DNA from: a virus
Lineage: Duplodnaviria > Caudoviricetes
Virus record (IMG/VR): IMGVR_UViG_3300007177_000042
Reading direction: 5' to 3' (one strand)
Length of the DNA stretch: 64,000 bases
Shown one piece after another: positions 1 to 64,000 of this stretch; within the stretch, counting starts at the first letter, position 1; each line of letters opens with the position of its first letter. The notes under the pieces are model-generated. The model was not told the origin of the DNA, ran no database searches, and saw only the letters and a program-made list of their open reading frames with translations. The position numbers and the translations under genes were made by a program.

Positions 1-77
1 AGTCATCGAAATATGCCATGATTTAATATATCATTAAAAAAATCGAATTGATTGTTTTATTTACTACTTAAAATTGC

Positions 78-1010
78 ATGAAATCTAACTCAAAAATTTA
101 CGTTGCTGGACATAATGGTATGGTAGGCTCTGCCATCTGGAGATCATTATTATCGAAAGGATATGACAATTTGATGGGAGCATCCAGTAGGGATTTGGAT
201 TTGAAAGATCAGCAAAAGGTCAACAATTTTTTTGAAATCACAAATCCGGAGTATGTTGTGGTTGCTGCTGCAAAAGTTGGTGGTATTGTTGCCAACAGTA
301 CATATCCAGCGGAATTTATTTACAACAACCTTCAGATTCAAAACAACTTAATTGAATCATCTCGACGATATGGTGTAAAAAAATTGTTGTTTTTGGGAAG
401 CAGTTGTATCTATCCTAAGTATGCTCCACAGCCGATTCGTGAAGAACATTTGTTGACAGGCACTCTTGAACCTACAAATGAATGGTATGCTCTGGCAAAA
501 ATTGCAGGAATCAAGATGTGTCAGGCATATCGCAAACAATACGGGTGTAACTTCATAAGTGCTATGCCGTGTAACTTGTATGGAGAACGTGATAATTTCG
601 ATTTGAATACTTCACATGTTTTGCCAGCGTTGATTCGAAAGTTTCACGAAGCCAAAGTCTACAACAAGCCACAAGTCGTTTGCTGGGGAACGGGTACGCC
701 TATGAGAGAGTTCCTTTACGTAGATGATTTGGCGGACGCCTGTGTATTTTTGTTAGAGAGTTACGATGAAGATCAACACATCAATGTTGGATTCGGTGAA
801 GACATTACAATCAAACAAGCAGTTGAAACCGTCCGTGATGTTGTTGGTTATGAAGGAGAAATTGTATGGGACACTACAAAGCCAGATGGAACGCCACGAA
901 AGATAATGGATAGCACAAGAATTCAAAACATGGGGTGGAAACCAAAAGTTCAGTTACGAGAGGGATTGGAAAAAACTTACTATTGGTTCAAAAATTCTGT
1001 ACGTTTTTGA
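78..1010 (+). CDS. fcl: GDP-L-fucose synthase (extended SDR epimerase/reductase)
   Basis: AGHNGMVGSA Rossmann motif, AAAKVGGI, LFLGSSCIYPK, catalytic YALAK, PCNLYG, GTGTPMREFLYVDD, PDGTPRK. Confidence 0.93.
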   Translation: MKSNSKIYVAGHNGMVGSAIWRSLLSKGYDNLMGASSRDLDLKDQQKVNNFFEITNPEYVVVAAAKVGGIVANSTYPAEFIYNNLQIQNNLIESSRRYGVKKLLFLGSSCIYPKYAPQPIREEHLLTGTLEPTNEWYALAKIAGIKMCQAYRKQYGCNFISAMPCNLYGERDNFDLNTSHVLPALIRKFHEAKVYNKPQVVCWGTGTPMREFLYVDDLADACVFLLESYDEDQHINVGFGEDITIKQAVETVRDVVGYEGEIVWDTTKPDGTPRKIMDSTRIQNMGWKPKVQLREGLEKTYYWFKNSVRF

Positions 1011-1026
1011 AATTTGCCAATATGTA

Positions 1027-1056
1027 TTGACAGAATGAAGAATCAATCCGTACAGT
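1027..1056 (+). promoter_or_regulatory. sigma70-like promoter
   Basis: TTGACA-N18-TACAGT. Confidence 0.6.
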
Positions 1057-1062
1057 CAAGTG

Positions 1063-1177
1063 TAGTCGCCGGACAATCAAGTCCAGCGCTATTGCCTAGC
1101 TTAAGCTAGAACTGACTAACGGTAAATTTGCTAAAGAACAAACCGTTGGTCCACAAAACCAACGGTTTTTTGTTTTT
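1063..1177 (+). ncRNA. candidate small RNA or attenuator between a promoter and a terminator
   Basis: No ORF on the + strand; stems TAGTC/GACTA, GGAC/GTCC, CTAGC/GCTAG, then a terminator. Confidence 0.45.
1140..1177 (+). terminator. intrinsic terminator
   Basis: AAACCGTTGGT-ccacaaa-ACCAACGGTTT followed by a T tract. Confidence 0.8.
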
Positions 1178-1186
1178 GAGCAAGGC

Positions 1187-1214
1187 TTGACTTTTCAAAG
1201 AGACGTGGTATAGT
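1187..1214 (+). promoter_or_regulatory. sigma70-like promoter at the head of the tRNA array
   Basis: TTGACT-N16-TATAGT. Confidence 0.6.
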
Positions 1215-1238
1215 GAATGGACAATAAAGAACGACAAT

Positions 1239-1403
1239 ATGGAAAACGACATTGACAATACAACGCAGTTGGATTACCTTAGAAACAAGATGTTGAATGA
1301 ACGGTATCCAACATACCAATACTACATGGCAATTAAGCAAGTTGCTGATAGTATTTTTCCTGAACCGGAATACAAGTATTTGAAATTGTTGAATATTGAG
1401 TAA
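1239..1403 (+). CDS. small hypothetical protein (54 aa, MENDIDNTTQLDYLRNKM...)
   Basis: Translated by hand; below the ORF-track cutoff; directly follows a promoter. Confidence 0.55.
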   Translation: MENDIDNTTQLDYLRNKMLNERYPTYQYYMAIKQVADSIFPEPEYKYLKLLNIE

Positions 1404-1412
1404 AAAAATTTT

Positions 1413-1496
1413 GGGCTTGAAACTCTATCTGGTGTGCCCTTCGTAAGATAAAACACTTGATCGGTCAACTGGTGTTATCCTAGTAGAGAACCAGTA
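1413..1496 (+). ncRNA. candidate pseudoknotted RNA
   Basis: GGGC/GCCC stem whose loop (CTCTA-T-CTGG) can pair with CCTAG-TAGAG at 1479-1488, enclosing a long hairpin at 1447-1479. Confidence 0.35.
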
Positions 1497-1522
1497 TGGC
1501 GATAAATTGGTACAAATTTAAC

Positions 1523-1597
1523 GGGCGGTTAGCTCAGTGGAAGAGCAGATCCTTTACACGGATAAGGTCAGAGGTTCAAATCCTTTACCGCCTACCA
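1523..1597 (+). tRNA. trnV: tRNA-Val(TAC)
   Basis: Cloverleaf, loop TT-TAC-AC, TTCAAAT T loop, encoded CCA. Confidence 0.92.
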
Positions 1598-1604
1598 TTT
1601 TTAT

Positions 1605-1682
1605 CGGAGTGTAGCTCAACTTGGCTAGAGCGCTTGCTTTGGGAGCAAGAAGTTGCAGGTTCAAATCCTGTCACTCCGACCA
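1605..1682 (+). tRNA. trnP: tRNA-Pro(TGG), canonical
   Basis: CGGAGTG/CACTCCG acceptor, CTTGC/GCAAG stem, TGG anticodon, CCA. Confidence 0.93.
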
Positions 1683-1688
1683 TTTTAC

Positions 1689-1766
1689 GGTGATATAGAC
1701 CAACTGGAAGGAGTCGTTACTTTGAGAGAGTAAATAGTGCAGGTTCGAATCCTGTTATCACCACCA
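1689..1766 (+). tRNA. trnL: tRNA-Leu(GAG), short variable loop
   Basis: GGTGATA/TATCACC acceptor, TTACT/AGTAA stem, loop TT-GAG-AG, 5-nt variable loop ATAGT, CCA. Confidence 0.85.
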
Positions 1767-1769
1767 ATT

Positions 1770-1853
1770 CGGCATATGATGTAATAGAAGCCATGCGAGT
1801 CTTAGAAGCTCGTGGAGAAATCCGTGGGGGTGCAAGTCCCTCTATGCCGACCA
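1770..1853 (+). tRNA. trnL: tRNA-Leu(TAG)
   Basis: CGGCATA/TATGCCG acceptor, loop CT-TAG-AA, long variable arm, CCA. Confidence 0.85.
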
Positions 1854-1860
1854 ATTTAAT

Positions 1861-1938
1861 GGCTACGTAGACCAACCGGAAGGAGTCGTCTATCTCAAAA
1901 ATAGAATAGTGCTGGTTCGAATCCAGTCGTAGCTACCA
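1861..1938 (+). tRNA. trnL: tRNA-Leu(CAA), short variable loop
   Basis: GGCTACG/CGTAGCT acceptor, TCTAT/ATAGA stem, loop CT-CAA-AA, variable loop ATAGT, CCA. Confidence 0.85.
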
Positions 1939-1947
1939 ATTTATAAT

Positions 1948-2032
1948 GGGTGTGTGGACACGGCGAAACTGGAAGAAGCGTCTCATTTAAAACGAGAAGT
2001 CCTTGTGAGTTCGAATCTCACCACACCTACCA
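1948..2032 (+). tRNA. trnL: tRNA-Leu(TAA), atypical (about 6 extra nt before the D arm)
   Basis: GGGTGTG/CACACCT acceptor, loop TT-TAA-AA, GTGAG-TTCGAAT-CTCAC T arm, CCA. Confidence 0.72.
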
Positions 2033-2038
2033 ATTTAT

Positions 2039-2114
2039 GGGCTGGCATGTTCTAAGGGAGCGAGACTGTTTTGCAAACAATCTGTTGTGAGTTCGATTCT
2101 CATCTGGTCCACCA
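2039..2114 (+). tRNA. trnA: tRNA-Ala(TGC)
   Basis: G3:U70 wobble, loop TT-TGC-AA, T arm GTGAG-TTCGATT-CTCAT, CCA. Confidence 0.8.
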
Positions 2115-2126
2115 ATTTTTTTGCTA

Positions 2127-2220
2127 GTTTGAACGTAACCACATATTCATGTGGACGAGGGGACGACCCCGCTTAGACGCACTAAGAAGATTTGTTCTTA
2201 GTGGTAAGACGGCTTCAAAC
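2127..2220 (+). ncRNA. orphan multibranch RNA A
   Basis: Closing stem GTTTGAA/TTCAAAC around hairpins CCACAT/ATGTGG, GGGG/CCCC and CACTAAGAA/TTCTTAGTG. Confidence 0.55.
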
Positions 2221-2234
2221 GGTACACATTTTAT

Positions 2235-2324
2235 GGAAGGGTGGCTGAGTGGCTTAAGGCGTCGGTCTTGAAAACCGAAGGGGCCTCAAAACCTCCGGGG
2301 GTTCGAATCCCTCTCCTTCCTCCA
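2235..2324 (+). tRNA. trnS: tRNA-Ser(TGA)
   Basis: TCGGT/ACCGA stem, loop CT-TGA-AA, long variable arm, CCA. Confidence 0.92.
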
Positions 2325-2330
2325 ATTTAT

Positions 2331-2424
2331 GGATGGTAGACGAATAGTTAGTTAGTCGTATCTGTTTGCTAAACAGACGTGGCCTAAAAAACCACTGTGG
2401 GGGCAGCACCCACATCATCCGCCA
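2331..2424 (+). tRNA. trnS: tRNA-Ser(GCT), atypical D and T loops
   Basis: GGATGGT/ATCATCC acceptor, loop TT-GCT-AA, T loop GGCAGCA, CCA. Confidence 0.82.
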
Positions 2425-2430
2425 ATTTGT

Positions 2431-2517
2431 GGAACATAAACCGGACAGCCGTGCCGGAACTGATTCGAAATCAGATTGCACTATGTGTGTGGGGTTGAAG
2501 TCCTCTGTGTTCCGCCA
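2431..2517 (+). tRNA. trnS: tRNA-Ser(CGA), 8/4 fold
   Basis: 8-bp acceptor GGAACATA/TGTGTTCC, 4-bp T stem GGGG/CCTC, loop TT-CGA-AA, G73, CCA. Confidence 0.85.
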
Positions 2518-2519
2518 AT

Positions 2520-2607
2520 GGAGAGTAAACCAGTTAGGTACTGGGGTTGATTGGAAATCAGCACGCACCTTGAAAGGTGTGAGTTTCGAATACTCTGCTC
2601 TCCTCCA
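2520..2607 (+). tRNA. trnS: tRNA-Ser(GGA), 8/4 fold
   Basis: 8-bp acceptor GGAGAGTA/TGCTCTCC, 4-bp T stem GAGT/ACTC with loop TTCGAAT, loop TT-GGA-AA, CCA. Confidence 0.87.
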
Positions 2608-2623
2608 TTTAATAACACTCCAC

Positions 2624-2652
2624 TTGACATTGGAACCGAGAACTGATAGATT
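2624..2652 (+). promoter_or_regulatory. internal sigma70-like promoter in the tRNA array
   Basis: TTGACA-N17-TAGATT. Confidence 0.6.
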
Positions 2653-2696
2653 GATATCGTTCCTTGAAGAAATCGGAGATTGTCAAAAGATTTTAT

Positions 2697-2788
2697 GGTG
2701 AGGTGTCTGAGTGGTCTAAAGAGACAGTTTGCTAAACTGTTGTACGGTTAACCCCGTACCGAGGGTTCGAATCCCTCCCTCACCGCCA
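2697..2788 (+). tRNA. trnS: tRNA-Ser(GCT), canonical
   Basis: ACAGT/ACTGT stem, GCT anticodon, long variable arm, TTCGAAT T loop, CCA. Confidence 0.93.
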
Positions 2789-2793
2789 ATTTT

Positions 2794-2867
2794 GCGGGTA
2801 TAGCTCAATGGTAGAGTGTCAGTCTTCCAAACTGATTATGCGGGTTCAATTCCCGCTACCCGCTCCA
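2794..2867 (+). tRNA. trnG: tRNA-Gly(TCC)
   Basis: GCGGGTA/TACCCGC acceptor, loop CT-TCC-AA, U73, CCA. Confidence 0.93.
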
Positions 2868-2877
2868 AGTTTATGAC

Positions 2878-2951
2878 TGGGGATTTGCATAATGGTAGTG
2901 CAGGAGACTTTGGATCTCTTAGTGAAGGTTCGATTCCTTCATCCCCTGCCA
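2878..2951 (+). tRNA. trnQ: tRNA-Gln(TTG)
   Basis: Loop CT-TTG-GA, TTCGATT T loop, G73, CCA; U1-U72 mismatch. Confidence 0.88.
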
Positions 2952-2963
2952 ACATTTATATAT

Positions 2964-3061
2964 GTCAGTTAAGGGTCTAACTTTAGAGAAATTGTAACTA
3001 GTGATCATATGTTACAAAAGTAAATTCTAGTTGTCGAAAGGCACGTTGATCAAACACTGAC
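2964..3061 (+). ncRNA. orphan structured RNA C
   Basis: GTCAGT/ACTGAC closing stem, GGTC(T)AAC/GTTGATC, TGTAAC/GTTACA, TGTC-GAAA-GGCA GNRA hairpin. Confidence 0.55.
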
Positions 3062-3070
3062 TGAAATTTT

Positions 3071-3191
3071 GTTACGATAGATACATGGTAAACACAGTTA
3101 AGTGTTCGTGGAATCAAAATAATCGTCTAATAAATATAGGACGATAAATACCACCAAGATCGCATGTCGCTATAGCAAACTTTATCGTAAC
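3071..3191 (+). ncRNA. orphan structured RNA D
   Basis: GTTACGATA/TATCGTAAC closing stem, ACATG/CATGT, AACAC/GTGTT, GTGG/CCAC with inner TCGTC/GACGA. Confidence 0.6.
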
Positions 3192-3199
3192 GTTTTTAT

Positions 3200-3275
3200 C
3201 GGAGTGTAATGTCAAAAGTAGACGGCCTGTTTTGGAGACAGGAGGTTGAGATTGCGAAATTCTCCACTCCGACCA
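3200..3275 (+). tRNA. trnP: tRNA-Pro(TGG), atypical elbow
   Basis: CGGAGTG/CACTCCG acceptor, CCTGT/ACAGG stem, T loop TGCGAAA, no GG in D loop, CCA. Confidence 0.8.
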
Positions 3276-3325
3276 TTTTAATTTGTCTCGCCGAAAATAA
3301 CGGTTGCATATCTACCAAGTAAAAT

Positions 3326-3401
3326 CGGGCGTGAGGAAGATAGCTAATCCGCGCCGTTTGGGACGGCGAGACACCGGGAGCAATACCCGGACGCCCGACC
3401 A
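3326..3401 (+). tRNA. trnP: tRNA-Pro(TGG), atypical elbow
   Basis: CGGGCGT/ACGCCCG acceptor, CGCCG/CGGCG stem, T loop AGCAATA, CCA. Confidence 0.8.
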
Positions 3402-3406
3402 TTTAT

Positions 3407-3480
3407 TGGGGTTTAGTATAAAAGTATTATGGCTCGCTTTGAACGAGAGGACGGTGGAGCATTACCATCAACCCCAGCCA
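3407..3480 (+). tRNA. trnQ: tRNA-Gln(TTG), atypical elbow
   Basis: TGGGGTT/AACCCCA acceptor, loop CT-TTG-AA, T loop AGCATTA, CCA. Confidence 0.8.
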
Positions 3481-3490
3481 AATTAATAAT

Positions 3491-3594
3491 CAGCGTGTAG
3501 ACCAACATTAAAGAGTCAATTCCCACAAGGGAACAATGAGTGTGGCTTGAAAGAGATGTCTATGTGACAGGTGAAAATCCCACTACGCTGACCA
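3491..3594 (+). ncRNA. expanded tRNA-like RNA X1 (Leu-type scaffold, collapsed anticodon loop, 25-nt T-stem insertion)
   Basis: CAGCGTG/TACGCTG acceptor + ACCA; D arm TAGACC...GAGTC as in neighbouring Leu tRNAs; TTCCC-ACAA-GGGAA; GTGG[25 nt]G-TGAAAAT-CCCAC. Confidence 0.6.
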
Positions 3595-3636
3595 TTTATT
3601 TAAAATCAAAACTATTTATTGCGTAGGAGTTCAATT

Positions 3637-3861
3637 ATGAATATCAAAAACGCAATAAAAATGTTTGTAGTCACAAATTTATGTTTGTTGACATTAACCG
3701 CTGCCGGATTTCAAACGGAAAAATCAATTGAGACGTATAGAAAAAATTATACATCGTTGGTTTCTAAATGGAAGAAAGAAAAAAACGTTGAAAAGAAGAA
3801 AATTCTTCGTCAACAAATTGAACAGTTGAAAGAAAACAATGTTCATCTGTTCAAAAAGTAA
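3637..3861 (+). CDS. small Lys-rich hypothetical protein with hydrophobic N-terminus
   Basis: AGGAG RBS before ATG 3637 (track start 3619 is a non-ATG extension). Confidence 0.65.
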   Translation: MNIKNAIKMFVVTNLCLLTLTAAGFQTEKSIETYRKNYTSLVSKWKKEKNVEKKKILRQQIEQLKENNVHLFKK

Positions 3862-3866
3862 TTTAT

Positions 3867-3940
3867 TGGGGATTAGTATAAAAGCATTATAACTGACTCT
3901 GAATCAGAAGAAGGTGGAGCATTACCATCATCCCCAGCCA
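3867..3940 (+). tRNA. trnQ: tRNA-Gln(CTG), atypical elbow
   Basis: TGGGGAT/ATCCCCA acceptor, loop CT-CTG-AA, T loop AGCATTA, CCA. Confidence 0.82.
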
Positions 3941-3962
3941 ATTTTGTTACTATTTATACAAT

Positions 3963-4322
3963 ATGATAAAAGCAATCTTAACAAGTATGTTATTGTCCAT
4001 ATCAGTAATGGCATCAGAAAAAACATTGTTGAGTGAGGTTATAGATTTGACCAAAGAGAAAATTTCAAATGAAATCATTGTTGATTATATCAAGACGAAA
4101 CCATTGTTGATTAAGTTATCTGCTCAGAATATAATTGAATTAAAGAAAGAAAAAGTTGATGATGCGGTTGTGAAATTTTTGATTCAAAAGTCTGAGTATG
4201 AAGAGAAGATTAAACTGGTGTTGGATAACTATGACAAAATAGTTGAATATAACAACTACATATATTTTCAAAAAACATATTTGGAGCCGAGAGCAAAAGC
4301 TATGGCTGTCAAATATAATTGA
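3963..4322 (+). CDS. hypothetical protein with signal-peptide-like N-terminus
   Basis: 119-aa ORF, MIKAILTSMLLSISVMA hydrophobic leader, preceded by CTATTTATAC. Confidence 0.7.
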   Translation: MIKAILTSMLLSISVMASEKTLLSEVIDLTKEKISNEIIVDYIKTKPLLIKLSAQNIIELKKEKVDDAVVKFLIQKSEYEEKIKLVLDNYDKIVEYNNYIYFQKTYLEPRAKAMAVKYN

Positions 4323-4323
4323 A

Positions 4324-4638
4324 TTTGACACAAGTGACTCTACGCTGGTGTAAATAACACTAGAGGAAGTTCGCTGCTGCACAGCAGATGATTGGGAGGA
4401 CATAAGTTAACTTCAAATTGCCCACAACGATTAAAAGATTGCAATTCCGTGGAAGCAAGGAGCAATCCGGTTAACCTCAGTCCGTTAAAACCACAAATTA
4501 GCAGTAATCCTAAATAACCCGAGTGTAGTGCTGCACGTTGAAGGGTGAGGTTGGAGCAGTTGTTTTTAACGAACAACCAGTAGTAATACTGAGAGAAATG
4601 TAGGGATAAAACAGAACAGCGGCTATGGCTGTGTCAAA
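4324..4638 (+). ncRNA. rnpB: RNase P RNA
   Basis: P1 TTTGACACA/TGTGTCAAA; P4 GAGGAAGTTCGCTG (4363-4376) pairs with ACAGAACAGCGGCTAT (4611-4626) with the bulged U; about 315 nt. Confidence 0.85.
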
Positions 4639-4644
4639 AATCTT

Positions 4645-4726
4645 GTGGTGGTTTGACCACGGCGTGAGGGACACGATACACCCCTGTATGTCTGACCCGG
4701 ACGAAACGACCCGTAAGGGTAGGGTT
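4645..4726 (+). promoter_or_regulatory. structured leader upstream of feoA (riboswitch-like candidate)
   Basis: Three hairpins; the last 3' strand AGGGTT lies 8 nt before the ATG. Confidence 0.45.
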
Positions 4727-4734
4727 GAATTTTG

Positions 4735-4944
4735 ATGAAAACATACAAGTTAACAGAGCTTAAAGCCGGAGAAAAAGGGCGAATTGTTGAAGTTAACATT
4801 GATAGTCAACGGTTAAAAGAACTTGGCATTATTCGTGGTGCAATTATAACCGTAGTTACAAACAATTTAATTTGTATGATTTGTAATACCCGAATTTGTT
4901 TGGGTAAACCGATGACAGACAATATCATCGTTGAAAAGATGTGA
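4735..4944 (+). CDS. feoA: FeoA-domain (SH3-like ferrous iron transport) protein
   Basis: LTELKAGEKGRIVEV...RLKELGIIRGAIITVV...RICLG...IIVE matches the FeoA pattern. Confidence 0.8.
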   Translation: MKTYKLTELKAGEKGRIVEVNIDSQRLKELGIIRGAIITVVTNNLICMICNTRICLGKPMTDNIIVEKM

Positions 4945-5069
4945 TCGTTGGTGTATAGAATTATAGCACGCTACACGTTGAGAGGGTAGAGGAGATCGAA
5001 GTTGACGGGTTAGACATTATCAGGAACGTTTCGTGAAATCCCCGTATATTCGCAAGTCACGGTCATCCA
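4942..5069 (+). ncRNA. expanded tRNA-like RNA X2
   Basis: Acceptor TGATCGT/ACGGTCA + TCCA; D arm GTGT/GCAC; CTAC/GTAG arm containing TTGAGAG; T arm replaced by a longer domain with ACGGG/CCCGT. Confidence 0.5.
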
Positions 5070-5071
5070 AT

Positions 5072-5158
5072 TTCACAAACACCCGATTGGAGGATTCCTT
5101 AAGGGTTTGGGCGCATGTGCCGCACAGCTTTTTAGCGTATAATAGCACGGTTTGTGAA
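5072..5158 (+). ncRNA. orphan structured RNA E
   Basis: TTCACAAAC/GTTTGTGAA closing stem, CCCGA/TTGGG, GTGC/GCAC, GCT-TTTT-AGC. Confidence 0.45.
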
Positions 5159-5167
5159 TGTTTTCTT

Positions 5168-5196
5168 TTGACAAACACTATATATTGGTGTATGTT
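5168..5196 (+). promoter_or_regulatory. sigma70-like promoter
   Basis: TTGACA-N17-TATGTT. Confidence 0.6.
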
Positions 5197-5204
5197 GTTT
5201 TTAT

Positions 5205-5279
5205 GGGCTGGTGGTGCTAATGGTAACACAACTCGTTTGCACCGAGTGGTTAGGAGTTCGATTCTCCTCCGGTCCACCA
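5205..5279 (+). tRNA. trnA: tRNA-Ala(TGC)
   Basis: G3:U70, ACTCG/CGAGT stem, loop TT-TGC-AC, CCA. Confidence 0.9.
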
Positions 5280-5289
5280 ATTTTAGAGC

Positions 5290-5363
5290 GCGGGTATGAT
5301 GTAGTGGTAGCCTGCAACCTTGCCAAGGTCGATGTGCCGGTTCGATTCCGGCTACCCGCTCCA
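5290..5363 (+). tRNA. trnG: tRNA-Gly(GCC)
   Basis: GCGGGTA/TACCCGC acceptor, loop TT-GCC-AA, U73, CCA. Confidence 0.92.
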
Positions 5364-5371
5364 AACTTAAC

Positions 5372-5400
5372 AAGGCCTGTATTACACAGGCCTTTTTTTT
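5372..5400 (+). terminator. intrinsic terminator ending the tRNA array
   Basis: AAGGCCTGT...ACAGGCCTT followed by a T run. Confidence 0.85.
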
Positions 5401-5412
5401 ATGTAAAATGTT

Positions 5413-6159
5413 ATGACATGCGATGTTGGCGCAGTAGCGATAGTTTATCAAAAACAAGTACAGTCTAGTATCGAAATGATAAAATCATTTCGACAAAACA
5501 ATCAATCATCTACGATAGTGTTATGTACGGATGGATTGGTTGATGAGATTGACGATATATGTAAAGAATATTCGTGTTCAGCGGTGATCAATCACAATCA
5601 ATTGGGTTATCCAGCCAGTCATGATATTGAAATTCCAATCGAATATTTTCGTAGGTTATTATTGGCGTCACAATTGATATCAGAAAAATACTTCATAAAC
5701 CTTGAGCCAGATTGTTTGGTAACAGGAAAAATAACGATACCATATGAGGATTATGATTTCATCATCAACCAAGATCCAACTGTACAGTGGTTATATTACT
5801 TTGAGGGAAAAGACATTCTACGATCTTCAATCATTGATAATGTTTTGAACTACTACAAAAATAACAACGTTTATAGCGAACAGCTATTTGACAAAATAAT
5901 GGGTGGGGGAGGCGACATTTACAACAAGAATATAACGGACAAAATATTACATGAATGGCAATTGTTTAAAACCCGTGCATACGATTTTAAACATTTATGT
6001 GAATCTGCACAAAAAGTATGGTATCATGACATGATTGTATCGTTTCAGGTCCCCTTTCATTGCAAATCAAGATACTGGGGTATAGATTATGCAGAACGAA
6101 CAAAGGATTTGAATTTGTCAGACAGAATTTTTCATAGGTGTAAGCAGTTTTACACATAA
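5413..6159 (+). CDS. hypothetical protein, possibly GT-A fold glycosyltransferase
   Basis: IVLCTDG and FINLEPDCLV (DxD-like) motifs; family call is weak. Confidence 0.45.
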   Translation: MTCDVGAVAIVYQKQVQSSIEMIKSFRQNNQSSTIVLCTDGLVDEIDDICKEYSCSAVINHNQLGYPASHDIEIPIEYFRRLLLASQLISEKYFINLEPDCLVTGKITIPYEDYDFIINQDPTVQWLYYFEGKDILRSSIIDNVLNYYKNNNVYSEQLFDKIMGGGGDIYNKNITDKILHEWQLFKTRAYDFKHLCESAQKVWYHDMIVSFQVPFHCKSRYWGIDYAERTKDLNLSDRIFHRCKQFYT

Positions 6160-6180
6160 AATTCAATGGAATGAACGATC

Positions 6181-6208
6181 TTGACATCACACAACAAAAG
6201 TGTAAGAT
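6181..6208 (+). promoter_or_regulatory. sigma70-like promoter upstream of tmRNA
   Basis: TTGACA-N16-TAAGAT. Confidence 0.5.
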
Positions 6209-6266
6209 AGAATTTGAATACGATCCAAATATGTGATAATAGTTATTAACGGTTCTTTTACAATAT

Positions 6267-6650
6267 GGGCGTGTACTGGTTTCGATTCAAAAATGTAGGT
6301 GTGCTAGGCACGTAGAGGACGATAGTTGGCCTCTTTAATCATCTATCAAAATATAACTGCTAACAAGAAGAGCAAAGTAGTAAGCTACGACTTCACTTCC
6401 CGTGAGGCCGTTGCTCTCGCAGCCTAAGTTGCTGCACATCTTTTATGATGATGTCTGATAATTGTAAAAGATGATAAACATCAGGCTAGATAACAATTTG
6501 TTTGGGATTGTTGTTGATCTTCTACCAGACACCATCAACATAAAGTTTGTTGTTTTAGATTTGTGTTGATGTAACAAAAAACAACTAAGCGTGTAGTCTG
6601 GTATACTTTAAGTTTTGAAGACGCGAGTTCGACTCTCGCCACGTCCACCA
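6267..6650 (+). ncRNA. ssrA: tmRNA; tag peptide ANKKSKVVSYDFTSREAVALAA
   Basis: 5' GGGCGTGTACTGGTTTCGA, 3' GCGAG-TTCGACT-CTCGC-CACGTCCACCA with G3:U; tag ORF 6359-6427 after ATAACT, ending ALAA-stop. Confidence 0.93.
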
Positions 6651-6706
6651 ATTTTCTTTATTTTCTGTTTTGGTTATACTAGTTATATCTAGAAAGGTTA
6701 TTAACT

Positions 6707-6895
6707 ATGGCAAGTTCCAAAGCGGATATACAAAAAAAGGTGTATGAGTTGACAGAAAAACTCATTTTCACAAAAAAAGATTTTAAGGATGTAGCATCTG
6801 GTTACAAAGAAAAAATCAAAGAGTTAGAAAACGAAATTAAAGCGTTGGTTGAAGAGGCTGAATCAACATCACCAACTTCTACTACATCAAGTTAA
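6707..6895 (+). CDS. small coiled-coil hypothetical protein
   Basis: 62-aa ORF with AGAAAGG RBS. Confidence 0.7.
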   Translation: MASSKADIQKKVYELTEKLIFTKKDFKDVASGYKEKIKELENEIKALVEEAESTSPTSTTSS

Positions 6896-6902
6896 TTTTA
6901 AC

Positions 6903-7055
6903 GATTGATTGTCTCAACAAATGGCCCTAAGTATGGATACATGGGCGCAACTTGACAAAAAAAGTAAAAACTTAAGTTGTTTTGAAAGTCGAGTAAGGTG
7001 TCTTACACCGAGAGGTAAGATATGAATTTGACGAGATTCAAATAGACAATTGATT
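6903..7055 (+). ncRNA. orphan structured element F
   Basis: 12-bp closing stem GATTGATTGTCT/AGACAATTGATT around four hairpins. Confidence 0.4.
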
Positions 7056-7095
7056 GTATGCCACAAATGAAAATTTGTGGCTTTATTATTTTCAT

Positions 7096-7368
7096 ATGAA
7101 AGAATTTCCAAATCATTATTCTAAATGTGACTGTTCTGGTCATTTGTTAGAAATTGAAAGATATTATTATACCGATAGTGACAAAGGATTCCAAATAACG
7201 ACGTGGAATCTAGGTTTATCCACCAAAAAATTGTCATACTTAGAAAGGTTACGATGGATTTGGCAAATACTTACCAAAGGAACTCTTTGGACCGATTATG
7301 TGATGATTTCGGATGACAGTGCCAAAAAACTAGCACGATTTATCGATGAACACATAAATTCCAAATAA
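7096..7368 (+). CDS. hypothetical protein
   Basis: ORF with CDCSGH motif; ATG 7096 preferred over the track start 7054. Confidence 0.7.
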   Translation: MKEFPNHYSKCDCSGHLLEIERYYYTDSDKGFQITTWNLGLSTKKLSYLERLRWIWQILTKGTLWTDYVMISDDSAKKLARFIDEHINSK

Positions 7369-7376
7369 TTATATTC

Positions 7377-7685
7377 ATGAAAATAGTAGTAAATCGATCA
7401 AAGGGAGAAAAAATGGGATACAAACTTTCACAAGAAGCATGTGATATGTTGGGCGTTAAAGATCCTTACAGTTTTTATCTACAAGAAGACCGAACTAATC
7501 CTGATCTGATTAAGATCGTTGAGTTTTTACAAGAACGTGCTAATGGTGATACTGCTGATCTAAGAATCATTGAAGTGCCAGATGAATTAGAAACTAAGGA
7601 TGATGAAGGACGTAGAGTGCGTCACTGGCATATGAGTGATACTATGGGATTTGAGGTCATTCGAGAAAATCATAGATTTTGGTGA
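7377..7685 (+). CDS. hypothetical phage protein
   Basis: RTNPDLIKIVE...LRIIEVP...GFEVIRENHRFW pattern, recalled from large phages. Confidence 0.75.
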   Translation: MKIVVNRSKGEKMGYKLSQEACDMLGVKDPYSFYLQEDRTNPDLIKIVEFLQERANGDTADLRIIEVPDELETKDDEGRRVRHWHMSDTMGFEVIRENHRFW

Positions 7686-7693
7686 GAATGAAG

Positions 7694-7721
7694 TTGACAT
7701 TCAAAACATTCGTGGTATACT
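7694..7721 (+). promoter_or_regulatory. sigma70-like promoter
   Basis: TTGACA-N16-TATACT. Confidence 0.65.
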
Positions 7722-7771
7722 GTAAGTATAAATCGTAGTAACAACATTAACTATAACACAATACAAAAGTT

Positions 7772-7960
7772 ATGTCTGATACAAAAAACAAAAAGTATGT
7801 AGTTGTCCGTAGCGGGCTTAGGGTTTCTGATTTGGAGTATGATACTCCGAGTGATGCAGCCACTGAAGCAGAACATTGGAAGTCTATTATCAAGCGATGG
7901 CCAGATGGGTCGGTCATTGAGGTTGTAGAGAAGGACGAAAAGAAGCACCGCGTATACTAA
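7772..7960 (+). CDS. small hypothetical protein
   Basis: 62-aa ORF after the promoter. Confidence 0.75.
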   Translation: MSDTKNKKYVVVRSGLRVSDLEYDTPSDAATEAEHWKSIIKRWPDGSVIEVVEKDEKKHRVY

Positions 7961-7964
7961 AAAT

Positions 7965-8189
7965 ATGGGTCTACGAGAACAAATTAAACAAACGGAATCG
8001 GAAGAACAAATTGTAGCCCTTCTTAAGGCTGCTCAAAAATATAAGTTTGCTTCCGAGCGAACCAAACGGTCATGGAAGTCTACTGCAAAATATCGAATTG
8101 CACAATTGACTTCTTCGGACATCGCACAAGAGGCTTCAGCAGAAGCTACTTCTTCTTCTAAGAAGAGTTCCAAGAAAAAGAACAAGTAA
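7965..8189 (+). CDS. small basic hypothetical protein
   Basis: 74-aa ORF, Lys/Ser-rich tail. Confidence 0.75.
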   Translation: MGLREQIKQTESEEQIVALLKAAQKYKFASERTKRSWKSTAKYRIAQLTSSDIAQEASAEATSSSKKSSKKKNK

Positions 8190-8211
8190 TCAATCAAAAT
8201 ACTACGATTTG

Positions 8212-8243
8212 AAAAACGTCACCCAACGGTGACGTTTTTTTTT
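8212..8243 (+). terminator. intrinsic terminator
   Basis: AAAAACGTCACC-CAAC-GGTGACGTTTTT plus T tract. Confidence 0.85.
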
Positions 8244-8291
8244 ATTTAAGCAACAGTAGTTAAGACAATATTTATGTTCGATACTGTTAAT

Positions 8292-8609
8292 ATGCCTAGA
8301 AAAGCAAAACCAAAACCGTTTGTTCTTCCATCTGATTTCAAAGAATTAAATACGTATGTTGTTGATCATAAAAAGGAATTGATGGAAAAGGTGATCTCGT
8401 CAATTGAATTTGCTCTAGAAAAAAATATTCCGGTTGTAGAGGTCTTCGGGTTTACAAACTCAGATTTTGTTGTAGCGATTTCACAAAGCGAATTCCGCAA
8501 CAACATAACTCATATATACAATTTTTACATTCAAAACGAATGGTATGAATTGTGTGGAAGAGTTAAGAAAGTTGAATCGTTATTGGATACCAAACTTAAA
8601 AACCGATGA
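8292..8609 (+). CDS. hypothetical protein
   Basis: Start moved to ATG 8292, downstream of the AATATTTATG motif. Confidence 0.7.
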   Translation: MPRKAKPKPFVLPSDFKELNTYVVDHKKELMEKVISSIEFALEKNIPVVEVFGFTNSDFVVAISQSEFRNNITHIYNFYIQNEWYELCGRVKKVESLLDTKLKNR

Positions 8610-9331
8610 AAAAAAATAAAAATCGTGCGGATACGAGTCCAACAGTCCCTCAGAAACACAAAATCAAAAATGAAATCGACATACATGAACGAGAATTAAA
8701 CGAAAAACAAAAACAATTTTTAGAACTCACGCTGGATAAAAAAACAAAACTGATGTTTGTAAGTGGTCCGGCTGGAACATCAAAAACGTACATGGCGATT
8801 TTGTCAGCGTTAAAGTTGATGAATGAAAAAAAGGTAAGTGATTTGTTGTATTTAAGAAGTGCTGTAGAGAGTTCGGATAGCAAGATTGGATTTCTTCCGG
8901 GAGAGGCTAATGAAAAAATGGCACCATACATTCAACCTCTTATAGAGAAACTTACCGAACTTACAAACAAAGCCACTATAGATTGGTTGCAAAAAGAAGA
9001 ACGTATTGAAAGCATTCCTATTGGTTTTTTGAGAGGATTAAACTGGAATGCAAGGTGTATTGTTGCAGATGAAGCACAAAATATGACTTACAAAGAACTT
9101 GTCACTCTTGTAACCCGTGTTGGAGAGTTCAGCAAAGTCTTTGTGATTGGAGATCCTGAACAAAGTGATATCAATTTGAAAAGCGGATTTGTTAAAATGA
9201 TAAGTAATTTCGACGATGAAGAAAGTCGTGCCAATGGAATTCATGTTTTTGAATTTACAGAGGACGACATCGTTAGAAGCGAACTTGTCAAGTTCATAAT
9301 CAAGAAACTTAAACAAATACACAAATCATGA
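8606..9331 (+). CDS. phoH: PhoH-family ATPase
   Basis: GPAGTSKT Walker A, IGFLPG, FLRG, IVADEAQN, TRVGE, GDPEQSD, DIVRS. Confidence 0.93.
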   Translation: MKKNKNRADTSPTVPQKHKIKNEIDIHERELNEKQKQFLELTLDKKTKLMFVSGPAGTSKTYMAILSALKLMNEKKVSDLLYLRSAVESSDSKIGFLPGEANEKMAPYIQPLIEKLTELTNKATIDWLQKEERIESIPIGFLRGLNWNARCIVADEAQNMTYKELVTLVTRVGEFSKVFVIGDPEQSDINLKSGFVKMISNFDDEESRANGIHVFEFTEDDIVRSELVKFIIKKLKQIHKS

Positions 9332-9804
9332 CTATAACAGATATCTCCCCGTCCACCGCTGTTGGTGGTCAATGGATTTACATTCAAGGATCTGATTTTG
9401 ATTTAACAAATACTCAGGTCTATTTTGGAACCGTACAATGTGTGGTATACGTCATAACATCAACAAGTACGATTGCCGCGATGGTTCCTGATGGATGTCC
9501 TTCGACCTGTAACATTAAGATTGTTGATGGGCTAAATGAAGTTGTCAGTTCGATGACATTTTCTCTAGCCACTATAACACAACCACCGATCATAGATTCC
9601 GTATATATCGATGTGGATACAGATTGGGTTGGTGTGATAGGAGATAACTTTGTTTGGAACAACACCACAATTACAATTGACGAACAACCTTTTACTGCAT
9701 CGGTTGATGCTCCATCAATATGTGGCGCTCGAAAGGACATTTCATTAACCGTGACTTCTGTTGTCATTCAAACACCATATGGATCCGTCACACATTCTGT
9801 TTAA
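9328..9804 (+). CDS. IPT/TIG (Ig-like) domain protein
   Basis: ITDISPS...GGQWIYIQGSDF...VYFG pattern, partly repeated in a second domain. Confidence 0.7.
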   Translation: MTITDISPSTAVGGQWIYIQGSDFDLTNTQVYFGTVQCVVYVITSTSTIAAMVPDGCPSTCNIKIVDGLNEVVSSMTFSLATITQPPIIDSVYIDVDTDWVGVIGDNFVWNNTTITIDEQPFTASVDAPSICGARKDISLTVTSVVIQTPYGSVTHSV

Positions 9805-9810
9805 ACAAAA

Positions 9811-9839
9811 TTGACTAATGTCGTATCCCATATTAGAGT
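9811..9839 (+). promoter_or_regulatory. sigma70-like promoter
   Basis: TTGACT-N17-TAGAGT. Confidence 0.5.
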
Positions 9840-9848
9840 GTATGGGAT

Positions 9849-10511
9849 ATGACAAAAACCTACACAGAAAAACAACTAGCGGATAATTACGAAAAGTTTA
9901 TAAAGCAACTTTCTACATATTTTAGTGGAGAAAGACTTGCAAAACTACAACATCTTTATAGCGAAGATGAGTTTGGATATAGACTTATCATGGCACCAGC
10001 AAGTGCTCGTGAGCATTTTCACAACGCATATCCCGGCGGATATCTTGACCACATCAACAATGTGTTGACAACGTGTTTCGGTGTTAAAAAGTTATACGAA
10101 GTCCGTGGAGGAACAATCGACTTCACAGATGAAGAGTTAGCATTTGCAGCAATTCATCACGATCTTGGAAAGTTGGGTGACAAGGAGCAAGGTGAATACT
10201 ACCTTCCACAAGACAGTGATTGGCATCGTAAAAACAAGGGTGAAATTTACAAGTTTAATCCATCCTTGCAGTATATGGATGTCACAGACAGAGCATTGTT
10301 TATTCTACAACAGTATGGTGTTGTATGTACTTGGAAGGAGACATTAGCAATTAAATTATCTGATGGATTGTATCATGAGGCCAACACTTCATACTTAAAG
10401 TCATATAATCCAGAACACGAACTGAAGACAAATCTTCCTAGAATTGTTCATATCGGAGACTATATCAGTTGTAGGTGTGAATGGGATCAGTGGAAGATTC
10501 AAAACGATTAA
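9849..10511 (+). CDS. HD-domain phosphohydrolase
   Basis: HNAYPGGYLDH, IHHDLGK, HIGD metal-binding motifs. Confidence 0.85.
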   Translation: MTKTYTEKQLADNYEKFIKQLSTYFSGERLAKLQHLYSEDEFGYRLIMAPASAREHFHNAYPGGYLDHINNVLTTCFGVKKLYEVRGGTIDFTDEELAFAAIHHDLGKLGDKEQGEYYLPQDSDWHRKNKGEIYKFNPSLQYMDVTDRALFILQQYGVVCTWKETLAIKLSDGLYHEANTSYLKSYNPEHELKTNLPRIVHIGDYISCRCEWDQWKIQND

Positions 10512-10514
10512 AAT

Positions 10515-11810
10515 ATGGAAGACGAATCAATATTTGTACAAATAGCATCTTATAGGGACCCTGAGTTAGTGCCAACCATAATGGATATGTTTGCGTCAGC
10601 AGACAATCCAGAATTGTTACACGTTTGTATCTGTTGGCAACACGACGACTCTGAAAATCTTGATGTTTTAAAATCGTATTCAAATATTGAAATCATTGAT
10701 GTTCCTTACTATGAAAGTAAAGGAGCATGTTGGGCACGAAACCAAATTCAACGTCGTTATGATGGCGAACGATATACGCTTCAGTTGGATTCACATCATA
10801 GGTTTGTTAACGGATGGGATACTATACTGAAGTCGATGTATAACCAATGTAAGAGTATGGGCAGTGAAAAACCTTTAATTACTGCCTATATTCCCGCTTT
10901 TAATCCGTTTGATGATAAAGACTCGTATGAAACAATTCCATGGAAAATGAACTTTCATAAGTTTTTACCAGACGGACCAGTGTTTTTTGTTCCATCTCCT
11001 ATAGATGACCACGAACTGTTGGACGCGCCCATTCCTGCTAGATTTTATTCAGCACATTTTGCATTTGCTGATGGTAAATTTGCTGAGGAAGTGCGACACG
11101 ATCCTGAATTTTATTTCTACGGAGAAGAAATTAGCATAGCAGTTAGAGCGTTTACTCATGGATATGATTTATATCACCCTCACAAAGTGATATGTTGGCA
11201 TGAATATACTCGATCCGCGAGGTTCAAACACTGGGATGACCATGATAAATCTAAACAAGACATGAAGGGTATAAAAAAATCTTGGTGGGAAAGAGATCAT
11301 CACAGTCAGAAAAGAAATCGTGTGTTGTTTGGTATGGAACAAGACGATGACATAAAAATCAAAGAAAGATATAATTTTGGAACGTCACGTACTCTGCAAG
11401 ACTATGAAAGATATGCTGGGGTAAACTTCAAAAATAAAGAAGTGAGTGTTTATACATTGATGGGTAAGCCCGCACCTACACCGTATAACGAAAATTATGT
11501 ACCGGGTGAAGATCCACAATCATTGCAAATTGTTACAATCAACAAAGAAGTAACAATAGATCTCAATATTCTTCATAACAGTATATTACAAAAAATAACT
11601 GTTAATGTGTATGATAAACAAAATCGATTGATCACAACGAAAATGTTCAATTCACAAATAATAAACGTTTGGAGACTATCAAAGAATCCAATTTCTTATT
11701 TTGAGACGATTGATGTATTATCCAATAATCAAGAATTGACATACGAACTAGTCGGTTATGACATTTCTAACAGAACTGTTATGTCGATTAAAAAAAATTT
11801 TGATGCTTGA
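10515..11810 (+). CDS. GlcNAc-transferase-like glycosyltransferase (GT60/Skp1 Gnt1-like)
   Basis: SIFVQIASYRDPE, GACWAR, LQLDSHHRF, FYGEEISIAVRAFTHGYDLYHP. Confidence 0.8.
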   Translation: MEDESIFVQIASYRDPELVPTIMDMFASADNPELLHVCICWQHDDSENLDVLKSYSNIEIIDVPYYESKGACWARNQIQRRYDGERYTLQLDSHHRFVNGWDTILKSMYNQCKSMGSEKPLITAYIPAFNPFDDKDSYETIPWKMNFHKFLPDGPVFFVPSPIDDHELLDAPIPARFYSAHFAFADGKFAEEVRHDPEFYFYGEEISIAVRAFTHGYDLYHPHKVICWHEYTRSARFKHWDDHDKSKQDMKGIKKSWWERDHHSQKRNRVLFGMEQDDDIKIKERYNFGTSRTLQDYERYAGVNFKNKEVSVYTLMGKPAPTPYNENYVPGEDPQSLQIVTINKEVTIDLNILHNSILQKITVNVYDKQNRLITTKMFNSQIINVWRLSKNPISYFETIDVLSNNQELTYELVGYDISNRTVMSIKKNFDA

Positions 11811-11920
11811 TTTTTCCGTTTGAACAATATATATTACCGGTGATGAATATGTCATCCATTTACGCTCATTATGAGGTAGATGAATAGGTCTATAAAGACT
11901 ATTAACAAAAGGAATAAAAT

Positions 11921-12379
11921 ATGAATAACATTGAAAGATATTCGTTTGATAGAGATGAGTTTTTGACTCCATTCGATAGTTTGTTTGATAGAGTGTTTGG
12001 ATCACAGATTCCTAGTTTCTCCAAGGAATTCGGTCCCGACTTTTTCCAAAAGGGATCATATCCGAAGGTAAACGTGATCGATTATAAGAATCACATTGAG
12101 ATTGTGGCGGAAATTCCCGGATTGTCTAAGGATAATGTAACCGTTAATGTTCAAGGAAATACGTTGACTATTTCGGGTACAAAGACTAATTCCGGAAAAG
12201 AAGAAGGATTGTATATTTTACGTGAATTGAAGCATTCTTCATTTAAACGTAGTTTCTCGTTGGGGGAGAATATTGATACGGAAAATATTGATGCAGCGTT
12301 TGATAATGGTATTTTGAAGGTCACGCTCAAAAAAGTGGTTCCTTCCAAACCAGATGTTCGAAAAATTGAAATCAAGTAA
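11921..12379 (+). CDS. small heat shock protein (Hsp20/alpha-crystallin)
   Basis: PKVNV...AEIPGLSKDNV, FKRSFSL, AAFDNGILKVTL, C-terminal IEI motif. Confidence 0.92.
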   Translation: MNNIERYSFDRDEFLTPFDSLFDRVFGSQIPSFSKEFGPDFFQKGSYPKVNVIDYKNHIEIVAEIPGLSKDNVTVNVQGNTLTISGTKTNSGKEEGLYILRELKHSSFKRSFSLGENIDTENIDAAFDNGILKVTLKKVVPSKPDVRKIEIK

Positions 12380-12404
12380 ATCAACTAAATAAAGTTATAT
12401 TCCG

Positions 12405-12432
12405 AAACCCCACCCTAAAAGGTGGGGTTTTT
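12405..12432 (+). terminator. intrinsic terminator
   Basis: AAACCCCACC-CTAAAA-GGTGGGGTTT plus T tract. Confidence 0.85.
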
Positions 12433-12455
12433 CCTTTTTGTATATATTTATTGGT

Positions 12456-13475
12456 ATGAAAAAATATCTATTGAATTTCAATAATCTGTTGGGGTTTTCT
12501 GCGTTGTTCGTTGCAGCATGCGCAGCTTTTTTCTCCATATGGGGTATTGGTCTATTGTTTTCAGGGGCGTCTATATCATCGATGATTATGGCATCGTCTT
12601 TGGAGTTGGGTAAATTAGTGGCGACATCGTTTTTGTATAGGTTCTGGAAACGAACACAGTCGTTGTTGAAAACATATTTGTGTATTGCTGTTGTTGTATT
12701 GATGGGAATTACATCTCTTGGTATTTTTGGATACCTTACAAGCGCATATCAACAATCATCAGTTCAATATTCAATGATGCAAGATCAAATTATTACTTTG
12801 GAATCTCAAAAAAAATCATATGTTGAAAAAATAGATGATGTTAAAAAGAGAATCGAATCTCTTTCTGTGTTGCGTAAAAATCAGGAAGATCGATTGAGTC
12901 AAGTAAATACAAATACGTTATTGGCTCGAAATATTATTCAATTTCGTCAAGTTCAAGATCAAACAATGGAGTTGATTGATCAAACAGATAAGAACATCAA
13001 AACAGAAAATGACAAATCACAAAATTTCCTATCTGAGATAGAAGCAATAGATAAGAAAATCAATGATGTTAAATTATCGTCTTCTTCTGCCAAAGATATT
13101 CAGACATTTAAGTTTGTTGCTGATGCTATGAACGTGGATCTAAATACTGTAGTAAAATGGTTTATTTTGATTTTGATTTTTGTATTTGATCCTTTGGCGG
13201 TGGCATTAGTTTTGGCTTACAATGTTGCTATGGCTAAAGAATATGCTATATATAGTGATACAGATGATGGTGAAATTCCGTCAACCGTTTCATCTTCAGC
13301 CATGGATATAAAACCACAAGAAAATACATCTACTCAAACAGAACCGTCTACACCACCAGTCCAACCTTCGGTGGAATCCCAATCGACGATTGAATCTCAA
13401 CAACCGATTGCATCCACTCCTACAGAAAAATCAAAACAGGACGAGTTTTTTAAGCTCAATTTTGCACATCGGTAA
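12456..13475 (+). CDS. membrane protein: N-terminal TM helices, coiled coil, C-terminal TM, Pro/Thr-rich tail
   Basis: Hydrophobic segments, FVFDPLAVAL motif; start set at ATG 12456 after TATATTTATT. Confidence 0.8.
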   Translation: MKKYLLNFNNLLGFSALFVAACAAFFSIWGIGLLFSGASISSMIMASSLELGKLVATSFLYRFWKRTQSLLKTYLCIAVVVLMGITSLGIFGYLTSAYQQSSVQYSMMQDQIITLESQKKSYVEKIDDVKKRIESLSVLRKNQEDRLSQVNTNTLLARNIIQFRQVQDQTMELIDQTDKNIKTENDKSQNFLSEIEAIDKKINDVKLSSSSAKDIQTFKFVADAMNVDLNTVVKWFILILIFVFDPLAVALVLAYNVAMAKEYAIYSDTDDGEIPSTVSSSAMDIKPQENTSTQTEPSTPPVQPSVESQSTIESQQPIASTPTEKSKQDEFFKLNFAHR

Positions 13476-13554
13476 AAAATTTTGTAGGTTTCTAAAACGA
13501 ATCACTATTTAAGTACATCTAAATGAGATACACATCATCGGCATTCCCCTTAGT

Positions 13555-13695
13555 ATGAATCAACAAGAAATTTGTGAAATAGTTGACATGTTAGCTGACG
13601 CAATAAAAACCAAAGATTGGGAATTGGTTGATGAAGCTTTAATGTATATTAAAGACTATTGCCCAGACTATGATGAAGATATAGAAGAGGAGTGA
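13555..13695 (+). CDS. small acidic hypothetical protein (46 aa, MNQQEICEIVDM...)
   Basis: Translated by hand; abuts the next gene. Confidence 0.6.
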   Translation: MNQQEICEIVDMLADAIKTKDWELVDEALMYIKDYCPDYDEDIEEE

Positions 13696-13697
13696 TT

Positions 13698-13997
13698 ATG
13701 ATTATTTGGTTATGTATTATTGGATTGGTGTTGCTATGTGTTTTGTCGGGCGTATTAACATATCTTCTTACCATTGCACAAAATAAAATTGACATTTATG
13801 AGGAATGGATATTAGAATTCAAGAATGATGTCAATGGTGTTTATCGACAATTGAAAAATATTGATGATAAAAACTTATTTGAAAAAGATGATGATGTTGG
13901 AGTCATTTTTTCAGAAATGTCCACCTTGATTGATAAATTAAATACCAGAATTAAAACCGATGTCAACACTAAAAAAGAAATCCAAGAAAACGAATAA
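13698..13997 (+). CDS. hypothetical protein with N-terminal TM helix
   Basis: Hydrophobic N-terminus, FEKDDDVG motif. Confidence 0.75.
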   Translation: MIIWLCIIGLVLLCVLSGVLTYLLTIAQNKIDIYEEWILEFKNDVNGVYRQLKNIDDKNLFEKDDDVGVIFSEMSTLIDKLNTRIKTDVNTKKEIQENE

Positions 13998-14850
13998 AGG
14001 ACTGAGTAACATTCTCAAAAAGAAAGTCACACAACCAAAAACTAAATTGGAGAAGAAATCAAAAAAACTCAAGGAAGACTGCAATCTGAAAATTGAGGAA
14101 CTTCCAATTCTGGAAGTAGAAAATATAGAAGATGTTGATCTTGAAACTACATCCTCGCCCAAGAAAAAGAAACTCATCAAAGAAAAGATGTACTTCACAT
14201 CTGTAACAGAGGATGCTATTATTCAATACAATCAAGAAGAAGATGCCAGTGTTCGTGATGAAATTTACAATACACAGATAAAATTTGCATTTGAAAAATT
14301 GGTGGAAAACGTTTTCAACACATTCAAATTCTGTTACTTTGAAACAAGTCCTATTGAAGTTCAAAAAGAAACCGTAGCTCACTTGGTCGCAAATATGCAC
14401 AAGTTTGAAAAAGGAAAAGGAAAAGCATTTAGTTATTTTAGCATCATTGCAAAGAACTATCTAATTTTTCAAAATAACACTAACTATAAACGGTTCAACC
14501 AACATGTTGAGATTGGCGAAGACAACGGAGAAAATACGTATAAACTTCAACAGGAAGACTCCCACTATAAGGAAGAACAAAGTCGAGAGTTTATTGATCT
14601 TATGGTGACATTTTGGGAAAAGAATATCTCTAAAATTTTCACCAAACAACGAGACATTAACATTGCAAATGCTGTAATTGAGTTGTTTAGAAATAGTGAT
14701 CGAATAGATGCTTTCAATAAAAAAGCATTGTATTTGTATATTAGGGAGATTTCTTCATGTAAGACTCAACAAATCACCAAAGTTATCAACAAAATGAAAA
14801 ACTATCAGGCAAATATTACCAGAATGTATGCGGATGAAGGAAGTATCTAA
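13960..14850 (+). CDS. phage RNA polymerase sigma-like factor (probably late, gp55-like role)
   Basis: YFTSVTEDAIIQY and KFEKGKGKAFSYFSIIAKNYLI resemble sigma region 2. Confidence 0.65.
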   Translation: MSTLKKKSKKTNKGLSNILKKKVTQPKTKLEKKSKKLKEDCNLKIEELPILEVENIEDVDLETTSSPKKKKLIKEKMYFTSVTEDAIIQYNQEEDASVRDEIYNTQIKFAFEKLVENVFNTFKFCYFETSPIEVQKETVAHLVANMHKFEKGKGKAFSYFSIIAKNYLIFQNNTNYKRFNQHVEIGEDNGENTYKLQQEDSHYKEEQSREFIDLMVTFWEKNISKIFTKQRDINIANAVIELFRNSDRIDAFNKKALYLYIREISSCKTQQITKVINKMKNYQANITRMYADEGSI

Positions 14851-14876
14851 TACACAATCTACAAAATAAAATAAGG

Positions 14877-14903
14877 AAAACCACTCAGTTTTGAGTGGTT
14901 TTT
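14877..14903 (+). terminator. intrinsic terminator
   Basis: AAAACCACTCA-GTTT-TGAGTGGTTTT. Confidence 0.8.
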
Positions 14904-14927
14904 CTATTTATACCATGAATTGTTGAT

Positions 14928-15305
14928 ATGGACAACGACATTGAGATATATAAAAACAAAAAGTTTTCGGATCTATGCAAGGATATTGTATCCAACTCTG
15001 AAAGCAGTCGTGATCAATTGGATATATTAATCAGCGACCTACGATTATTGGTTAAAACTCCAAATGATGCGTTGTTGATTGTACCACTAATCCGAGACTA
15101 TTTAGATGTAAGAGTAAGAAACGACGAACATTTGGTAAAACTTGCTGCTGTGATTCAAAAAATCATAACACGTCAATCCGTTAATGTTGACGGATCGATG
15201 GAAGGATTTGTTATTACGGAAGAAGAGAAACGACAGATTATGCAAGAGATCGAAGGAATTAAAATAGAAGCAGAAAAGCCGGTAAAACCCACTAAAGTAA
15301 AATGA
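14928..15305 (+). CDS. hypothetical protein
   Basis: 125-aa ORF after CTATTTATAC. Confidence 0.8.
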   Translation: MDNDIEIYKNKKFSDLCKDIVSNSESSRDQLDILISDLRLLVKTPNDALLIVPLIRDYLDVRVRNDEHLVKLAAVIQKIITRQSVNVDGSMEGFVITEEEKRQIMQEIEGIKIEAEKPVKPTKVK

Positions 15306-17023
15306 CAAATAATAATCCTTTACCAATGGATTTGTCAAAAGATACAAATCTATTGGCAACAAAAAAAGATGTTAAGTTTCTCTTACAAGATCAACGAGCA
15401 TGCGTTCAATATGAACCAGCGGTGGTTTTGGATATTATTTTGGATCAGGACCATCCAGAATTAACCGATAAAGGACATTACATTGATACCGGACAATGGC
15501 CAGAAAACTATATTGGTCAAAAAGCAAATGTAGATGATATCGACTATACATGGGTTGGCCGTGCCAAAATACGACTTTTGAATTCACAAACAAGTTTGCC
15601 AAAAGAAGGATTGTCATGGGCCATGCCTTTAGAAATTGGTATATCAGAGTATCCTTTGGTAAACGAAATTGTAGGTGTAATTGAGTATCAGGGAAATCTC
15701 TATTATACACGAAAAATTAATTACAGAAATTTCATCAACAATAACGCTGACATAGGTTTTGAATTGACATATGGTGGCGGAATGGGAAATCGTGAGGAAT
15801 TGTCTGATGAAAAAGACCCACAATTTGTAGACTACAAAGGACCGGTGAGTAAATTAACGGACGACGGGGGTTATGGATTTGAGGGTGCATTGGGTCGGTA
15901 CTTTTTACATAATCCAAATATTCGGTCACTAAAACGATTTGAAGGTGATACCGTATATGAAAGTCGATTTGGACAATCAATACGACTGGGTGCGTATGAT
16001 GATAACCGTGAAAATGACAAAGGATACAGCAATGTACCCGAAGAAAATTTCAACGGATATGATGATTATAACATAGGTAAAGGTAAGAAAAACAACTTCT
16101 ATAAAGGTAAGTTTTATGTTGGTGGTGGAAATCCAATGATGTTGTTTCGAAACCGCCAGAGACCATTAAAAAAGAACAGAGATATTCAATTACACCCACG
16201 TCTTCCAATTATACACAAAATCGACGAGGATGACAACGATAATCCGGAAAAAAACGTTGGAGGGTATCTGTTAGAAGACATTAATAATGATGGAACATCC
16301 ATACACATTACATCAGGATGTACCATTTCTAAATTTGTTACTACGTGTTACAAACGAATGTTTGGTGTCATCGGATCTGATACTGGTGAAGAAGTTGATG
16401 CGTTTTGTCCACCCAATGCTACGGAGTTTAAATATCCGATACTCAACAAAGATCAGTTTGTATTGAATACAGATAGAATCATACTCAGTAGTAGATTTGG
16501 AGAGACATTTCATTTTTCAAAACGACGATATGCAATTGTTACTGATTCGGAATATACTCTAGATGCTCATGATCAAGTGGTAATTACCACTCACAAAAAA
16601 GCAGTTATTAATGCGCCTGTAATTTTCTTGGGAGAATATAATCAAACCGGAGAGCCCGCTTTGCTGGGTCAAACCACTGTAGATTGGTTGTTTGATTTGT
16701 GTGAATGGCTTAAAACACATGTTCATTGGTACATCCACAGTCATCCTGATGCTGGTGGTGCAGATCCTAATTTTACACAAGTTCCAGTTCAGTTACTTGA
16801 TTTACAAGATTTAGAAAACCGATTAGATATATTGTTAAGCCGACGAGTATTTCTTACTGGCGGTGGATATGCTCCGGGTCAAGATGGTGTCCCAATCACT
16901 GATGGATCCGATCCTACGGTAATCAACACTATTACAGGTGAAGGTGTTCCGGGTGGATTCAACGGTGCGGATCGAAGAGGGCGACAAGAAACTGGAGAAT
17001 TGAATGTCAACAGTACAACATAA
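15302..17023 (+). CDS. baseplate hub/spike-like protein (gp5/gpV-like)
   Basis: YPLVNEIV, FEGD..YESRFGQSIRLG, beta-strand repeats, HVHWYIHSH apex-like motif; lies just before gp25. Confidence 0.6.
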   Translation: MTNNNPLPMDLSKDTNLLATKKDVKFLLQDQRACVQYEPAVVLDIILDQDHPELTDKGHYIDTGQWPENYIGQKANVDDIDYTWVGRAKIRLLNSQTSLPKEGLSWAMPLEIGISEYPLVNEIVGVIEYQGNLYYTRKINYRNFINNNADIGFELTYGGGMGNREELSDEKDPQFVDYKGPVSKLTDDGGYGFEGALGRYFLHNPNIRSLKRFEGDTVYESRFGQSIRLGAYDDNRENDKGYSNVPEENFNGYDDYNIGKGKKNNFYKGKFYVGGGNPMMLFRNRQRPLKKNRDIQLHPRLPIIHKIDEDDNDNPEKNVGGYLLEDINNDGTSIHITSGCTISKFVTTCYKRMFGVIGSDTGEEVDAFCPPNATEFKYPILNKDQFVLNTDRIILSSRFGETFHFSKRRYAIVTDSEYTLDAHDQVVITTHKKAVINAPVIFLGEYNQTGEPALLGQTTVDWLFDLCEWLKTHVHWYIHSHPDAGGADPNFTQVPVQLLDLQDLENRLDILLSRRVFLTGGGYAPGQDGVPITDGSDPTVINTITGEGVPGGFNGADRRGRQETGELNVNSTT

Positions 17024-17063
17024 CTAGTGTTTCTACGTCGTATTTTCATATTTATCAATTACT

Positions 17064-17504
17064 ATGACCAAAGAATCTTTAAAACAATTGATCAGAGAGA
17101 TTGTCCAAGAAGAAATTAAACAAACTCTTCCGACAGTTCTTCCACAGATTATGGCTGAAATCTTCACTGGTAAGGGTCAACAGACGACTTCCACGTTAAA
17201 GAATGAAGTTAAAAAGCAACAAACAACAAATACTGTTGTTGAGAAGCCGAAGAAGGAATTAAAAGTATATACAAAAAATGAAATTCTTAACAAGGTTTTG
17301 AATGAAACTGTGGGTGGTGTTCCTCAAGAAGGTTCTTTAGTAGCATCGGGGATGGGTCAATCTACAGTATCCGTTATGGACCACGTTGATAAAGTACCAG
17401 AACCCGTATCAAAGGCATTAACCAGAAACTATTCGTCGTTGCTTAAGGCAATGGATAGGAAACGAGGGTCTACATCTGGTAGTAACCTAGTCGGAATGAT
17501 GTAA
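17064..17504 (+). CDS. hypothetical virion-associated protein
   Basis: N-terminal LKQLIREIVQEE motif. Confidence 0.75.
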   Translation: MTKESLKQLIREIVQEEIKQTLPTVLPQIMAEIFTGKGQQTTSTLKNEVKKQQTTNTVVEKPKKELKVYTKNEILNKVLNETVGGVPQEGSLVASGMGQSTVSVMDHVDKVPEPVSKALTRNYSSLLKAMDRKRGSTSGSNLVGMM

Positions 17505-17505
17505 T

Positions 17506-17895
17506 ATGGCTAACTTGTATCCACTCGGGTTGACTTTACCTATTCAAAACGGGTCTGGTGGATTTTTTGCTCAAACAACATATACACTGGAACAGGTAAA
17601 GACCAACATAATCAATCTGTTGAATACCCGAAAGGGAGAAAGACGTATGCAGCCTACGTTTGGTCATTCTCTTAACAAGTTTGTATTTGATCAAAATGAT
17701 GCTACTTTGCCACAACGTGTAAAACAATCACTTACCAACGATATAAACTATTGGGTACCTGTTGCTAATATAGATAATATCGAGATAAAAGTCCTAAAAA
17801 AGGAAGATGTGGATATTTATAGACTATACATCAATTTGACCATATCTGTAAATAATGATCAAGCCTCAATTGAGATGTTTTTGGAAAATAACTAA
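17506..17895 (+). CDS. gp25: baseplate wedge subunit, gp25/GPW-like
   Basis: IINLLNTRKGERRMQPTFG signature. Confidence 0.88.
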   Translation: MANLYPLGLTLPIQNGSGGFFAQTTYTLEQVKTNIINLLNTRKGERRMQPTFGHSLNKFVFDQNDATLPQRVKQSLTNDINYWVPVANIDNIEIKVLKKEDVDIYRLYINLTISVNNDQASIEMFLENN

Positions 17896-17897
17896 TT

Positions 17898-19853
17898 ATG
17901 GCGTCTACTACACAAAAAACGTTCAAACCCTTGACTAACAAGGACGTGTCTTATTTGAATCGTGATTTTTCACAGTTCAAGAAGAACCTCATTGATTATA
18001 CCAAGTCATACTTTCCAAAAAACTATCAGGATTTTTCAGATTCTTCACCGGGAACGATTTTTATCGACATGGCATCATATGTAGGTGATGTACTTGGTTT
18101 TTATTTGGATCAACAGTTCAAGGAAAGTTTGTTTCCATATACAGAAGAAAAGAAAAATGTAATTGCTCTGGCTAAGTTTTTAGGATACAAACCAAAAGTA
18201 TCACGACCTTCTCTTACAAATTTTGATGTATATCAGATTATACCATCAATAAAAGACAACTCTGGTAATTATGTTCCAGACAATAAATATGCTCTACGCA
18301 TCAAGGAGGGTATGCAGTTGGTTAATAGCGCGGGATCATACTTTGTTACAACTGATTTGATCGACTTTGCTGTAGATAGTGTCAATTCATCAAGAGAAGT
18401 GTCTGTAAGTGCTAGAGACGACTATGGAATTCCACAATTCTTTTTGATCAAAAAGACCGTCAATGGCATATCCGGAAAAATCGTACAAAAAACTTTTATT
18501 GTGGCAGAAAATAAACCATACTACAAGTTATACTTGGATGAAAAGAATGTATTGGAGATACTAGACGTTCGTGATCAAGACAATACAAAATGGTATGAAG
18601 TTGATTACTTGGCTCAAGATGTGGTGTTGACATCATATGAAAATTCATCACTAAATGACGACCGTTATATTCAGTATCAGTCGTCGGTTCCAAATATACT
18701 AAAACTTTTGCGTACGCAAAGAAAATTTACAACCAACATTAATTCCGATGATCTTACGTATTTGGAGTTTGGACCGGGCAATGAAGGAGTAAACGATGAA
18801 GTGATTGTTCCATCGGCTGAAATACTAGGTGTTAGTCTTAGTAATCTAAGAACACTAAATGTTTCCGTTGATCCAACAAATATTATCAATTCAGATTCAT
18901 TCGGAATATATCCAAAAAAAGACACACAATTTATTGTCAGATATTTGGTAGGCGGAGGCATCGAATCCAATAGTCAAACAGGAGATATTAAAAACATTGT
19001 TAGTGTTGAATACGAAAACGATTTAACTTTATTGACCACCGCTGAACAAAACTTGTTTCAGGTGGTGAAGAACTCTTTGGCTGTGGAAAATAATGTTCCA
19101 GCTGTCGGAGGCGACGGACCAGAATCATCTGATGAAATCAAACAAAATGCCACAGCATTTTTCTCTGCACAAAATCGTGTGGTTACAGCGGATGATTATA
19201 TTTCTCGCGTATATGCAATGCCTGCCAAATTTGGTTCTATAGCTAAAGCCACTGTCATATCTGATAATAATTTGAATGCAAATTCAATCGTAAGTGGTGT
19301 GTTGACGCAAGAAAATACGGTTAAATCTGATCGTGTAATCAGTGGTAATTTGAAAAATCCATTTTCAATTAACATATATTTGCTTTCATACGATCAAAAC
19401 AAAAACTTGACCAAACCAAACGTAGCATTGTTAAACAATGTTAGACAATATCTTAGCTTATATAGAATGATGACCGATGGTATCAATTTAATAGAAGGTT
19501 ATGTTGTTAATGTGGGGGTTGAGTTTAGAATTGTAACATACAATAACTTTAACAAAAAAGAAGTATTAGTTAATTGTGTAAACGCTGTCAAACAATTTTT
19601 TAATATTGATTTGTGGGGTTTTTCACAACCAATCAATTTGAGTCAGTTGGAGCTTGAGATTGCAAAGGTTGAAGGAGTTCAGTCAGTTGCTTATCTCAAA
19701 TTGTCTAATTTGACTACAAAAGATGGCGAATATTCTCCTATTGAATACAACATTGATGCAGCAACGGTAAATAAAATTGTTTATCCATCGTTGGATCCGT
19801 GTGTATTTGAATTGAAATATCCAGACGTAGACATAAAAGCAACAGCAGTATAA
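17898..19853 (+). CDS. baseplate wedge subunit, gp6/baseplate-J-like
   Basis: YLNRDFSQFK..L, DFSDSSPG, AQNRVVTADDY, GGDGPES. Confidence 0.85.
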   Translation: MASTTQKTFKPLTNKDVSYLNRDFSQFKKNLIDYTKSYFPKNYQDFSDSSPGTIFIDMASYVGDVLGFYLDQQFKESLFPYTEEKKNVIALAKFLGYKPKVSRPSLTNFDVYQIIPSIKDNSGNYVPDNKYALRIKEGMQLVNSAGSYFVTTDLIDFAVDSVNSSREVSVSARDDYGIPQFFLIKKTVNGISGKIVQKTFIVAENKPYYKLYLDEKNVLEILDVRDQDNTKWYEVDYLAQDVVLTSYENSSLNDDRYIQYQSSVPNILKLLRTQRKFTTNINSDDLTYLEFGPGNEGVNDEVIVPSAEILGVSLSNLRTLNVSVDPTNIINSDSFGIYPKKDTQFIVRYLVGGGIESNSQTGDIKNIVSVEYENDLTLLTTAEQNLFQVVKNSLAVENNVPAVGGDGPESSDEIKQNATAFFSAQNRVVTADDYISRVYAMPAKFGSIAKATVISDNNLNANSIVSGVLTQENTVKSDRVISGNLKNPFSINIYLLSYDQNKNLTKPNVALLNNVRQYLSLYRMMTDGINLIEGYVVNVGVEFRIVTYNNFNKKEVLVNCVNAVKQFFNIDLWGFSQPINLSQLELEIAKVEGVQSVAYLKLSNLTTKDGEYSPIEYNIDAATVNKIVYPSLDPCVFELKYPDVDIKATAV

Positions 19854-19854
19854 T

Positions 19855-22314
19855 ATGCACCATTTCATATTTCCATCAAAAGACACCTACATAACCAATC
19901 TCAACGGATTGGAAAATAAAAACTTTGGTATTGATGAAATACTAACTGTGGCCGGTCAGTCATATACAATCAATTCTATAACCAAATATCAGTCGGCTAG
20001 TATTTCATCATCTGGTACGTTTTTGGAAAATCTGATAAACTTCACAGGGTCCGTTGATGCATATTTTTCGGGCAGTACGGTAAATACTATCATTTCTGAT
20101 ATTTCCACTGAAACTACCGTTGTTAATGGTACGGTTATTGGATATGTAAATCCCACAGAAATCTCTCATTCTAACTTTACTACATCCAACTTTACCGGAA
20201 CTTTTACTGGTAGTTTGTATGGTTATGTATCATCGGCTACAATAAATGGTACAACGTACACAAATCAATTGGTGTCCACACTTAATAATGTTAGCGGCAG
20301 TGTCACACAATTGTCGGGAAGTCTTTCAGGATCAGCAATTTTAGGACAAATTTCTGGTAGTTTGACCGGAGTTGTTCATGAATTTTCTGGTAGCATGAAT
20401 TTGGTATCAGGAACGTTATTAGGATCGGTTGTCGGGTCGTATTCATATTACAACCCAAGATTTAAGACAACAACAAAATCCTCTTTATCACGAACGATGT
20501 TAAAGTTTAATATCACATCAATATCAAGTTCGATACGAAATGGTGATATTCAAGATCCTAAATTTGTTCTGAGACTAAATGTTTTGGAACAACAAGAACT
20601 TCCATTCGAATACACCGTTTATGCATATCCGATCAGTCAAAGTTGGGAAATGGGCGATGGAAGATTCGCTGAATATGGATCGGATTTGGGTGCAAGTTGG
20701 AACTACAGAAACGTAAGTGGTGGTCAATTGTGGCATGGATTGAATCCGACCACTATTACGGGTAATTATTTAACCAGTTCTGCATACAAAGAACAAGTAT
20801 TCAATAATGGCGGGGCTACTTGGTATTACAGTATTCCAAATACATTTGTAGAACCAACATCAAGTATATCTACATCATTTTTTACCGTAGAATCGTCGTC
20901 GCCTACATTCGAACAACAGTATTCCTCAAGTTTATCTTCAAATCTGTCATCTAGTTTCAATAACATATTGTCATCGAGTTTGTATTCTGTTATTTCAGAA
21001 TCAAATGCATATCAAACAAATGTAGACAATGCATATGATTTATTGACATCGATTGCAGATCCTACATATCAAAATACCTCAAGCAGTATTGCTGATTATT
21101 TACTCACTGTCAATACAACCGCGTCGGTCCCATGTAATAGCTGTTCATTGTATCAACAAGAATACAGTTCAAGCACATTATTTGTAAACCACTTGAGTGC
21201 TAGTATTCAAACTATTCTTCACGATTCTTCTTCAGCAAAATCATATGGTGATTTGGCATCAACGTATTATTTGCAACTGTCAAGTAGTATGTATGGATCT
21301 TCACCGACGACATTTAATCAAGTATACACAATACTAAACGGATGGGTAGCAAATGCTGATTCTGCTAGTTTGTATGCTACAAATGTTAATAACACATATT
21401 TGGATTTTTCATCGAGTCTATCAGATATGTTAGGGACCACGGATCCTTATTTGATTTATGTGAGTCAGAGTATGTCACCGTCGTTAGTTACCAGTTCGTT
21501 AAGTTTATTGAACGCACAGTTTTCTTCTAGTGCTACAGATGCATTTTCATCGAGTCTAATTGAATATATCAACAATCAAATATCTATCGTTGAGACACAA
21601 ACATCATCAAGTGTTTCCGGGTCACTGACACAATCATTCACGGCGCCATTTTATGATTCAATTGTAGCAGGTGGGTCATTGATAACCTCTCAAAGTTTTG
21701 ATTATGAATCATCTGATATTAAGATGGATATTACTCCTATCGTAAAATCGTGGATTGCAGGGGCAATTCCAAACGAAGGACTGATTTTGCTTACATCCGA
21801 AGAACTCACCGTAAATACGTCGTCAAACGGAATGTTGGGATTCTACAGCAAAGAAACCAATACAATTTATTCCCCTCATATTGATGTAGTATGGGACGAC
21901 AGTACATTTGTTACAAGCAGTTTACAACCATTGGACACCGATGTTCCTTATGTTGTCACCGTCAAAAATCTTAAAAAAGAATATCAACACGATAGTGTTG
22001 TCAGAATAAATGTTTTTGCTAGAGACAAATTTCCACTCAAGAATTTTGTTAAAGCAACACAACAATCTGCACATCTAACACCAAAATATCTACCAGAAAC
22101 TACTTATTATTCTATACGAGATACAGAAACAGAAGAAGTCATTATTGATTTCGACGAAGGTACTAAATTAAGCTGTGATTCAAATGGTAACTATTTTATG
22201 TTAGACATGACGGGTCTTCCACAAGAAAGATATTTCAAGATTCTCATAAAGACTGTCATAAATGGAGCCGTCGAAGTGACAGATAACAATACTTATTTCA
22301 AAGTTGTTCGATAA
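19855..22314 (+). CDS. virion structural protein with long Ser/Thr-rich inserts
   Basis: Conserved-looking ends (FIFPSKDTYI...NFGIDEIL; FYSKETNTIYSPHI...WDD) around low-complexity S/T tracts. Confidence 0.7.
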   Translation: MHHFIFPSKDTYITNLNGLENKNFGIDEILTVAGQSYTINSITKYQSASISSSGTFLENLINFTGSVDAYFSGSTVNTIISDISTETTVVNGTVIGYVNPTEISHSNFTTSNFTGTFTGSLYGYVSSATINGTTYTNQLVSTLNNVSGSVTQLSGSLSGSAILGQISGSLTGVVHEFSGSMNLVSGTLLGSVVGSYSYYNPRFKTTTKSSLSRTMLKFNITSISSSIRNGDIQDPKFVLRLNVLEQQELPFEYTVYAYPISQSWEMGDGRFAEYGSDLGASWNYRNVSGGQLWHGLNPTTITGNYLTSSAYKEQVFNNGGATWYYSIPNTFVEPTSSISTSFFTVESSSPTFEQQYSSSLSSNLSSSFNNILSSSLYSVISESNAYQTNVDNAYDLLTSIADPTYQNTSSSIADYLLTVNTTASVPCNSCSLYQQEYSSSTLFVNHLSASIQTILHDSSSAKSYGDLASTYYLQLSSSMYGSSPTTFNQVYTILNGWVANADSASLYATNVNNTYLDFSSSLSDMLGTTDPYLIYVSQSMSPSLVTSSLSLLNAQFSSSATDAFSSSLIEYINNQISIVETQTSSSVSGSLTQSFTAPFYDSIVAGGSLITSQSFDYESSDIKMDITPIVKSWIAGAIPNEGLILLTSEELTVNTSSNGMLGFYSKETNTIYSPHIDVVWDDSTFVTSSLQPLDTDVPYVVTVKNLKKEYQHDSVVRINVFARDKFPLKNFVKATQQSAHLTPKYLPETTYYSIRDTETEEVIIDFDEGTKLSCDSNGNYFMLDMTGLPQERYFKILIKTVINGAVEVTDNNTYFKVVR

Positions 22315-23945
22315 TGAATGCAACACAAAGTAATTTTACAAATACAGGTGAATATAACAATCAGTTTGACGAATTCGGAAACTTAATCATAATTGAGGGA
22401 TCCGAAAAATATCTTGCTGTTGTGTTGACCGACGAGGTATTTGATAACAATTCGGTTTCAAATATTTTTACGGTTGATATTGAAGAGTTTAAAGATGTGG
22501 TTTCTACACCAAATCCTAAAGTTGTTGCACTTGAATCCGAAAAGTCTTTATTACAAAAGAAAATTTCCGATTTAACGTCACAACTTTCAAAATCAAATCC
22601 TTCGGAAAAAGAGGCATTGGTTAATGCTAGCAAAAATGTGATTATATCCCTTCGTATAAAAGCCGGAGAAGGGCAATTTCCAGAGGATTTTAATTCTTCT
22701 TTCCCATATTTGCCGTTGTATTCAAATGAGGCAAAAAGTTCAGATGCATCAGGAATTAACTCGTCACCAGAACAACAAACATCATCTACACAAAATACAA
22801 CACAGACTGTTTCATCCGTATCAAATTCTGTGACATCTGATTTGGTGGTTGGTGATGCGTGTCCAAAACAGATTGATTTGCAACTTGTTCCACCAACTGA
22901 ATATAAAACGCCCGGCCCTTTACCAGTTCTTCCAAAAGCACCGGATCTTCCGAAGCCAATGGCACAACCAACAGTTGTACAAATGCCTATACATCAAATG
23001 GCTGTACAATCTGTTTCTCCAGCCACAGAAGAACCATGTGCAGAAAAATTCTATCAATATGGAAAATACAATGGTATATGGGAGTCTCTTGGACTACCAA
23101 CTAGTCCTTTGATATCAATCTATGGTGTTTATAGTACAAAAGTTACTGAATCTTATACGCAAGAATCGTCAGATACACTTTCATATCAAGTCTACATTCC
23201 AAATGATGGCGACTATACTATTAAGTTCTCAGCCGATAATTCTGGATATATAGATATTGATGGTGTACGTATGATTGATTTGAGTAATGTGACGAGTGCA
23301 TCACCATACAATACACAAGTTTCTGCTTATTTGGATGATCATTCTGTTACTAAACCATTGACTGCCGGTTGGAAAACTGTAAATTTGTTTTACAAAAACT
23401 GGGGCGGACCACACTCGGTTGCGGCGACCATATCATATCAAGGGCGTTTGATTTGGACTTCAAGACAGGCATATAATGCTAAAGACTATAAAGAGTGTCG
23501 TGGTAGTGTCGAATCTCCATCAAAGTTTAGTTGTAGTAACCCATCATCAACTAAAGTATATAGTTTTGAAGGAAACGTCGATGCTACGTTGAAAATTACT
23601 CTTAAAGGAAAGACTGTATCATATAGCAATGAAGCTAACCATGGTATTTTGAGAAAGACATCTACCTTTTTCAATGATGGATTGGACACTATTGAACCGG
23701 GATTGACGTTAAAAATGATCAGTGGACGTGGATCAGCAACTATTTCTCAACAACCATTATCAACAAACAATTATACAGCCATCATTGATATCACTGATCG
23801 AGAAGGCGGTGAAGACAACTATAAGTTTGAGTTATATCAAGTATGTTGTCCATCGTCAGCATCTCCTATTATATTAGTAGATGATTCTGCTTCTAGACTT
23901 AGAACTCGACAATCAAATGATAGATTCAATACAAGAAGACTTTAA
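22314..23945 (+). CDS. hypothetical virion protein with Pro-rich linker and PA14-like domain
   Basis: DGDYTIKFSADNSGYIDIDG...LTAGWKTVNLFY resembles PA14. Confidence 0.55.
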   Translation: MNATQSNFTNTGEYNNQFDEFGNLIIIEGSEKYLAVVLTDEVFDNNSVSNIFTVDIEEFKDVVSTPNPKVVALESEKSLLQKKISDLTSQLSKSNPSEKEALVNASKNVIISLRIKAGEGQFPEDFNSSFPYLPLYSNEAKSSDASGINSSPEQQTSSTQNTTQTVSSVSNSVTSDLVVGDACPKQIDLQLVPPTEYKTPGPLPVLPKAPDLPKPMAQPTVVQMPIHQMAVQSVSPATEEPCAEKFYQYGKYNGIWESLGLPTSPLISIYGVYSTKVTESYTQESSDTLSYQVYIPNDGDYTIKFSADNSGYIDIDGVRMIDLSNVTSASPYNTQVSAYLDDHSVTKPLTAGWKTVNLFYKNWGGPHSVAATISYQGRLIWTSRQAYNAKDYKECRGSVESPSKFSCSNPSSTKVYSFEGNVDATLKITLKGKTVSYSNEANHGILRKTSTFFNDGLDTIEPGLTLKMISGRGSATISQQPLSTNNYTAIIDITDREGGEDNYKFELYQVCCPSSASPIILVDDSASRLRTRQSNDRFNTRRL

Positions 23946-23947
23946 TT

Positions 23948-26900
23948 ATGTCATTTCCATATCCAACGGTAACTAACTATACTGATCAAGTAAATTACGC
24001 TTCGTATCTTACTACCGATATTTCATCGTTGATGAAACGTGGTCCTACACAAGAAAAGTTTTTTGGATCACAAGAAGATGATTATATCGAATTATCAGTG
24101 TTTGATTCTTCTGACAACTTGAACGTTTGGAAACCAATTGTTCAACCTCCAAACTATCAAACTCGGAACATAGAATATCAAGATTTGCAGAACAATACGT
24201 TAAAAGTGACGTATGAAGAGTTTATACCATCGTTTGTAGTATATGAAAATACTAAGATTTTATTGGATCCGAAATCTGATTTACTCAATCTTGGTATTAC
24301 AAATGGTAGTTACAAACTTGCATATGCATTTCACTCCAATATTGTTGGATCTTATGATAAACAATGTTTGTTGATCAAACAAATTTCGCCATCAAGAAAA
24401 GAAATTAAAGCAATTTTGTTGCTTGACAAAGAAAACTTTACCGATACTGATAAGCGAGAATTTCAAAGCGAGTTCGATTGTTATGTTCAATCCAAAATCG
24501 AAGCACGGGATATTTTACCCGCGTTCGAAACATATTTGAAACAAACATATCTGTTGAATTTTGTAAATACTGCTAGTGATGCAGTAAAATCGTCATTCGG
24601 GCGAGCATATGCCGTCAATGGGTCGGATGGATTGTTGAAGTTATTGAATGAAATATACAACGGGTATCAATTGATTGCATCTGATGTTAATGGTGTTCAG
24701 AAGAATCAAAATTTCATTGGAATTTCACAATATGTGATGTTGATGTTGTATGAAAACTACAACAATTGTTTTACTCATGAACAATATTCTAAGATTCTAG
24801 AAGCGATTGTCAACGAGACTATTGCTCTTAGATTGAATTCAATTCAAAATACCAACAATATTGATACTGAGATTTGCAAAACGTATTTGTTTGACATATT
24901 TAACGGACAAATCCAAACATATTTGTCATTGGTTAACCAAGATTATCAATCCAAATACGTTGGTCCTCTCAGAAACTCCGTAAATTTTGGACAAAATCAA
25001 TCGATAAAAATTTTATCAATCAAGCCATTTTCAGATGGAAGTTTGGTAATCAAACTTCAATCACCTTTGCCTACGACGTTCGGAATCAATACAACGTTTT
25101 GGATTACAAACACAGCGTTGAATCCGATTGTCCAAACGGTGGTACTGGTTGATCTTCCAAAATACGACACATTCTCGATTAAGCCTGCTAATTTTAATCT
25201 GAAGATAAATGATAAGCGTACCTCCAATACTATCACACTAAATTCTACAAGTGATTTGTCGGATGCTACAGACGTTGATTTGATTCTAAAACAACGGTTC
25301 TCCACCATAAACGTGGATTATTCTAAGTTTGAAAATTTTGTGGTATACTCTTCAGCAAAAACACGCATCACGATCTATAAAAACAAACTTAAGCAGATTG
25401 AGATTAAAAATGCATCAATCACTCAACTTCAACAACTTTCATATTCTGATGCATATACATTGGCAAAAATTGATAGCTTAACAAAAGAAATTGATGATAT
25501 CAAACTTTCTTTTGATGGATATGAGTATTATTTGTGGACGAATGATTTTTACAATAGTTTTGATCGTTTTCCAAAATCATATGAAGACGATGCGGATGAA
25601 TATGATGCAAATAATCGTGATGGGCTGATCAATAATTTGCCACAATATCTATTGAATGATGTAAGAAATGATGACTTTTTGATATTCCTTTCGATGATAG
25701 GTCATCATTTTGACAACATTTATATCTACATCGACAAGTTTCCGATGTTGACCTACAACAAAGGAGGACTTGAAAATTCAATACCGAATAATGTATTGGA
25801 TGGAATGCTTGCATCATTTGGTTGGAAGATGGAATCATTAGTCAATGATACGTCGTTGGTTACTAACTATATAAAAGGAACCAACACAACATCGATTTCG
25901 GATAAAGCGAATGTAATAAACAATCGTATTTTAAACTCACTGCCTGCAATATTAAAATCCAAAGGCACAATCGAGTCCGTAAAACTGTTGTTGGCGTGTT
26001 ATGGGGTTCCAGAAAACATACTGAACGTTCGTGAGTTTGGATCGTATTCAGACGTATCACAATCGTTATATTCATTCGACAAATTGGAATATTTGTTGAC
26101 CATGACACCACAGTCAAGTATAGACCTTCCATACACATCCTCCGTAAACACTGTGGAATTTAAAGTTGCGTTTAGCAATTTGTATAGTAAAAAGTACAAT
26201 CTAAGCGACGAAATAGATTTGTTGAAAAAGTATTCGAATACAAATACTTTAGATTATCGCGTATATGCTTATAAGACTTCATTGAATAACAATGGTCGTA
26301 TCGTTTTTGAACTCGACGATCAACGAATTGAATCAAAAACATTGCCTATTTTTGATGGGGGTGTGTATAACGTGATGATTAGAAAATCATCACCTTCATC
26401 CATGTACACTTCTAGTGCAAATGAAGATCTAATACCTACGCAATACGATTTGTTGGTAGATGTCACCGAAGAGGGACAAACACGACTGTACTCCAAGAGT
26501 TCAGCCGTTTTGGGTCATAGCTATAATACTGCTTTCACAAATAGTACATCTTCTAAACTTCGATTTGGATCGAACGTATTTAGTGGGTCGATTGATAAAA
26601 TCAACGTGTGGACCGTTCCAATTTCTGATGACAATTTTGTTGAACATTCTAACAATTTTGAATCATACTATGACAATGATTATGAAAACATAAGAAACAA
26701 CTTGTTTTTCAGATTGTCGTATAGTTATCCTCGACCATTAAGTACAACCAACGAAACTTTTGCATATGGCCAATATACCGCAAGTTTGTACAATATTCCA
26801 TCGGTAACAACATCGCCGGACACAACAACCAACAGTATTACTCAAAATGTTGATTTGTATCAGGACACGCTCGATCTAAGAAAACAATATTCTGGTACAT

Positions 26901-28180
26901 ACGACACTAGCTCGTTATATCCATATGCTAATGTATGTGTTACTGACACACCTTCAACGTTTCCATATAATTTCACAGAATACAACGTTAATCAGTCGTA
27001 TAGACTTTCTAACTACGGACCAAACCTTTTGTGGAATAACAAAATTTCTGTAAAAGATAGACCAGACGTTACGTCAATAACACCTTTCCAAAAATCGACA
27101 CCGTATGATAGTAATATCGATTCTAATTTGATAGGTATTTTCGCATCACCAACGTCAAATAAAAATACAGAAATTCTAAAATTTTTTGGTGACAAAGCTA
27201 TTATTCAGGAACTTGGTGATCCAAGATTGCAATTTTCACAAAGTTATGCACCTTTAGATCATTTTAGAGACGTTTACTATTCGTCCGGCAACCCACCATT
27301 CAGTGGTAAGGTATTGTATCAAGAGTTCATCACTGTGTACAAAATATACTTTGATGCTAGTATTTTTGAATCGATTCGAAATGTTGTTGCTGCAAGAAAT
27401 AAATTGCTGACTGGTATATTGATCGAACCGACCGTATTGGAACGACTAAAATTTCCATCAAAGCCTATCGGTGCAGAGTCTATCGTTACGGATGTAGATT
27501 ATGGATCGGTAATCAAAAACGAATCGGCTGAATCAATTATCGCGTGGAGTAATGATCTTATTCAAGATCAAACCACAATTGGTACATTTGGTACTAATAC
27601 GGAAAAACAAGCAATTCAAGCAAATCCATCATATGTAACACATGTTATAAATAACAATTTTGATGGATCATATATTCGTGACATCAGTTCGGATCCTGAA
27701 TTATTTGTGTGTGGTCTATCAGATGGCTCTGGAAGATATATCACATATTTGGATGTAAATATCAGTGGATCAAACACATATTTGTCTTCCGTTCCACATT
27801 ACATTTGGAGTGTACCGTACAGTTCTTCTGTAGAAGCTTATGATACAGATGGATTGGTTTATAGTTATTACAAGGTGTTTGAACGAATCGTTGTCACTCC
27901 TAGTTCATCTTTATATTTGGACCCAAATATAGTTGGTACACCACATCCTGGCTGTACGTTGAACTACTTGGGTCACAGACCATCAGTTTTCAGTTCAAAT
28001 ACATATAAGGTATGGTCTGATGATGCTACGCGATATGGATTTTTCAAAAGAAACAGTCAGTTATCGATTTATACGGTCGATAAATGTGGAGATCCAGATC
28101 AGACAAGTCCGATTGAAAGTACGATAGTGACGAACACATCTATCACTACCAATAACAGTGGAGTTTTGACAGTAAACTAA
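23948..28180 (+). CDS. large baseplate wedge/tail protein (1410 aa)
   Basis: MIGHHFDNIY, ILKSKGT..SVKLLLACYG (P2 gpI/gp7-like), LamG-like segment; baseplate context. Confidence 0.65.
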   Translation: MSFPYPTVTNYTDQVNYASYLTTDISSLMKRGPTQEKFFGSQEDDYIELSVFDSSDNLNVWKPIVQPPNYQTRNIEYQDLQNNTLKVTYEEFIPSFVVYENTKILLDPKSDLLNLGITNGSYKLAYAFHSNIVGSYDKQCLLIKQISPSRKEIKAILLLDKENFTDTDKREFQSEFDCYVQSKIEARDILPAFETYLKQTYLLNFVNTASDAVKSSFGRAYAVNGSDGLLKLLNEIYNGYQLIASDVNGVQKNQNFIGISQYVMLMLYENYNNCFTHEQYSKILEAIVNETIALRLNSIQNTNNIDTEICKTYLFDIFNGQIQTYLSLVNQDYQSKYVGPLRNSVNFGQNQSIKILSIKPFSDGSLVIKLQSPLPTTFGINTTFWITNTALNPIVQTVVLVDLPKYDTFSIKPANFNLKINDKRTSNTITLNSTSDLSDATDVDLILKQRFSTINVDYSKFENFVVYSSAKTRITIYKNKLKQIEIKNASITQLQQLSYSDAYTLAKIDSLTKEIDDIKLSFDGYEYYLWTNDFYNSFDRFPKSYEDDADEYDANNRDGLINNLPQYLLNDVRNDDFLIFLSMIGHHFDNIYIYIDKFPMLTYNKGGLENSIPNNVLDGMLASFGWKMESLVNDTSLVTNYIKGTNTTSISDKANVINNRILNSLPAILKSKGTIESVKLLLACYGVPENILNVREFGSYSDVSQSLYSFDKLEYLLTMTPQSSIDLPYTSSVNTVEFKVAFSNLYSKKYNLSDEIDLLKKYSNTNTLDYRVYAYKTSLNNNGRIVFELDDQRIESKTLPIFDGGVYNVMIRKSSPSSMYTSSANEDLIPTQYDLLVDVTEEGQTRLYSKSSAVLGHSYNTAFTNSTSSKLRFGSNVFSGSIDKINVWTVPISDDNFVEHSNNFESYYDNDYENIRNNLFFRLSYSYPRPLSTTNETFAYGQYTASLYNIPSVTTSPDTTTNSITQNVDLYQDTLDLRKQYSGTYDTSSLYPYANVCVTDTPSTFPYNFTEYNVNQSYRLSNYGPNLLWNNKISVKDRPDVTSITPFQKSTPYDSNIDSNLIGIFASPTSNKNTEILKFFGDKAIIQELGDPRLQFSQSYAPLDHFRDVYYSSGNPPFSGKVLYQEFITVYKIYFDASIFESIRNVVAARNKLLTGILIEPTVLERLKFPSKPIGAESIVTDVDYGSVIKNESAESIIAWSNDLIQDQTTIGTFGTNTEKQAIQANPSYVTHVINNNFDGSYIRDISSDPELFVCGLSDGSGRYITYLDVNISGSNTYLSSVPHYIWSVPYSSSVEAYDTDGLVYSYYKVFERIVVTPSSSLYLDPNIVGTPHPGCTLNYLGHRPSVFSSNTYKVWSDDATRYGFFKRNSQLSIYTVDKCGDPDQTSPIESTIVTNTSITTNNSGVLTVN

Positions 28181-28230
28181 GAAAAAATAAATAAAAAAGA
28201 CACAACAATCTATACTTATAGACAAGATAT

Positions 28231-28863
28231 ATGGCATACGTAGACAATAAAACTATTACCGTAGATGCGGTTCTCACCAAAAGAGGACGTGAACTACTTG
28301 CTCAAACAGGAAATTTGAATATTACATCGTTTGCTTTGGCCGACGATGAAATCGATTATTCTCTGTACAATCCAAATCATCCACAAGGAAGCGCGTACTA
28401 CGACATTGCCATCAGAAATACACCTGTGTTTCAGCCGCTTTCTGATGAAACACAATCTCTAAAATACAAATTGATAACTCTTGCACAGGGCGTGGTTTCA
28501 ATACCTGTGATCAGCGTATCTCTTGCATCTATTGATACACAAAAAGACAACAAGTCTGATTTTATCATTTCCCCGAGTACCAATCCAGCATACAATCTGA
28601 CACTCGGATATACTGCAATTCTTGGGAACAAAAAAGTAGGAACCTTGATTGTAGATCAAACAAATTCTGTAAATAGTTCTACAAGTACAGTTCCTTCATT
28701 TGCGGGCGATTTGATCTCGACCACTTCACAAGTTGTTGTTGGAAATCGTTTCCGATTTGTTCCTAATACATCGTTGACCACAACAACATCTACTACCATC
28801 ACAATTGTAGGTAACGAAAGTGGTGGATCGGTTTCGATTCCTGTAACAGTAAGAATTTCTTAA
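28231..28863 (+). CDS. tail/baseplate-associated structural protein
   Basis: VLTKRGRELLA...ITSFALADDEIDY resembles tail-collar fibre N-termini. Confidence 0.6.
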   Translation: MAYVDNKTITVDAVLTKRGRELLAQTGNLNITSFALADDEIDYSLYNPNHPQGSAYYDIAIRNTPVFQPLSDETQSLKYKLITLAQGVVSIPVISVSLASIDTQKDNKSDFIISPSTNPAYNLTLGYTAILGNKKVGTLIVDQTNSVNSSTSTVPSFAGDLISTTSQVVVGNRFRFVPNTSLTTTTSTTITIVGNESGGSVSIPVTVRIS

Positions 28864-28867
28864 ACCT

Positions 28868-30118
28868 ATGATTTATAAAGCATTTGAACAAGCCGACATT
28901 GTAGCGGGAAGAGCGGTAAAAGTTTCTACCGGATTTTTTGAGGGAGGAACGTTATTCGCATCACAGTCTTTGTTCGTAACAAGCAGTACACAAGCTACAA
29001 TCTCCGGATCAAACAGATACGACGTATACAATGGATACTATTATCTTGATGTATTTCCGTCATCTGCACAGAGTTCATCTGCTGATCAAATCTTTAGTAT
29101 TGCATATGGAAATGTAAATGGATACGGAACAAGTTATGACGAATATACCAATATTCAGGTTCGTCCAACTAAGTCTGTGTTTAAACAATACGTAAATTCT
29201 CTCAATAACGGTGAAACGTTTTCGGTAAAAACACAAACCGGTGTTGGTGGAACGATTTCGTCTGTATCTCTTTCAACCGATTTTGTTGCTTTATCCTTTA
29301 ATTCTCAAAAAACAAAAGACACATTGGATCCGGGTCAATTTCAATTAACTTTGACAAATGATGCAGCAGGAAAGTGTTGGCGTATTATCGATGATTCCAC
29401 ACTCAATAGTGGTTCTCTTGATGTATATAATCTTATTTTGGGCGAGTATGATGCAAATGGCAACGTGAAGTATTGGAATCCATCTGTTAATCCTACAGGA
29501 TCTCTGGATCCATCTGGAAATTATACAGGCAGTCTTTCACAAACACAATACTTTCCATCATACACACTTGCTTCGGGCACCACAACGGGTGGAATTGGAT
29601 TGTTTTATCCAAAAACAGGAACGATTATTTTTAATCCCGACTTTTTAGCACTGGTATCACAATACACAAGCAACATGGCAAATACGATTCCGGTGTTGAG
29701 TGCTGCAAGCAACTATAGAAGCACAGCACCATCGTCGGGTGATCCAAATAGACCAACGGCACGAGCAGTTTACAATATGGTTCAAGGTGTAGGAACTAAT
29801 ACTGACGAACAAATGAGAATACGTCGATCTGAATATGTTCCTTCACGCCATTATTTTATACGTGTAAAAAACCGTGAGTTTAATTACAGTAATAATCCAA
29901 CGTTCTCATATCAATCATCTCAAACTGATGCAAACGGCGTATTTCATCAAAAAGGTGATATCGTTCAACAAGAATTTTTGACAGATCCTAAAGTATATCC
30001 AACGTCTGTTGGATTGTACAATAGTAACAATGAATTGGTTGCTGTGGCTAAATTAAGTAGACCTTCTCAAAAAACATTCACCAATGAATTGTTGATAAAA
30101 GTAAGACTCGACTTTTAA
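28868..30118 (+). CDS. structural protein, paralog of the module split across the next two genes
   Basis: EFNYSNNPT and VGLYNSNNELVAVAKLSRP match the C-terminus of 32899-35223. Confidence 0.65.
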   Translation: MIYKAFEQADIVAGRAVKVSTGFFEGGTLFASQSLFVTSSTQATISGSNRYDVYNGYYYLDVFPSSAQSSSADQIFSIAYGNVNGYGTSYDEYTNIQVRPTKSVFKQYVNSLNNGETFSVKTQTGVGGTISSVSLSTDFVALSFNSQKTKDTLDPGQFQLTLTNDAAGKCWRIIDDSTLNSGSLDVYNLILGEYDANGNVKYWNPSVNPTGSLDPSGNYTGSLSQTQYFPSYTLASGTTTGGIGLFYPKTGTIIFNPDFLALVSQYTSNMANTIPVLSAASNYRSTAPSSGDPNRPTARAVYNMVQGVGTNTDEQMRIRRSEYVPSRHYFIRVKNREFNYSNNPTFSYQSSQTDANGVFHQKGDIVQQEFLTDPKVYPTSVGLYNSNNELVAVAKLSRPSQKTFTNELLIKVRLDF

Positions 30119-30122
30119 ATAG

Positions 30123-32894
30123 ATGATTAAGCCAATTCAATCAGATGAAACATTCAATACACCGTTCATATCACAAAAGTCGTGGGAGTTAACATCCAAT
30201 GATTCGATATTAACGGTTGAGGATGGTTATTTTGTAAGTAGTAGTTATAACTTCTATGATTCATCATCGAGTTATGAATATGGTTATCCATTAGAACCAC
30301 AAAATCCTAATGGTACTTATAAAAGACTGATATATAATTTAGTAAAAAATGCGTACTACAACAACAGTGTAGTTAATTCTTTTGGTTTAGAAACACTGGA
30401 TTCGGACAAAGTAGTAAAGATTCTTCAAAATTCATTGGTAAGAATGACTCTTCCAAGAGTTTATTTTGGAGAAAAAATAAGACCAGACTCAGTTGTAATT
30501 ATTGATAGTTCCAAAGACAAAGACTATACCATCTACGATGACAAATATGGTAATCTGTATGTTGACGGAACAAACTTCATTAATTATACCGATACAACAT
30601 CTCGTTTGTATTCCGCTCCTTCCATATCATTCACAGCATCTCCTGTCACTGGTTCTGCTCCATTAACAACTGTTTTTTCTATATCACAGTCCGGAAACGC
30701 TACCGAATATCTGTGGGATTTTGGCGATGGTTATACTCTATTTAGAACATCATCTGCTGCTTTTACACATATTTATAGCAGCCCAGGAAAATACACAGTA
30801 GGGTTGACAGCTACAGGCATAGGAGGAACAACAACTACAGTTCGCAAATCATACATTTCGGCTACTGTATTAATTCCATCTCCAGTAGTGGATTTTATTG
30901 GAACCCCAACAAACGAATACTATCCGTTTACAGCATCCTTTACTAATCTTACAACGGGTGCAACTGTATATGAATGGAATTTCGGAGATGGATCGACAAG
31001 CAGTCTAGAAAATCCTACTCACGTATATACTACATCCGGGGTGTATGATGTCACACTTACCGCATTTGGTTCGGGTGGATCCACAACTGTTACCAAATCA
31101 GCGTATATTACATCTCTGGCTACACCGGTGCCTACAGTAACATTCTATGGAAATCCATTAACTGGTTATGCTGGATTAACATTAATATCATTCACAGGTC
31201 TTGTTAGTGGTGTCGGAATTACTGGATATTCTTGGAATTTTGGAGATAATACATCAAGCGCTGTTCAAAATCCTACCCACACATACTATACACCCGGAAC
31301 TTATAATGTGGAATTTAGCGCATCAAATGCAGGAGGATTTGGTGTAACATCGAGAGCTAACTATGTCACAATTAGTGCTGTACCGGCGCCGGTGGCTGCA
31401 TTTACATTCACACCACCAACCGGAGACATTCCTATTACCGCTTCATTTACCAACAATACAACTGGTATCGGAAGCATAACATATTTGTGGGATTTTGGCG
31501 ATACCAATACAAGTACAGATGTAAATCCAACACATATTTATAGTTCATCTGCTGGCACCAAGACAATAACATTAACAGCCACAAACCTTGGTGGGTCAAG
31601 TGTGGTATCACAATCAATTGTTTTATATGATCCATCACTGCGTCTACAATACAGTCCTTCTAGCCAATTGATGAATTGGGTCGGATCTGACAACACTGTA
31701 TACAATAATGTTACTCTAGCAAGTTTTGATACCATCGTAGATCCAACACTTGTATCTGTGATCGAAATTACGAGTTCTGCTATACCAATAACAACAATAA
31801 GCAACACTGCTTATTATACACCGTTAAAGTCATTGAGAATTCAGAATCAAAATCTTACAACATTGACGGGTATAGGCATCCCTAATCTTGAAGAAATAGA
31901 TCTTACTAACAATGATTTATTGAGTAATTTGGACTTGTCCGATTTGCCAAATTTAAAAACTATTGTTTGTAAAGATAATAGTGCGTTAACGAGTAGTTTA
32001 GATGTCAGTGGAAAATCATCATTGTTTTGGTTGGACTGTTCTCAAAATCCAAATATAACCAATATCGATGTGACAGGAAATACTGGTTTGTCAGTGATAT
32101 TTGCATATCTTAATCCAAGTCTCACATCAATTACAGGATTATCAACATGCACCAATGTAACAACGTTACAACTTTGGAATAGCAATTTTACAGGATCATT
32201 ATTGGATCTGTCGGGATGTTCCAATTTGAAAACTATACAAATAAGTGGAAATCCTAACTTGTCAGCGATAGATGTAACAAATAATCCATTGTTGGACTTT
32301 TTGTACTGTCAGGATGACAACATAAGTTCTATTGATTTGACAAACAACCCCGAACTGAAAACGTTGGGTATCAATGGAAATATTTTGACTTCGTTGAATT
32401 TGACAAACAATACAAAACTTACAACGTTGCTTGCTTATCAGAATACTTCATTGTCTTCTATAACAGGATTATCCTCATTGATCGATCTAGTCACATTGAA
32501 TGTGTACAATTGTTCTATTCCTTCGATAAATCTTACCTCTAACATTAATTTGGAGACGGTTGGAGTTGGTGGTACATCGTTGACTTCTATAAATCTCACA
32601 TCATGTACAAAACTTAAATCACTTGATGCAACGAATTCTATATCTATTACCACATTGAATTTGCCTTCAACTGTGCCTTCTCTAAGAACTGTACGCATTG
32701 GTGGATTGAGCCTGACACAATCTGAAATAAATAGCATATTAGTCAAACTTGATGCAAATGGGTTGACTGGTGGTACATTTAACTCGGCTGATACAGGATC
32801 GCCTGGTAGTGGAACAAATGCTGTGCCATCCGGATCTGGACTCACAGCAAAGGCAAATTTGATTGCAAAAGGATGGTCGGTAATTACAAATTGA
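30123..32894 (+). CDS. protein with 4 PKD domains and leucine-rich repeats (putative adhesin/receptor-binding)
   Basis: Four W[DN]FGD-containing PKD repeats at about 30620-31630; LxxLxxxxN repeats at about 31790-32700. Confidence 0.85.
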   Translation: MIKPIQSDETFNTPFISQKSWELTSNDSILTVEDGYFVSSSYNFYDSSSSYEYGYPLEPQNPNGTYKRLIYNLVKNAYYNNSVVNSFGLETLDSDKVVKILQNSLVRMTLPRVYFGEKIRPDSVVIIDSSKDKDYTIYDDKYGNLYVDGTNFINYTDTTSRLYSAPSISFTASPVTGSAPLTTVFSISQSGNATEYLWDFGDGYTLFRTSSAAFTHIYSSPGKYTVGLTATGIGGTTTTVRKSYISATVLIPSPVVDFIGTPTNEYYPFTASFTNLTTGATVYEWNFGDGSTSSLENPTHVYTTSGVYDVTLTAFGSGGSTTVTKSAYITSLATPVPTVTFYGNPLTGYAGLTLISFTGLVSGVGITGYSWNFGDNTSSAVQNPTHTYYTPGTYNVEFSASNAGGFGVTSRANYVTISAVPAPVAAFTFTPPTGDIPITASFTNNTTGIGSITYLWDFGDTNTSTDVNPTHIYSSSAGTKTITLTATNLGGSSVVSQSIVLYDPSLRLQYSPSSQLMNWVGSDNTVYNNVTLASFDTIVDPTLVSVIEITSSAIPITTISNTAYYTPLKSLRIQNQNLTTLTGIGIPNLEEIDLTNNDLLSNLDLSDLPNLKTIVCKDNSALTSSLDVSGKSSLFWLDCSQNPNITNIDVTGNTGLSVIFAYLNPSLTSITGLSTCTNVTTLQLWNSNFTGSLLDLSGCSNLKTIQISGNPNLSAIDVTNNPLLDFLYCQDDNISSIDLTNNPELKTLGINGNILTSLNLTNNTKLTTLLAYQNTSLSSITGLSSLIDLVTLNVYNCSIPSINLTSNINLETVGVGGTSLTSINLTSCTKLKSLDATNSISITTLNLPSTVPSLRTVRIGGLSLTQSEINSILVKLDANGLTGGTFNSADTGSPGSGTNAVPSGSGLTAKANLIAKGWSVITN

Positions 32895-32898
32895 TTTT

Positions 32899-35223
32899 AT
32901 GAATGGAACAATAGGTGCTGTAACATTGTATGGATATAAAGTGGAGGCACACGGACGATTTGGTGCTGTGGGCAATCCACATCCACGACACGCATCTTTG
33001 ATTGGTACAGGAAGTATCGAAGTTTATCGTTATGATCCTTCTGTGGGAACATATTCATACTATGGACTTGCACAATCAAGAACGGCTGGATCGTCTGGAA
33101 CAGGTGGAACGGGTGGTAGTAGCGCAATAATGATCGCGGATCAGTATGGAAAATCTTTTGATCTGTACAATAATGTATTTGTAATCGGAGATCCTTATTT
33201 TACGGGTTCGTACAATGGAACCACATATCCATACAACAGTATGGTGGATGTATATTTGCTCAATTATACATCATCGACACAATCGACATTAAATTCTACT
33301 TTACAATATCCGACAAAATTAAACTCACCTCTAGGCACGTCATACAATAGTTTTGGTAATTCTGTATCTGTAAACAATAAACACATTGTTGTTGGTGCAA
33401 ATGAAAGTGGCAATGGCAAAGTATATGTTTACACTTATACGACTGGTTCAAATTCCGTTTCTGTTTCTGGATCACCGGTATTGTTAAACGCTGTACGTTC
33501 TGGAAGTAAATTTGGTACTGTTGTAAGAATAGATAAATCCGGTAGCAATTCTATTTTGGTTTCGGAAAGTCCTACTATTTCAAATCCAAAAGTTTATTTG
33601 TATGATAGTTCTTCTTCCGGGTGGACGTTATCACATACATTTTCTTCTATAACTGGTTCTAAAAATGTTCCTTTTGATGATTTCGAGTCATACAATTATG
33701 TTAAGAACAGTATAGACGGTTTTGGAACTGACATTCAAATAAATAATGATACCATTGTGATTGGATCTCCAACGGATGCTAGCTACTATGAATATAGTGG
33801 TTCCACAACACAGCATAACCGTGGAGCTGTATATATTTACAGCAAAACAGATTGTCCTACAGACTACACAAATGAGAATAGCATTTATGCTCAGGGCGGA
33901 CAAGTTTATTGGGATTTGGAGTTGAAATATATCGGAGACAAAAACACGATCAAATCAAACAAACTAGGATGTTCTGTTGATGTATTTCAAAACAAAATAA
34001 TTGCAGGATGTACACCTTCGGTAAATCTATACAATACAAGATCTGACGTATCTAGTTCAATTAGTCAGTCGTATGACGATACCGATATTATTGTCGGTCA
34101 ATATGAATTTTTTGAAAAGTCTGGATCGATAGTAACTCCGGTTACATATGATTACAAGAAAAAATCAATAGGATATCCGTATATGTCGTATGGGTACGAT
34201 GTTGCAATTAGCGAAAAAGCTATATTTGTTGGTTCCCCATATATCATTTCTGATTTTACCTCTAGCGCTACATTTGTTGTTAGTCCGCCCGTATCCCAGA
34301 TTGATTTGATTAACATGAGAGGTCATGTGTATATTTCTACGCTTGATTCTCTACGAACAAATTATCATGCGGGTAATGTATTTTATCGTAACGGTGAAAT
34401 TGTGTTCTCCAACAGTGGTTCACAATTCGTAAACATGTTAAAAACGAATGACACCGGTGAATACAAATATGACCTCACATATGACGGTTATTATACAATC
34501 AATGAAAAATCGATCATATGTACGATAAACCCTGGCGAATTTAATGTGAGCTCTAACCCAACTGCATTAAATTATGTCAATCCTACATTTGATTTACATG
34601 GTGACGGTGAGTTTGATTTTAGAGATCTCAACCTAATACTACTGTATATCGTTGATATTAATACGCCCGGAATTCCAACGTTTTCAACGGACGACACAAT
34701 TTGGGATGACTATGTGATCGAAGATGATACCGAACGTAGTTTGTTCGAATATTACAAATCGTACTATGAATACGGTCGTTATACACTAAAATTAGAATAT
34801 CAAAAATTCTATGATCAGGTAAGATCGTTGGAGTCCCAGTTTGATTTTGATGGTGATGGAAAAATAACAATCAACGATGCAAAAATACTATGGAAACATT
34901 TTGTTAAAAAACTGGACGATGATTCTTATCAAAAGCTTGTAAATCCGTTTTCGACCCGTAAAACATTAACAGATGTAGTTGCGTATTTAACTTCTGTGAC
35001 ATCAAAATACGCCACAACCGATGGGATTCCTCAAATTAAAAGTGTATTTTCCGAATACAATTATAGTTCGTCATTGGATATTACTGGTTCATATTTAGCA
35101 CCATATATCACGTCCATTGGATTGTATTCTGGGTGTGATTTGGTTGCTATAGCAAAATTGTCTTCCCCTATCAAGAATAGTGGTGAATACCCACTAAATT
35201 TTTTGATTAAATGGGACATCTAA
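32899..35223 (+). CDS. FG-GAP/beta-propeller-like protein with EF-hand/dockerin-like loops and conserved C-terminal module
   Basis: FGNSVSV..IVVGA, FGTDIQI..IVIGSP repeats; DLHGDGEFDFRDL and DFDGDGKITINDA. Confidence 0.7.
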   Translation: MNGTIGAVTLYGYKVEAHGRFGAVGNPHPRHASLIGTGSIEVYRYDPSVGTYSYYGLAQSRTAGSSGTGGTGGSSAIMIADQYGKSFDLYNNVFVIGDPYFTGSYNGTTYPYNSMVDVYLLNYTSSTQSTLNSTLQYPTKLNSPLGTSYNSFGNSVSVNNKHIVVGANESGNGKVYVYTYTTGSNSVSVSGSPVLLNAVRSGSKFGTVVRIDKSGSNSILVSESPTISNPKVYLYDSSSSGWTLSHTFSSITGSKNVPFDDFESYNYVKNSIDGFGTDIQINNDTIVIGSPTDASYYEYSGSTTQHNRGAVYIYSKTDCPTDYTNENSIYAQGGQVYWDLELKYIGDKNTIKSNKLGCSVDVFQNKIIAGCTPSVNLYNTRSDVSSSISQSYDDTDIIVGQYEFFEKSGSIVTPVTYDYKKKSIGYPYMSYGYDVAISEKAIFVGSPYIISDFTSSATFVVSPPVSQIDLINMRGHVYISTLDSLRTNYHAGNVFYRNGEIVFSNSGSQFVNMLKTNDTGEYKYDLTYDGYYTINEKSIICTINPGEFNVSSNPTALNYVNPTFDLHGDGEFDFRDLNLILLYIVDINTPGIPTFSTDDTIWDDYVIEDDTERSLFEYYKSYYEYGRYTLKLEYQKFYDQVRSLESQFDFDGDGKITINDAKILWKHFVKKLDDDSYQKLVNPFSTRKTLTDVVAYLTSVTSKYATTDGIPQIKSVFSEYNYSSSLDITGSYLAPYITSIGLYSGCDLVAIAKLSSPIKNSGEYPLNFLIKWDI

Positions 35224-35253
35224 CCATATTTATTATACAAAAGATAGAATCAT

Positions 35254-35526
35254 ATGCCTAATCCATCAGACAGACCATCGTTGACTACGGATCTTACTAC
35301 CAGATATCAAAAAAGCAAGGTAGGCGGGGCGTTTGATGCTCGAGCAGCAGGCATACAGGGAGGACAAAACAATCCTGTGGATAACTTTCCAAACGACGCT
35401 GCTAATGGTTTTGTTCTCGATAAGAGAAATCAAATCATGGTTAGTGATTTCAAAGATGTAAAAAACAACAAATCTGGACTTTCATTGTATTTAAAGGGAT
35501 TTAGCAACGAAAAATACAAGAAGTAA
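35254..35526 (+). CDS. hypothetical protein
   Basis: 90-aa ORF after CATATTTATT. Confidence 0.75.
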   Translation: MPNPSDRPSLTTDLTTRYQKSKVGGAFDARAAGIQGGQNNPVDNFPNDAANGFVLDKRNQIMVSDFKDVKNNKSGLSLYLKGFSNEKYKK

Positions 35527-35542
35527 AAATACAAAATAAGTT

Positions 35543-36046
35543 ATGATATTAGGGTTAGATGCTAGTACATCTACCGTTGGATGGGCTTTTTCTGATAACG
35601 GTAAAATTATTGATGCCGGTTTTATTGACATTTCGTCACAAGACACCAACAAGGAAAAGTCTTTATTTGTTTTGGACTATCTTCGGTCCACATTAAATCT
35701 CAAATACGTTTCTGAGGTCAATCTAGAGGCTGCGTTGAGTGGATTTGCAGGAGGCAGAACCAGTCAACAAGTCATTATCAAGTTGGCTAGATTTAATGCT
35801 GTTTTTGAATATATCATTTCGGAAGAAACCGGTTTGAAAGTAAATTTGTGTAATGTCAATACTATGCGAAAACAGTTATTTGGTAAAAGCCGAGTAAAAG
35901 GTGTCAAACCAAAAGACTATGTTCGTATGAATATCGGAAAGTATATTGACGTTGACAAATATGATAAGAAAAAAAAGAAGGGCGGATGGGATGAACGAAA
36001 CAGCGATATGTATGACGCAATAGTTTGTTCACTTTACATTCCGTAA
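35543..36046 (+). CDS. RuvC-like Holliday junction resolvase
   Basis: ILGLDASTSTVGW, VNLE, DMYDAI acidic catalytic motifs. Confidence 0.8.
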   Translation: MILGLDASTSTVGWAFSDNGKIIDAGFIDISSQDTNKEKSLFVLDYLRSTLNLKYVSEVNLEAALSGFAGGRTSQQVIIKLARFNAVFEYIISEETGLKVNLCNVNTMRKQLFGKSRVKGVKPKDYVRMNIGKYIDVDKYDKKKKKGGWDERNSDMYDAIVCSLYIP

Positions 36047-36047
36047 C

Positions 36048-36983
36048 ATGTTATACACTGTAAATTTGCCACAATTTGGTGAGATTCAATTTGATTTTCT
36101 TCAAGACGGAGGACTTCAAATATATTCCGATATTAACAGAGATGTTATTTTTGTAGCAGTAATCAAAAGTATAGATAGCAATCTATCAGCTGCTATATGT
36201 TACCATGAATCGTTAAAAAATTATGATACATGGATATACAATTTCAAGATAGATTTATTGAAACACCAAGATCATCCGGGTTTTGAATTGGAGATATATG
36301 ATCAATACTTTAATACGTTACTTCACAAAAAACGTTTTGTAAAAAATTCAAAAAGCGTGTATCCGATTCTATCATCAAATTACAAAGAAGTTACGTATAC
36401 ACCATATTACGATTTTTTCTACAACGATTGGTTTTCAAAAAATTGTGAACTTAAATACGACGATGTGGTGTATGATCTTGGTGCAAACATCGGTATCTTT
36501 TCGTTATATTGTTCTAATTTTGGAGTAGATAGTATTTATGCATTTGAACCACACCCAGAATGTTTCAAACATCTCAAATTAAATTGTGATAGATATGGAA
36601 AAAACATAATGTGTTTTGAAAAGGCCATATTCAACGATTTCAAAAAAGTATCATTTAGATCTCCGGATTTTTATTCACTGGGGAGTGGAATTTCTGATGA
36701 CGGCAACTACACCGTTGATGCTATTAATCTCGAAACATTTGTACGAGTCAATGCTTTGAAAAAACCGACGGTAATAAAAATCGATATTGAAGGTGGAGAG
36801 TTTGATTTCTTTAACTGCACAAGCGATGGATTTTTTGAATCGGTGAACAGTGTTATTTTTGATTTTCATGGTCAACACGATCAAGTTGTAAAAATAAAAA
36901 CGAGATTTGAAAACCTTGGATACACTGTTACAGGAAATGTATCTGATGCGAGTTATTTGGGTGTGTTGTTGTTCAAAAAATAG
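36048..36983 (+). CDS. FkbM-family methyltransferase
   Basis: YDLGANIG, YAFEP, IKIDIEGGE. Confidence 0.88.
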   Translation: MLYTVNLPQFGEIQFDFLQDGGLQIYSDINRDVIFVAVIKSIDSNLSAAICYHESLKNYDTWIYNFKIDLLKHQDHPGFELEIYDQYFNTLLHKKRFVKNSKSVYPILSSNYKEVTYTPYYDFFYNDWFSKNCELKYDDVVYDLGANIGIFSLYCSNFGVDSIYAFEPHPECFKHLKLNCDRYGKNIMCFEKAIFNDFKKVSFRSPDFYSLGSGISDDGNYTVDAINLETFVRVNALKKPTVIKIDIEGGEFDFFNCTSDGFFESVNSVIFDFHGQHDQVVKIKTRFENLGYTVTGNVSDASYLGVLLFKK

Positions 36984-36989
36984 AATAAC

Positions 36990-37018
36990 TTGAGTTATAG
37001 GTTATGAATTGATATAGT
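36990..37018 (+). promoter_or_regulatory. sigma70-like promoter for primase-recombination genes
   Basis: TTGAGT-N17-TATAGT. Confidence 0.45.
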
Positions 37019-37024
37019 ACACCG

Positions 37025-37987
37025 ATGTTACTGTATCAAACAGAAGTTATAACGATTCTAAATAAAGCATTGAATCAAACTGCCCGTATCCGAAAGGGCG
37101 TTGATGCAGTATATTTTTGTCCATCGTGTAAACATTATAAAAGAAAACTGGAAGTTAATACACTTACTGGTAAATATCATTGTTGGGTCTGTGGTCTATC
37201 TGGCTCTTCACTCAAAACTCTTTTCAAAAAATTAGGGCTGTCCTCTGAGTTAGCTTCTCAGATTTACAACAATACACAATCCTTAAAAAAACTGCCGACT
37301 CAAGATTTAGACTTGGTTGTACAATTGTTTAATGTCGGTGTACAAGAACAAAAGCCACAATTGTTTTTGCCAAACGAGTACAAATCTTTTTATAATGCTG
37401 ACATAAGTCTAACTGGCAAACATGCTTTGAATTATCTCAAGAGTAGAAACATTTCTAAATATGATATTCTGCGTTACAATATAGGATACTGTGATGATGG
37501 AAAATATAAAGATCGAATCATAATACCATCTTATGATTCGAATGGACAGTTGAACTTCTTTTCGACGAGAAGTATTTATGACAATGTTTCAATGAAGTAT
37601 ATTAATTCAATGGTATCCAAAGACATAATCGGATTTGAATTGTTTCTGAATTATGATCAGCCTCTTACATTAGTAGAGGGAGCCTTTGACGCTATTGCTG
37701 TTAGAAACAATGCTATTCCTTTATTTGGAAAAACCTTATCGATGAAACTAAAAACTTCGTTGGTAGTTAATAATGTCAAATCAGTAAATGTTGTTTTGGA
37801 TAATGATGCTATAAAAGACTCTATAAGAATATGTGATTTCTTGGTAAAGAATAACATAAAAACAAAGCTGATCCGACTTGATGGAAAAGATCCATCGGTT
37901 CTCGGTTTTTCAAAAACATGGGAGATTATAAACAAAACGCCAGTATTAGATTTTGAATATCTATCGAAAATCAAATTATCAATATGA
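37025..37987 (+). CDS. DNA primase (T4 gp61-like)
   Basis: Zn ribbon CPSC...HCWVC, YLKSR, RIIIP, TOPRIM VEGAFDA and LDND. Confidence 0.88.
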   Translation: MLLYQTEVITILNKALNQTARIRKGVDAVYFCPSCKHYKRKLEVNTLTGKYHCWVCGLSGSSLKTLFKKLGLSSELASQIYNNTQSLKKLPTQDLDLVVQLFNVGVQEQKPQLFLPNEYKSFYNADISLTGKHALNYLKSRNISKYDILRYNIGYCDDGKYKDRIIIPSYDSNGQLNFFSTRSIYDNVSMKYINSMVSKDIIGFELFLNYDQPLTLVEGAFDAIAVRNNAIPLFGKTLSMKLKTSLVVNNVKSVNVVLDNDAIKDSIRICDFLVKNNIKTKLIRLDGKDPSVLGFSKTWEIINKTPVLDFEYLSKIKLSI

Positions 37988-40900
37988 CGACGCAATTAAA
38001 ATGTTCGGTTTCAAACTTCAGCAATATTTTTCATATTGCTGACATTCATATTCGTCTGACTAAACGTCACGATGAGTATCAAGAAGTATTTCAGAGATTG
38101 TATACATCAATCGACAAAACCCCATCAACTACTGTTGTTTGTGTATTGGGAGATTTATTTCACAATAAAAGCGACTTGAGTCCAGAGTGTGTAGAGGTGG
38201 CGTCTTCTTTTCTCAAAAATCTAGCGGATCGTCGTCCCACGGTATTGATCGCTGGAAATCATGACGCTACACTTGCAAACAAAAACAGAATGGATAGTTT
38301 GAGTCCAATTGTAAATGCGCTACAACATGATAACTTGTTCTATCTCAGAGATACTGGAACGTATATTCTAGGAGATATACTATTTAACAATTTTTCTGTA
38401 TTTGACGAACATGCCCCTGAGAAATATGTAAAGGTATCAGACATTCCAAAAATATACACACGAAATGCAAATCATATTATTGGTTTGTATCATGGGGGTG
38501 TGAATGATGCTATCACGGATATTGGATTTCGTGTGTCAAATAGAGCAATCTCAAACTCGTTGTTTGATGGTCATCATATTGTTTTGTTGGGTGATATTCA
38601 CAAATATCAAGTTCTTCAACAGTATAACGATACAACTAATTTGCCCGCAATTGTGTATGCCGGATCTTTGATTCAACAAAATCATGGTGAAACATTAAAG
38701 GGTCATGGCTTTGTTTATTGGGATTTGAAAACCAAGGCGTTTAAACATTTTGAGGTAGCCAACGATTATGGATTTTATACAATTGAAATCAACAAGGGTC
38801 AGTTGACAACCGATATTAGTGACATTCCTAAAAAAACATCACTGCGAGTTAAATGTGTTGAGACTGTAGGTTCTGAAATCAAATCGGTACTTTCCGATCT
38901 AAAAAACACTACAGAAGTCATCGACGTTACTGTTACAAAGGTGGAGTCCGATGAAAACACTGTTGTGAATATTTCTGATACATCCGACCTAAACATTCAT
39001 AAGCTTGGTGATGTGGATTATCAGAATCAACTCATTTGTGATTATCTAAAATCACTGAATAAAGATATAGATGAAGAATTGCTTACTACAGTGGCCGAGA
39101 TAAATAAATCGTTGAACAAGGACATTAAAAAAGAAATCGTCGTTCGTAACATTCGTTGGAAACCAAAGAAATTCGAATTCGACAACATGTTTTCGTATGG
39201 AGAAGGAAACGTGGTTGATTTCACAAAAATGAATGGTATTATGGGTTTGTTTGCTCCGAACGCTAGCGGCAAATCAACCATACTTTCAGCTTTATCGTTT
39301 TGTGTTTTTGATAAATGTGAACGATCACATATAGCATCGGACATATTGAATAGTAAGAAATTTTCTTTCAGATGTAAGTTCAATTTTGAAGTGAATGGTG
39401 TTGATTATTTTATTGAACGAGAAGGTAAAGCTGACAAAAAAGGTGCTGTTAAGGTCGATGTCAAATTCTATAAAACAGAAAACGGAAAAGAAATTGTCCT
39501 GAACGGTGAAGCTAGAAGAAACACGAACGACATTATTAGAGACTATCTAGGAACGTATGAAGATTTCATCTTGACAGTGTTATCCATCCAAAATGGAAAA
39601 TCTGGTTCATTCATTAACATGAAGCAGAGCGAACGAAAGGATTTGCTTGCGCAGTTTATGGGATTGGATGCATTCGATAAATTGCACGATTTGGCAAAAG
39701 AACGTGCAACAGAATATCTGACATTGTTAAAAAATCTCAACAAAACCGACTATCCCTCGGAATTGTCTGTATTGACAAACAATATTGAGACAACACAATC
39801 AGTTGTAAATACGACGGTTTTAGAATTGGAGGAGGCAAAAAAACAAAGAGATGAACTAAACGAGTCGCTCATAGAAGAGACTAAAAAATTGGTTAAAATA
39901 ACAACTTTTGTAGGTGACATCACGAATTTGGAAAAATCCAAGATTAAAAGTCAAACAGCTATCAATTCTGCTCGTGAGGAAGTCGAAAAAGTAAAAATTC
40001 AAATAGATCAGTATAGTGTGGCGCAATCAGAGTTGAAGGCAAAAATAGATGCGTTTGTAAAAAACGAAGTGGAAACAAAATATACACTACATAATCAGCT
40101 TAAAAATGAACTGACTCGGTTTGAGATGTCATTAGAAAACAAAAAAGTTGTTGTAACTGGAAAGCTAGACAAACTCAAAAAACTTCAAGAACACAAATAC
40201 GATCCTAATTGTGATTTTTGCGTCAACAACATATTTGTCAAAGATGCAATCAAGACCAAGGAAGATCTTGAGAACGATAAGGTTGAAGTTAAATCTGTCA
40301 TGTCGAAGATCTCAGAAATCAAATCCAAGATCGACGAACTCACGGATGTTGTGTCACAATATCAAGAATACAAAACATCAAAAGAACAGTCGGTCAAACT
40401 GAATGATACAATCAACAGACTGAATAACGAACAACTCCGTAGAGAAAACACCATAACTATAGAAACATCTAATCTGGAAAAATACGAACAGCAGATTACA
40501 CAATACTATGAATCCAAAGACTCTATTGAAGTAAACGTTCGGGTTCAATCTGTTATTGACAAAATCAAACAGTCTTTGAAGAATGTTGACTTTAAAATCT
40601 CCAGTACCAACAGAACATTGACTGAACTGTCTGGTAAGATTGCTAGCTGGCAAGCACAAAAAATCAAATCCGAACAATTGTATGAGGAGGTAAAACGATT
40701 GGAAAAACAATGGAAATCATACGTTGTATATGAAGAAGCTGTGTCTAGGGATGGATTGCAGTATATGTTGATCTCAAAATCCCTTCCAGAAATCGAAAAA
40801 GAAGTAAACAATATTCTAAATCAAATTGTGGACTTTACCTTGTCTCTTCAAACAGATGGTAAAAACATAATCACGTATATTGTATACGAGGATTCGAAAT

Positions 40901-41190
40901 GGAAGATAGAACTAGCAAGTGGATTGGAACAGTTTGTAAGTTCTCTTGCTATACGAGTTGCGTTGATCAATGTTTCAAATCTACCCAGACCAAATTTCAT
41001 TGCCATAGATGAAGGGTTTGGATGTGCTGATTCTGATAATTTGGCTGTGATGGGTGTTTTGTTTTCATATCTGAAGAGCAATTTTGACTTTATTTGGATC
41101 ATTAGTCACTTGGACGTTATGAAAGACATGGTTGACACTCGTATTGAAATAAACAAAGATGGTGGGTTTTCGAAGATAAATTATCAATAA
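37984..41190 (+). CDS. fused SbcD/Mre11 nuclease-SbcC/Rad50 ATPase (T4 gp47-gp46-like)
   Basis: HIADIH, GDLFH, AGNHD, GDIH; APNASGKST Walker A; CDFC hook; ASGLE signature; IAIDEGFG Walker B; ISH. Confidence 0.9.
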   Translation: MTTQLKCSVSNFSNIFHIADIHIRLTKRHDEYQEVFQRLYTSIDKTPSTTVVCVLGDLFHNKSDLSPECVEVASSFLKNLADRRPTVLIAGNHDATLANKNRMDSLSPIVNALQHDNLFYLRDTGTYILGDILFNNFSVFDEHAPEKYVKVSDIPKIYTRNANHIIGLYHGGVNDAITDIGFRVSNRAISNSLFDGHHIVLLGDIHKYQVLQQYNDTTNLPAIVYAGSLIQQNHGETLKGHGFVYWDLKTKAFKHFEVANDYGFYTIEINKGQLTTDISDIPKKTSLRVKCVETVGSEIKSVLSDLKNTTEVIDVTVTKVESDENTVVNISDTSDLNIHKLGDVDYQNQLICDYLKSLNKDIDEELLTTVAEINKSLNKDIKKEIVVRNIRWKPKKFEFDNMFSYGEGNVVDFTKMNGIMGLFAPNASGKSTILSALSFCVFDKCERSHIASDILNSKKFSFRCKFNFEVNGVDYFIEREGKADKKGAVKVDVKFYKTENGKEIVLNGEARRNTNDIIRDYLGTYEDFILTVLSIQNGKSGSFINMKQSERKDLLAQFMGLDAFDKLHDLAKERATEYLTLLKNLNKTDYPSELSVLTNNIETTQSVVNTTVLELEEAKKQRDELNESLIEETKKLVKITTFVGDITNLEKSKIKSQTAINSAREEVEKVKIQIDQYSVAQSELKAKIDAFVKNEVETKYTLHNQLKNELTRFEMSLENKKVVVTGKLDKLKKLQEHKYDPNCDFCVNNIFVKDAIKTKEDLENDKVEVKSVMSKISEIKSKIDELTDVVSQYQEYKTSKEQSVKLNDTINRLNNEQLRRENTITIETSNLEKYEQQITQYYESKDSIEVNVRVQSVIDKIKQSLKNVDFKISSTNRTLTELSGKIASWQAQKIKSEQLYEEVKRLEKQWKSYVVYEEAVSRDGLQYMLISKSLPEIEKEVNNILNQIVDFTLSLQTDGKNIITYIVYEDSKWKIELASGLEQFVSSLAIRVALINVSNLPRPNFIAIDEGFGCADSDNLAVMGVLFSYLKSNFDFIWIISHLDVMKDMVDTRIEINKDGGFSKINYQ

Positions 41191-41219
41191 AACCATATGT
41201 ATGTACTGACAGTACACAT

Positions 41220-43280
41220 ATGGCGCTTATTTCAAATATACGAAAGTCTGGTCAAACACTTAACTTGGGTAAACGACCCGTTGATATAGAAGACAACGGG
41301 TTTTTATCCAATTACTTCATATTGTCCGAATATGATCCTAAGTTTACGGGTGGAAAAAATACCTTCTTGATCAATGGATCTCAGTATTTAGCTAAAAATT
41401 CGAATATTGAAATTGAGGTTTTGGATTCTGAAAATAACTCTTTATACGTTGAGGTTGCAAAATCAAACAATATTGCGTATACCGAAGGTGGTGCTTTAAG
41501 AGTATCTGTTTATGTGTATAGCATTGCAAAGGTCGGAGTCGGAAAACTTTATTTGGTCGGAACAACAGTTAATGGTAAAAAAGTAAGATGGGTTGGTAAC
41601 ATTCAGATAAACCCGTCTGTGCCAAATATTTCCACGGTTGTATTTTATAAACCACCACAGTTGACGGTCACGCCTACTATTGTGGTCGGTGGCAATCAAA
41701 GTAACACGTCTTCGGCCAAAATTCTAAGAACCCTATCTGGTACATTCAAGTCCTATTGTGTCACACCGGCCAAAGGAAGCGATTATGGTCTATTCGATCC
41801 AACCAAACAAAATGTTGATTATCGAGCGGAGTTGACAATTAATACGATTGATGGAAATGCAGTGTCAGGATTTAAAAATGCGGCATCTATGGTGGATTCG
41901 GAGATATCATTAACAATTACACAAATTAATGATGCAAGTATATCCACATTTACTGATCGCAATATAATATCAGAGATAATCAATGATACTACTATTCGTT
42001 TAAAATATCCGATCTATGTAATAGACTCCAGAAATAAGAAAACTCTGGTCGATGTTACGCAGGGCACGTTCAGTATGACTGCAAGTATCATACCATATGA
42101 TTCTACAAAAATTCCTCAATACTCACAATCTATAGCGGTCGTTGAATATTCTGATATTGATACGTTCTGTGGTAATGTATATCGTCACAAATTGTATAGA
42201 AAAAGTCTTAATTCTCCGGTTGGATATCAAGTTTTATCAGACACACCAATAACAAATACTAACTTATTAGTAGATACAAACAGTCAAAATAGTTACTACG
42301 CATCACTCGGGTCATTTCCTTCAGGATCACTTGGTGAAAATAAATTTGTAACAAACTATTGGTTTACAAGTTCCAACAACATTGTCATATCTAGAGACGG
42401 AAGTCAGTTGATGGATGGTATGAAAATTGTTAACAATGGCGGTGTATCAGACGAAGAGTATGTCATTGTTAAGAATGATACATACATTGGTACTAGAGAC
42501 GGAACGTATATTCCGTATTCGGAACCAGTAACTCCACTAATATATGATAACAATTTTATATCATGTTCGGCTAATATCCCCCACGAACTATCGTTCAATG
42601 CAATAATTACTAAACATAATTCGGGTCTATCGAACACCGCTACATTGGGTATTTACTTCACCTCGTCTCTTTTAACTCGTATAAATGGTGATTTTGATTT
42701 TAACGATGCAAAAGGAATTAAACTTGGAGAAATTGTTCTTGGTATAGGCAGTTCGTCCTTATATCTAGTTGACGATCCTGTAAAATTTTATAGTAAGTTT
42801 GAAAACGATTTTTGTGGAACTATTGTAATTTATACTAAGAATTGTGATGTGATCATATCTAATCTTACGTTTAGTACCTATTCAGATCCAGCGTTCTCAC
42901 CACAAATTTTTACCGTCATTGTACCGTGTCAAACGGAAATAAAAAATCAACAATTTCAATTTAAAGCAGAGTTATTCGATATAAACAACAAACTTGTTTA
43001 TTCTAATTTATATGCTCTTGCAACTTTTGATCCTAACGGTGTTGCTGTTACATCAGCAACTATTGCGAATAACGGTCCTGCGACTACACCTGAATCCGAC
43101 GTGTCGTCAATAAGCGGAATAACTGGTACAGTCACCGTTCCAGCCGGTGGTGGTGTCAATATACCAGTGACTATAAACGCATCTTCGGTGACACCGGGGT
43201 GGACCTCTAATCGACCATTAAAACAGCCAGATAAATGGTTGGATATATCAGGATATAAAGTTCCAGCGTATAATCCGTAA
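41220..43280 (+). CDS. large hypothetical protein, likely virion structural
   Basis: 686-aa beta-rich ORF; no recognised motif. Confidence 0.7.
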   Translation: MALISNIRKSGQTLNLGKRPVDIEDNGFLSNYFILSEYDPKFTGGKNTFLINGSQYLAKNSNIEIEVLDSENNSLYVEVAKSNNIAYTEGGALRVSVYVYSIAKVGVGKLYLVGTTVNGKKVRWVGNIQINPSVPNISTVVFYKPPQLTVTPTIVVGGNQSNTSSAKILRTLSGTFKSYCVTPAKGSDYGLFDPTKQNVDYRAELTINTIDGNAVSGFKNAASMVDSEISLTITQINDASISTFTDRNIISEIINDTTIRLKYPIYVIDSRNKKTLVDVTQGTFSMTASIIPYDSTKIPQYSQSIAVVEYSDIDTFCGNVYRHKLYRKSLNSPVGYQVLSDTPITNTNLLVDTNSQNSYYASLGSFPSGSLGENKFVTNYWFTSSNNIVISRDGSQLMDGMKIVNNGGVSDEEYVIVKNDTYIGTRDGTYIPYSEPVTPLIYDNNFISCSANIPHELSFNAIITKHNSGLSNTATLGIYFTSSLLTRINGDFDFNDAKGIKLGEIVLGIGSSSLYLVDDPVKFYSKFENDFCGTIVIYTKNCDVIISNLTFSTYSDPAFSPQIFTVIVPCQTEIKNQQFQFKAELFDINNKLVYSNLYALATFDPNGVAVTSATIANNGPATTPESDVSSISGITGTVTVPAGGGVNIPVTINASSVTPGWTSNRPLKQPDKWLDISGYKVPAYNP

Positions 43281-43303
43281 TTTTCTGTATATTTATAACT
43301 ACC

Positions 43304-44059
43304 ATGGTTAAATTAAGTGATTTTCTTATTGAGTCTAATCAATCTTCCAGCGAACAAAATGCTGAAAGACATTCGTTGCGTCTTGAAAAGACATTAAAAT
43401 ATTTGGAATCAAAAAAGAAAGTATTGTTAATTACTACATCAAACAGATGGGAAGGACATAAAGATGACATTCCTAAATCTACACAACTTGCTCAATCAAT
43501 TGTTGAAAAATTGGGTACTGACAAATGTACTTTAATCGATGCAAGCAAACTTCACATTTGTGTTTGTGAAGGCAACGTATCTTCAAAAACAGGAAATCAC
43601 TGTGGTACCAAAGACTCTGTAGTAAAAGATAAAGAAAAGAATCCAACTGGGCATCTTAGATGTTGGGCCAGCATAAACAATAAAAATGATGAACTGTGGA
43701 AAATAACAAAAGAACTTTTTGAAAGTGATGTGGTTTTGTTTTTTATATCAATTCGTTGGGGCCAGACGAATAGTATATATCAAAAGTTAATAGAACGATT
43801 GACTTGGATTGAAAATCGACATACTACATTGGGTGAATCAAATATAGTAAAAAATATCGATGCGGGATTAATCGCCGTAGGACAAAATTGGAATGGAAAA
43901 GACGTGGTACAAACACAACAACAGGTATTGGAATTTTATGGGTTTAAGACACCACCCGAATTGTTTTGGCACTGGCAATTTACTGATAATACATCCGACG
44001 AGACGAAGAATTCTTACAACAAGGCTATTAAAGTTTTTGACAATACATTTTTAAACTGA
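43304..44059 (+). CDS. flavodoxin-like / NADPH-dependent FMN reductase fold protein
   Basis: VLLITTSNR, ICVCEGNVS Cys cluster, SIRWG, LIERL. Confidence 0.7.
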   Translation: MVKLSDFLIESNQSSSEQNAERHSLRLEKTLKYLESKKKVLLITTSNRWEGHKDDIPKSTQLAQSIVEKLGTDKCTLIDASKLHICVCEGNVSSKTGNHCGTKDSVVKDKEKNPTGHLRCWASINNKNDELWKITKELFESDVVLFFISIRWGQTNSIYQKLIERLTWIENRHTTLGESNIVKNIDAGLIAVGQNWNGKDVVQTQQQVLEFYGFKTPPELFWHWQFTDNTSDETKNSYNKAIKVFDNTFLN

Positions 44060-44075
44060 TTACGAATAATAAGTT

Positions 44076-45299
44076 ATGCACATTTCTGCACAAATTAACG
44101 CACAAAAATTTTATACCAAATACTGCACCAATTTATCAAAAAACGCAGTTGTTATTGATTTTGGTTCTTATGACATCAATGGAACATTAAAACCTATATT
44201 TGAGAAACACAAGTATATCGGTATTGATATGTGTCCGGGACCAAATGTCGATATTGTATGTAAAAACGAGAGCACGCCGTTCAAAGACGAATCCGCCGAC
44301 ATAATTACATCTTCATCCTGTTTCGAACACGATGAGTTTTATTGGATAACATTTTTAGAAATGTGTCGTTTGATTAAGACTGGTGGATACATTTACATTC
44401 AGGCACCGTCAAATGGCAGATACCATGCATGTCCACAAGATTGTTGGAGATTTTACGCAGATAGTTGGAAGTCGTTGGAAAAATGGGCCAGAAAAAACAA
44501 TTACGACATCAGTCTTGTTGAAAGTTATGTAGATAAAGAAAATAGTCATACAGACCCAGATCTGTGGGAAGATTCGATTGGAATTTTCAGGAAGAATAAG
44601 AGTTTTGACGACACGTATGTTGATATTTTTTGTAAATCAACCAATAAACAAATTTATAAATGGGATTCTTATTTCACAAAGTATCATCGATATTTTTCCA
44701 AGTATCAGAATAAGTTTGTAAGAATTCTAGAAATAGGTGTAGACAAAGGTGGTTCTCTTCAAATGTGGAAAAATTACTTTGGAGAAAATGCAAAAATCGT
44801 AGGAATTGACATTAATCCAGAATCAAAACAATACGAAGACACAAATATTACCATCGAAATCGGTGATCAAAACGATCCTATTTTTATGAGATCTATTGTT
44901 GATAAATACAAATCGTTCGACGTGATTATTGACGATGGATCACATGTCAACTCACATCAACTTTTTAGTTTCGATTTTCTATTTGATTATTTGAACGATG
45001 GTGGTATTTATCTCATCGAAGACATTCACACCTCATATTGGGAGTATTTTGGTGGAGGATACAAAAATCCAAATACAATGATTGAATTTTCAAAAAATCT
45101 GATCGATGACATAAATGGATATATTCAATCACCACAAAGAATAAACAAATACACCAATACAATTTCGGATATTCATTTTGCGTGTGGAATGGTTTTTATT
45201 GAAAAACAACAACTTAAACACACTCCACATGATATATTGATACAGTCGGGAAATATTATTGATTCACAACGACACTTACCAAAAAAACCAGTTATATGA
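44076..45299 (+). CDS. two-domain class I SAM methyltransferase
   Basis: N-domain VIDFGSYDING...FEHD; C-domain ILEIGVDKGGSLQMW...IIDDGSH. Confidence 0.82.
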   Translation: MHISAQINAQKFYTKYCTNLSKNAVVIDFGSYDINGTLKPIFEKHKYIGIDMCPGPNVDIVCKNESTPFKDESADIITSSSCFEHDEFYWITFLEMCRLIKTGGYIYIQAPSNGRYHACPQDCWRFYADSWKSLEKWARKNNYDISLVESYVDKENSHTDPDLWEDSIGIFRKNKSFDDTYVDIFCKSTNKQIYKWDSYFTKYHRYFSKYQNKFVRILEIGVDKGGSLQMWKNYFGENAKIVGIDINPESKQYEDTNITIEIGDQNDPIFMRSIVDKYKSFDVIIDDGSHVNSHQLFSFDFLFDYLNDGGIYLIEDIHTSYWEYFGGGYKNPNTMIEFSKNLIDDINGYIQSPQRINKYTNTISDIHFACGMVFIEKQQLKHTPHDILIQSGNIIDSQRHLPKKPVI

Positions 45300-45904
45300 A
45301 AAGAGCATCAGGAAAAAGTAATTTAGCAATCGTCAGGGACTATCTGAATGGAGAGCGTCCTTTTATTCAAGTGGGTTATACCGCTGATTCGGATTTTGCA
45401 TCACGAAAAGAAGGTGAGATATGGACCGATTCTAAAGGAAAAAAATGGATAAAGAAAAATGGCTTCAAAAAAGCCATTAACAATATCAGTTCCAATGTTA
45501 TAGATGCTACTAAACAAGTATGCAAAGATTGTAAAATGGAGATTAAGTGGGGTAATAAATATGATCAAGTGTTTTTCAATAAAACCGGTCGGTGTCACGA
45601 ATGTGTAGTAAAGTTCGAATCGAAATTGCGACTTCAAGGAAAGTTTGAAGATTACGAAAAAAAGAAAGTTTTACAAAATCAGCTGAGTATTTCAAAGGAC
45701 CTGAAAACAAAAATAGAAGAAAGTCTAAACTTTGTTGAGTCGAATCAGAAGATTTCATTTCCAAACGGAGATGGCACGGTAGATGTATGGACAATTGAAC
45801 GAAGAGATTTGATAATTAAAGATCTCAAAAAAGATCTCAAGAAGATCAACAAAACTATATTAAAGTTACAAAATCAAATTGAGGCATTAAATCATGTCGA
45901 ATGA
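45296..45904 (+). CDS. hypothetical protein with CxxC...CxxC motif, upstream of terminase
   Basis: CKDC and CHEC motifs. Confidence 0.75.
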   Translation: MKRASGKSNLAIVRDYLNGERPFIQVGYTADSDFASRKEGEIWTDSKGKKWIKKNGFKKAINNISSNVIDATKQVCKDCKMEIKWGNKYDQVFFNKTGRCHECVVKFESKLRLQGKFEDYEKKKVLQNQLSISKDLKTKIEESLNFVESNQKISFPNGDGTVDVWTIERRDLIIKDLKKDLKKINKTILKLQNQIEALNHVE

Positions 45905-47498
45905 TACAAAATCATTGAGGGATATCATCAAGGCAGAGTATAAAAAGTGCCTTGAAAATCCGATGTACTTTATGAAAAAGTACGTCAAAATTCAACATCC
46001 AAAACGGGGAACTATTCCTTTTGAACTGTATCCGTTTCAAGATCAGTCTTTGCGTGAAATCATAGATAATGATTATAACATCATTCTTAAAAGCCGTCAG
46101 CTGGGCATTACTACATTAAGTAGTGCATACAGCTTGTGGTTGATGGTTTTTCACAGTGACAAGAACATTTTGTGTATCAGTATTACACAAGAAACTTCCA
46201 AGGAAATCGTTACCCGTGTTCGTTTTGCTAACGACAACCTTCCAAGTTGGTTGAAAGTTCCATGTGTAGAAGACAATCGTTTGTCTTTGCGTCTCAAAAA
46301 CGGGTCACAAATTAAAGCAGTATCGTCCTCTGGCACAGCAGGCCGTTCCGCTGCTTTGTCGATGTTGATTATTGATGAAGCTGCATTCATCGACAACATT
46401 GACGAAATATGGACATCTGCTCAGTCTACTCTATCGACGGGTGGAAAAGCAATTGTTTTGTCCACACCAAATGGTGTCGGTAATTTTTTCCACAGAACAT
46501 GGGTTGATGCAGAAGCTAAAAAGAACAAGTTTCATACGATTAGACTTCCATGGCATTTACATCCCGAACGAGATCAATCGTGGAGAGATGAACAAACTAA
46601 GCTCTTGGGACCAAAAATGTCTGCCCAAGAATGTGATTGTGATTTCGCTACATCCGGTAATACGGTTGTTGAGGTTCCAGTATTGGATTTTTACAAACAA
46701 ACCAAAGTAAGACCGCCGGTCGAGACTAGGGGTATGGACAAATCGATGTGGATCTGGGAATATCCGGATTATAAGCGATCATATCTAGTTTCTGCTGACG
46801 TAGCACGCGGTGATGGGTCAGATTATAGTGCATTTCATATAATTGATGCAGAGACTTTTACACAGGTAGGTGAATACAAGGGACAGATATCTACTAAAGA
46901 TTATGGTAACTTGTTAGTTAATATTTCAACAGAGTATAATAATGCTTTGTTGGTTGTAGAAAATATGGCAGTTGGATGGGGAACTATTCAACAGATTATT
47001 GATAGAAAATATCCAAATCTATTTTATAGCAGTGCTGACTTGAAATATGTCGATGTAGAAAATCAAATGACCAATAAGATTAACTCACAGGAGAAAAAAA
47101 TGACGCCTGGGTTTACAACTACATCTGTTACTCGACAGTTAATTATCTCTCGATTGGAAAGTTATATGAGAGAAAAAGAGGTCAATATTCAGTCCACCCG
47201 TACTATCGACGAGTTTTATACATTTATCTGGAACAACGGTCGCGCGGAGGCCATGAAAAACTATCATGACGATTTGATCATGTCACTTGGTATAGGATTT
47301 TGGGTACGAGACACAGCTCTTAAATTACGGCAACAGTCAACGGATCTTACAAAAAATATGTTGGATCATATCAATAGGTCGAAAACTGATGTTACAAGTC
47401 CTGTATATAGTACAAAGAACGTATCTGCACAACAACAATGGCAGATGGCGGTTAGTGATAAACATCAAAAAGAGAGTTTAACTTGGTTATTATCGTGA
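45894..47498 (+). CDS. gp17: terminase large subunit (T4 gp17-like)
   Basis: LKSRQLGITT Walker A, IIDEAAF Walker B, STPNG, ADVARG and HDDLIMS nuclease motifs. Confidence 0.95.
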   Translation: MSNDTKSLRDIIKAEYKKCLENPMYFMKKYVKIQHPKRGTIPFELYPFQDQSLREIIDNDYNIILKSRQLGITTLSSAYSLWLMVFHSDKNILCISITQETSKEIVTRVRFANDNLPSWLKVPCVEDNRLSLRLKNGSQIKAVSSSGTAGRSAALSMLIIDEAAFIDNIDEIWTSAQSTLSTGGKAIVLSTPNGVGNFFHRTWVDAEAKKNKFHTIRLPWHLHPERDQSWRDEQTKLLGPKMSAQECDCDFATSGNTVVEVPVLDFYKQTKVRPPVETRGMDKSMWIWEYPDYKRSYLVSADVARGDGSDYSAFHIIDAETFTQVGEYKGQISTKDYGNLLVNISTEYNNALLVVENMAVGWGTIQQIIDRKYPNLFYSSADLKYVDVENQMTNKINSQEKKMTPGFTTTSVTRQLIISRLESYMREKEVNIQSTRTIDEFYTFIWNNGRAEAMKNYHDDLIMSLGIGFWVRDTALKLRQQSTDLTKNMLDHINRSKTDVTSPVYSTKNVSAQQQWQMAVSDKHQKESLTWLLS

Positions 47499-47523
47499 AA
47501 TTACACTATTTATTAGCAAATAT

Positions 47524-49428
47524 ATGGCAGATCAACCGACAGACTTAAAAAGCAGATCACTATTCGCTCGTCTAAAGAGACTTTTTTCTACAGACGTTAT
47601 AGTACGTAACGTAGGTGGTAAAAAGTTGAAAGTCGTCGATACCGATGAAGTAGCATATGCGACTGATAGAAACACACTCAGAGACCGTTTCAATCGTATT
47701 CGTACTTCGGCTTATAATCAATATAGTAGAGATTTTACCCTCAGTTATCAAGCAGCTCGTATCGAATTGTTTCGTGATTATGATACGATGGATATGGATC
47801 CGATTTTGAGTTCTGCTTTGGACATTTATGCCGACGAATCACTCACTCGTAATGAGATGGGTGATATGCTTATTATTAAAAGCCCAAATGATAACATTAA
47901 ACAGATTCTCCGAAATCTGTATTATGATATTATGAATATCGAGTTTAACTTGTGGAGTTATACTCGAAATATGTGTAAGTATGGCGATTTCTATCTTCGA
48001 TTGTACATTAGTCCTGAATACGGCGTTTACATGGTAGAACCAATTAGTGCATATAATGTGACCCGTGTTGAAAACAGTGATTTGTATAATAAGAATTATG
48101 TTAAGTTTCAAGTGAATTTACCGGATGGTGGAAAAGTTGAAGATCTTGAAAACTATCAAGTAGCACATTTTCGTTTGTTGAGTGATAGTAACTTTCTACC
48201 ATACGGAAAGAGTATGTTAGAGAGTGCTCGTCGGGTTTGGAAACAGTTGAGTTTGATGGAAGATGCAATGTTGATTCATCGTATCATGCGTGCTCCCGAA
48301 AAACGTATTTTCAAAATCGATGTGGGTAACATTCCTCCAAATGAAATTGATAACTATATGGAAAAGGTTATCAGTAAAATGAAGAAGGTTCCTTATATCG
48401 ATGAAAAGACTGGTGATTATAACCTTCGTTTCAATCTTCAAAACATGGTTGAAGATTTTTACTTACCAGTACGTGGTAGTGATAGTGGAACATCAATTGA
48501 TACGCTTAGTGGCATGGAATTTACTGGTACGGATGACATTGAATATCTTCGTAAAAAGATGATGGCAGCCTTGAAGATTCCAAAAGCATTTTTGAGTTAT
48601 GACGAAGATTTGAGTGGTAAGGCTACACTGGCTCAAGAAGATGTTCGTTTTTCACGTACAATTCAACGTATTCAACAAATCATAATTAGCGAACTAGTCA
48701 AGATTGGTATTGTTCATTTATATGCTCAAGGATATCGTGATGCAAGTTTGGTTGATTTTAGTCTTGAACTAACGAATCCATCCACGGTATTTGAAAAAGA
48801 GAAAATTGCAATTTGGTCAGATAAAGTCAGTGTTGCTAAAGACATGATTGAAAACAAGATGTTTAGCAAAAAATGGGTATATCGTGAGGTATTTAACATG
48901 TCAGATGATGATGCTGCTTCATTGAAGAACGATATTGTGGACGATGCAAAACAAGCATATCGATTCAAACAAATAGAAGACGAAGGAAACGACCCAGCAA
49001 AATCATTCCAAAAAGTGAACAAAGACGGTTCAACTGATACCATGGGATCCGAAAGCAAACCTAGTGCAGAACCACCGGGTGAACCAGAACCACCAACTAG
49101 TGGTAAAGAATCAGGATCGCCTCCACTAAAAGAAAAGAAATCTGACTACGAACGTCCTTCTCAGGCGGGAATTAAAAAGGCCAGCGATTATCCGTTTGGA
49201 GAAGATGTACTTGGCAATTTGGAAAACAATAGATCTTTTAAATCTGATATGAGTATTACCCACAAATTTGCTGGGGGATCTCCGTTCAGTTTAGAGTCTG
49301 TAGGAATACCAAAAGATAATCTAACACAATTGGACAGTTATCTCAAAACACTTAAACAAGAAAAACAAGAATTGCTATCCGAAAATAGTAATAAATCTTT
49401 GATGGATGAAACCAATATTATGGAATAA
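47524..49428 (+). CDS. gp20: portal protein (T4 gp20-like)
   Basis: MEDAMLIHRIMRAPEKRIFKIDVGNIP, EDFYLPVRG, ALKIPK. Confidence 0.95.
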   Translation: MADQPTDLKSRSLFARLKRLFSTDVIVRNVGGKKLKVVDTDEVAYATDRNTLRDRFNRIRTSAYNQYSRDFTLSYQAARIELFRDYDTMDMDPILSSALDIYADESLTRNEMGDMLIIKSPNDNIKQILRNLYYDIMNIEFNLWSYTRNMCKYGDFYLRLYISPEYGVYMVEPISAYNVTRVENSDLYNKNYVKFQVNLPDGGKVEDLENYQVAHFRLLSDSNFLPYGKSMLESARRVWKQLSLMEDAMLIHRIMRAPEKRIFKIDVGNIPPNEIDNYMEKVISKMKKVPYIDEKTGDYNLRFNLQNMVEDFYLPVRGSDSGTSIDTLSGMEFTGTDDIEYLRKKMMAALKIPKAFLSYDEDLSGKATLAQEDVRFSRTIQRIQQIIISELVKIGIVHLYAQGYRDASLVDFSLELTNPSTVFEKEKIAIWSDKVSVAKDMIENKMFSKKWVYREVFNMSDDDAASLKNDIVDDAKQAYRFKQIEDEGNDPAKSFQKVNKDGSTDTMGSESKPSAEPPGEPEPPTSGKESGSPPLKEKKSDYERPSQAGIKKASDYPFGEDVLGNLENNRSFKSDMSITHKFAGGSPFSLESVGIPKDNLTQLDSYLKTLKQEKQELLSENSNKSLMDETNIME

Positions 49429-49482
49429 TAAATATGGGAGTTTCAAAAAACATTGATATATTTATACCTTATAACTAATAGT

Positions 49483-50346
49483 ATGCGCAAATCTAAGCAT
49501 TCAAAGTTCAAAAATACAGGAATTTTGTTTGAGCTGCTCACCAGACAAATAACCGCCGACATTTTGTCCGGAAAAAATGAGTCAGCAGCAAAACAAATTC
49601 TTTTCAAGTATTTTACTGAAAATACTGAATTGGGCAGGGAGTATCAACTATACAACTTTCTACTGAACGAGAAAGCAAGAGATGCAGCTCATGCTGAACG
49701 GATTGTCAATGTGGTGTTGGAATCACGATCCAAGATTGATGAAAAGAAATTAACACAACAAAAATACGAATTGATCCGAGAAATCAAAAGCATTTATCCG
49801 ATTGAGAGTTTCTTAAAAGCCAATATCAAAAACTACCGAACGTTGGCATCAATATATAAAATTTTCGAAAATCGGTCATCTACCCAATCAGAATTGAAGG
49901 ATTTGGTTCAGGCGCGAGAATCTATCAATGAATCACTACTAAACAAAACCGTTCGTAAAAATGACAGTGAAGAAAAATTGATAGAACACTATAAAAAACA
50001 AAGTGAAGATATTCGATTGCTCACATATAAGATTTTGTTGGAAAGTGTAAATGATAAGTATAAAAACTTTAACGACCGACAAAAACGACTCATCAGAGAA
50101 TATATTTTGAACGTATCCAATACAAATGCGCTTTCAAAGTTTATATGTGAAGAGGTCGAGACTGTTAAAACAGAAATTTCTACATTATCAGCAAAAATTT
50201 CAGACAATCCGGTGGTTCAAATCAAATTGAACGAAATTACTAAAGTGTTGGAACGTATAAAACCAACAACTATTGTTAAAGACAATCATGTGATGACTTT
50301 GCTTTTGTCATATGAATTGATTAAAGAATTGAATAGCGTAAAGTAA
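49483..50346 (+). CDS. hypothetical head-region protein
   Basis: KHSKFKNTGILFELL N-terminus; start set at ATG 49483 after ATATATTTATAC. Confidence 0.8.
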   Translation: MRKSKHSKFKNTGILFELLTRQITADILSGKNESAAKQILFKYFTENTELGREYQLYNFLLNEKARDAAHAERIVNVVLESRSKIDEKKLTQQKYELIREIKSIYPIESFLKANIKNYRTLASIYKIFENRSSTQSELKDLVQARESINESLLNKTVRKNDSEEKLIEHYKKQSEDIRLLTYKILLESVNDKYKNFNDRQKRLIREYILNVSNTNALSKFICEEVETVKTEISTLSAKISDNPVVQIKLNEITKVLERIKPTTIVKDNHVMTLLLSYELIKELNSVK

Positions 50347-50347
50347 T

Positions 50348-50998
50348 ATGAGCGACAAAAAACCAAAAACCCCAAAGTTGATTACTGGCGAAGATAAACT
50401 CAAAGAGTTGATTAAACGTCTTATTCGTCAAGAACTCGATGAAATGACCGGTACAGGAGCCGTTGCCCCTGTTACTGGACCATTTGCGTTTTCACAAAGA
50501 GGTCAACGTCATGGTAAAAAAGCAACCGACGCAATGAAAGGTTTGGGGTTTAGTGTTGCTAAGGAAATCGACGAAGAAAAGAAAAAGAGTAAAAAATTAG
50601 ACCCGGTGGGTCACGAAGATTCGGATGTAAATAACGATGGAAAATCGGATGGTACCGATCAATATTTGCTTAAGCGTCGATTGGCTGTTGCTAAACAACA
50701 AAAGAGAAAAAAAGTCATCCAACACCTTGAAAAAGAACTAGATAAATTGGATGAAGCTACTTCTAGATATAACCGACTCAAGACTTTTCCAAAAAAAAAC
50801 TCATATAAAATATCACTATTGACGCAAGAAATTACAAAAATGTTAAGAGAAGTTGATTTTTTGATGTCGATGAATGAAAAACTGAAAACTGAGATGGGTG
50901 TGTCAAAAGACGATTTATGGAAAAGAACATCTCATAGAATTTCTGAAATTAAGGCTCGACTAAAATCAATCGGTACTAAACTTCGAAGCATAGAATAA
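50348..50998 (+). CDS. hypothetical head-region protein with EF-hand-like loop
   Basis: DSDVNNDGKSD loop; several LxE sites. Confidence 0.75.
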   Translation: MSDKKPKTPKLITGEDKLKELIKRLIRQELDEMTGTGAVAPVTGPFAFSQRGQRHGKKATDAMKGLGFSVAKEIDEEKKKSKKLDPVGHEDSDVNNDGKSDGTDQYLLKRRLAVAKQQKRKKVIQHLEKELDKLDEATSRYNRLKTFPKKNSYKISLLTQEITKMLREVDFLMSMNEKLKTEMGVSKDDLWKRTSHRISEIKARLKSIGTKLRSIE

Positions 50999-51000
50999 TT

Positions 51001-51504
51001 ATGATTTCACTAGTTAAATTGCTTTCTGAACAAGATGTACAATCGACAGCAGGAGGACAACCATTGCCTCCGGGTGCTGTCGATTATAATGTCAGTACGG
51101 ATTTTTCGGATTTTGAAACCAAAATAGCTAATGCTACTGAACAATCAAAAGCAGCATTTCTTCGAAATTTGAACGCTCGGGTTCTCGGTAAGAAAGTATC
51201 AATACAAGCATCAAAAGGATATGGACAACCTATTCGTGACTATACAATATCAGTCACATCTACCAGTTTGGATTATTTTTACGATAGATATGTTGTGATT
51301 CTACGTGATGAAAACGACAAGGAATATTTTCTAAAAACCGGTTTTAAGATTACTATCGTTGGACAGGGAGAACCATTAAAACCAAAGAAACAAAAGAAGC
51401 CAAGCGTTCCAAAAGAACCAGTGGTTCAATCACCAACTGAAAAACAACCTGTTGTTTCTAAACCATCTTTACCTGTTGCACCAACACAACAAAAACCATC
51501 TTAA
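51001..51504 (+). CDS. hypothetical head-region protein
   Basis: MISLVKLLSE N-terminus, Pro/Lys-rich tail. Confidence 0.75.
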   Translation: MISLVKLLSEQDVQSTAGGQPLPPGAVDYNVSTDFSDFETKIANATEQSKAAFLRNLNARVLGKKVSIQASKGYGQPIRDYTISVTSTSLDYFYDRYVVILRDENDKEYFLKTGFKITIVGQGEPLKPKKQKKPSVPKEPVVQSPTEKQPVVSKPSLPVAPTQQKPS

Positions 51505-51505
51505 T

Positions 51506-52117
51506 ATGGACGCAAAAGAATTACTAAACAATTGGATATTTTTCGAACCAGTGGGTTCACTCAACGAATCGTTTGATGATCCAAATAAAACCATATTGGT
51601 ACAAGGCGTACTTCAAAGAGCTAACGCTAAAAATCAAAATGGCCGTGTATATCCCAAAGATATTTTGGAACGTGAAGTTCAAAAATACGATCAAAATTTC
51701 GTAAAAGAACGTCGTGCATTGGGCGAACTCGATCATCCTGATAGCAGTGTTGTTAATCTTCAAAACGTCAGTCACAATGTAGTTGAAATGATGTGGAGCG
51801 GTGACGATTTGATCGGAAAGGTTGAAATATTGCCTACACCAAATGGTAATATTTTGAAACAACTTTTAAAAGCAGGAATCAAGTTGGGAATTAGTAGTCG
51901 TGGTCTTGGTAGTGTTCGTAAAAACGTTCGTGAGAACGCAGATGAAGTACAAGATGACTTTGAGTTGATTGCATTCGATTTTGTAAGCAATCCATCAACC
52001 AGAGGAGCATTTATGTTTCCATCCGGAACACTCAAGGAGTCTGTAGAACGAACTGTAAGTAACAAGTACGAAAAAGTTGAAAGTTTGATTCGGGACATCA
52101 TCTCAGAAATAAAATAA
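51506..52117 (+). CDS. gp21: prohead core protease (T4 gp21-like)
   Basis: NQNGRVYP, ALGELDHP, GISSRGLGS, DFVSNPS; ATG 51506 preferred over track start 51452. Confidence 0.93.
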   Translation: MDAKELLNNWIFFEPVGSLNESFDDPNKTILVQGVLQRANAKNQNGRVYPKDILEREVQKYDQNFVKERRALGELDHPDSSVVNLQNVSHNVVEMMWSGDDLIGKVEILPTPNGNILKQLLKAGIKLGISSRGLGSVRKNVRENADEVQDDFELIAFDFVSNPSTRGAFMFPSGTLKESVERTVSNKYEKVESLIRDIISEIK

Positions 52118-52121
52118 CCAT

Positions 52122-53663
52122 ATGGAAGAAGCATTTTTTGACAGATTAAAGGCTAATTTAGCACGAACCGGTCAAGCCGTAAAAAATGTAATGCCTGGTT
52201 CATCAAAGACACAGGACAGCAAAGATGCTGCTGCTATGTCATTGTTCAAAACATTTGTCAAAAAATACACAAGTAAGAATCAGGCATACAACGATTTTCT
52301 TGATGATTTCGCAACAATGTTCAATTTGCCAGGAGCAAAAACTCCAGTCGGTAGAAAAAATGCAATTGAATTCATGCAGTCTCAAGGATCCAGATTTCAA
52401 TCTATATTGAAATATTTGACTGATAATAAATTGATTGGTGGTCAGGCTGGAACACCTTCTTCAGCCGGTGTTCCTCCGGTTATTGTGTCGCCAGGTGCGC
52501 CTGGAACGACGCCTGGGTCATCGACTAGTGATCAATCTTCACCAGTTGCACCATCATCTAGTACATCTTCTGCTACCGTATCACCATCTGTCACAGTAAC
52601 TCCACGATTGACAAAAAAGCTGGCTGTAGCTAAGTTGAATCCAATTGTGTCCGGCACATTGGTTCCACGTCTTCAAAAGATGTTGAAGTTGGACGCTTCT
52701 AATCCAACTAATATCAAGTATGTAAAAGCACTTGTCAACGCTATCAAAAACTCAGTATCTAATAAATCAAACATTGCATCTTTACAAAAAAATTTGGGAG
52801 GAAATGTTTCTGCTCTTAGAAGATCAATGATGGCTGAAGATATTACTTCGGGTGATATTGTTGCTATTACAAAAGAAATTAAGTCTCTCATTCCTCTATT
52901 GGTTGATATCGCATTTGAACTACGTCAATCTGTAAGTAAGAAAAACAAATCGTCAACGTCTATACCTACCGGCGTACCTCCTGTATTGACAACCCCTCCA
53001 ATAACTGAGGCCGATCAGACATCACAATTAACAGTTGAAGATATCCGATTGGTAAAGGCATTTTTAACTAAATTGAATGATTTGTCAGTTTCGTTGAAAA
53101 CATTCGACCCTACAAAAGCTACTAGATCGACCGTGAAACCGATCATTGGAAATATTTTGGATATTTTTGATATTGTCACCGGAAAGGTGAATCCAAATAT
53201 TAAGATCAACAAAACAATCGATTCGTTGTTTCAAGGCATGGATTTGTTAGGACCAACAACGACAACACAGAAACCAAAAAATGGTACGATAGTTGTTGCA
53301 AAAAACAAAGAGTTGGGTGGAATGAGTGATGGCCAAGTTTTTAGATTTGTAGACGATAAATGGATGAGTCTTGGTGTGATTGCTAACCCATCGTTTGATA
53401 AAAAAGGTGAGTTAGATGATGCAGATCCTAAAGGTAAAGAATTGATATCAAAACTCAATGTAATTGGTTCACAACGGGATGATACGACTGAGTTGGAAAA
53501 GGCCATCGAAGACAAAAAGTTGAAATCAGCTGAAAAGGCTAGACAAGAAAAGAATAAAAAGGACAGTGAGATGGATAAGTCTGGCGGAGAACCAGATCAA
53601 AGAACATCAGATAAAGATAATCCGGAACTAGAAGAACACACGGTCTATAAAAAGTTCTTCTGA
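52122..53663 (+). CDS. large hypothetical protein, possible internal head protein
   Basis: 513 aa, Ser/Pro-rich linker, MAE/ITE/LEE sites. Confidence 0.7.
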   Translation: MEEAFFDRLKANLARTGQAVKNVMPGSSKTQDSKDAAAMSLFKTFVKKYTSKNQAYNDFLDDFATMFNLPGAKTPVGRKNAIEFMQSQGSRFQSILKYLTDNKLIGGQAGTPSSAGVPPVIVSPGAPGTTPGSSTSDQSSPVAPSSSTSSATVSPSVTVTPRLTKKLAVAKLNPIVSGTLVPRLQKMLKLDASNPTNIKYVKALVNAIKNSVSNKSNIASLQKNLGGNVSALRRSMMAEDITSGDIVAITKEIKSLIPLLVDIAFELRQSVSKKNKSSTSIPTGVPPVLTTPPITEADQTSQLTVEDIRLVKAFLTKLNDLSVSLKTFDPTKATRSTVKPIIGNILDIFDIVTGKVNPNIKINKTIDSLFQGMDLLGPTTTTQKPKNGTIVVAKNKELGGMSDGQVFRFVDDKWMSLGVIANPSFDKKGELDDADPKGKELISKLNVIGSQRDDTTELEKAIEDKKLKSAEKARQEKNKKDSEMDKSGGEPDQRTSDKDNPELEEHTVYKKFF

Positions 53664-53677
53664 CCAACAATGTGAAT

Positions 53678-53710
53678 AAAAAACCCACTCTTTCGAGTGG
53701 GTTCTTTTTT
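53678..53710. terminator. bidirectional terminator between convergent genes
   Basis: A tract-ACCCACTC-TTTC-GAGTGGGT-T tract. Confidence 0.85.
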
Positions 53711-53724
53711 GTTAGATGATTGAT

Positions 53725-54645
53725 TTAGTCCATGTGGAAATATCGTTCCAATACCATTCCACATTCTTTATACAGTGTTTGCATATTTCTCATTGATTCG
53801 TCACAATCGGCGGCCATCTTTTTAAACTCTGTTGCCATCTTTTTAATCTCGGTCATATTTCGACGAATAGTCTTTTCTTCAAACCAAGCGTTTTCATCCT
53901 TGTTACCTTCATGAACTTTTTCGGTAAGATAAGCTTCTGCCAACTCACCAATGTTTGCCATTTTGTTAGCGACCTCCATTAGGTTTTTACGTGCTTCTAA
54001 TACTTCGTTATATCTGTTGTATTCACTTACTAGAGACTGAAGCATTTTCTTCTGTTCTTTTGTTAGTCCACGTTGAACGACAGATCCTTCGGCTTGAGCA
54101 TGTTGGCTTACAGGAACAATATCTTGTCTGGCCGGTGACGGAGGGGCGGCTGGAGGCAAATTTTCTAAAATGGTTTTGAGTTTCATATTCTTGTATAAAT
54201 ATATTCGTTCGGTCAAATCTTCAGTTAAAGTATCAAAATAATCCAACAATCCGGGATTTTTTTCGTTTCCTATAAGTGTATGAAATGTTTTTTCAAGAGC
54301 ATAGTTGTTATCGGGTGTATTATTTGATTTTCTTTCCAAACACCATTTATGATCTTTTGTTCTTGATATTCTACGGAGATATTTTTGTGGTTCATAATCT
54401 ACTGATGAATGAATTTCTTCTTCCATGTAGTATCCTTCTTCACCAGATCCACCGTGAGAAAATCCCATACTAGCAAACAATTCAACATCGCCTGGTTTCC
54501 ATTCTTTCAATGGTACTAAAGTAGGATGTGATTGGGTTTTTTCACCTTTTAACGTATGTGTAATCGCTGATGATTGAATCTGATGTGGGTGTTTTCCCCC
54601 AACATTAGGATTGTGAAACGTCACGATATTGCTTACTTTATCCAT
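53725..54645 (-). CDS. hypothetical ORF, probably two genes joined in frame (54645-54205 and 54186-53725)
   Basis: Internal TATTTATA motif and ATG (MKLKTILEN) follow a CGA codon at 54205-54207. Confidence 0.65.
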   Translation of the reverse strand: MDKVSNIVTFHNPNVGGKHPHQIQSSAITHTLKGEKTQSHPTLVPLKEWKPGDVELFASMGFSHGGSGEEGYYMEEEIHSSVDYEPQKYLRRISRTKDHKWCLERKSNNTPDNNYALEKTFHTLIGNEKNPGLLDYFDTLTEDLTERIYLYKNMKLKTILENLPPAAPPSPARQDIVPVSQHAQAEGSVVQRGLTKEQKKMLQSLVSEYNRYNEVLEARKNLMEVANKMANIGELAEAYLTEKVHEGNKDENAWFEEKTIRRNMTEIKKMATEFKKMAADCDESMRNMQTLYKECGMVLERYFHMD

Positions 54646-54646
54646 A

Positions 54647-55318
54647 TTAGAGTCCTATATCTTCGTTGACATCTTTGAGAAACTCAATAAATAATTCCGG
54701 ATTACCTTGTACAGTGGTAAAACTATTCGAAGTGATTTCAATTACTTTTTTTGTTTCTGGCTTTGTAGGTTCTGTTTTTTCGGCTGAATCAACGGGTTCT
54801 TGTTTTTGTTGAGGTTGTGATGGTTCAATAAGAGTAAATGTTTTATACACGATATTGTTTCCGGTACGTATCTTTTTTACGACGGTTGTTTTGTTTGTTT
54901 TTACAAACTTACCATCGTCTACAACATCCTCGGTGCTTTTGTATCGTATTTCAAATACATTTTTTGAAAACGGAGGTTTTAGGTTTGGAATATTGGTCGA
55001 ATCTTTTTCTTGTTGTGTGAAAGATATACCAATGTTTTGAGGCAATTTTAAATACTTTTCAAAATCCGGAATCTCGATTTCTTTTTTTTCTACATTTGCA
55101 GATGTTTCGTCTTCTGCTATAATTTCTTGAATAATACCAGCAATCAATTCCTTTAATTTACTTTTTGCATAGTCGGATAATTGTTTGTCTGTCATTTGTA
55201 ATAAAGGTTTGATTTTGACTTGAAGCCCTTTTGGTAAACTAGAAAGGCTTTTTTTGCCTCTTTTTACAGACAGAGCCAATCCCATTAAACGTTGTTGAGC
55301 AAGTGATTTCGCCGGCAT
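54647..55318 (-). CDS. hypothetical head-region protein
   Basis: MPAKSLAQQRLMGLAL N-terminus, KLKELI...IIAE; CTATTTATATC motif upstream. Confidence 0.8.
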   Translation of the reverse strand: MPAKSLAQQRLMGLALSVKRGKKSLSSLPKGLQVKIKPLLQMTDKQLSDYAKSKLKELIAGIIQEIIAEDETSANVEKKEIEIPDFEKYLKLPQNIGISFTQQEKDSTNIPNLKPPFSKNVFEIRYKSTEDVVDDGKFVKTNKTTVVKKIRTGNNIVYKTFTLIEPSQPQQKQEPVDSAEKTEPTKPETKKVIEITSNSFTTVQGNPELFIEFLKDVNEDIGL

Positions 55319-55323
55319 AATGA

Positions 55324-55393
55324 TATAAATAGACCAACGATCTATACAAATTTCAATAATTTTGTAGCTTTGTATTTTTTGTGTATATTTATA
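55324..55393. promoter_or_regulatory. back-to-back TATTTAT motifs (putative divergent late promoters)
   Basis: CTATTTATAT on - at about 55324-55333 and GTATATTTATAT on + at about 55383-55394. Confidence 0.55.
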
Positions 55394-55485
55394 TCGAAAT
55401 GCGACAACTTCTTTGTTGCCAGACGAATATCAATTCTTATTGAAGTTCTCCCCAATAACTTCAGAACCACAAGGAAAATACTAAT

Positions 55486-56631
55486 ATGTCAGATTTATTG
55501 AAAGAAGCGCTTGCGGACGCTAAGGCTGTTCGCGCAACTGCTCTCGCTAATGCAAAAGTCGCATTGGAAGAAGCATTTGGCGAACGTATCCAAGCAATGT
55601 TCGCTGAGAGATTGAAGACCGAAACTGCTGAAGATGAATCAGTAGCTCCGTCTGGTATTGGAGCGGGATCAAATAAGAAGCCTGTTGCACAATCACACTC
55701 TGAAGACCCAGGCAAGTCCGCTGGACATGTTTCTGGTACTATCGAGGAAGAAGATCATAAGACCGAAGACCCAGGCAAGTCCGCTGGACATGTTTCTGGT
55801 ACCATCGAAGAAGAAGGAGTCGAGGAAATCACTGATAAGGACTTGGAAGAAATTATCGCTGAACTTGAAAAAGATGGTGGTCTTGAAGAAGAGGGAGAGG
55901 TTGCCCCAGCTGCTCCAGTTGATGCTGCCGTCTCACCTGTTGCTCCAGTTGACGCTGTTGCCGCTCCTGTTGCTCCGGCTGCTCCAGTTGACGCTGCTGC
56001 CGCTCCTGTTGCTCCGGCTGCTCCAGTTGATGCTGCCGTTGCACCTGTTGCTCCAGCTGCTCCAGTTGATGCTGCTGCCGCACCGGTAGATACCACTCCA
56101 GCTGCTCCAGTCGCTGAAGATGGTGTTGAAGAAGTCAATCTTGATGAACTTCTTGCTGAACTTGAAGAGGGTTCTGGCGAAGAAGAGTCAAAAGAAGACG
56201 ATGCTGAACAAACAGATGAAAGTGCTTGGGAGGAACAACTCCGTGAAGTTACCGCTGAGCGTGATGAAGCATACAAGACTGTGGAAATTTTACGCAGCCA
56301 AATCAATGAAGTTAACTTGTTGAATGCTAAATTGCTTTATACCAACAAGCTATTTAAGCAATTCAGCTTGAATAACGAACAGAAGATGAAGGTTGTGGAA
56401 AGCTTTGACCTCACTACGAATGTACGTGAAGTCAAGTTGACATACGCAATTATGGCCGAATCGTTTAATTTGGGTGCATCAGTTGTCAAGAAAAAGAATA
56501 CAACTGCAACTACTATCACCGAAGGTTTGGCAAGTAAACCAGTTGCAAGTACAAAACCAGCTCAAGAAATTGTTGCTGGTGCTAATGAGATGGCAGCAAG
56601 ATTTAAGACACTTGCTGGTATCAAAAAGTAA
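55486..56631 (+). CDS. prohead scaffold/core protein (T4 gp22-like role)
   Basis: Acidic coiled-coil protein directly upstream of MCP; LLNAKLLYTNKLF; many LxE sites. Confidence 0.8.
   Translation: MSDLLKEALADAKAVRATALANAKVALEEAFGERIQAMFAERLKTETAEDESVAPSGIGAGSNKKPVAQSHSEDPGKSAGHVSGTIEEEDHKTEDPGKSAGHVSGTIEEEGVEEITDKDLEEIIAELEKDGGLEEEGEVAPAAPVDAAVSPVAPVDAVAAPVAPAAPVDAAAAPVAPAAPVDAAVAPVAPAAPVDAAAAPVDTTPAAPVAEDGVEEVNLDELLAELEEGSGEEESKEDDAEQTDESAWEEQLREVTAERDEAYKTVEILRSQINEVNLLNAKLLYTNKLFKQFSLNNEQKMKVVESFDLTTNVREVKLTYAIMAESFNLGASVVKKKNTTATTITEGLASKPVASTKPAQEIVAGANEMAARFKTLAGIKK
55702..55816 (+). repeat. two-copy 63-nt-period coding repeat (EDPGKSAGHVSGTIEEE)
   Basis: Near-identical units begin at 55702 and 55765. 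Confidence 0.95.
55907..56112 (+). repeat. tandem Pro/Ala/Val coding repeat (about 39-nt unit PAAPVDAAxAPVA)
   Basis: Recurring GCTCCAGTTGA(C/T)GCTG units. Confidence 0.92.
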
Positions 56632-56673
56632 TCTAATGTCTTAACAACAACAAATTAAACAAGGAAAATAAAC

Positions 56674-58317
56674 ATGAGTGCAGATATTAAGTCACTATTG
56701 ACTACAAACATGAATCCACAGGCAGAGCTTATGGCCAAGACCCGTGGATTGCAATCAAAGTGGGATCAGACTGGTCTTCTTGAAGGTCTTAACGGCGTCG
56801 AGAAGGCAAACATGTCGATCCTCTTGGAAAACCAAGCAAAGCAATTGCTTGACGAAGCTACCTCAACGGGTACTTCGGCTAACAGTGAACAATGGGCAGG
56901 CGTTGCTCTCCCACTTGTTCGCCGTGTATTCGCAGAGATTGCTGCTAAGGAATTCGTCTCGGTTCAACCAATGAATCTCCCAAGCGGTCTTATCTTCTAC
57001 TTAGACTTCAAGTATGGCACCAACAATGGTGTATTCACCAAGGACACCGCTAACAACTACAGTTCGTTGTTCGGTGGTACAGGAACCAAGCTCGGATCGA
57101 CTGACAGCGCTACCGGTGGTCTTTATGGCCCAGGCCGCTTCGGTTATTCGATCAACGATCAAAGTGTTTCGATCATCAGCGCAAGTCGTGCTGCCGTCAC
57201 TAGCTTGAGTGGTGTAAACTTTGATTCTGACTACAGCGCATCTGTTGCTAGTGGAAATGTTTACACATTGACCACGACCAACTTCTACAGTGCTTCAAGC
57301 GCTGCAGGAAATGTGTTCGATGCAAATGGTGTTCGTTCGTTCAAGATCACTGGTACTGGTATTACTACCTACTTCCCAGAATTCACCTCAATTAACGGTT
57401 CTGAAGTAACCTTCGTTGTTTCTGGTTCAAATCCTGCTTCGGCAAGTTTGACCATTAATTACAGTGTCCAACCTAAGGACAGTAACCGTGGTGACTTCGA
57501 AGACAACACCGCAAACGGTGGTGGTACAGACGGTACAGGTGCTCCAAGCATCGGTATTCCAGAAGTCAACCTTGAGTTGAAGAGCGAACCAATCGTCGCT
57601 AAGACTCGTAAGTTGAAGGCAGTCTGGACCCCAGAACTTGCTCAAGACTTGAATGCTTATCACAGCATTGACGCAGAAGCAGAATTGACTGCTCTCTTGA
57701 GTGAATACGTATCGATGGAAATCGACCTCGAAATCCTCGACATGTTGATCACCAACGCTCCAGCTGTCACCACGGCTCGTTGGAGTGCTAAGATCAACCG
57801 TGAAATCAGTGACAGTGGCGTCATCACCGACACTACAGTTGCTGGTACAGGTGGTTACTACACCAAGTCAACATGGTTCCAAACTCTTGGTAACAAGATC
57901 CAAAAGGTCTCTAACAAGATTCACCAATTGACACTTCGTGGTGGTGCTAACTTCCTCGTCTGCTCACCAGACGTTGCAACTATCTTGGAATCTATTCCAG
58001 GCTATGTTGTCAACACCGATGGTGACAGCGCTAAGTTCGCAATGGGTGTAAGCAAGGTCGGTACCTTCGCTTCACGTTTCCAAGTATACAAGAACCCATA
58101 CATGGTAGAAAATACCATCTTGGTTGGTTTCCGTGGAAATAACTTCCTCGAAACAGGTGCTGTATACGCTCCATACATCCCACTCGTACAAACCCCATTG
58201 GTATACGATCCAGTCAACTTCACGCCACGTCGTGGTGTGATGACTCGTTACGCCAAGAAGATTGTACGTCCTGAGTTCTACGGCAAGATTCTTGTCGGCG
58301 ATCTCGACCAAGTATAA
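56674..58317 (+). CDS. gp23: major capsid protein (T4 gp23-like)
   Basis: VQPMNLPSGLIF, KTRKLKAVWTPELAQDLNAYHSIDAEAEL, YAPYIPL, GVMTRY. Confidence 0.97.
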   Translation: MSADIKSLLTTNMNPQAELMAKTRGLQSKWDQTGLLEGLNGVEKANMSILLENQAKQLLDEATSTGTSANSEQWAGVALPLVRRVFAEIAAKEFVSVQPMNLPSGLIFYLDFKYGTNNGVFTKDTANNYSSLFGGTGTKLGSTDSATGGLYGPGRFGYSINDQSVSIISASRAAVTSLSGVNFDSDYSASVASGNVYTLTTTNFYSASSAAGNVFDANGVRSFKITGTGITTYFPEFTSINGSEVTFVVSGSNPASASLTINYSVQPKDSNRGDFEDNTANGGGTDGTGAPSIGIPEVNLELKSEPIVAKTRKLKAVWTPELAQDLNAYHSIDAEAELTALLSEYVSMEIDLEILDMLITNAPAVTTARWSAKINREISDSGVITDTTVAGTGGYYTKSTWFQTLGNKIQKVSNKIHQLTLRGGANFLVCSPDVATILESIPGYVVNTDGDSAKFAMGVSKVGTFASRFQVYKNPYMVENTILVGFRGNNFLETGAVYAPYIPLVQTPLVYDPVNFTPRRGVMTRYAKKIVRPEFYGKILVGDLDQV

Positions 58318-58339
58318 TCTTGGCTAGACGATAAAGTCT

Positions 58340-58376
58340 AAACAAACCCCACTCGAAAGAGTGGGGTTTTTTGTTT
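58340..58376 (+). terminator. intrinsic terminator after the capsid gene
   Basis: AAACAAACCCCACTC-GAAA-GAGTGGGGTTTTTTGTTT. Confidence 0.9.
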
Positions 58377-58456
58377 CAATAGTTATTACACGTTGTGTCA
58401 TCATAAATTAAACGTGAAAATTTTGTTTTATATGAACCCTCATATATTTATACTAC

Positions 58457-59065
58457 ATGATTAAACTATCCGGTATATTAGCTGGACAAAATTACGTTCC
58501 AGAACCAATGAAACTGACTCAAAAAGTTGTAGTTTCATCTGAACTTAAATTTCATTTAGATAAGGGTCTTTCGTTAGCAGAAAACGTTTTTAGAACATAT
58601 TCAGAAAAGTATTTTGAATTGATCAACGAAGTACGTGATTTATACGAAAAAGATTTGATCGAACTAAATGATGATGACCTTGAAATGATCGAGAGTGATT
58701 TGGGTCAAATAGGAGTATATGAAGGCCGTGAAGTATATTTGGATGCTCCTATTGAAGAAGACGAGGATGAATTATTAGAAGTTAAACACCGAGGTAGAAC
58801 TGTACATTTGAATCGTCCATTTAGAACTCCAGGCGGTGCAAAAAAGTTTGCGGTGTATGTTAGAGGTAAGAGTGGCAACATCAAAAAAGTTTCATTCGGC
58901 GATCCTAAAATGAGAATACGTGCTAGTAGTAAAGCTCGTAGAAAAAGTTTTAGAGCACGGCACAAATGTTCACAGAAAAAAGATCGTACTACAGCTGGAT
59001 ATTGGAGTTGTCGTAGTCACCGAATCAAAAGTTTGGGAACCAAGAGCAAAGGAAAGTATTGGTAA
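58457..59065 (+). CDS. hypothetical protein with basic C-terminal domain
   Basis: KKFAVYV...KKVSFGDP...RRKSFRARHKC...AGYWSC motif, recalled from T4-like phages. Confidence 0.8.
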   Translation: MIKLSGILAGQNYVPEPMKLTQKVVVSSELKFHLDKGLSLAENVFRTYSEKYFELINEVRDLYEKDLIELNDDDLEMIESDLGQIGVYEGREVYLDAPIEEDEDELLEVKHRGRTVHLNRPFRTPGGAKKFAVYVRGKSGNIKKVSFGDPKMRIRASSKARRKSFRARHKCSQKKDRTTAGYWSCRSHRIKSLGTKSKGKYW

Positions 59066-59068
59066 GTT

Positions 59069-59584
59069 ATGTTAACAGAAAATCGTCATTTAGAAAAAGG
59101 ATGCCTGATGGCAAGAGTGGATCCAACATATGGTCCACATATCGTTCGTATTGGCAAGACAGCAATTCCACCTGAAATACTATATACAGATCCAAACGAT
59201 CCTACATATGGTTACGATGAAGAACCTCACGTAACACTTAAGTACGGGTTTATTCCCGATTTGCAACGTAAAGATATCGCAACAATATTAAAAGGGGTAA
59301 AACCATTTGATATTATTTTACACTCACTGTCTCAATTTAACAATGAAAAATACGACGTTGTTAAATTTGATGTTGATAAAAACAATCCAACACTAATGGA
59401 ACTCAGAAAACGATGTGATCAATATCCCAATGAAGACAGTTATCCAGATTATCATCCGCACATGACATTAGCATATGTCAAAAAAGGAAGTTTTCCACAC
59501 ATCCGTGAAGGATTGAAAATCAAAGTCCCAATTACCGGATTCAAATATAGTGGTCCACAAGGTGCATTTTACGTAAATTTTTAA
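59069..59584 (+). CDS. 2H phosphoesterase (T4 57B/Acb1-like)
   Basis: Two HxT motifs: PHVTLKYG and PHMTLAY. Confidence 0.8.
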   Translation: MLTENRHLEKGCLMARVDPTYGPHIVRIGKTAIPPEILYTDPNDPTYGYDEEPHVTLKYGFIPDLQRKDIATILKGVKPFDIILHSLSQFNNEKYDVVKFDVDKNNPTLMELRKRCDQYPNEDSYPDYHPHMTLAYVKKGSFPHIREGLKIKVPITGFKYSGPQGAFYVNF

Positions 59585-59588
59585 TATC

Positions 59589-60731
59589 ATGAAACTAACA
59601 GAACTTAAACAACTTATCAAAGAAACCATTAACGAAATTGACTGGTCAGCTCCCGATTTGGGCGACGTAAAAGTGTCACGTTGTATGACCATGGAACAGT
59701 TGGTTGACTTTTTTAACAGCGAACTTAGTAGAGTCGCGGTCGGAGGAAAAGCAGCCAAATCGATGCCTCGTATTTCCAAAGGAAACATCAAACTCAAAAT
59801 TGGTACTAACGAGATCGATATACCCGCGTTCATTAAGCTGTTGACAACCCCACCAAAGACTATTTTTGATGAAGGAGAAAAATCAAAACACAGCAGTGGA
59901 GCAACATTGTTAACTATTAATACAGGAATTCCAGCACTTCGTGGATTTGTGTACGATAAGGATGATTCTGAAAAACCTTTTAAAGTAATCAACACATGTC
60001 CTGCCGCTGGTCAATGTGCTGTAGATTGTTACGCTCTTCAAGGGTTCTATATTATGAATGACGGCAAAAATATTAAACTTGCACAACGTCTTCAGCAAAT
60101 CATGGAAAACCCAAGTGATTACCGAACTCAAGCTTACGCTGAAGCTGAATTGTTCGCGTTCAAGGCAAAGCGTGAAAACATGATTTTGGAAATTCGTTGG
60201 AACGATGCAGGAGATTTTTTCTCTCAACGTTACTTTGACTCTGCCGTGGCCGTGACCAAAAAGTTGTTAGAAAATGGATATAAAGTTCATTCATATTTCT
60301 ATACAAAAATGGCAGGTCGAGTTGAAATCGGAGAATTGTTAGGTTTCACAGTAACATACTCACTCGGTGGAACTACAGATGACACCATGGTTGACGCAAA
60401 GAAGAAATCTGTAATTGTTCCTGCTAGTGTATTTGTAGGATTCTTTAAGAAGAGTAAAGGACGAGGATATATAAAAGATCCAGAAACCGGCAAAACTCAA
60501 TTTTCAGATTTGGTCAATGGACGAGAACAATTAAAGAAAAAGATATATGACACATATCATGCAGATCCAAACTTCAAATTGTTGTCATTAGACTCAATCA
60601 AATATACAGATGAACTTCCTCCACAAGAAGGTGAACCGGGACAGTTTTCAATTATTACTCTTCCGGGTGGAGACAGTGACGTTCCTGCACAAAGAGCCGA
60701 TGTTCGTTATAACTTTTTGCTGAAACATTAA
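59589..60731 (+). CDS. GP88-like Fe-S/radical-SAM-related protein
   Basis: TCPAAGQCAVDCYA Cys cluster, IRWNDAGDFFS, YFYTK. Confidence 0.7.
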   Translation: MKLTELKQLIKETINEIDWSAPDLGDVKVSRCMTMEQLVDFFNSELSRVAVGGKAAKSMPRISKGNIKLKIGTNEIDIPAFIKLLTTPPKTIFDEGEKSKHSSGATLLTINTGIPALRGFVYDKDDSEKPFKVINTCPAAGQCAVDCYALQGFYIMNDGKNIKLAQRLQQIMENPSDYRTQAYAEAELFAFKAKRENMILEIRWNDAGDFFSQRYFDSAVAVTKKLLENGYKVHSYFYTKMAGRVEIGELLGFTVTYSLGGTTDDTMVDAKKKSVIVPASVFVGFFKKSKGRGYIKDPETGKTQFSDLVNGREQLKKKIYDTYHADPNFKLLSLDSIKYTDELPPQEGEPGQFSIITLPGGDSDVPAQRADVRYNFLLKH

Positions 60732-60734
60732 CAT

Positions 60735-61001
60735 ATGTCCTTTCCGTTTAAGGAAACGAAACTGGGTAATAATCAATATATACGTGAATTTGAAGAATCT
60801 GTGGACTCGGAGGAGCTAGAGTGGCACAGAGATCGTGAAGATCGTATAGTTGAAATTATACAGAACGACGGGTGGGAATTTCAATTAGACAACGAACTGC
60901 CTGTTGTAATGACTGGCAGTTTTTTCGTTCCAAAAGAAACCTATCATCGTATCATAAAAGGAAATGGACAACTAATAGTGAAGATAACCAAACTGGTGTA
61001 A
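60735..61001 (+). CDS. small cupin-fold protein
   Basis: LEWHRDREDR...FVPKETYHRIIKG. Confidence 0.7.
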   Translation: MSFPFKETKLGNNQYIREFEESVDSEELEWHRDREDRIVEIIQNDGWEFQLDNELPVVMTGSFFVPKETYHRIIKGNGQLIVKITKLV

Positions 61002-61013
61002 TATTTATAACAA

Positions 61014-62180
61014 ATGAGTGCAATAGATCAAGACAGAATAAGATGGCCAGGCAGCGGAAGCGCTGTTCCGGGTAGAACTCCGTTTGGGTTTTATGATAAT
61101 GATACCGAATTCGTTGCTGATTGCGCGAGTAGTGCCACATGGGCAGCAATTCGATTGGGATATCCGATTGAAGATGTAGAACTTTTGGATATTAACTTTT
61201 ACGCTGCATATGAAGAAGCAGTAAATGAATATGGTTCACAGGTCAATCAATTCAACATTAGAAACAATCTTTTCAATTTGATTGGTACGTCTGCTAATAA
61301 AGACGTTACTGGTAAAGCTGTTACAGGAAGTCCTCTTCCATATGTAATCAATTTGTCAAAAGCATATGGTTCTGAGGCAGGCGTCGGTGGTAATGTTGAT
61401 TGGAAACGAGGTCACGTTGATGTTGTTGCTGGTCAACAAGTTTATGATTTGCAATGTTTGTATGATCAAGCATCTGGATCGGGCAATAGAATTGAAGTAA
61501 AACGAATGTTTCATTATCAATCTCCTGCGTTTGCTCGTATCTACGATCCGTTTAGTATGACCGGTATGTCATATAGCAACGTGTTGAACGAAATGGGTTT
61601 CGCTGGGTATAGTCCTGCTGTTCAATTTTTGATGACGCCGATATTTGAAGATTTGCTTCGTGGTCAAGCTATTGAATTCAATGACATGGTTCGTAAAAGT
61701 GCATATAGTTTTGAATTGGTAAACAACAAATTACGACTATTTCCTATTCCTACTACCAATTACAAAGTTTATTTTGACTATACACTTGATACCGATAAAG
61801 ACGCTGATATTTTTGCTCCGGGTGATAATTACGAAAAAATATCCGACTATAGTAATGTTCCATATAAAAATTTGAAATACAGCACAATCAATGATCCGGG
61901 TCGTCAATGGATACGTAAATACTTTTTGGCGTTGTGCAAAGAAATGCTTGGAGCTATTCGTCAAAAATACAGCACGATTCCAATTCCGGGTGGTGAAGTA
62001 ACTTTGGATGGTGGAGAGTTGAGAAGTGAAGCTACATCAGAAAAAGAAACTCTTATAACACAGTTGCGTGAAATGCTTGAAGCATCTCTTGGTTCTAACC
62101 TTATGGAACAACAAGCAAATAAAGCGGACAAGAGTCAAGAAATACTACGTAAAGTGCCAATGCTTATTTACATAGGATAA
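61014..62180 (+). CDS. neck protein (T4 gp13-like)
   Basis: IRLGYPIEDVEL, WIRKYFLALCKEMLG.IR.KY, VTLDG. Confidence 0.8.
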   Translation: MSAIDQDRIRWPGSGSAVPGRTPFGFYDNDTEFVADCASSATWAAIRLGYPIEDVELLDINFYAAYEEAVNEYGSQVNQFNIRNNLFNLIGTSANKDVTGKAVTGSPLPYVINLSKAYGSEAGVGGNVDWKRGHVDVVAGQQVYDLQCLYDQASGSGNRIEVKRMFHYQSPAFARIYDPFSMTGMSYSNVLNEMGFAGYSPAVQFLMTPIFEDLLRGQAIEFNDMVRKSAYSFELVNNKLRLFPIPTTNYKVYFDYTLDTDKDADIFAPGDNYEKISDYSNVPYKNLKYSTINDPGRQWIRKYFLALCKEMLGAIRQKYSTIPIPGGEVTLDGGELRSEATSEKETLITQLREMLEASLGSNLMEQQANKADKSQEILRKVPMLIYIG

Positions 62181-62182
62181 TT

Positions 62183-62656
62183 ATGGGACTACGAGGACGA
62201 TATTTTAGCGAACGAGACCTTAGATTAATCAATTCTATTAATGCAGAATTGATGGGTGACATCATTGAAACGTTGGTCACTGTATTCAAAATTGCCGCAT
62301 CAGAAACTAAGGTTAATTTGTATGGCGAATCGGCCCCTACCGAGGGTAAAGTATTTTATCCAGGCATTGATTTAAGTGCTTTGATTGATAGAGGTGATAT
62401 AACAGGAGACGATGAAGGATTTGGGCCAGATCGTGATCAGTCGGTCGTTTTTAAATTTAGAGAAAAAATGTGTCTACAAGTTAACTTTTTTCCTCAAATC
62501 GGTGATATTATATTGTTCAATGATCGTTATCACGAAATAGACAACGTGGTTCAAGAACAATTCTTGGGAGGTCAGGACACCAAGAGTCATAGCTTTATTT
62601 GTAATACTCATTATAGCAGATTGACCAAACTAAACATTTTTCAAAGACAGGTATAA
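62183..62656 (+). CDS. neck/head-closure protein (T4 gp14-like)
   Basis: NLYGE, PQIGDIILF; position between gp13- and gp15-like genes. Confidence 0.65.
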   Translation: MGLRGRYFSERDLRLINSINAELMGDIIETLVTVFKIAASETKVNLYGESAPTEGKVFYPGIDLSALIDRGDITGDDEGFGPDRDQSVVFKFREKMCLQVNFFPQIGDIILFNDRYHEIDNVVQEQFLGGQDTKSHSFICNTHYSRLTKLNIFQRQV

Positions 62657-62659
62657 TTT

Positions 62660-63820
62660 ATGGCTTGGAAAGGTAATCCAGAAAATCCAGCACCCAATCA
62701 GCAAAACAATAGTGACGCTGTTGCTGATAAAAAAGAGACCGTCAATAGAGCTACGAAAATTCGTAGAGATACTGACGAATTAAATAATTTTACTGTCACA
62801 CTGTTGGACATCGATACTGCTATTTTTGAGTATATCGATAAACAAATCAATTTGACGGTAGAAGATAATGGTGAAAATGTAAAAGTTCCAATTTTATATG
62901 GAAGTCCGGAACGCTGGAAAGCTATTCAAGCCGATGGTGCTATTCGTGACAATAATGGTAAATTGCAATTGCCAGCAATAATGTTTAAACGCAACAGTGT
63001 TGCAAAAAATCCAGCATTAGCTACATTAAACCGTCATTTGAATGTACCAGTTCTCCAAAAATTCAGTGAAAAGAACAAATATGATAAATTTTCGCTGATG
63101 ACAAAAACAAGTGCACCCGTTGCGCAAGTTCTAAATGTTACTTTGCCCGATCATGTAACATTAACATATGAATTCATGTTGTGGACCGAATATGTAGAAC
63201 AGATGAACGTGTTGATTGAAAAAATCAACTGGGCTTCAGAAGAATATTGGGGAGATCCAAAAAAGTTTAAATTTCGTGTTTATATAGAAGATTATAGCAA
63301 CAATACCGAAGTATCATCCGGTAAAGATAGAATGGTAAGAACAACTTTCACTATGAAAGTTCAAGCATATTTGCTTGCTGACTCATTTGAAAACAAAAAA
63401 CTTACTACTACCAAAACTCTTACCCCACGAAAAATAATTATCGGACAAGAATATGTTGATGGAATACAGATGTCTTCAATTAAAAAAGACATCAACGATA
63501 TTTCCAATAAAAAACCATTTCCATATTCCCAATATGATAATGTTATCAAACCAGACAATTTTGATTATACCCCTCCGAAAATTTCATCAACCGAACCAAC
63601 ATCAACAAGTAAAACACCAACGATATCTGGTAACATCGTCTCAATTCGCAATTCATACAAATCACTTGCATCAGCTAATAATCAAATGTGGCACAATCCT
63701 CCCGCTAATGAATCTTCATATGGAGAAGAAGGTTGGATGGCATATGATGAAAACTATCACTATATTTATGTAAACGGAAAATGGTTAAGACAGCCACTTA
63801 ATAATTTTCAATCTTTCTAA
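62660..63820 (+). CDS. tail completion/sheath terminator (T4 gp15-like)
   Basis: VKVPILYGSPERW, LQLPAI, QMNVLIEKI. Confidence 0.7.
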   Translation: MAWKGNPENPAPNQQNNSDAVADKKETVNRATKIRRDTDELNNFTVTLLDIDTAIFEYIDKQINLTVEDNGENVKVPILYGSPERWKAIQADGAIRDNNGKLQLPAIMFKRNSVAKNPALATLNRHLNVPVLQKFSEKNKYDKFSLMTKTSAPVAQVLNVTLPDHVTLTYEFMLWTEYVEQMNVLIEKINWASEEYWGDPKKFKFRVYIEDYSNNTEVSSGKDRMVRTTFTMKVQAYLLADSFENKKLTTTKTLTPRKIIIGQEYVDGIQMSSIKKDINDISNKKPFPYSQYDNVIKPDNFDYTPPKISSTEPTSTSKTPTISGNIVSIRNSYKSLASANNQMWHNPPANESSYGEEGWMAYDENYHYIYVNGKWLRQPLNNFQSF

Positions 63821-63823
63821 TAT

Positions 63824-64000
63824 ATGTCACATTTAGACCCATATTCAATTCCATTTACACAACGGAATGCAACCGGTACAAAGTTTATTCAAGTTGACAT
63901 TCGTGGAAAAAATCTGTCTATACAAACAGATAATGTTGGAAACTTAGTGGGAGTTCCAATCGGTTCATCCGGTGTGAGCGGATCAAGCGGATCTAGTGGT
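63824..64000 (+). CDS. 5' fragment of a GSS-repeat (collagen-like) fibre protein, truncated by the window edge
   Basis: MSHLDPYSIPF...GSSGVSGSSGSSG, open at 64000. Confidence 0.6.
   Translation, partial: MSHLDPYSIPFTQRNATGTKFIQVDIRGKNLSIQTDNVGNLVGVPIGSSGVSGSSGSSG

Follow-up and report, generated by a model that had tools for sequence, protein, structure and literature searches.

Layout of the RNA island

The window, the 64,000-nucleotide stretch of IMG/VR record IMGVR_UViG_3300007177_000042 that was analyzed, carries an RNA island (1027-7090) comprising tRNAs, a tmRNA, an RNase P-like RNA and conserved small RNAs; the island and its RNA units and promoters described below lie on the plus strand. 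The source is an uncultivated freshwater jumbo phage, and the record represents ~36% of its genome, complete relatives being 350-370 kb. CCA is encoded by all tRNA, tRNA-like and tmRNA genes of the island, as read from the sequence. Terminator-like sites number 12 against 4.7 +/- 1.9 expected, and just two strong intrinsic ones, at 1140-1177 and 5372-5400, bracket the main array. Among the tRNA operons lie at least six small RNAs, folded and conserved, for which no catalogued family gives a match.

The initial annotation had described 20 tRNAs, an RNase P RNA and a tmRNA interleaved with about ten unassigned structured RNAs, all possibly released from a polycistronic precursor. As a whole, that observation is confirmed in part and its interpretation is partly supported. 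Several non-tRNA units are genuine RNA structures under selection and are indeed set in the array like tRNA genes, and the AT-rich linkers are readable directly in the sequence, but ~6-7 slots, not ten, have support.

tRNA genes and tmRNA

At default settings ARAGORN finds 13 tRNAs and the tmRNA (6267-6650), while Rfam detects 11 tRNAs with its default filters; lax filters raise this to 13 by adding 3407-3477 and 3867-3937. Relaxed ARAGORN yields further tRNAs at 2431-2517 and 3326-3401; the units at 1950-2033, 2331-2425 and 3196-3276 are tRNA-like by eye or paralogy only. The annotated total of 20 thus breaks down into 13 clear genes, 15 with Rfam, and ~20 only when degenerate units are included.

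The block at 1523-2114 (ARAGORN, Rfam) holds tRNAs Val, Pro, Leu(GAG)-like, Leu(UAG) and Leu(CAA)-like, the degenerate unit at 1950-2033, within which 1962-2021 reaches an Rfam score of only 19.6 bits, and Ala(UGC). It is followed by a tRNA-Ser block (2235-2607; default or relaxed ARAGORN) with anticodon UGA, an odd GCU-like unit (2331-2425) assigned by eye only, CGA and GGA, and then by Ser(GCU), Gly(UCC) and Gln(UUG) at 2697-2951 (ARAGORN, Rfam). Three tRNAs with non-canonical elbows occupy 3196-3480: a Pro-like unit (3196-3276), Pro(UGG)-like (3326-3401) and Gln(UUG)-like (3407-3480). A tRNA-Gln(CUG) with a non-canonical T loop (3867-3940; 39 bits in Rfam, relaxed ARAGORN) is flanked by small ORFs at 3637-3861 and 3963-4322. 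Further downstream, 5168-5400 contains a promoter, tRNA-Ala(UGC), tRNA-Gly(GCC) and an intrinsic terminator (ARAGORN; promoter/terminator scan). The tmRNA, which with its promoter spans 6181-6650, is confirmed by ARAGORN, including a tag peptide, and by RF00023 at 161.7 bits.

A reduced RNase P-like RNA

The unit at 4326-4640, annotated as RNase P RNA, is real by homology and covariation, although an Rfam search of the window returned no RNase P RNA match for this copy even at E<=10. Its 27 distinct homologues (alignment A1) have the CR-I and CR-V blocks and a bulged-U P4 in common, with heavy covariation in helices P3, P4, P5 and P18. Within the RNAalifold-predicted P4, which has one bulged U, pairs split CG:13 / AU:13 and CG:11 / UA:10 / GC:6. 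One homologue, G027, matches RF00010 at 44.1 bits (E 3e-13 for the whole record; E 1.2e-12 in a 401-nt cmscan); the model aligns to it end to end, and the S-domain consensus falls in gaps. A 7-letter RNase P-like pattern has 0 occurrences in 185,579 cellular genomes. Neither this record nor three complete relatives yielded a gene for the RNase P protein RnpA.

We take the phage RNA to be a reduced form of RNase P RNA that derives from the type A catalytic domain of bacteria, a putative ribozyme that appears to have retained helices P1-P5, a P15-like helix and P18, together with the CR-I, CR-V and J18/2 blocks. As in bacterial type A RNase P RNA (RF00010), there is a P1-P2-P3 layout, a CR-I block, a P4 with one bulged U, a P5 helix, an invariant GGU in a P15-region block, a P18 capped by a GNRA loop, and J18/2 and CR-V blocks; a further likeness is that the phage copy sits among presumed substrates, all CCA-encoding. 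In contrast to the bacterial RNA, this one is phage-encoded and 250-390 nt long, lacks a detected RnpA partner gene, and has the CR-II/CR-III S-domain core gapped, a variable stem of 10 to ~130 nt standing in its place across the family. The family also lies far under the Rfam threshold of 100 bits, G027 being the one relative at 44. That huge phages encode RNase P RNA had been taken as established; the term occurs 0 times in the huge-phage paper (PMC7162821), and because our literature search found no paper on phage-encoded RNase P RNA, the premise is not established.

Promoters, leaders and 3' regions

A sigma-70-like promoter (1027-1056; TTGACA-18-TACAGT, 10/12 matches), whose -35 and -10 are preserved in relatives, precedes Element A (1063-1177), which consists of a small three-way junction and, after it, an intrinsic terminator. 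Ten distinct homologues of A were found; hairpin 1 covaries (GC/CG 5:5), and an alternative antiterminator-like pairing, AACGG / CCGTTGG, is invariant or wobble-compatible among them. Element A is structured, as annotated, and it covaries, but it stands apart from the array as a unit with its own promoter, its own terminator and an attenuator-like pairing. The main tRNA operon promoter (1187-1214; TTGACT-16-TATAGT with a TG extension) lies upstream of a 54-aa ORF (1239-1403). Element B (1413-1512), a conserved motif annotated at 1413-1496 as a folded slot in or around the array, is no array gene but belongs to the leader heading this operon, with its true 3' edge near 1512; it has a paralogue elsewhere in the same record, just upstream of a tRNA-Thr operon, and shows compensatory changes in three stems among five relatives. 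An internal promoter (2624-2652; TTGACA-17-TAGATT) is conserved in relative G001, and 2608-2696, considered as an RNA unit, is simply a promoter.

Element R (6903-7090) is the 3' region of a small ORF (6707-6895) and comprises two conserved hairpins and a terminator. The hairpin near 7010-7035 carries three compensatory changes in one homologue (G001), while a 9-bp hairpin over a promoter-like site is not conserved. The slot annotated at 6903-7055 is conserved and partly covarying but weakly supported, and it is an ORF 3' region that ends in a terminator. The slot at 4645-4726 is the leader of feoA (4735-4944, identified by Pfam); a search of relatives found no homologue, and neither stability nor covariation supports a structured RNA there.

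Are the non-tRNA units, for the most part, cis-acting pieces of operons such as leaders, attenuators, spacers, terminators and promoters? Element A with its own promoter, terminator and conserved alternative pairing, the two operons headed by B, the terminator at the end of R and the promoter at 2608-2696 all fit this reading, which is true or likely for some units, and Element Q, described below, could be just a 3' processing signal of the RNase P RNA. We nevertheless regard it as unlikely for most units: C, G, H, Q and X2 lie between tRNA genes, set off by the same linkers, form closed, tRNA-sized multi-helix folds, and relocate or disappear between strains as independent modules. Moreover, conservation of unpaired nucleotides in C and Q exceeds what a spacer needs.

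Conserved small RNAs among the tRNA genes

Element C (2127-2220), ~95 nt long, forms a four-way junction closed by a 7-bp stem and lacks CCA. Covariance model R1 finds 16 copies, of which 12 are distinct, distant relatives included. Element Q (5072-5158), also a four-way junction, has 22 matches to model R2, 14 of them distinct. Neither C nor Q matches Rfam. Q and the 3' end of the RNase P RNA are no more than a few bases apart in L124/L127/L135, L104, the L126 group, L139 and L133; that Q is the usual direct 3' neighbour of the RNase P RNA gene, in at least five divergent relatives, is a new observation. Distant Q copies end in ACCA. In this clade C and Q lack a CCA end and are therefore not textbook RNase P substrates.

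Two further units had been annotated as tRNA derivatives with CCA ends, and these ends are indeed read in the sequence. X1 (3491-3594) is tRNA-like; it has an acceptor stem and CCA, its T arm contains an insert, and the loop on its anticodon-like arm is 4 nt long. In its one homologue, G023 (89% identity), two changes are compensatory. X2 (4942-5069) has a 7-bp acceptor stem and UCCA; its other arms are a D-like one, an anticodon-like one and a long extra one bearing the T-loop-like GTGAAATCC. The loop of the anticodon-like arm is not conserved, and a search with model R3 gives 13 full-length copies of X2. From these features we read X1 and X2 as CCA-ended tRNA mimics, apparently incapable of decoding.

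Element G (2964-3061), a multi-stem RNA with a GNRA-capped hairpin, is represented by eight distinct copies in three subtypes, with compensatory changes in the closing stem, one inner stem and the GAAA hairpin, and is missing from some strains. Element H (3071-3191), a weakly supported candidate of 121 nt with a long closing stem, occurs in two relatives only (L145 and L185, ~90% identical), with one-sided changes only; in L145, G and H stand in reversed order.

Could these slots be decaying tRNA pseudogenes or neutral filler, their by-eye folds arising by chance in AT-poor, tRNA-derived sequence? Degenerate tRNA paralogues are present in the island, H and the feoA leader are without covariation support, and comparison with shuffles was clear for A, C and R (z -4.9, -4.9 and -3.4, the last for 6903-7050), the others ranging from -2.1 for H to values that are not significant for Q and X1 (both -1.4), G (-1.2), the feoA leader (-0.6), B within 1413-1496 (+0.35) and X2 (+0.6). 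Against this, the covariation is strong for C (96.3% of cells paired, double changes in 18/25 pairs), Q (99%, 15/24) and X2 (97.8%, 19/30). The observed value was reached by 0/500 shuffles in each case, statistics that are inflated because the alignments are model-fitted with only few independent lineages (3-6), and slid-partner controls for all three score 3- to 7-fold lower. In addition, the covariance models recover C and Q even where the relatives' capsid protein shows only 64-74% identity, and none of C, Q and X2 scores as a tRNA in Rfam. Decay or filler is thus very improbable. Compensatory changes are also seen in A, B, G and X1, in fewer lineages than for C, Q and X2, and covariation is partial for R and absent for 4645-4726.

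Whole modules are deleted or swapped between strain variants. Such variation in presence and order between near-identical strains, with breakpoints at unit borders, together with the inverted repeats of 6-11 bp that bound each module, could suggest small mobile DNA elements or their footprints inserted between tRNA genes, with palindromic ends acting at the DNA level rather than as RNA stems. We consider this highly unlikely: target-site duplications and a terminal repeat common to the modules are both lacking, the neighbourhood contains no gene for a transposase or homing endonuclease, and the tRNA genes of the same arrays are gained and lost in the same modular way. The reading is further weakened because internal helices covary, unlike what a DNA-end model predicts.

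Transcription and proposed processing

Metatranscriptome contigs, drawn from four studies, fall on the RNase P RNA, the tmRNA and tRNAs and leave the island ORFs uncovered. A 370-nt RNA-library contig spans 6276-6645 of the tmRNA; no RNA-library contig covers X2 or Q. One 492-nt metatranscriptome contig links the RNase P RNA to tRNA-Gln and a tRNA-Pro-like unit; its end, 4638, coincides with the predicted 3' end of the RNase P RNA, Logan contigs being uninformative on transcript ends and strand. The proposed polycistronic precursor is supported by this linkage of two tRNAs to the RNase P RNA and by the two bracketing strong terminators.

We consider it probable that the locus as a whole is an RNA-gene island of tRNA operons, a reduced RNase P RNA, tRNA paralogues and mimics, and multi-helix RNAs. 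Two or three sigma-70-type promoters would drive long tRNA operons with only two strong terminators at their ends. Besides tRNAs and tmRNA, the operons would hold three kinds of RNA gene: the reduced RNase P RNA; the tRNA paralogues with remodelled elbows and the mimics X1 and X2; and the tRNA-sized multi-helix RNAs C, G, Q and perhaps H, between AT-rich linkers of the tRNA type. The small RNAs would be co-transcribed with the tRNAs and then excised by the tRNA-maturation machinery, RNase P cleaving on the 5' flank of acceptor-like closing stems, with endonucleases and exonucleases of the host acting in the AU-rich linkers, and may accumulate as stable RNAs like RNA C and RNA D of phage T4. 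A would be a separate short transcript or an attenuator ahead of the operon, and B the operon's 5' leader. Judging from its position, Q most likely serves as a marker of the RNase P RNA's 3' end, forms that end, or cooperates with the RNA. As the initial annotation suggested, we infer that the phage's own RNase P may take part in this processing.

Comparison with known systems

None of the elements matches a known Rfam family, tRNA and Y RNA included. X1 and X2 nevertheless resemble tRNA mimics of the mascRNA and Y-RNA-like YrlA type in having a 7-bp acceptor stem, a discriminator base and CCA without a usable anticodon loop; they differ in the long extra arm of X2 and in that no Ro/Rsr gene context is seen.

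RNA C and RNA D of phage T4 are located in the T4 tRNA cluster, and their maturation from tRNA precursor transcripts involves RNase P, for which T4 depends on the host enzyme. Their function is unknown (PMC9697503). Like these RNAs (species 1 and 2), the elements described here are small RNAs alongside phage tRNA genes, a likeness in general features only: families are far more numerous in the island, several have a tRNA shape, and a phage RNase P RNA is present as well. GOLLD and ROOL are likewise phage-borne structured non-coding RNAs associated with tRNA clusters (PMC5737381, PMC12286853). Their Rfam models have no match in the island, and whereas each is a single RNA of 500-800 nt, the island consists of separate modules of 85-130 nt.

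Inventory of the RNA island

The window is the minus strand of a 111.7-kb IMG/VR virus record with an estimated completeness of 36%, in which baseplate, portal, and major-head proteins are recognisable. IMG/VR contains about 600 relatives of the major-head protein, some of them from complete genomes of 350-370 kb; public runs with the island come from freshwater, aquaculture, lagoon, and wastewater metagenomes. On the whole record ARAGORN finds 37 tRNAs over about 23 kb, and the island (1027-7090) is the downstream third of this RNA region. One of the 37, in the upstream part and outside the window, carries the amber-suppressor-type anticodon CUA, and ARAGORN labels it Pyl (L163:7248-7323, equal to G000:C1:71347-71422, both handles of the record itself); within the window, ORFs translate normally under table 11. 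Compared with GenBank phages, the island gives matches at the tRNA level only.

How many tRNAs does the island hold? The 20 of the initial annotation are reached if degenerate paralogues are counted, but not by ARAGORN, which reports 13 and the tmRNA (relaxed settings add 2431-2517 and 3326-3401), nor by Rfam, which reports 11 with default filters and 13 with lax ones (adding 3407-3477 and 3867-3937). Three units, at 1950-2033, 2331-2425, and 3196-3276, are recognisable merely as degenerate tRNA paralogues. The tmRNA was recovered at full length at 6267-6650 (RF00023, 161.7 bits against a threshold of 47), with a tag peptide called by ARAGORN. Every tRNA, the tmRNA, and both tRNA mimics, X1 and X2, encode CCA, and an AT-rich linker comes next.

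Several tRNAs are unusual. Two of 78 nt with Leu anticodons GAG and CAA (1689-1766 and 1861-1938) are without the long variable arm of bacterial tRNA-Leu, and an unusual D region is common to both and to X1. Five duplicate-anticodon tRNAs (2331-2425, 3196-3276, 3326-3401, 3407-3480, and 3867-3940; Ser, Pro twice, and Gln twice) have T loops without the TTC consensus. In the spacer ahead of a Pro-like tRNA, positions 3285-3293 form a perfect 9-nt complement to 3366-3374 in the anticodon/variable region of that tRNA. The predicted fold of 3285-3402 is dominated by this pairing, and a search for homologues of the spacer found none.

Sequence scans place high-scoring plus-strand promoters at 1027, 1187, 2624, 5168, and 6181 and strong terminators at 1140-1177, 5372-5400, and 7060-7090. 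Pfam identifies an epimerase gene ahead of the island and, between the RNase P-like RNA and X2, a lone feoA without feoB (4735-4944), whose stop codon shares bases with the start of X2. A 248-aa ORF at 5413-6159 has no Pfam family and no IMG/VR relative; the related record G001 has other sequence at this position.

A putative RNase P RNA

Is the unit at 4326-4640 the RNase P RNA first claimed for the island? Its identity is backed by homology across 27 distinct aligned sequences from relatives, by a covarying P4, and by an RF00010 (bacterial type A) match in the related record G027, although the window copy itself has no Rfam match at E<=10, even as a 441-nt cut-out. In G027 the score is 44.1 bits (E 3e-13, whole record), below the gathering threshold of 100 bits. 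Five other relatives were without a match, and among all 11 records searched only this lineage was detected. The alignment to the model runs end to end: P1-P5, the P15 block, J18/2, and CR-V are matched, while the S-domain consensus (CR-II/CR-III core, P10-P12 region) falls into gaps. An exact CR-I pattern found no match. A pattern from the 3' half of the RNA matched 34 viral contigs and none of 185,579 cellular genomes.

The hallmark of P4 is a long-range helix between CR-I and CR-V with one bulged U. From the 27 sequences, RNAalifold pairs a CR-I-like with a CR-V-like segment (columns 113-121 with 445-452), bulges the U of column 116, and finds compensatory changes in five of the eight pairs. 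The CR-I, CR-V, and J18/2 blocks are invariant or near-invariant in this set and align to the model consensus in G027. RNAalifold alone also yields P3, P5, a P15-region helix, a further hairpin, and a GNRA-capped P18, with many compensatory changes; by eye, P2 covaries too. In bacterial RNase P RNA, the GGU of the P15 region binds the tRNA 3' CCA. Here RNAalifold pairs an invariant GGT of that region (columns 374-376) with an invariant TCC, where there is no variation.

What lies where the specificity domain would be? Between P5 and its return strand there is one stem only, as short as a 5-bp hairpin and up to about 130 nt long, and the core measures 184-319 nt. The window's version of this variable stem (4399-4482, 84 nt) is swapped for 10 other letters in natural strains, as four libraries (two DNA-type, two RNA) show. 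Searches of the record and of five relatives (three complete) revealed no gene for RnpA, the bacterial RNase P protein, and the record also gave none for a CCA-adding enzyme. We conclude from sequence comparison that 4326-4640 encodes a diverged, type-A-derived putative RNase P RNA without the canonical specificity core. The initial annotation took it as established that huge phages encode RNase P RNA; this did not hold, since our literature search turned up no phage-encoded RNase P RNA and the huge-phage paper (PMC7162821) lacks the term.

New structured RNAs among the tRNAs

Rfam matched none of the non-tRNA slots to any family, with either the whole island or small cut-outs as query; for C, G, Q, X1, and X2 there was no match to the tRNA family even at E<=10 (threshold 29 bits). 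The initial proposal that these units are structured RNAs stands firmly for C, Q, and X2, which covary strongly, and finds support in compensatory changes for A, B, G, X1, and one hairpin of R, but not for the feoA leader (4645-4726), which has neither stability nor homologues. C, Q, and X2 now have covariance models, and the remaining families have alignments; covariation counts come from model-fitted alignments of a handful of lineages, and E-values, from a shortened calibration, are rough.

Element C (2127-2220) is more stable than its shuffled controls (z -4.9). In the close clade it always lies between the CCA of a tRNA and tRNA-Ser, and its covariance model also detects it in relatives that share merely 64-74% head-protein identity. 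Paired cells make up 96.3%, with double-sided changes in 18 of 25 pairs; no shuffle reaches the observed value, and slid partners score at least fourfold lower. In cellular genomes, a relaxed C pattern gave about 120 chance matches, and the covariance model one true, full-scoring copy (126 bits; L250:2439-2538). Its 3.2-kb contig was binned into a Lake Mendota Phycisphaerales MAG; either the bin wrongly includes a piece of phage DNA or it hints at the host. C also contains a guanidine-II-like ACGA hairpin, which was set aside because relatives do not conserve it.

The stability of Q (5072-5158) against shuffles is unremarkable, but its conservation is very high. It folds as a four-way junction that includes a symmetric internal loop without variation; some relatives keep no more than the one hairpin with this loop, directly behind the RNase P-like RNA. 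Every closing-stem pair is replaced by another pair in distant copies, two of which carry an ACCA end; overall, 99% of cells are paired and both sides change in 15 of 24 pairs, a result matched by 0 of 500 shuffles. Q starts within a few bases of the 3' end of the RNase P-like RNA in the related contigs L124/L127/L131/L148, L135, L104, the L126 group, L139, and L133 (there as one hairpin), and 150 nt past it in L105, while feoA and/or X2 separate the two in the window, G001, and L125. A filter-off search behind 11 further RNase P loci gave a single weak match to Q, consistent in position.

Could the phage RNase P be a two-part ribozyme, with 4326-4640 as the catalytic domain only and Q supplying the missing substrate-recognition or scaffold function? 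We regard this as improbable. Q would act in cis on one transcript or, after its release, in trans; docking of the conserved GNRA loop of P18 is one conceivable way. With both parts the phage could process its own unusual tRNAs and tRNA mimics. As part of this improbable reading we considered Q as a relocated S-domain, from what we take to be short resemblances to J11/12 and CR-III. The internal loop is not an 11-nt GAAA receptor, a candidate ruled out by its symmetric 4x4 form.

The mimics X1 (3491-3594) and X2 (4942-5069) have a 7-bp acceptor stem, a discriminator base, and a 3' CCA in their sequence; neither has a 7-nt anticodon loop with a conserved anticodon or a canonical T loop, and the T-arm region of both contains inserts. 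X2 combines a covarying acceptor stem and UCCA with a D-like arm, a long extra arm, and an anticodon-like arm with a covarying stem and a loop of variable length and sequence. In X2, 97.8% of cells are paired, double changes occur in 19 of 30 pairs, and 0 of 500 shuffles reach the observed value. X1, with a 4-nt loop on its anticodon-like arm, has one homologue and two compensatory changes.

G (2964-3061) occurs in eight distinct copies of three subtypes, with compensatory changes in three helices. H (3071-3191) has only two relatives, about 90% identical and with no double change, and precedes G in one relative; pattern scans returned only chance matches in IMG/VR apart from the contig L145, and one further near-identical copy in metagenomes. 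B reaches to about 1512, covaries in relatives, and has a paralogue ahead of a tRNA-Thr operon in the same record.

Other stretches have different settings. A (1063-1177) has its own promoter and terminator, R (6903-7055) is the 3' region of a small ORF, and 2608-2696 is a promoter. The first hairpin of A covaries, and a segment complementary to the 5' strand of the terminator is invariant; the alternative pairing is kept in 10 of 10 sequences, solely by invariance or one-sided (wobble) changes. A looks like a putative attenuator or small separate RNA, not an array member. In R, one hairpin has three compensatory changes and a second predicted hairpin is not conserved.

Modularity and transcription

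In near-identical strains, metagenome and metatranscriptome contigs lack whole units, with the joins at unit borders (2952 to 3194, 3069 to 3281, 3280 to 4324, and 3939 to 4322), so the small RNAs behave as exchangeable cassettes, like tRNA genes. In four metatranscriptome studies there are contigs over 4324-4700 and over tRNAs, and in one of them also over the tmRNA. The island's ORFs are missing from these contigs, an absence that speaks against simple carry-over of DNA. One contig of 492 nt links tRNA-Gln and the Pro-like tRNA with 83 other letters and the RNase P-like RNA and stops at 4638; another begins at 4324. A fifth RNA library holds a 370-nt contig matching the tmRNA. X2 and Q are covered by no RNA contig. 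Such contigs show neither transcript ends nor strand and are therefore supportive only.

Function and precedent

Together, the comparative analysis shows that the small RNAs of these slots are selected structures in predicted tRNA operons, beside a reduced RNase P-like RNA and a tmRNA. tRNA-processing enzymes would release them from the precursor, and Q may work with the RNase P RNA or set its 3' end. Possible roles include processing punctuation, ribozyme cofactors, and decoys against host tRNA-targeting nucleases.

Why do these RNAs matter? RNase P RNA counts as a housekeeping ribozyme of cells. A version encoded by a virus and without an S-domain would be a natural minimal RNase P and a new example of phage takeover of tRNA maturation; in freshwater phages this RNase P-like RNA is widespread, and metatranscriptomes contain it too. 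The same island yields several new RNA families with good support (C, G, Q, and X2, besides the leader motifs A and B), each with defined boundaries and structure.

The T4 stable RNAs C and D lie in the tRNA cluster of that phage, and by genomic setting alone they are the closest precedent for the small RNAs described here. To our knowledge, the role of non-tRNA stable RNAs in phage tRNA clusters has been open since RNA C and RNA D, whose function is still unknown (PMC9697503). The new families make this role approachable.

Follow-up and report, generated by a model that had tools for sequence, protein, structure and literature searches.

A putative multivalent leader-peptide attenuator at the head of a tRNA operon in uncultured giant phages

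The window, a stretch of 64,000 nucleotides, is part of a 111.7-kb IMG/VR virus contig with a CheckV completeness of 36%. It derives from a tailed phage and encodes a terminase and a baseplate wedge protein in addition to a T4-like major head protein; related contigs reach 296-304 kb. The nearest cultured phages, Microcystis phage Mel-JY01 and Flavobacterium phage immuto, show only ~56% identity in the major head protein, so that no model system is available, and a blastn search with positions 900-1520 against cultured phage genomes gave no match. The element analysed here is flanked by a sugar epimerase/reductase gene (78-1010) on one side and by a tRNA array (1523-2951 and 5205-5363) on the other, with a tmRNA 3' of the array. 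The gene directly upstream of the element encodes an NAD-dependent, GDP-fucose-synthase-like enzyme (Pfam Epimerase, 3e-69); its stop codon is at 1008-1010, and the leader promoter described below has its presumed -35 region in overlap with the 3' end of this gene.

Relatives of the element were collected in two steps. Six contigs with the same upstream gene were examined first, and the element was conserved in them. Viral contigs were then scanned for the terminator, and viral together with metagenome contigs for the motif of RNA2, a conserved structured RNA that heads the tRNA operon, which resulted in ~90 loci. The leader unit is present in 78 of these, corresponding to 47 distinct unit sequences from uncultured giant phages that are not phylogenetically independent of one another.

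Directly upstream of an intrinsic terminator, as expected for an attenuator, the window contains a short conserved ORF of 24 codons plus TAG, MKNQSVQSSVVAGQSSPALLPSLS, at 1035-1109 (plus strand, as are all elements of the unit; ATG at 1035, TAG at 1107-1109), which was absent from the feature list of the original prediction for this region. Every unit carries an ATG-started ORF of 17-25 codons, and the 47 distinct units encode 36 distinct peptide variants, for example MNSVSQPSQASQLPSGS, MRNSLQPSLSVAGQPSLT, and MKSLLQPSLAGQSPVMGG. Composition is far better conserved than sequence among these variants, and it is composition and length class that the peptides keep. Insertions and deletions in the 11 closest relatives are multiples of 3 nt within the ORF and 1, 2, 5 or 7 nt after its stop, and the alternative frames of the leader contain stops in 41/41 and 37/41 variants. 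The conserved ATG, the frame with its in-frame indels, the stop position, and the amino-acid composition together suggest that the leader ORF is probably translated and that the sensor is most likely the translating ribosome.

Departures from this plan were observed as well. In some relatives the leader is lost by deletion or merged with a longer ORF, and in some phages leader-like codons (…SLQPSQSVEAGLPAGDS, then stop) form the C-terminal tail of a longer ORF. Natural module variants upstream of RNA2 are found in L146, L210, L159, L161, L179, and L205, as well as in L170, where only a remnant of segment 2 and the terminator (see below) is left, and in L147, where the terminator differs and the leader is absent. 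The TAG stop of the window leader is followed by an in-frame TGA two codons further on. A tRNA with the anticodon CTA (amber-reading, labelled 'Pyl' by ARAGORN) is encoded in the other tRNA operon of this phage, between tRNA-Cys and tRNA-Thr, ~7.2 kb upstream of the window start (L213).

The probable -10 box of the leader promoter (P1), TATGTATT, is located at 1021-1028, and the ATG follows 6 nt later. Across the family, the conserved ATG is preceded at a distance of 4-9 nt by a TATATATT-like -10 box, which is kept in variants of both this leader and a second leader of the same phages (leader 2, below). Many relatives have a TTGACA-like -35 box 17 nt upstream of the -10 box; the P1 -35 of the window is weak (TGTACG, 998-1003) and lies within the 3' end of the upstream gene. 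No Shine-Dalgarno sequence was found before the leader ATG. Together with the 4-9 nt between -10 box and ATG, this suggests that the leader mRNA, judged from its predicted start site, is probably leaderless or nearly so; translation of the ORF would depend on initiation of this kind, a weak point of the model. The TATATATT box was also considered as a phage-specific promoter class, which was dropped as the motif is rare, with 17 genome sites that are mostly not before genes. The original prediction had placed a TTGACA/TACAGT promoter in this region. Both motifs are present (1027-1032 and 1051-1056), but they lie inside the conserved ORF, where TACAGT contributes to helix strand 1, and only the nearest relatives keep the pair. 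This promoter assignment and the transcription start that came with it were probably wrong, although the motif pair may fire in the phage of the window.

The RNA from 1062 to 1176 folds better than shuffled sequences (z = -4.4), and four segments of the unit can form three overlapping helices. Segment 1 (CCGTACAGTCA, 1048-1058) lies within codons 5-8 and pairs with segment 2 (TGACTAACGGT, 1113-1123) in minimum free energy (MFE) folds, the 1:2 duplex having -10.1 kcal/mol. Segment 2 is the antiterminator strand, which can pair with either segment 1 or the 5' arm of the terminator. This arm, segment 3, consists of AAACCGTTGGT and C1151 (1140-1151), and segment 4 comprises the 3' arm ACCAACGGTTT (1158-1168) followed by TTTGTTTTT, extending to 1177. 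A terminator scan confirmed the intrinsic terminator at 1140-1168 with its T tract, a hairpin of -14.1 kcal/mol whose T run TTTTTTGTTTTT at 1166-1177 is made up of three T at the end of the arm plus TTTGTTTTT. The terminator stem (1140-1150 with 1158-1168) is 100% paired in the relatives.

Two hairpins lie between the strands of the 1:2 helix, both at the sites where they had been predicted. Hairpin H1 within the ORF (CGC-C-GGAC / GTCC-A-GCG, 1067-1088, with GGAC-aatcaa-GTCC at 1071-1084) has three pairs with compensatory changes, for example GGAC/GTCC to GCAC/GTGC in L007. Hairpin H2 (CTAGC-ttaa-GCTAG, 1096-1109) holds the stop codon TAG in its 3' strand; its stem is nearly invariant, with a variable loop of TTAA, GCAA, GCAT or CTCG. 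The three-way junction proposed in the original prediction does close, and its TAGTC (1063-1067) and GACTA (1114-1118) are present, but this pair of strands has a C.A mismatch in most relatives. The conserved closure is formed elsewhere, by CCGT 1048-1051 with ACGG 1119-1122 and AGTCA 1054-1058 with TGACT 1113-1117. This 1:2 helix is 88.7% paired across 11 relatives, with two pairs changed on both sides. The subgroup of the window folds as a three-way junction, other subgroups as a single hairpin.

The antiterminator consists of 10 bp between GACTAACGGT (1114-1123) and ACCGTTGGTC (1142-1151), with -15.9 kcal/mol. The complementarity of AACGGT (1118-1123) and ACCGTT (1142-1147), which had been the starting point for proposing an antiterminator, is real and forms the core of this helix, and in homologs the pairing is conserved and co-varying rather than lost. 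All 11 close relatives keep the 2:3 helix (110/110 cells), with one compensatory change, CG to UA in L141, where all three strands have changed together (ATCAA / GATCAACGGT / ACCGTTGATC). Across the family, five clearly distinct types of terminator stem can be told apart (seven as binned), …CCGTTGG…, …CCCGTCA…, …CCACCAATC…, …CCCACCTATC…, and …CCCATCAGA…, and segment 2 tracks the terminator type. Cognate 2:3 duplexes have a mean of -17.7 kcal/mol, non-cognate ones -8.9, and the class matrix is maximal on the diagonal for six of the seven classes (z of -1.7 to -6.4 versus shuffles). In several relatives, segment 2 also pairs with bases of the terminator loop or 5' flank that are of no use for termination. 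The antiterminator of leader 2, which has 15-18 bp and -16 to -25 kcal/mol, is stronger than its own terminator and likewise uses flank bases without a role in termination. The unit thus has mutually exclusive 1:2, 2:3, and 3:4 helices supported by covariation, as would be expected for an attenuator. The attenuator reading of the original prediction, namely competition between an antiterminator and an intrinsic terminator just upstream of the tRNA array, is supported.

The stop codon at 1107-1109 lies 4-6 nt before segment 2, and in other subgroups it abuts or overlaps segment 2. With an assumed ribosome footprint of 1092-1119, it is placed such that a ribosome at the stop would block the antiterminator strand. 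Co-transcriptional folding, which the original prediction had named as a check, was modelled with nascent RNA to 1156, from which segment 4 has not yet emerged. The 2:3 helix is the MFE structure for a ribosome stalled at codons 5-21 and collapses when a ribosome masks the RNA at the stop codon, where 2:3 is cut to 4 bp and segment 3 is free for the terminator. The nascent RNA already prefers 2:3 without any ribosome, which weakens the model, and in the full-length RNA the equilibrium structure is the terminator whatever the ribosome position, so that the masks do not discriminate. As the terminator always prevails at equilibrium, the model needs kinetic, co-transcriptional control.

We consider it likely, from the sequence features described here, that 1021-1177, which heads a tRNA operon of a giant phage, is a trp-type, multivalent attenuator of transcription that acts through a leader peptide and the ribosome translating it. 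In the proposed mechanism, P1 with its TATGTATT -10 box would produce an mRNA with little or no 5' leader that encodes the 24-codon ORF. With fast decoding, the ribosome would reach the stop at 1107-1109 and cover the 5' half of segment 2, the terminator would form, and transcription would end at ~1170-1177. A ribosome that stalls on a codon short of charged tRNA would hold segment 1, allowing 2:3 to pair and the polymerase to read on toward the tRNA genes. The ribosome geometry in this scheme is modelled with an assumed footprint size. Read-through would be predicted to raise tRNA output, and the outcome would be negative feedback on tRNA supply. That the attenuator acts as a demand sensor for tRNA supply in this way is, in our view, somewhat better than an even proposition.

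The amino acids of the leader correspond to the tRNAs encoded downstream. The first block of the array (1523-2951, plus strand; ARAGORN), which is presumed to be regulated, comprises Val(tac), Pro(tgg), Leu(gag,tag,caa), Ala(tgc), Ser(tga,cga,gga,gct), Gly(tcc), and Gln(ttg), and Ala/Gly genes continue it at 5205-5363 (ARAGORN). In the leader peptides, 96% of the residues at positions 5 to n-2 are V/P/L/A/S/G/Q, compared to 42% in the long ORFs of the phage. In almost all of ~60 relatives whose downstream DNA is long enough, a V/P/L/S/G/Q/A array comes after the leader, in a few cases with at least one extra tRNA. A few variants have residues outside the set. These are concentrated in the first 2-4 codons and, at the other end, in the last codons, which coincide with segment 2 or adjoin the stop. 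A ribosome stalled at the last codons would itself mask segment 2, and no signal would be expected from there; for the first codons the reason is less clear.

At the level of codons, the operon tRNAs already read most codons of these amino acids, which leaves a test of codons against anticodons little power, and the correspondence is reported at the amino-acid level. By hand count, leader 1 samples 12 of 15 isoacceptors and leader 2 samples 17 of 22. The three Leu codons of the window leader, CTA, TTG, and TTA, match Leu(tag), Leu(caa), and Leu(taa), and the number of Leu residues correlates with the number of Leu tRNA genes across relatives (rho = 0.55, a weak support that ignores kinship).

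Gaps in the array at 1939-2038, 2331-2424, 2431-2517, 3326-3480, and 3867-3940 contain tRNA-like genes missed by ARAGORN at default settings and by Rfam. Among them is Ser(cga) at 2431-2517, found at relaxed thresholds only; a probable Leu(taa) and a Ser(gct)-like gene whose T loop is non-canonical were recognised by eye. All of these tRNA-like genes fit the V/P/L/A/S/G/Q set. Between tRNA-Ala and tRNA-Ser, at 2127-2220, lies a stretch of ~95 nt with three hairpins that is not a tRNA and matches no Rfam family.

Reading of the whole record revealed a second module ~18 kb upstream, before the other tRNA operon, again with promoter, ORF, terminator, promoter(s), and RNA2. Its sequence is unrelated to that of the first module, whereas its plan of ORF plus helices is alike. 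The second operon encodes tRNAs for Thr, His, Glu, Trp, Asn, Asp, Tyr, Phe, Lys, Ile, Arg (three), and Cys, as well as further tRNAs, those for Asp and Lys being detected with relaxed ARAGORN thresholds. In the second leader ORF, encoding MIRYTHIKRWDTFTNCEGRWRLVL, each of the 12 amino acids of its operon is represented, and no two of the four Arg residues share a codon. This leader is conserved in 16 further distinct variants with the consensus MRVHYTNIKRWDTFTNCECVDGDIV. A table of leader against amino-acid class gives 18/2 versus 2/19 (Fisher p = 1.7e-7), and the two leaders jointly cover all 19 amino acids other than Met. In both modules, the leader codons thus correspond to the tRNA set presumed to be regulated, as a leader-peptide attenuator would require. 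Three genomes were searched, including one rated 100% complete, and every one of them contains exactly two copies of RNA2, both of which follow a leader module. On balance we favour the view that the two complementary leaders (V/P/L/A/S/G/Q and T/H/E/W/N/D/Y/F/K/I/R/C) each gate or boost the operon serving those codons and form a demand-driven circuit in giant freshwater phages.

One feature, the main caveat, departs from the arrangement expected for an attenuator, in which no promoter intervenes between terminator and target. The promoter scan confirmed a probable second promoter (P2) at 1187-1214, plus strand, as had been predicted; it is a near-consensus sigma-70-type promoter with TTGACT, a 16-nt spacer, TATAGT, and TG, and the T tract of the terminator abuts its -35. 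All family members inspected have a TTGACA-type promoter at this place, ahead of the tRNA operon. Given this position of P2, read-through would supplement tRNA transcription but would not gate it.

RNA2 (1413-1505, plus strand) follows P2 and is conserved in >60 distinct sequences; its consensus fold has 6 covarying pairs. It is ~95-130 nt long and lies between the second promoter and the first tRNA in each of the two operons, the second copy being at ~16730-16850 of L213 on the minus strand. It is characterised by a hairpin whose 19-nt loop, UUGAAACUCYAUCUGKUGW, is invariant, by the long helix AUCGGUC…GGCGAU, and by a probable pseudoknot with covariation (GGUGU:ACACU in copy 1, GUUGA:UCAAU in copy 2), and it has no Rfam match. 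Between P2 and RNA2, the subgroup of the window, and only this subgroup, has a 54-aa ORF (1239-1403) without Pfam or PHROG match. In close relatives, this ORF is preceded by a tRNA-Val(tac) that is missing from the window.

The same arrangement of terminator and promoter could be read differently. A stand-alone small gene would give rise to a terminated RNA of ~140 nt that acts in trans, either itself or through its peptide, leaving P2 as the only promoter of the tRNA operon. The unit does have its own promoter and a strong terminator, a separate near-consensus promoter follows directly, and the full-length equilibrium fold is always the terminator. This leaves unexplained, however, why segment 2 tracks the 5' arms of the terminators, including flank and loop bases useless for termination, and why each genome has two leaders that match their own downstream tRNA sets. 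The peptides, moreover, retain composition and length class and not sequence, and we regard such a gene as unlikely. A plain sRNA, which the original prediction had offered as one of its readings, is not supported either; ATG, frame, stop position, and amino-acid make-up are conserved instead of the fold. A further possibility is that the ribosome senses the leader codons as proposed, but with an output other than extra tRNA transcription, for example polymerase passage that modulates P2 or a change in RNA2 folding or processing. Leader, terminator, second promoter, RNA2, and tRNAs are kept in this order as a block in both modules, and the T tract directly adjoins the -35 of the second promoter, both of which would suit such a scheme; it is more complicated than additive read-through, and we hold it to be improbable, somewhat more so than a stand-alone gene.

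The other reading of the original prediction, a riboswitch, would take the three-way junction as a metabolite-binding aptamer whose closing stem competes with the antiterminator. The region folds well (z = -4.4), its internal helices co-vary, and the layout of alternative pairings is riboswitch-like. Nevertheless, an Rfam search of the whole window at the gathering threshold and of 950-1560 at E-values up to 10 returned nothing relevant, and the domain architecture differs between relatives, with the junction restricted to the window's subgroup and a single hairpin in others. A core of conserved unpaired bases is not evident across subgroups, conservation concerns coding features, and the second module, with its unrelated sequence, has an equal plan of ORF plus helices, all of which makes a riboswitch very improbable. 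Least probable of all, and contradicted by conservation, is an ordinary terminator of the upstream epimerase gene, with the ORF and the complementarity arising by chance. In the window's subgroup the unit does follow the epimerase stop (1008-1010) directly, with no other terminator in between. In most relatives, though, the module follows other genes or another terminator, and conservation of ORF, composition, and helices extends over 47 distinct units and to a second module.

Leader-peptide attenuation, the reading we prefer, has its known examples in enterobacteria, where multivalent leaders include thrL (Thr, Ile) and the ilvGMEDA leader (Ile, Val, Leu), next to trpL, hisL, leuL, pheL, and the pheST leader. 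The phage unit shares with them a short ORF, which in the phage would report on charged-tRNA supply, as well as an intrinsic terminator, helices 1:2, 2:3, and 3:4 that overlap, and a stop codon set so that a terminating ribosome would mask segment 2. In contrast to these leaders, it precedes tRNA genes and not biosynthetic enzymes or synthetases, and it samples 7 or 12 amino acids, mostly with one to few codons each and without a run of a single residue. Its mRNA, unlike theirs, looks leaderless, and a promoter lies between attenuator and target. The Rfam leader families (Trp, His, Thr, Leu, Phe) gave no match at the gathering threshold or at E-values up to 10, and the phage unit is an analogue, not a homologue, of the enterobacterial leaders. 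T-box RNAs bind uncharged tRNA directly via a specifier loop and the T-box motif and have no ORF. They resemble the mechanism proposed for the phage unit in the tRNA-dependent choice between antiterminator and terminator upstream of translation-related genes and differ in the sensor, which in the phage would be a translated ORF; an Rfam search for T-box at the gathering threshold or at E-values up to 10 found no match, and the phage antiterminator bulges by 1 nt at most.

Among published systems, the closest in function is a long tRNA operon induced under translational stress, the trn array of Anabaena sp. PCC 7120 (PMC8421152, PMC10272220). It is controlled by the ribbon-helix-helix repressor TrcR, which binds at the -10 box, and no leader peptide or attenuation is mentioned (PMC10272220). 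Both systems have a supernumerary tRNA array, and expression of the Anabaena array goes up when elongation is impaired, as is proposed for the phage array; the Anabaena array is located on a bacterial megaplasmid and uses a protein repressor, whereas the phage unit would use a leader peptide. Full-text literature searches turned up neither leader peptides located ahead of tRNA genes nor a published case in which leader-peptide attenuation acts on such genes.

The tRNA genes of phages are usually seen as a fixed gift that compensates for codon usage or allows escape from tRNA-cleaving defences of the host. If the proposed mechanism is true, these phages would measure decoding speed and adjust their tRNA output, topping up the portion of the tRNA pool that the host cannot supply or has had destroyed, and the logic of trp/his attenuation would be extended to the tRNA pool. 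Several "orphan structured RNAs" in phage tRNA islands would then be explained as translated leaders. With its compact design of ~140 nt and two modules, the system would serve as a natural multi-codon sensor of translation stress.

Follow-up and report, generated by a model that had tools for sequence, protein, structure and literature searches.

RNA D, a candidate structured small RNA gene in the tRNA array of an uncultured T4-like phage

Introduction

RNAC and RNAD of phage T4 are small non-tRNA RNAs of a phage tRNA cluster that have been known since the 1970s. Their transcripts arise from the tRNA region, and what they do has remained unexplained after decades (PMC3014915, PMC9697503). The locus described here raises a related question in an uncultured phage, namely whether a 121-nt stretch lying between the genes of a tRNA array, which we call RNA D, is a structured RNA gene or a piece of spacer. 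The window, i.e., the whole stretch of 64,000 nucleotides that was analyzed, is taken, in reverse orientation, from a 111.7-kb IMG/VR virus record whose estimated completeness is 36% (genome G000). The phage has T4-type versions of the terminase, portal, baseplate wedge and major head protein, and its nearest isolates, at ~56% capsid identity, are Microcystis phage Mel-JY01 and the Flavobacterium immuto phages. The RNA island of the window occupies bases 1500–6700, in which ARAGORN finds 13 tRNAs and a tmRNA (transfer-messenger RNA) and the sensitive mode of Rfam adds non-canonical tRNA-like genes. Two of the latter (3407–3477 and 3867–3937) score 39–40 bits with the Rfam tRNA model in sensitive mode only and are both missed by ARAGORN.

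Besides the window copy, RNA D was found in G006, an IMG/VR phage contig of 303.5 kb that is 89% complete (locus L028), and in L133, a metagenome contig of 110 kb. Judged by the comparison of these copies, RNA D is a real, discrete and conserved element and probably a small RNA gene; with three copies at hand we present it as a candidate, not as a discovery. Below we describe its place in the array, its predicted fold, the pattern of change among the copies, its distribution and its relation to known RNAs, and weigh other explanations where the evidence bears on them. The features discussed are collected in Table 1.

Table 1. Features of the RNA D locus, its relatives and its surroundings (window coordinates unless a locus is named).
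Feature	Position	Strand	Remarks
RNA D	3071-3191	+	121 nt; candidate structured small RNA gene, single copy per genome
RNA D copy, G006	L028:1325-1444	-	90.2% identical to the window copy
RNA D copy, L133	L133:450-570	-	93.4% identical to the window copy
RNA D 5' spacer	3062-3070	+	9 nt, AU-rich, TGAAATTTT / UGAAAUUUU; after the ACTGAC end of RNA C
RNA D 3' spacer	3192-3199	+	8 nt, GTTTTTAT / GUUUUUAU; before tRNA-Pro' (start 3200)
P1 (predicted 11-bp closing helix)	3071-3081 / 3181-3191	+	joins the RNA D ends; present in 3/3 copies
P2 (predicted)	3083-3087 / 3163-3167	+	ACATG / CATGT; invariant
P3 hairpin (predicted)	3091-3106	+	AACAC 3091-3095, loop agttaa, GTGTT 3102-3106
P4 (predicted)	3108-3111 / 3151-3154	+	GTGG / CCAC; encloses P5; span 3108-3154
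P5 (predicted)	3124-3128 / 3139-3143	+	CGUCU / GGACG; also given as (T)CGTC 3123-3127 / GACG(A) 3140-3144
tRNA-Gln(UUG)	2878-2951	+	followed directly by RNA D in L133 and G006; RNA C intervenes in the window
RNA C	2964-3061	+	sister orphan module closed by GTCAGT / ACTGAC
tRNA-Pro'	3200-3276	+	non-canonical tRNA-Pro(UGG)-like gene; 7-bp acceptor stem, anticodon arm with UGG loop, ACCA
Probable relic of the RNA D 5' end	3942-3960	+	16/19 bases, TTTTGTTACTATTTATACA; 0.03 expected by chance
Nearest upstream sigma-70-like promoter match	2624-2652	+	TTGACA-17-TAGATT with TG; consensus match only
First downstream intrinsic-terminator-like site	5372-5394	+	strong stem, 9 pairs
Layout, window (G000)			Gln - C - D - Pro'
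Layout, L133			Gln - D - Pro'
Layout, G006			Gln - D - C - feoA
Layout, G009 (capsid 94% identical) and L143			Gln - Pro', neither C nor D

Position and ends of RNA D in the array

A sequence-only reading of the window had placed an orphan RNA between RNA C, 9 nt upstream of it, and tRNA-Pro, 8 nt downstream, and had described it as packed like a gene of the array. The spacing is read directly in the sequence, and the description is borne out by two other phages, in which RNA D recurs as a discrete unit whose ends are unchanged. The copies are 120–121 nt long, and all three have U at position −1 and G at position +1, as do the array tRNAs; the start of RNA D is preceded by the same AUUUU spacer that precedes the neighboring tRNAs. 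At the other end, the 3′ spacer of L133 equals that of the window and the spacer of G006 differs (AUCUAU). In L133 and G006 the gap from the CCA of tRNA-Gln to RNA D is 4–6 nt. The ends of RNA D are identical in three contexts while the flanks differ beyond them, and in every layout the element has the orientation of the tRNAs. RNA D shares with the tRNA and tRNA-like genes of the array their strand, the context of AUUUU followed by G, the paired ends and the modular gain and loss. It carries no CCA at its 3′ end, a triplet that every canonical tRNA of the array encodes. The gene downstream of it in the window, tRNA-Pro′, was missed by ARAGORN and Rfam and yet is 94–99% identical in at least six other contigs, being better kept than the canonical tRNAs.

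The signal scan found no promoter or terminator belonging to RNA D itself. Since RNA D has no signals of its own and lies between the promoter match at 2624 and the terminator-like site at 5372, we infer that it is co-transcribed with the tRNAs. RNA D was also considered as a promoter and as an intrinsic terminator and rejected as either; the scan does not call it, and the U run after P1 is missing in G006.

Such a placement would also suit an element that acts in cis on the processing or stability of the tRNA precursor and is then excised as a piece with no later role. A P1-closed domain downstream of tRNA-Gln would then set the nuclease cut sites, and it may shield the precursor from 3′ exonucleases until RNase P acts. 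All copies of RNA D, as well as the relic at 3942–3960, lie downstream of a Gln-type tRNA (directly so in L133, in G006 and at the relic), and both the U(−1)/G(+1) spacer context shared with tRNAs and the lack of separate signals agree with this account. However, G009 and L143 have the same kind of tRNA-Gln directly before tRNA-Pro′ with no such element in between, the window tolerates RNA C between tRNA-Gln and RNA D, and a mere nuclease block needs no invariant junction and internal-loop sequences. We therefore consider a purely cis-acting role unlikely.

Predicted fold

Every stem named in the sequence-only reading is found at 3071–3191. The core of the closing helix P1 consists of 9 perfect base pairs formed by GTTACGATA (3071–3079) and TATCGTAAC (3183–3191), and the helix reaches 11 bp via G3080–U3182 and A3081–U3181. 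By itself, the closing stem is within chance expectation: perfect 9-bp inverted repeats with arms 60–140 nt apart occur 58 times in the window, compared to ~34 in shuffles, and a perfect 9-bp closing stem appears in 411 of 5000 shuffles (8%) of the 248-nt gap from tRNA to tRNA. When this gap is excised and folded, RNA C and RNA D form two independent domains.

The fold energies lead to a similar assessment. The z-scores of RNA D are modest, ranging from −2.1 to −2.5, and for the window copy they are −2.1 for the plus strand and −2.65 for the minus strand. The minimum free energy (MFE) structure has an ensemble frequency of 0.005, the interior being thermodynamically ill-defined, and MFE folds predicted from each copy singly have P1 in common and differ inside it. 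RNAalifold prefers an alternative pairing over P2. Taken from a single sequence, the structure of RNA D is weakly beyond chance; the support for the element comes from the comparison with the two other copies and not from the single-sequence fold.

Conservation and the pattern of change

The pairwise identities among the three copies of RNA D are 90.2%, 93.4% and 88.5%. Between G000 and G006, protein genes have 65–70% nucleotide identity where blastn aligns them, and when the window is compared with 60 kb of G006 its best-kept stretch is RNA D. Other RNA elements of the two genomes are 93% (tRNA-Gln), 86% (RNA C), 84% (putative RNase P RNA) and 73% (tmRNA) identical, and feoA is 60% identical at the nucleotide level, 53% at the amino acid level and 33%, i.e., saturated, at third codon positions. 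Given this saturation in the adjacent feoA, RNA D is kept about as well as tRNA-Gln, and by this comparison its evolution is about as slow as that of a true tRNA gene of the same block. The high identity could in part stem from recent lateral exchange of the Gln–D block.

The changes that have occurred are unevenly placed. The alignment has 16 variable columns, and these affect 2 of 60 paired but 14 of 62 unpaired columns (Fisher p = 0.002; p = 0.014 without the uncertain P2). Both paired changes fall in P1, where U–A becomes U–G at 3072/3190 and G–U becomes G–C at 3080/3182, and both keep the pairing on the plus strand only, the reverse strand having A–C mismatches. Because they are compatible with pairing on the plus strand alone, these changes point to the tRNA strand as the functional one. 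Standard pairs occupy 90 of the 90 pair cells of the three copies. Pairs changed on both sides number zero and one-sided, pair-keeping changes number two among these three copies, all of which are at least 88% identical. The absence of compensatory covariation follows from the use of three close copies only, and it confines positive support to P1 with its two one-sided changes. The stems proposed in the sequence-only reading are consequently supported to different degrees: P1 has some positive support, the nested junctions (P2 to P5) are consistent with the data, and P2 among them is a predicted pairing only. An outcome that would have refuted that reading, a spacer RNA without structural conservation, does not agree with identities of 90–93% and with variation that avoids the predicted helices.

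Variation within RNA D is greatest in the P5 loop, on the 5′ side of the internal loop between P4 and P5, in the loop of P3 and in the bulge of 13 nt that separates P2 from P1. The stem of P3 is invariant, and its loop varies by a U to A change in G006. Invariant in the three copies though unpaired are GUA, AUAAAUA (the 3′ side of the internal loop), CAAGA and CGCAUGU, which suggests that RNA D adopts a specific tertiary fold or has a protein partner and does not act by simple antisense pairing. One antisense target was examined and set aside: the invariant segment GAUAAAUACCACCA is perfectly complementary over 14 nt to positions 44999–45012, a match within the range of shuffles (13/200). The complementary site sits in a methyltransferase-like open reading frame (ORF) at 44076–45299 and is not conserved at the corresponding position in G006.

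The three copies share no conserved ORF. The plus-strand reading frame differs in length among them (20, 12 and 10 aa), and the minus-strand ORF undergoes radical substitutions. The proposal that RNA D encodes a micro-peptide (MVNTVKC..., 3085–3147) can point to an ATG and first seven codons that are identical in 3/3 copies. The differing lengths of this frame, however, are owing to a frameshift and a new stop, no Shine-Dalgarno-like sequence precedes the ATG, and the start codon lies within the predicted P2, all of which make a peptide product highly improbable.

Distribution among phages

The copies of RNA D were found by pattern scans and by anchors, exactly one per genome. Scans of IMG/VR with 18–22-mers from the conserved blocks returned G006 only, plus chance matches in L036 and L037; the same scans of metagenomes gave one real new copy, that of L133, and of GTDB genomes three chance matches only. 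An inverted-repeat pattern scan of IMG/VR gave 19 loci, which we regard as chance matches because none aligns with RNA D. With tRNA-Gln, tRNA-Pro′ and RNA C as anchors, the scans recovered arrays without RNA D, or G006 only, and with the flanking protein at 5413–6159 as anchor they recovered no relatives. A covariance model (R1), used at E ≤ 0.1 and with positive controls that worked, found no RNA D in 84 related IMG/VR records that had been reached via the major capsid protein (MCP) and other loci, nor in 20 further loci, T4, Microcystis phage Mel-JY01, Flavobacterium phage immuto and the uncultured phage LR756508. Among GenBank phages searched by blastn, only the tRNA-Pro′ part of the region was matched, in Ralstonia phage RsoM2USA.

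RNA D is thus absent from ~90 related records and loci, including three complete genomes of 350–370 kb, and it is also absent from G009, the closest relative by capsid (94% at the amino acid level). This patchy distribution indicates that RNA D is dispensable.

Polymorphism of this kind might instead reflect an element that acts at the level of DNA, be it a miniature inverted-repeat mobile element or a site for recombination or an endonuclease. The perfect 9-bp terminal inverted repeat, the presence or absence of RNA D among relatives and its changing order with respect to RNA C would all be accommodated in this way. A mobile element is difficult to reconcile, however, with a single copy per genome even in the 89%-complete, 303-kb G006, with the lack of target-site duplications at three junctions and with an element that is never inverted. 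Moreover, the changes in the repeat give U–G and G–C on the plus strand and A–C mismatches on the other, which fits RNA pairing and not DNA symmetry, and the 19 other inverted-repeat matches of IMG/VR are unrelated. A DNA-level element is very unlikely on this evidence.

A mosaic array with relics of orphan RNAs

Compared with L124 (the G009 locus), L028 and L133, the tRNA array at 1500–5400 is a mosaic in which orders and subsets differ per relative. The modules include tRNAs, orphan RNAs, an 80-aa ORF with a signal peptide (3619–3861), feoA and the putative RNase P RNA, and those that are common to the arrays have diverged far less than the protein genes around them. feoA (4735–4944; Pfam FeoA, E = 9e-13) has its G006 counterpart at L028:996-1205(-), with no feoB nearby, and the sequences upstream of the two are entirely different, consisting of a GC-rich leader in the window and of RNA C in G006. 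This RNA C copy (L028:1211-1316(-)) is 86% identical to that of the window, follows RNA D and lies 9 nt before the feoA start codon. RNA C is absent from the examined part of L133.

Both orphan RNAs seem to have left traces where they are no longer intact. G009 retains the last 23 nt of RNA C (ATCAAACACTGACTGAAATTTT) at L124:1066-1092(-), just upstream of the putative RNase P RNA. In the window itself, the probable relic at 3942–3960 matches the spacer together with the 15 nt that begin RNA D. Upstream, this stretch adjoins the CCA of another Gln-type, non-canonical tRNA (3867–3940), and downstream it runs to the ATG of an ORF at 3963–4322. It looks like a remnant of a second Gln–D unit that was overwritten by an ORF module. 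The relics of RNA C and RNA D argue that such modules are gained and lost by recombination, and from the adjacency of the copies and of the relic to Gln-type tRNAs the ancestral unit seems to have been tRNA-Gln followed by RNA D.

In so fluid an array RNA D may be a functionless passenger whose identity among genomes reflects the recent exchange of a piece of the mosaic and not selection, the exchange proceeding, e.g., by recombination or by homing-endonuclease co-conversion as in the T4 segB region. SegB is described as driving the inheritance of the T4 tRNA region (PMC2330249). In favor of a passenger, the distribution is patchy and does not follow capsid phylogeny, since G009 (94% MCP identity) lacks RNA D and the far more distant G006 has it; the adjacent tRNA-Gln is also unusually similar between G000 and G006 (93%), and the two relics (L124:1066-1092 and 3942–3960) show that illegitimate recombination breaks modules. 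The ~10% divergence, however, is unevenly spread between paired and unpaired columns, as described above, with stem changes that keep the pairing. Furthermore, no copy departs from the common orientation, the unit has exactly the same ends in three contexts and no homing endonuclease gene is seen among the array ORFs. That RNA D is without function is, in our judgment, an unlikely explanation.

Relation to known RNAs

The sequence-only reading had called RNA D an orphan, and the Rfam search bears this out. RNA D matches no Rfam 15 family, either at gathering thresholds or at E ≤ 10 over 5.4 kb; when the 261-nt region was searched alone at E ≤ 10, the only match was SNORD24 (15.4 bits against a gathering threshold of 41, E = 7). 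Neither ARAGORN nor the Rfam tRNA model (RF00005) at E ≤ 10 calls RNA D as a tRNA. A derivation from a tRNA was likewise considered and rejected, as the sequence cannot be drawn as a cloverleaf, a T arm and a CCA are both lacking, and the loop of P5 is variable, with 10–12 nt and not the 7 nt of an anticodon loop.

The closest parallels in placement are RNAC and RNAD of T4. In T4 (AF158101), tRNA-Arg is followed by rnaD (119 nt) and then by rnaC (139 nt), with spacers of 1 nt and 6 nt. T4 RNAD is also known as species 2 and T4 RNAC as species 1, and with its 120–121 nt the RNA D described here is close to the former. In both phages non-tRNA RNAs lie in a tRNA cluster, on the tRNA strand, in a genome with T4-type structural genes; in both, two different RNAs are paired (RNAD with RNAC in T4, RNA C with RNA D here) at 1–12 nt from a tRNA and from each other, and no promoter of their own is annotated for the T4 RNAs, as is the case for RNA D. 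The molecules themselves differ. T4 RNAC has a T arm of the tRNA type (CCGGGTTCGAATCCCGG / GGTTCGAATCC) and RNA D has none; the annotated 3′ end of T4 RNAD is CACC, with AA immediately following, whereas RNA D lacks CCA; and the fold of T4 RNAD is not closed by its ends, unlike that of RNA D with its predicted P1. With filters off, model R1 gave no match over T4 rnaC/rnaD (L132:1909-2172), and over the whole T4 genome its only match was one of 17 bits elsewhere. Judged by sequence and model, RNA D is not of the T4 RNAC/RNAD family, and the resemblance is one of placement, size and pairing with a second orphan RNA.

ROOL and GOLLD are orphan structured phage RNAs of unknown function that are often found near tRNA islands (PMC12286853). 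They are 5–7 times larger than RNA D, have complex folds supported by covariation and are represented in Rfam, in contrast to RNA D. In size and shape RNA D resembles the Y RNAs and bacterial YrlA, small RNAs bound by Ro60 that have ~100–120 nt, paired ends, a long closing stem and a branched interior. Some Y RNAs and YrlA RNAs are encoded by phages and lie near tRNAs. RNA D differs from them in having no tRNA-like module, and a Y RNA identity was rejected given that there is no Rfam match and no TROVE/Ro60 gene in the phage genomes G000 and G006; PF05731 (TROVE) is absent from G000 and from the 89%-complete G006, in a search for which control genomes gave matches, though a Ro60 partner could be encoded by the host.

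Proposed maturation and role

The reading that we favor, and hold to be somewhat probable, is that RNA D is a structured non-coding RNA gene of ~120 nt in the tRNA operon, whose product is cut from the tRNA precursor and acts in trans. The precursor would be polycistronic, and RNase P would cut it where tRNA-Pro′ begins, thereby releasing RNA D on its 3′ side. RNase P may possibly also cut at G3071 itself, and the cleavage may be carried out by the phage's own putative RNase P RNA; recognition of the RNA D 5′ end by RNase P is nevertheless doubtful because RNA D encodes no CCA. RNase E or an exonuclease would act in the AU-rich spacers. The 11-bp P1 would then tie both ends together and stop exonucleases, such that a stable RNA of ~121 nt could accumulate. 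RNA D would subsequently act in trans via its invariant junctions, most likely by binding a protein.

A broader proposal, which we think quite unlikely, is that RNA D, RNA C and other orphan slots of the array make up a new class of trans-acting phage RNAs that are matured by the tRNA-processing machinery with the help of a private RNA toolkit. This toolkit would comprise a reduced, putative RNase P RNA, the tmRNA and tRNAs with remodeled elbows. Under this proposal RNA D might serve as a decoy or inhibitor that binds a host protein, either of an RNA-targeting defense or of RNA processing, via its invariant A-rich junctions. If the proposal were true, giant phages would in general use their tRNA arrays as platforms for expressing counter-defense RNAs, and T4 RNAC and RNAD would gain a testable function by analogy.

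Significance

What RNA D adds to the long-standing case of T4 is an unrelated RNA that occupies the same placement in a distant, uncultured, giant T4-like phage, which suggests that tRNA operons have been used repeatedly to express other small RNAs. RNA D contributes a candidate RNA family for curation of the Rfam type, and it offers a second, independent system for studying the role of such RNAs.

Follow-up and report, generated by a model that had tools for sequence, protein, structure and literature searches.

The tRNA array of a phage genome contains an element that has the outline of a tRNA and presents no readable anticodon, which raises the question of whether such an RNA has a function and, if so, which one. 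The element, referred to as X1, is 104 nt long and is located at positions 3491-3594 (plus strand) of the window, the 64,000-nt stretch of DNA analyzed here. It was called neither by ARAGORN nor by Rfam. The record carrying X1 is that of a linear virus (111,698 bases, about 36% complete), a freshwater T4-like jumbo phage with a Gp23 major capsid protein and a T4-type terminase. A porin-like protein of the phage resembles a mostly Verrucomicrobiota cluster, which serves as a host lead only. Thirty-seven tRNAs were called in the record, together with a tmRNA and a GOLLD RNA (genome G000 70262-70724, minus strand, 212 bits) that has a tRNA-Thr embedded inside. A tRNA with a CUA anticodon (G000 71347-71422, minus strand), assigned to Pyl by ARAGORN, is a possible amber suppressor.

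X1 begins 10 bases past a tRNA-Gln(UUG) gene (3407-3480, plus strand), which directly precedes it in all carriers, and is probably co-transcribed with the tRNA operon. The nearest good sigma-70-like promoter upstream is a candidate at 2624-2652 (plus strand, 10/12 with TG); sites of this kind were not enriched over shuffled sequences. The array holds further structured non-tRNA slots with closing stems and no Rfam match (2127-2220, 2964-3061, and 3071-3191). At about 4326-4650 (plus strand), the window contains an RNase P RNA-like gene that Rfam misses, with recognizable CR-I and CR-V sequences; it is conserved in at least 12 related loci, in some of them with a length-variable middle. An 80-nt noncoding element (4656-4735, plus strand) is located ahead of feoA and is 86-100% conserved in more than 20 related loci, with or without feoA after it.

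The tRNA outline of X1 is complete at its acceptor end. The 5′ strand of the acceptor stem (C1 to G7, 3491-3497) pairs with 3584-3590 through six Watson-Crick pairs and one G-U pair, including C1-G72 and G3-C70, and is followed by the discriminator A73 and an encoded CCA (ACCA at 3591-3594). All seven pairs are formed in the four sequence variants described below, and both strands (3491-3497 and 3584-3594) are invariant. The equally invariant D arm (3500-3517; 3-bp stem, 12-nt loop) is of the type I tRNA-Leu kind according to the alignment with the nearest tRNA-Leu(UAA) and to the D-loop table of 92 type I Leu genes, and it corresponds to that of the Leu genes at 1689 and 1861. The anticodon arm (3520-3533) has a 5-bp stem, which is kept across one C-G to A-U change, and a loop of only 4 nt, ACAA, in the window copy. 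On these three arms, the preliminary description of the locus was accurate. The variable loop (3534-3541) is 8 nt long, compared to 5 nt in type I Leu genes, and ends in AGU (U48). The lower T stem (G49-G52, 3542-3545) pairs with 3580-3583, and G53-C61 closes a 7-nt T loop, U54 G55 A56 A57 A58 A59 U60 (3571-3579). Between T-stem positions 52 and 53, all variants carry an insert of 25 nt (3546-3570). Excision of the insert leaves a 5-bp T stem with a 7-nt loop, as had been described, but the loop of this perfect-looking arm reads UGAAAAU and not UUCRANY. GUGGG is the T stem in 67 of the 92 type I Leu genes of the fetched loci. Compared with the features of a decoding tRNA (RF00005), X1 has the acceptor, the discriminator, and the CCA, and it lacks the 7-nt anticodon loop with U33 and the uninterrupted T stem.

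The folding energy of X1 by itself is not significant (z −1.43), and the cloverleaf as drawn lies 5-8 kcal/mol above the predicted minimum. An RNAalifold consensus that pairs the D strand with the insert was rejected, as it had no both-sided change there and broken pairs. A combination of acceptor stem, NCCA, U8, and GAC closure with the length of X1 occurred once in the 111,698-base record and never in 10 shuffles, which is a rough control only because the descriptor was derived from X1 itself. We judge X1 to be real because it is conserved among orthologs, not because of its folding energy.

Orthologs were collected by pattern scans and from loci fetched via neighboring proteins. Four distinct sequences were obtained: that of the window, which is identical in L301 (5002-5105) and L397 (400-503), that of L396 (790-893), that of L022 (11657-11764) and L025, and that of L068 (1270-1373, minus strand) and L372. 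The insert has the same site and length in all four, and the acceptor end with its CCA is always kept. Variation is greatest in the anticodon loop (4, 4, 8, and 4 nt, free in sequence). Orthologs that are normal tRNAs, or stems that are not conserved, had been named beforehand as signs of a simple pseudogene; neither was seen in these orthologs, which is in agreement with the earlier suggestion of a non-decoding tRNA mimic. Only one of the 12 variable columns falls within the 55-nt acceptor/D/T core (hypergeometric P=0.001). The others are located in the anticodon arm, the first base of the variable loop, and the insert. Both-sided pair changes affect the last pair of the anticodon stem and the closing pair of insert hairpin 1; with only four distinct sequences available, this covariation alone does not reach significance (33/500 shuffles).

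The degree of conservation exceeds that of the neighborhood. X1 of L022 and of L068 is identical to the window copy at 99 and 93 of 104 positions (89-95%), whereas in the same two comparisons PhoH reaches 67% and 74%, the tmRNA 67-68%, and the best neighboring tRNAs 91% and 81%. The adjacent tRNA-Gln is only 64-65% identical. In L301, X1 is unchanged (104/104) next to a tRNA-Gln with nine changes; this tRNA-Gln (about 4918-4991 of L301) has a mismatched acceptor stem and is apparently decaying. Since distant relatives keep X1 better than their true tRNAs, it is probably a working tRNA mimic, and as the tRNA-Gln always precedes X1 and has nonetheless diverged to 64-65%, the linkage appears to be old rather than the result of a recent transfer.

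The distribution of X1 is patchy. In the close relatives L392-L395, the tRNA-Gln is followed directly by the next ORF, so that X1 is missing at exactly this junction, and a covariance model search found carriers in 2 of 42 related records. Beyond L022/L025 and L068, neither the viral pattern scans nor this search added carriers, for which reason the family is considered small in these collections. A metagenome pattern scan returned 107 chance matches and no ortholog, a scan of a genome collection returned one chance match, and the cultured phages contained no match for X1 or for X2, a second RNA of the window described below. The patchy occurrence, the empty site, and the modest z-score would all be compatible with a degenerate tRNA-Leu without a function of its own, kept or passed on by recombination within tRNA arrays. 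We consider this improbable: the changes avoid the core, the stems are kept, and X1 has changed less than functional tRNAs and the tmRNA, while its flanks and the upstream tRNA-Gln have diverged. As far as can be judged from sequence, the gene is accessory, and purifying selection acts on it in its carriers. The alignments demonstrate this selection for the acceptor/D/T half, and they likewise establish that a readable anticodon has been lost, that the insert is permanent, and that the gene can be present or absent after tRNA-Gln.

The origin of X1 can be traced to the short-variable-arm (type I) tRNA-Leu family of phages. Such genes, unusual for bacteria, are found in the window (1689-1766 and 1861-1938) and in the fetched loci L002-L117, with 92 distinct sequences that cover all six anticodons. 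The first tRNA set was enriched in Leu genes by the search pattern; the ancestry, as well as the elbow rule described below, was therefore rechecked on loci collected via a neighboring protein. In both the full and this sequence-unbiased set, X1 without its insert matched a type I tRNA-Leu(UAA) best, with a score of 69 versus 59 for the next tRNA in the unbiased set. When the covariance model of X1 was run on its own genome, the next-best matches were Leu genes, too. The comparisons thus show a derivation from this family at the sequence level. Relative to the nearest tRNA-Leu(UAA), the GG of the D loop and the UC of the T loop are changed, the anticodon loop is collapsed, the variable loop is longer, and the insert has been gained.

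With regard to charging, the LeuRS determinants A73, U8:A14, A15:U48, and U54:A58 (set taken from PMC6614811) are all present in the X1 sequence, and A73 is found in 83 of the 92 distinct short-variable-arm tRNA-Leu genes of the fetched loci. The anticodon arm is dispensable for leucylation (PMC9976931). The elbow pairs between G18/G19 and U55/C56 are needed by LeuRS in E. coli and dispensable for the type I tRNA-Leu of S. coelicolor, which tolerates the loss of G18G19 or U55C56; the length of the variable loop, in turn, matters for type I leucylation (PMC6614811), and the 8 nt of X1 instead of 5 nt count against the fit. Charging by other synthetases was considered. ProRS, suggested by C1-G72 and A73, was rejected, because G35/G36 of the anticodon are absent, and determinants for AlaRS (which needs G3-U70), SerRS, HisRS, and GlyRS are absent from X1 as well. 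LeuRS would thus be the only synthetase whose determinants fit, and charging of X1 with leucine is plausible.

A chargeable acceptor end, invariant and with Leu determinants, is what would be expected of a dedicated Leu-tRNA donor that is kept off the ribosome and serves a non-ribosomal aminoacyl transferase, be it in N-end tagging of the L/F-transferase kind or in the aminoacylation of peptidoglycan or lipids. Of the E. coli L/F-transferase determinants, X1 has G3:C70 and C68, but C72 and A4:U69 are replaced by G72 and C4-G69. A PF03588 gene was not detected in five partial records. Tight-binding EF-Tu pairs are not expected in donor tRNAs, and the three EF-Tu pairs of X1 are of tight-binding types. 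A role as an aminoacyl donor, as had been offered in the preliminary description, thus appears unlikely. The pairs in question (49-65, 50-64, and 51-63), known as T-stem contacts of EF-Tu (PMC3239215), are intact in X1. The insert begins one pair beyond them and may interfere with EF-Tu.

The elbow of X1, a point overlooked in the preliminary description, deviates from that of canonical tRNAs on both sides, with G18G19/U55C56 replaced by A18U19/G55A56. A3507-U3508 stand in the D loop where G18G19 would be, straight after CAAC, where the commonest Leu genes carry GG, and G55-A56 are found in the T loop. In the phage tRNAs, these positions change together. AG without GG in the D loop was found in 88 of 100 tRNAs with G55C56 and in 8 of 704 with U55C56, and the T loop UUAAAAU was accompanied by GU in 15 of 17 tRNAs and by GG in none, although neither set of counts is phylogenetically independent. 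In the sequence-unbiased set, 48 of 51 tRNAs with G55 had AG. Elbow recoding appears to be general among the phage tRNAs of the fetched loci and of the window (2331-3940); a further rule relates U56 to A19 (7/8). X1 follows both covariation rules. The UGAAAAU T loop is combined with a D-loop AU in L535 and L537 as well, which are unrelated tRNA-like genes. As a point against recoding, the L396 variant of X1, in which G55 is changed to U, has U55 together with A18. The 18/19 register in the A/U-rich loop was set by analogy, and on this basis the elbow of X1 looks recoded rather than lost, with A18 opposite G55 and U19 paired to A56. Recoding is the simplest account of the invariant D loop and the UGAAAAU T loop. 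A description of the A18/G55 rule or of the X1 RNA was not found in the searchable literature, which covers few subscription journals.

The insert was described beforehand as two mini-hairpins. The second one (3557-3569) is well supported, with pair probabilities of 0.88-0.99 in three variants and 0.45 in L068. The first one (3546-3555, capped by GAAA) is weak; its pair probability is 0.02-0.30, a single both-sided change (U-G to A-U) speaks for it, and the segment could alternatively form a strand resembling the first loop of a double T-loop. The constant length of exactly 25 nt, together with the T-arm geometry that excision restores, might indicate an intron whose removal yields a tRNA, either of the archaeal type or like the enigmatic tRNA introns of Lak-type phages (PMC6784885), which document that tRNA introns exist in phages. 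However, neither possible junction shows a bulge-helix-bulge (2/4 or 0/4 central pairs), the length is far below that of group I or II introns, and the spliced product would still have an anticodon loop of 4 or 8 nt instead of 7 nt. Among 64 loci that match the spliced T arm, none has the X1 D arm, so that an insert-less ortholog was not found, nor was an RtcB gene in the partial records. Because of the missing insert-less version and splice motif, X1 is not regarded as an intron-containing tRNA, and we give this part of the preliminary description very little credit.

A second explanation of the insert, likewise overlooked earlier, deserves more weight. The T-arm domain can be laid out as stem, 2 nt, (U/A)GAAA, 4 nt, helix, GG, UGAAA, 3 nt, and stem, with a helix between two pentaloops inside an internal loop and distances similar to those in RNase P. 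The (U/A)GAAA of the insert would then interlock with the UGAAA of the T loop in an interdigitated double T-loop, a clamp for tRNA elbows whose signature is AGNNA...UGNNA (PMC3664808), the tRNA body would be a chassis for processing and stability, and the RNA would dock on other tRNAs or on further copies of itself. RNase P comparisons were made on retrieved loci. An initial strict descriptor missed every RNase P control and was replaced by a relaxed one, which recovers four type B RNase P S-domains and picks up three of the X1 variants, compared to 8-14 matches (0.2-0.3%) among 5000 shuffles; on the other hand, the relaxation to allow U at the first position was made after X1 had been seen. 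The spacing is 2/4/2/3 nt in X1 versus 2/5/1/3 nt in RNase P B, and the predicted domain fold consists of a stem, an 11x10 internal loop, and a hairpin. Against the clamp, the canonical AGNNA is present only in L068, and the other three variants have UGAAA; two U-closed loops are said to clash. In L396, the core G of the second loop is changed to U (UUAAA). Moreover, compensation in the elbow explains UGAAAAU more simply and gives the invariant D loop a task. We regard the double T-loop as a minority possibility.

The same layout, with AGACA...UGAAA, occurs in X2 and in a module after GOLLD, and both are in favor of the clamp. X2 (4942-5069, plus strand) is a second RNA with a tRNA shell, of which 17 distinct versions were found, with homologs, for example, in L377 (1176-1302, minus strand), L231 (8322-8445), L245 (6345-6491), and L375 (8644-8796). 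It has a covarying acceptor stem, U73, and a variable anticodon loop; in its T-arm domain, an invariant AGA and GUGAAAUCC flank a variable insert of 2 to over 50 nt. The module AU-AGACA...GGAAC...GUGAAAUCC is located just after GOLLD (G000 about 70240-70210 and 72090-71990, minus strand) and elsewhere (L299:1411, L374:6465, L410, L433, L449, L491, and L492), in some cases inside tRNA shells. It gave more than 114 viral matches, many in unrelated phage RNAs, and represents a mobile RNA module, possibly forming a double T-loop. An assignment of the AGACA...GUGAAAUC module to the 3′ end of GOLLD was rejected, as about 20 nt separate the module from the upstream Rfam match. That X1 and X2 are tRNA bodies with a grafted double-T-loop clamp, acting as free-standing binders of the elbows of other tRNAs, is conceivable, but we would not expect it. 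If it were true, they would represent a new class of tRNA-binding RNA and, in addition to RNase P, T-boxes, and the L1 stalk, the fourth class that binds elbows. Such RNAs might, for example, protect tRNAs or withdraw them from use, or they might supply the slimmed RNase P-like RNA of the phage with a substrate clamp in trans.

Taken together, we slightly favor the view that X1 is a functional, non-decoding tRNA mimic from the short-arm tRNA-Leu family that binds a reader of the top half of tRNAs as a decoy or competitor. X1 would be cut from the transcript of the tRNA operon in the manner of a tRNA; we infer this release because the 7+5-bp acceptor-T stack and the encoded CCA are kept. It would then fold as an L, with the recoded elbow closed by A18 with G55 and U19 paired to A56, and the two hairpins of the insert would branch off sideways from the T stem between positions 52 and 53. 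Leucylation by LeuRS is probable because this enzyme needs no anticodon and is the only synthetase with fitting determinants. The short anticodon loop and the bulky branch would exclude X1 from decoding. Given a fixed acceptor end and elbow and a free anticodon, X1 is most simply seen as the ligand of a protein that recognizes tRNAs by their top half, for which it would act as a decoy or competitor; this protein may be a tRNA-targeting enzyme of host defense or surveillance, to which X1 would present no anticodon loop for cleavage. Such a role against a host enzyme would be the most likely one, and it fits the accessory distribution. A search of five partial records (31-51% complete) for genes of the partner candidates Ro60, RtcB, L/F-transferase, and CCA enzyme found none.

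What stable tRNA-like RNAs do in the tRNA clusters of phages, species 1 RNA of T4 and RNA2 of T5 among them, has been a question for decades. With 104 nt, X1 is small, and its conservation marks a fixed acceptor end, elbow, and T-stem junction as opposed to a free anticodon loop. Natural phages with and without the gene exist, so that charging, structure, and partner pull-down are directly approachable. As a natural example of an apparently doubly recoded elbow and of a branch tolerated within the T stem, X1 bears on how enzymes and defense systems read tRNA shape, and both features are relevant to the design of tRNA scaffolds.

Among the known systems, type I tRNA-Leu (tRNA-Leu(CAA) of S. coelicolor, PMC6614811; window 1689 and 1861) is the closest, sharing with X1 the D-arm frame, U8/A14/A15/U48, A73, a GUGG(G) T stem, AU at 59-60, and the encoded CCA. 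X1 differs from it by the missing 7-nt anticodon loop, A18U19/G55A56, the 8-nt variable loop, and the 25-nt T-stem insert. T4 species 1 RNA (rnaC, AF158101 70908-71046) and T5 RNA2 (AY543070 32959-33083; labeled in its record as "tRNA-like stable RNA with unknown functions") are, like X1, stable, tRNA-like, non-decoding, and encoded in or near phage tRNA clusters. However, neither has a sequence match to the X1 profile, and both contain a canonical uninterrupted T arm (UUCGAAU) with the extra domain 5′ of it. YrlA Y RNAs (RF02553, PMC4201824) are also tRNA-like, non-decoding, and present in phages, and they can be substrates of RNase P and the CCA enzyme. In contrast to them, X1 has a complete cloverleaf, both of its termini belong to the acceptor stem, and it has no Ro-binding stem; it did not match RF02553, and a Ro60 (TROVE) gene was found neither beside X1 nor in the same five partial records. 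The double-T-loop module of RNase P (J11/12-J12/11), T-box stem I, and the L1 stalk (PMC3664808, PMC4810234) resembles X1 in the succession of stem, 2 nt, pentaloop, short linker, helix, G, UGAAA, 3 nt, and stem, whereas the first loop of X1 is UGAAA in three of four variants, the core G is lost in one, and the linkers are offset by one nucleotide. On the basis of these comparisons of sequence and predicted structure, X1 is not a decoding tRNA, an intron-containing tRNA, a YrlA RNA, or a homolog of T4 rnaC or T5 RNA2. What is new in X1 is the combination of an insert in the T stem of a type I frame with an apparently doubly recoded elbow.
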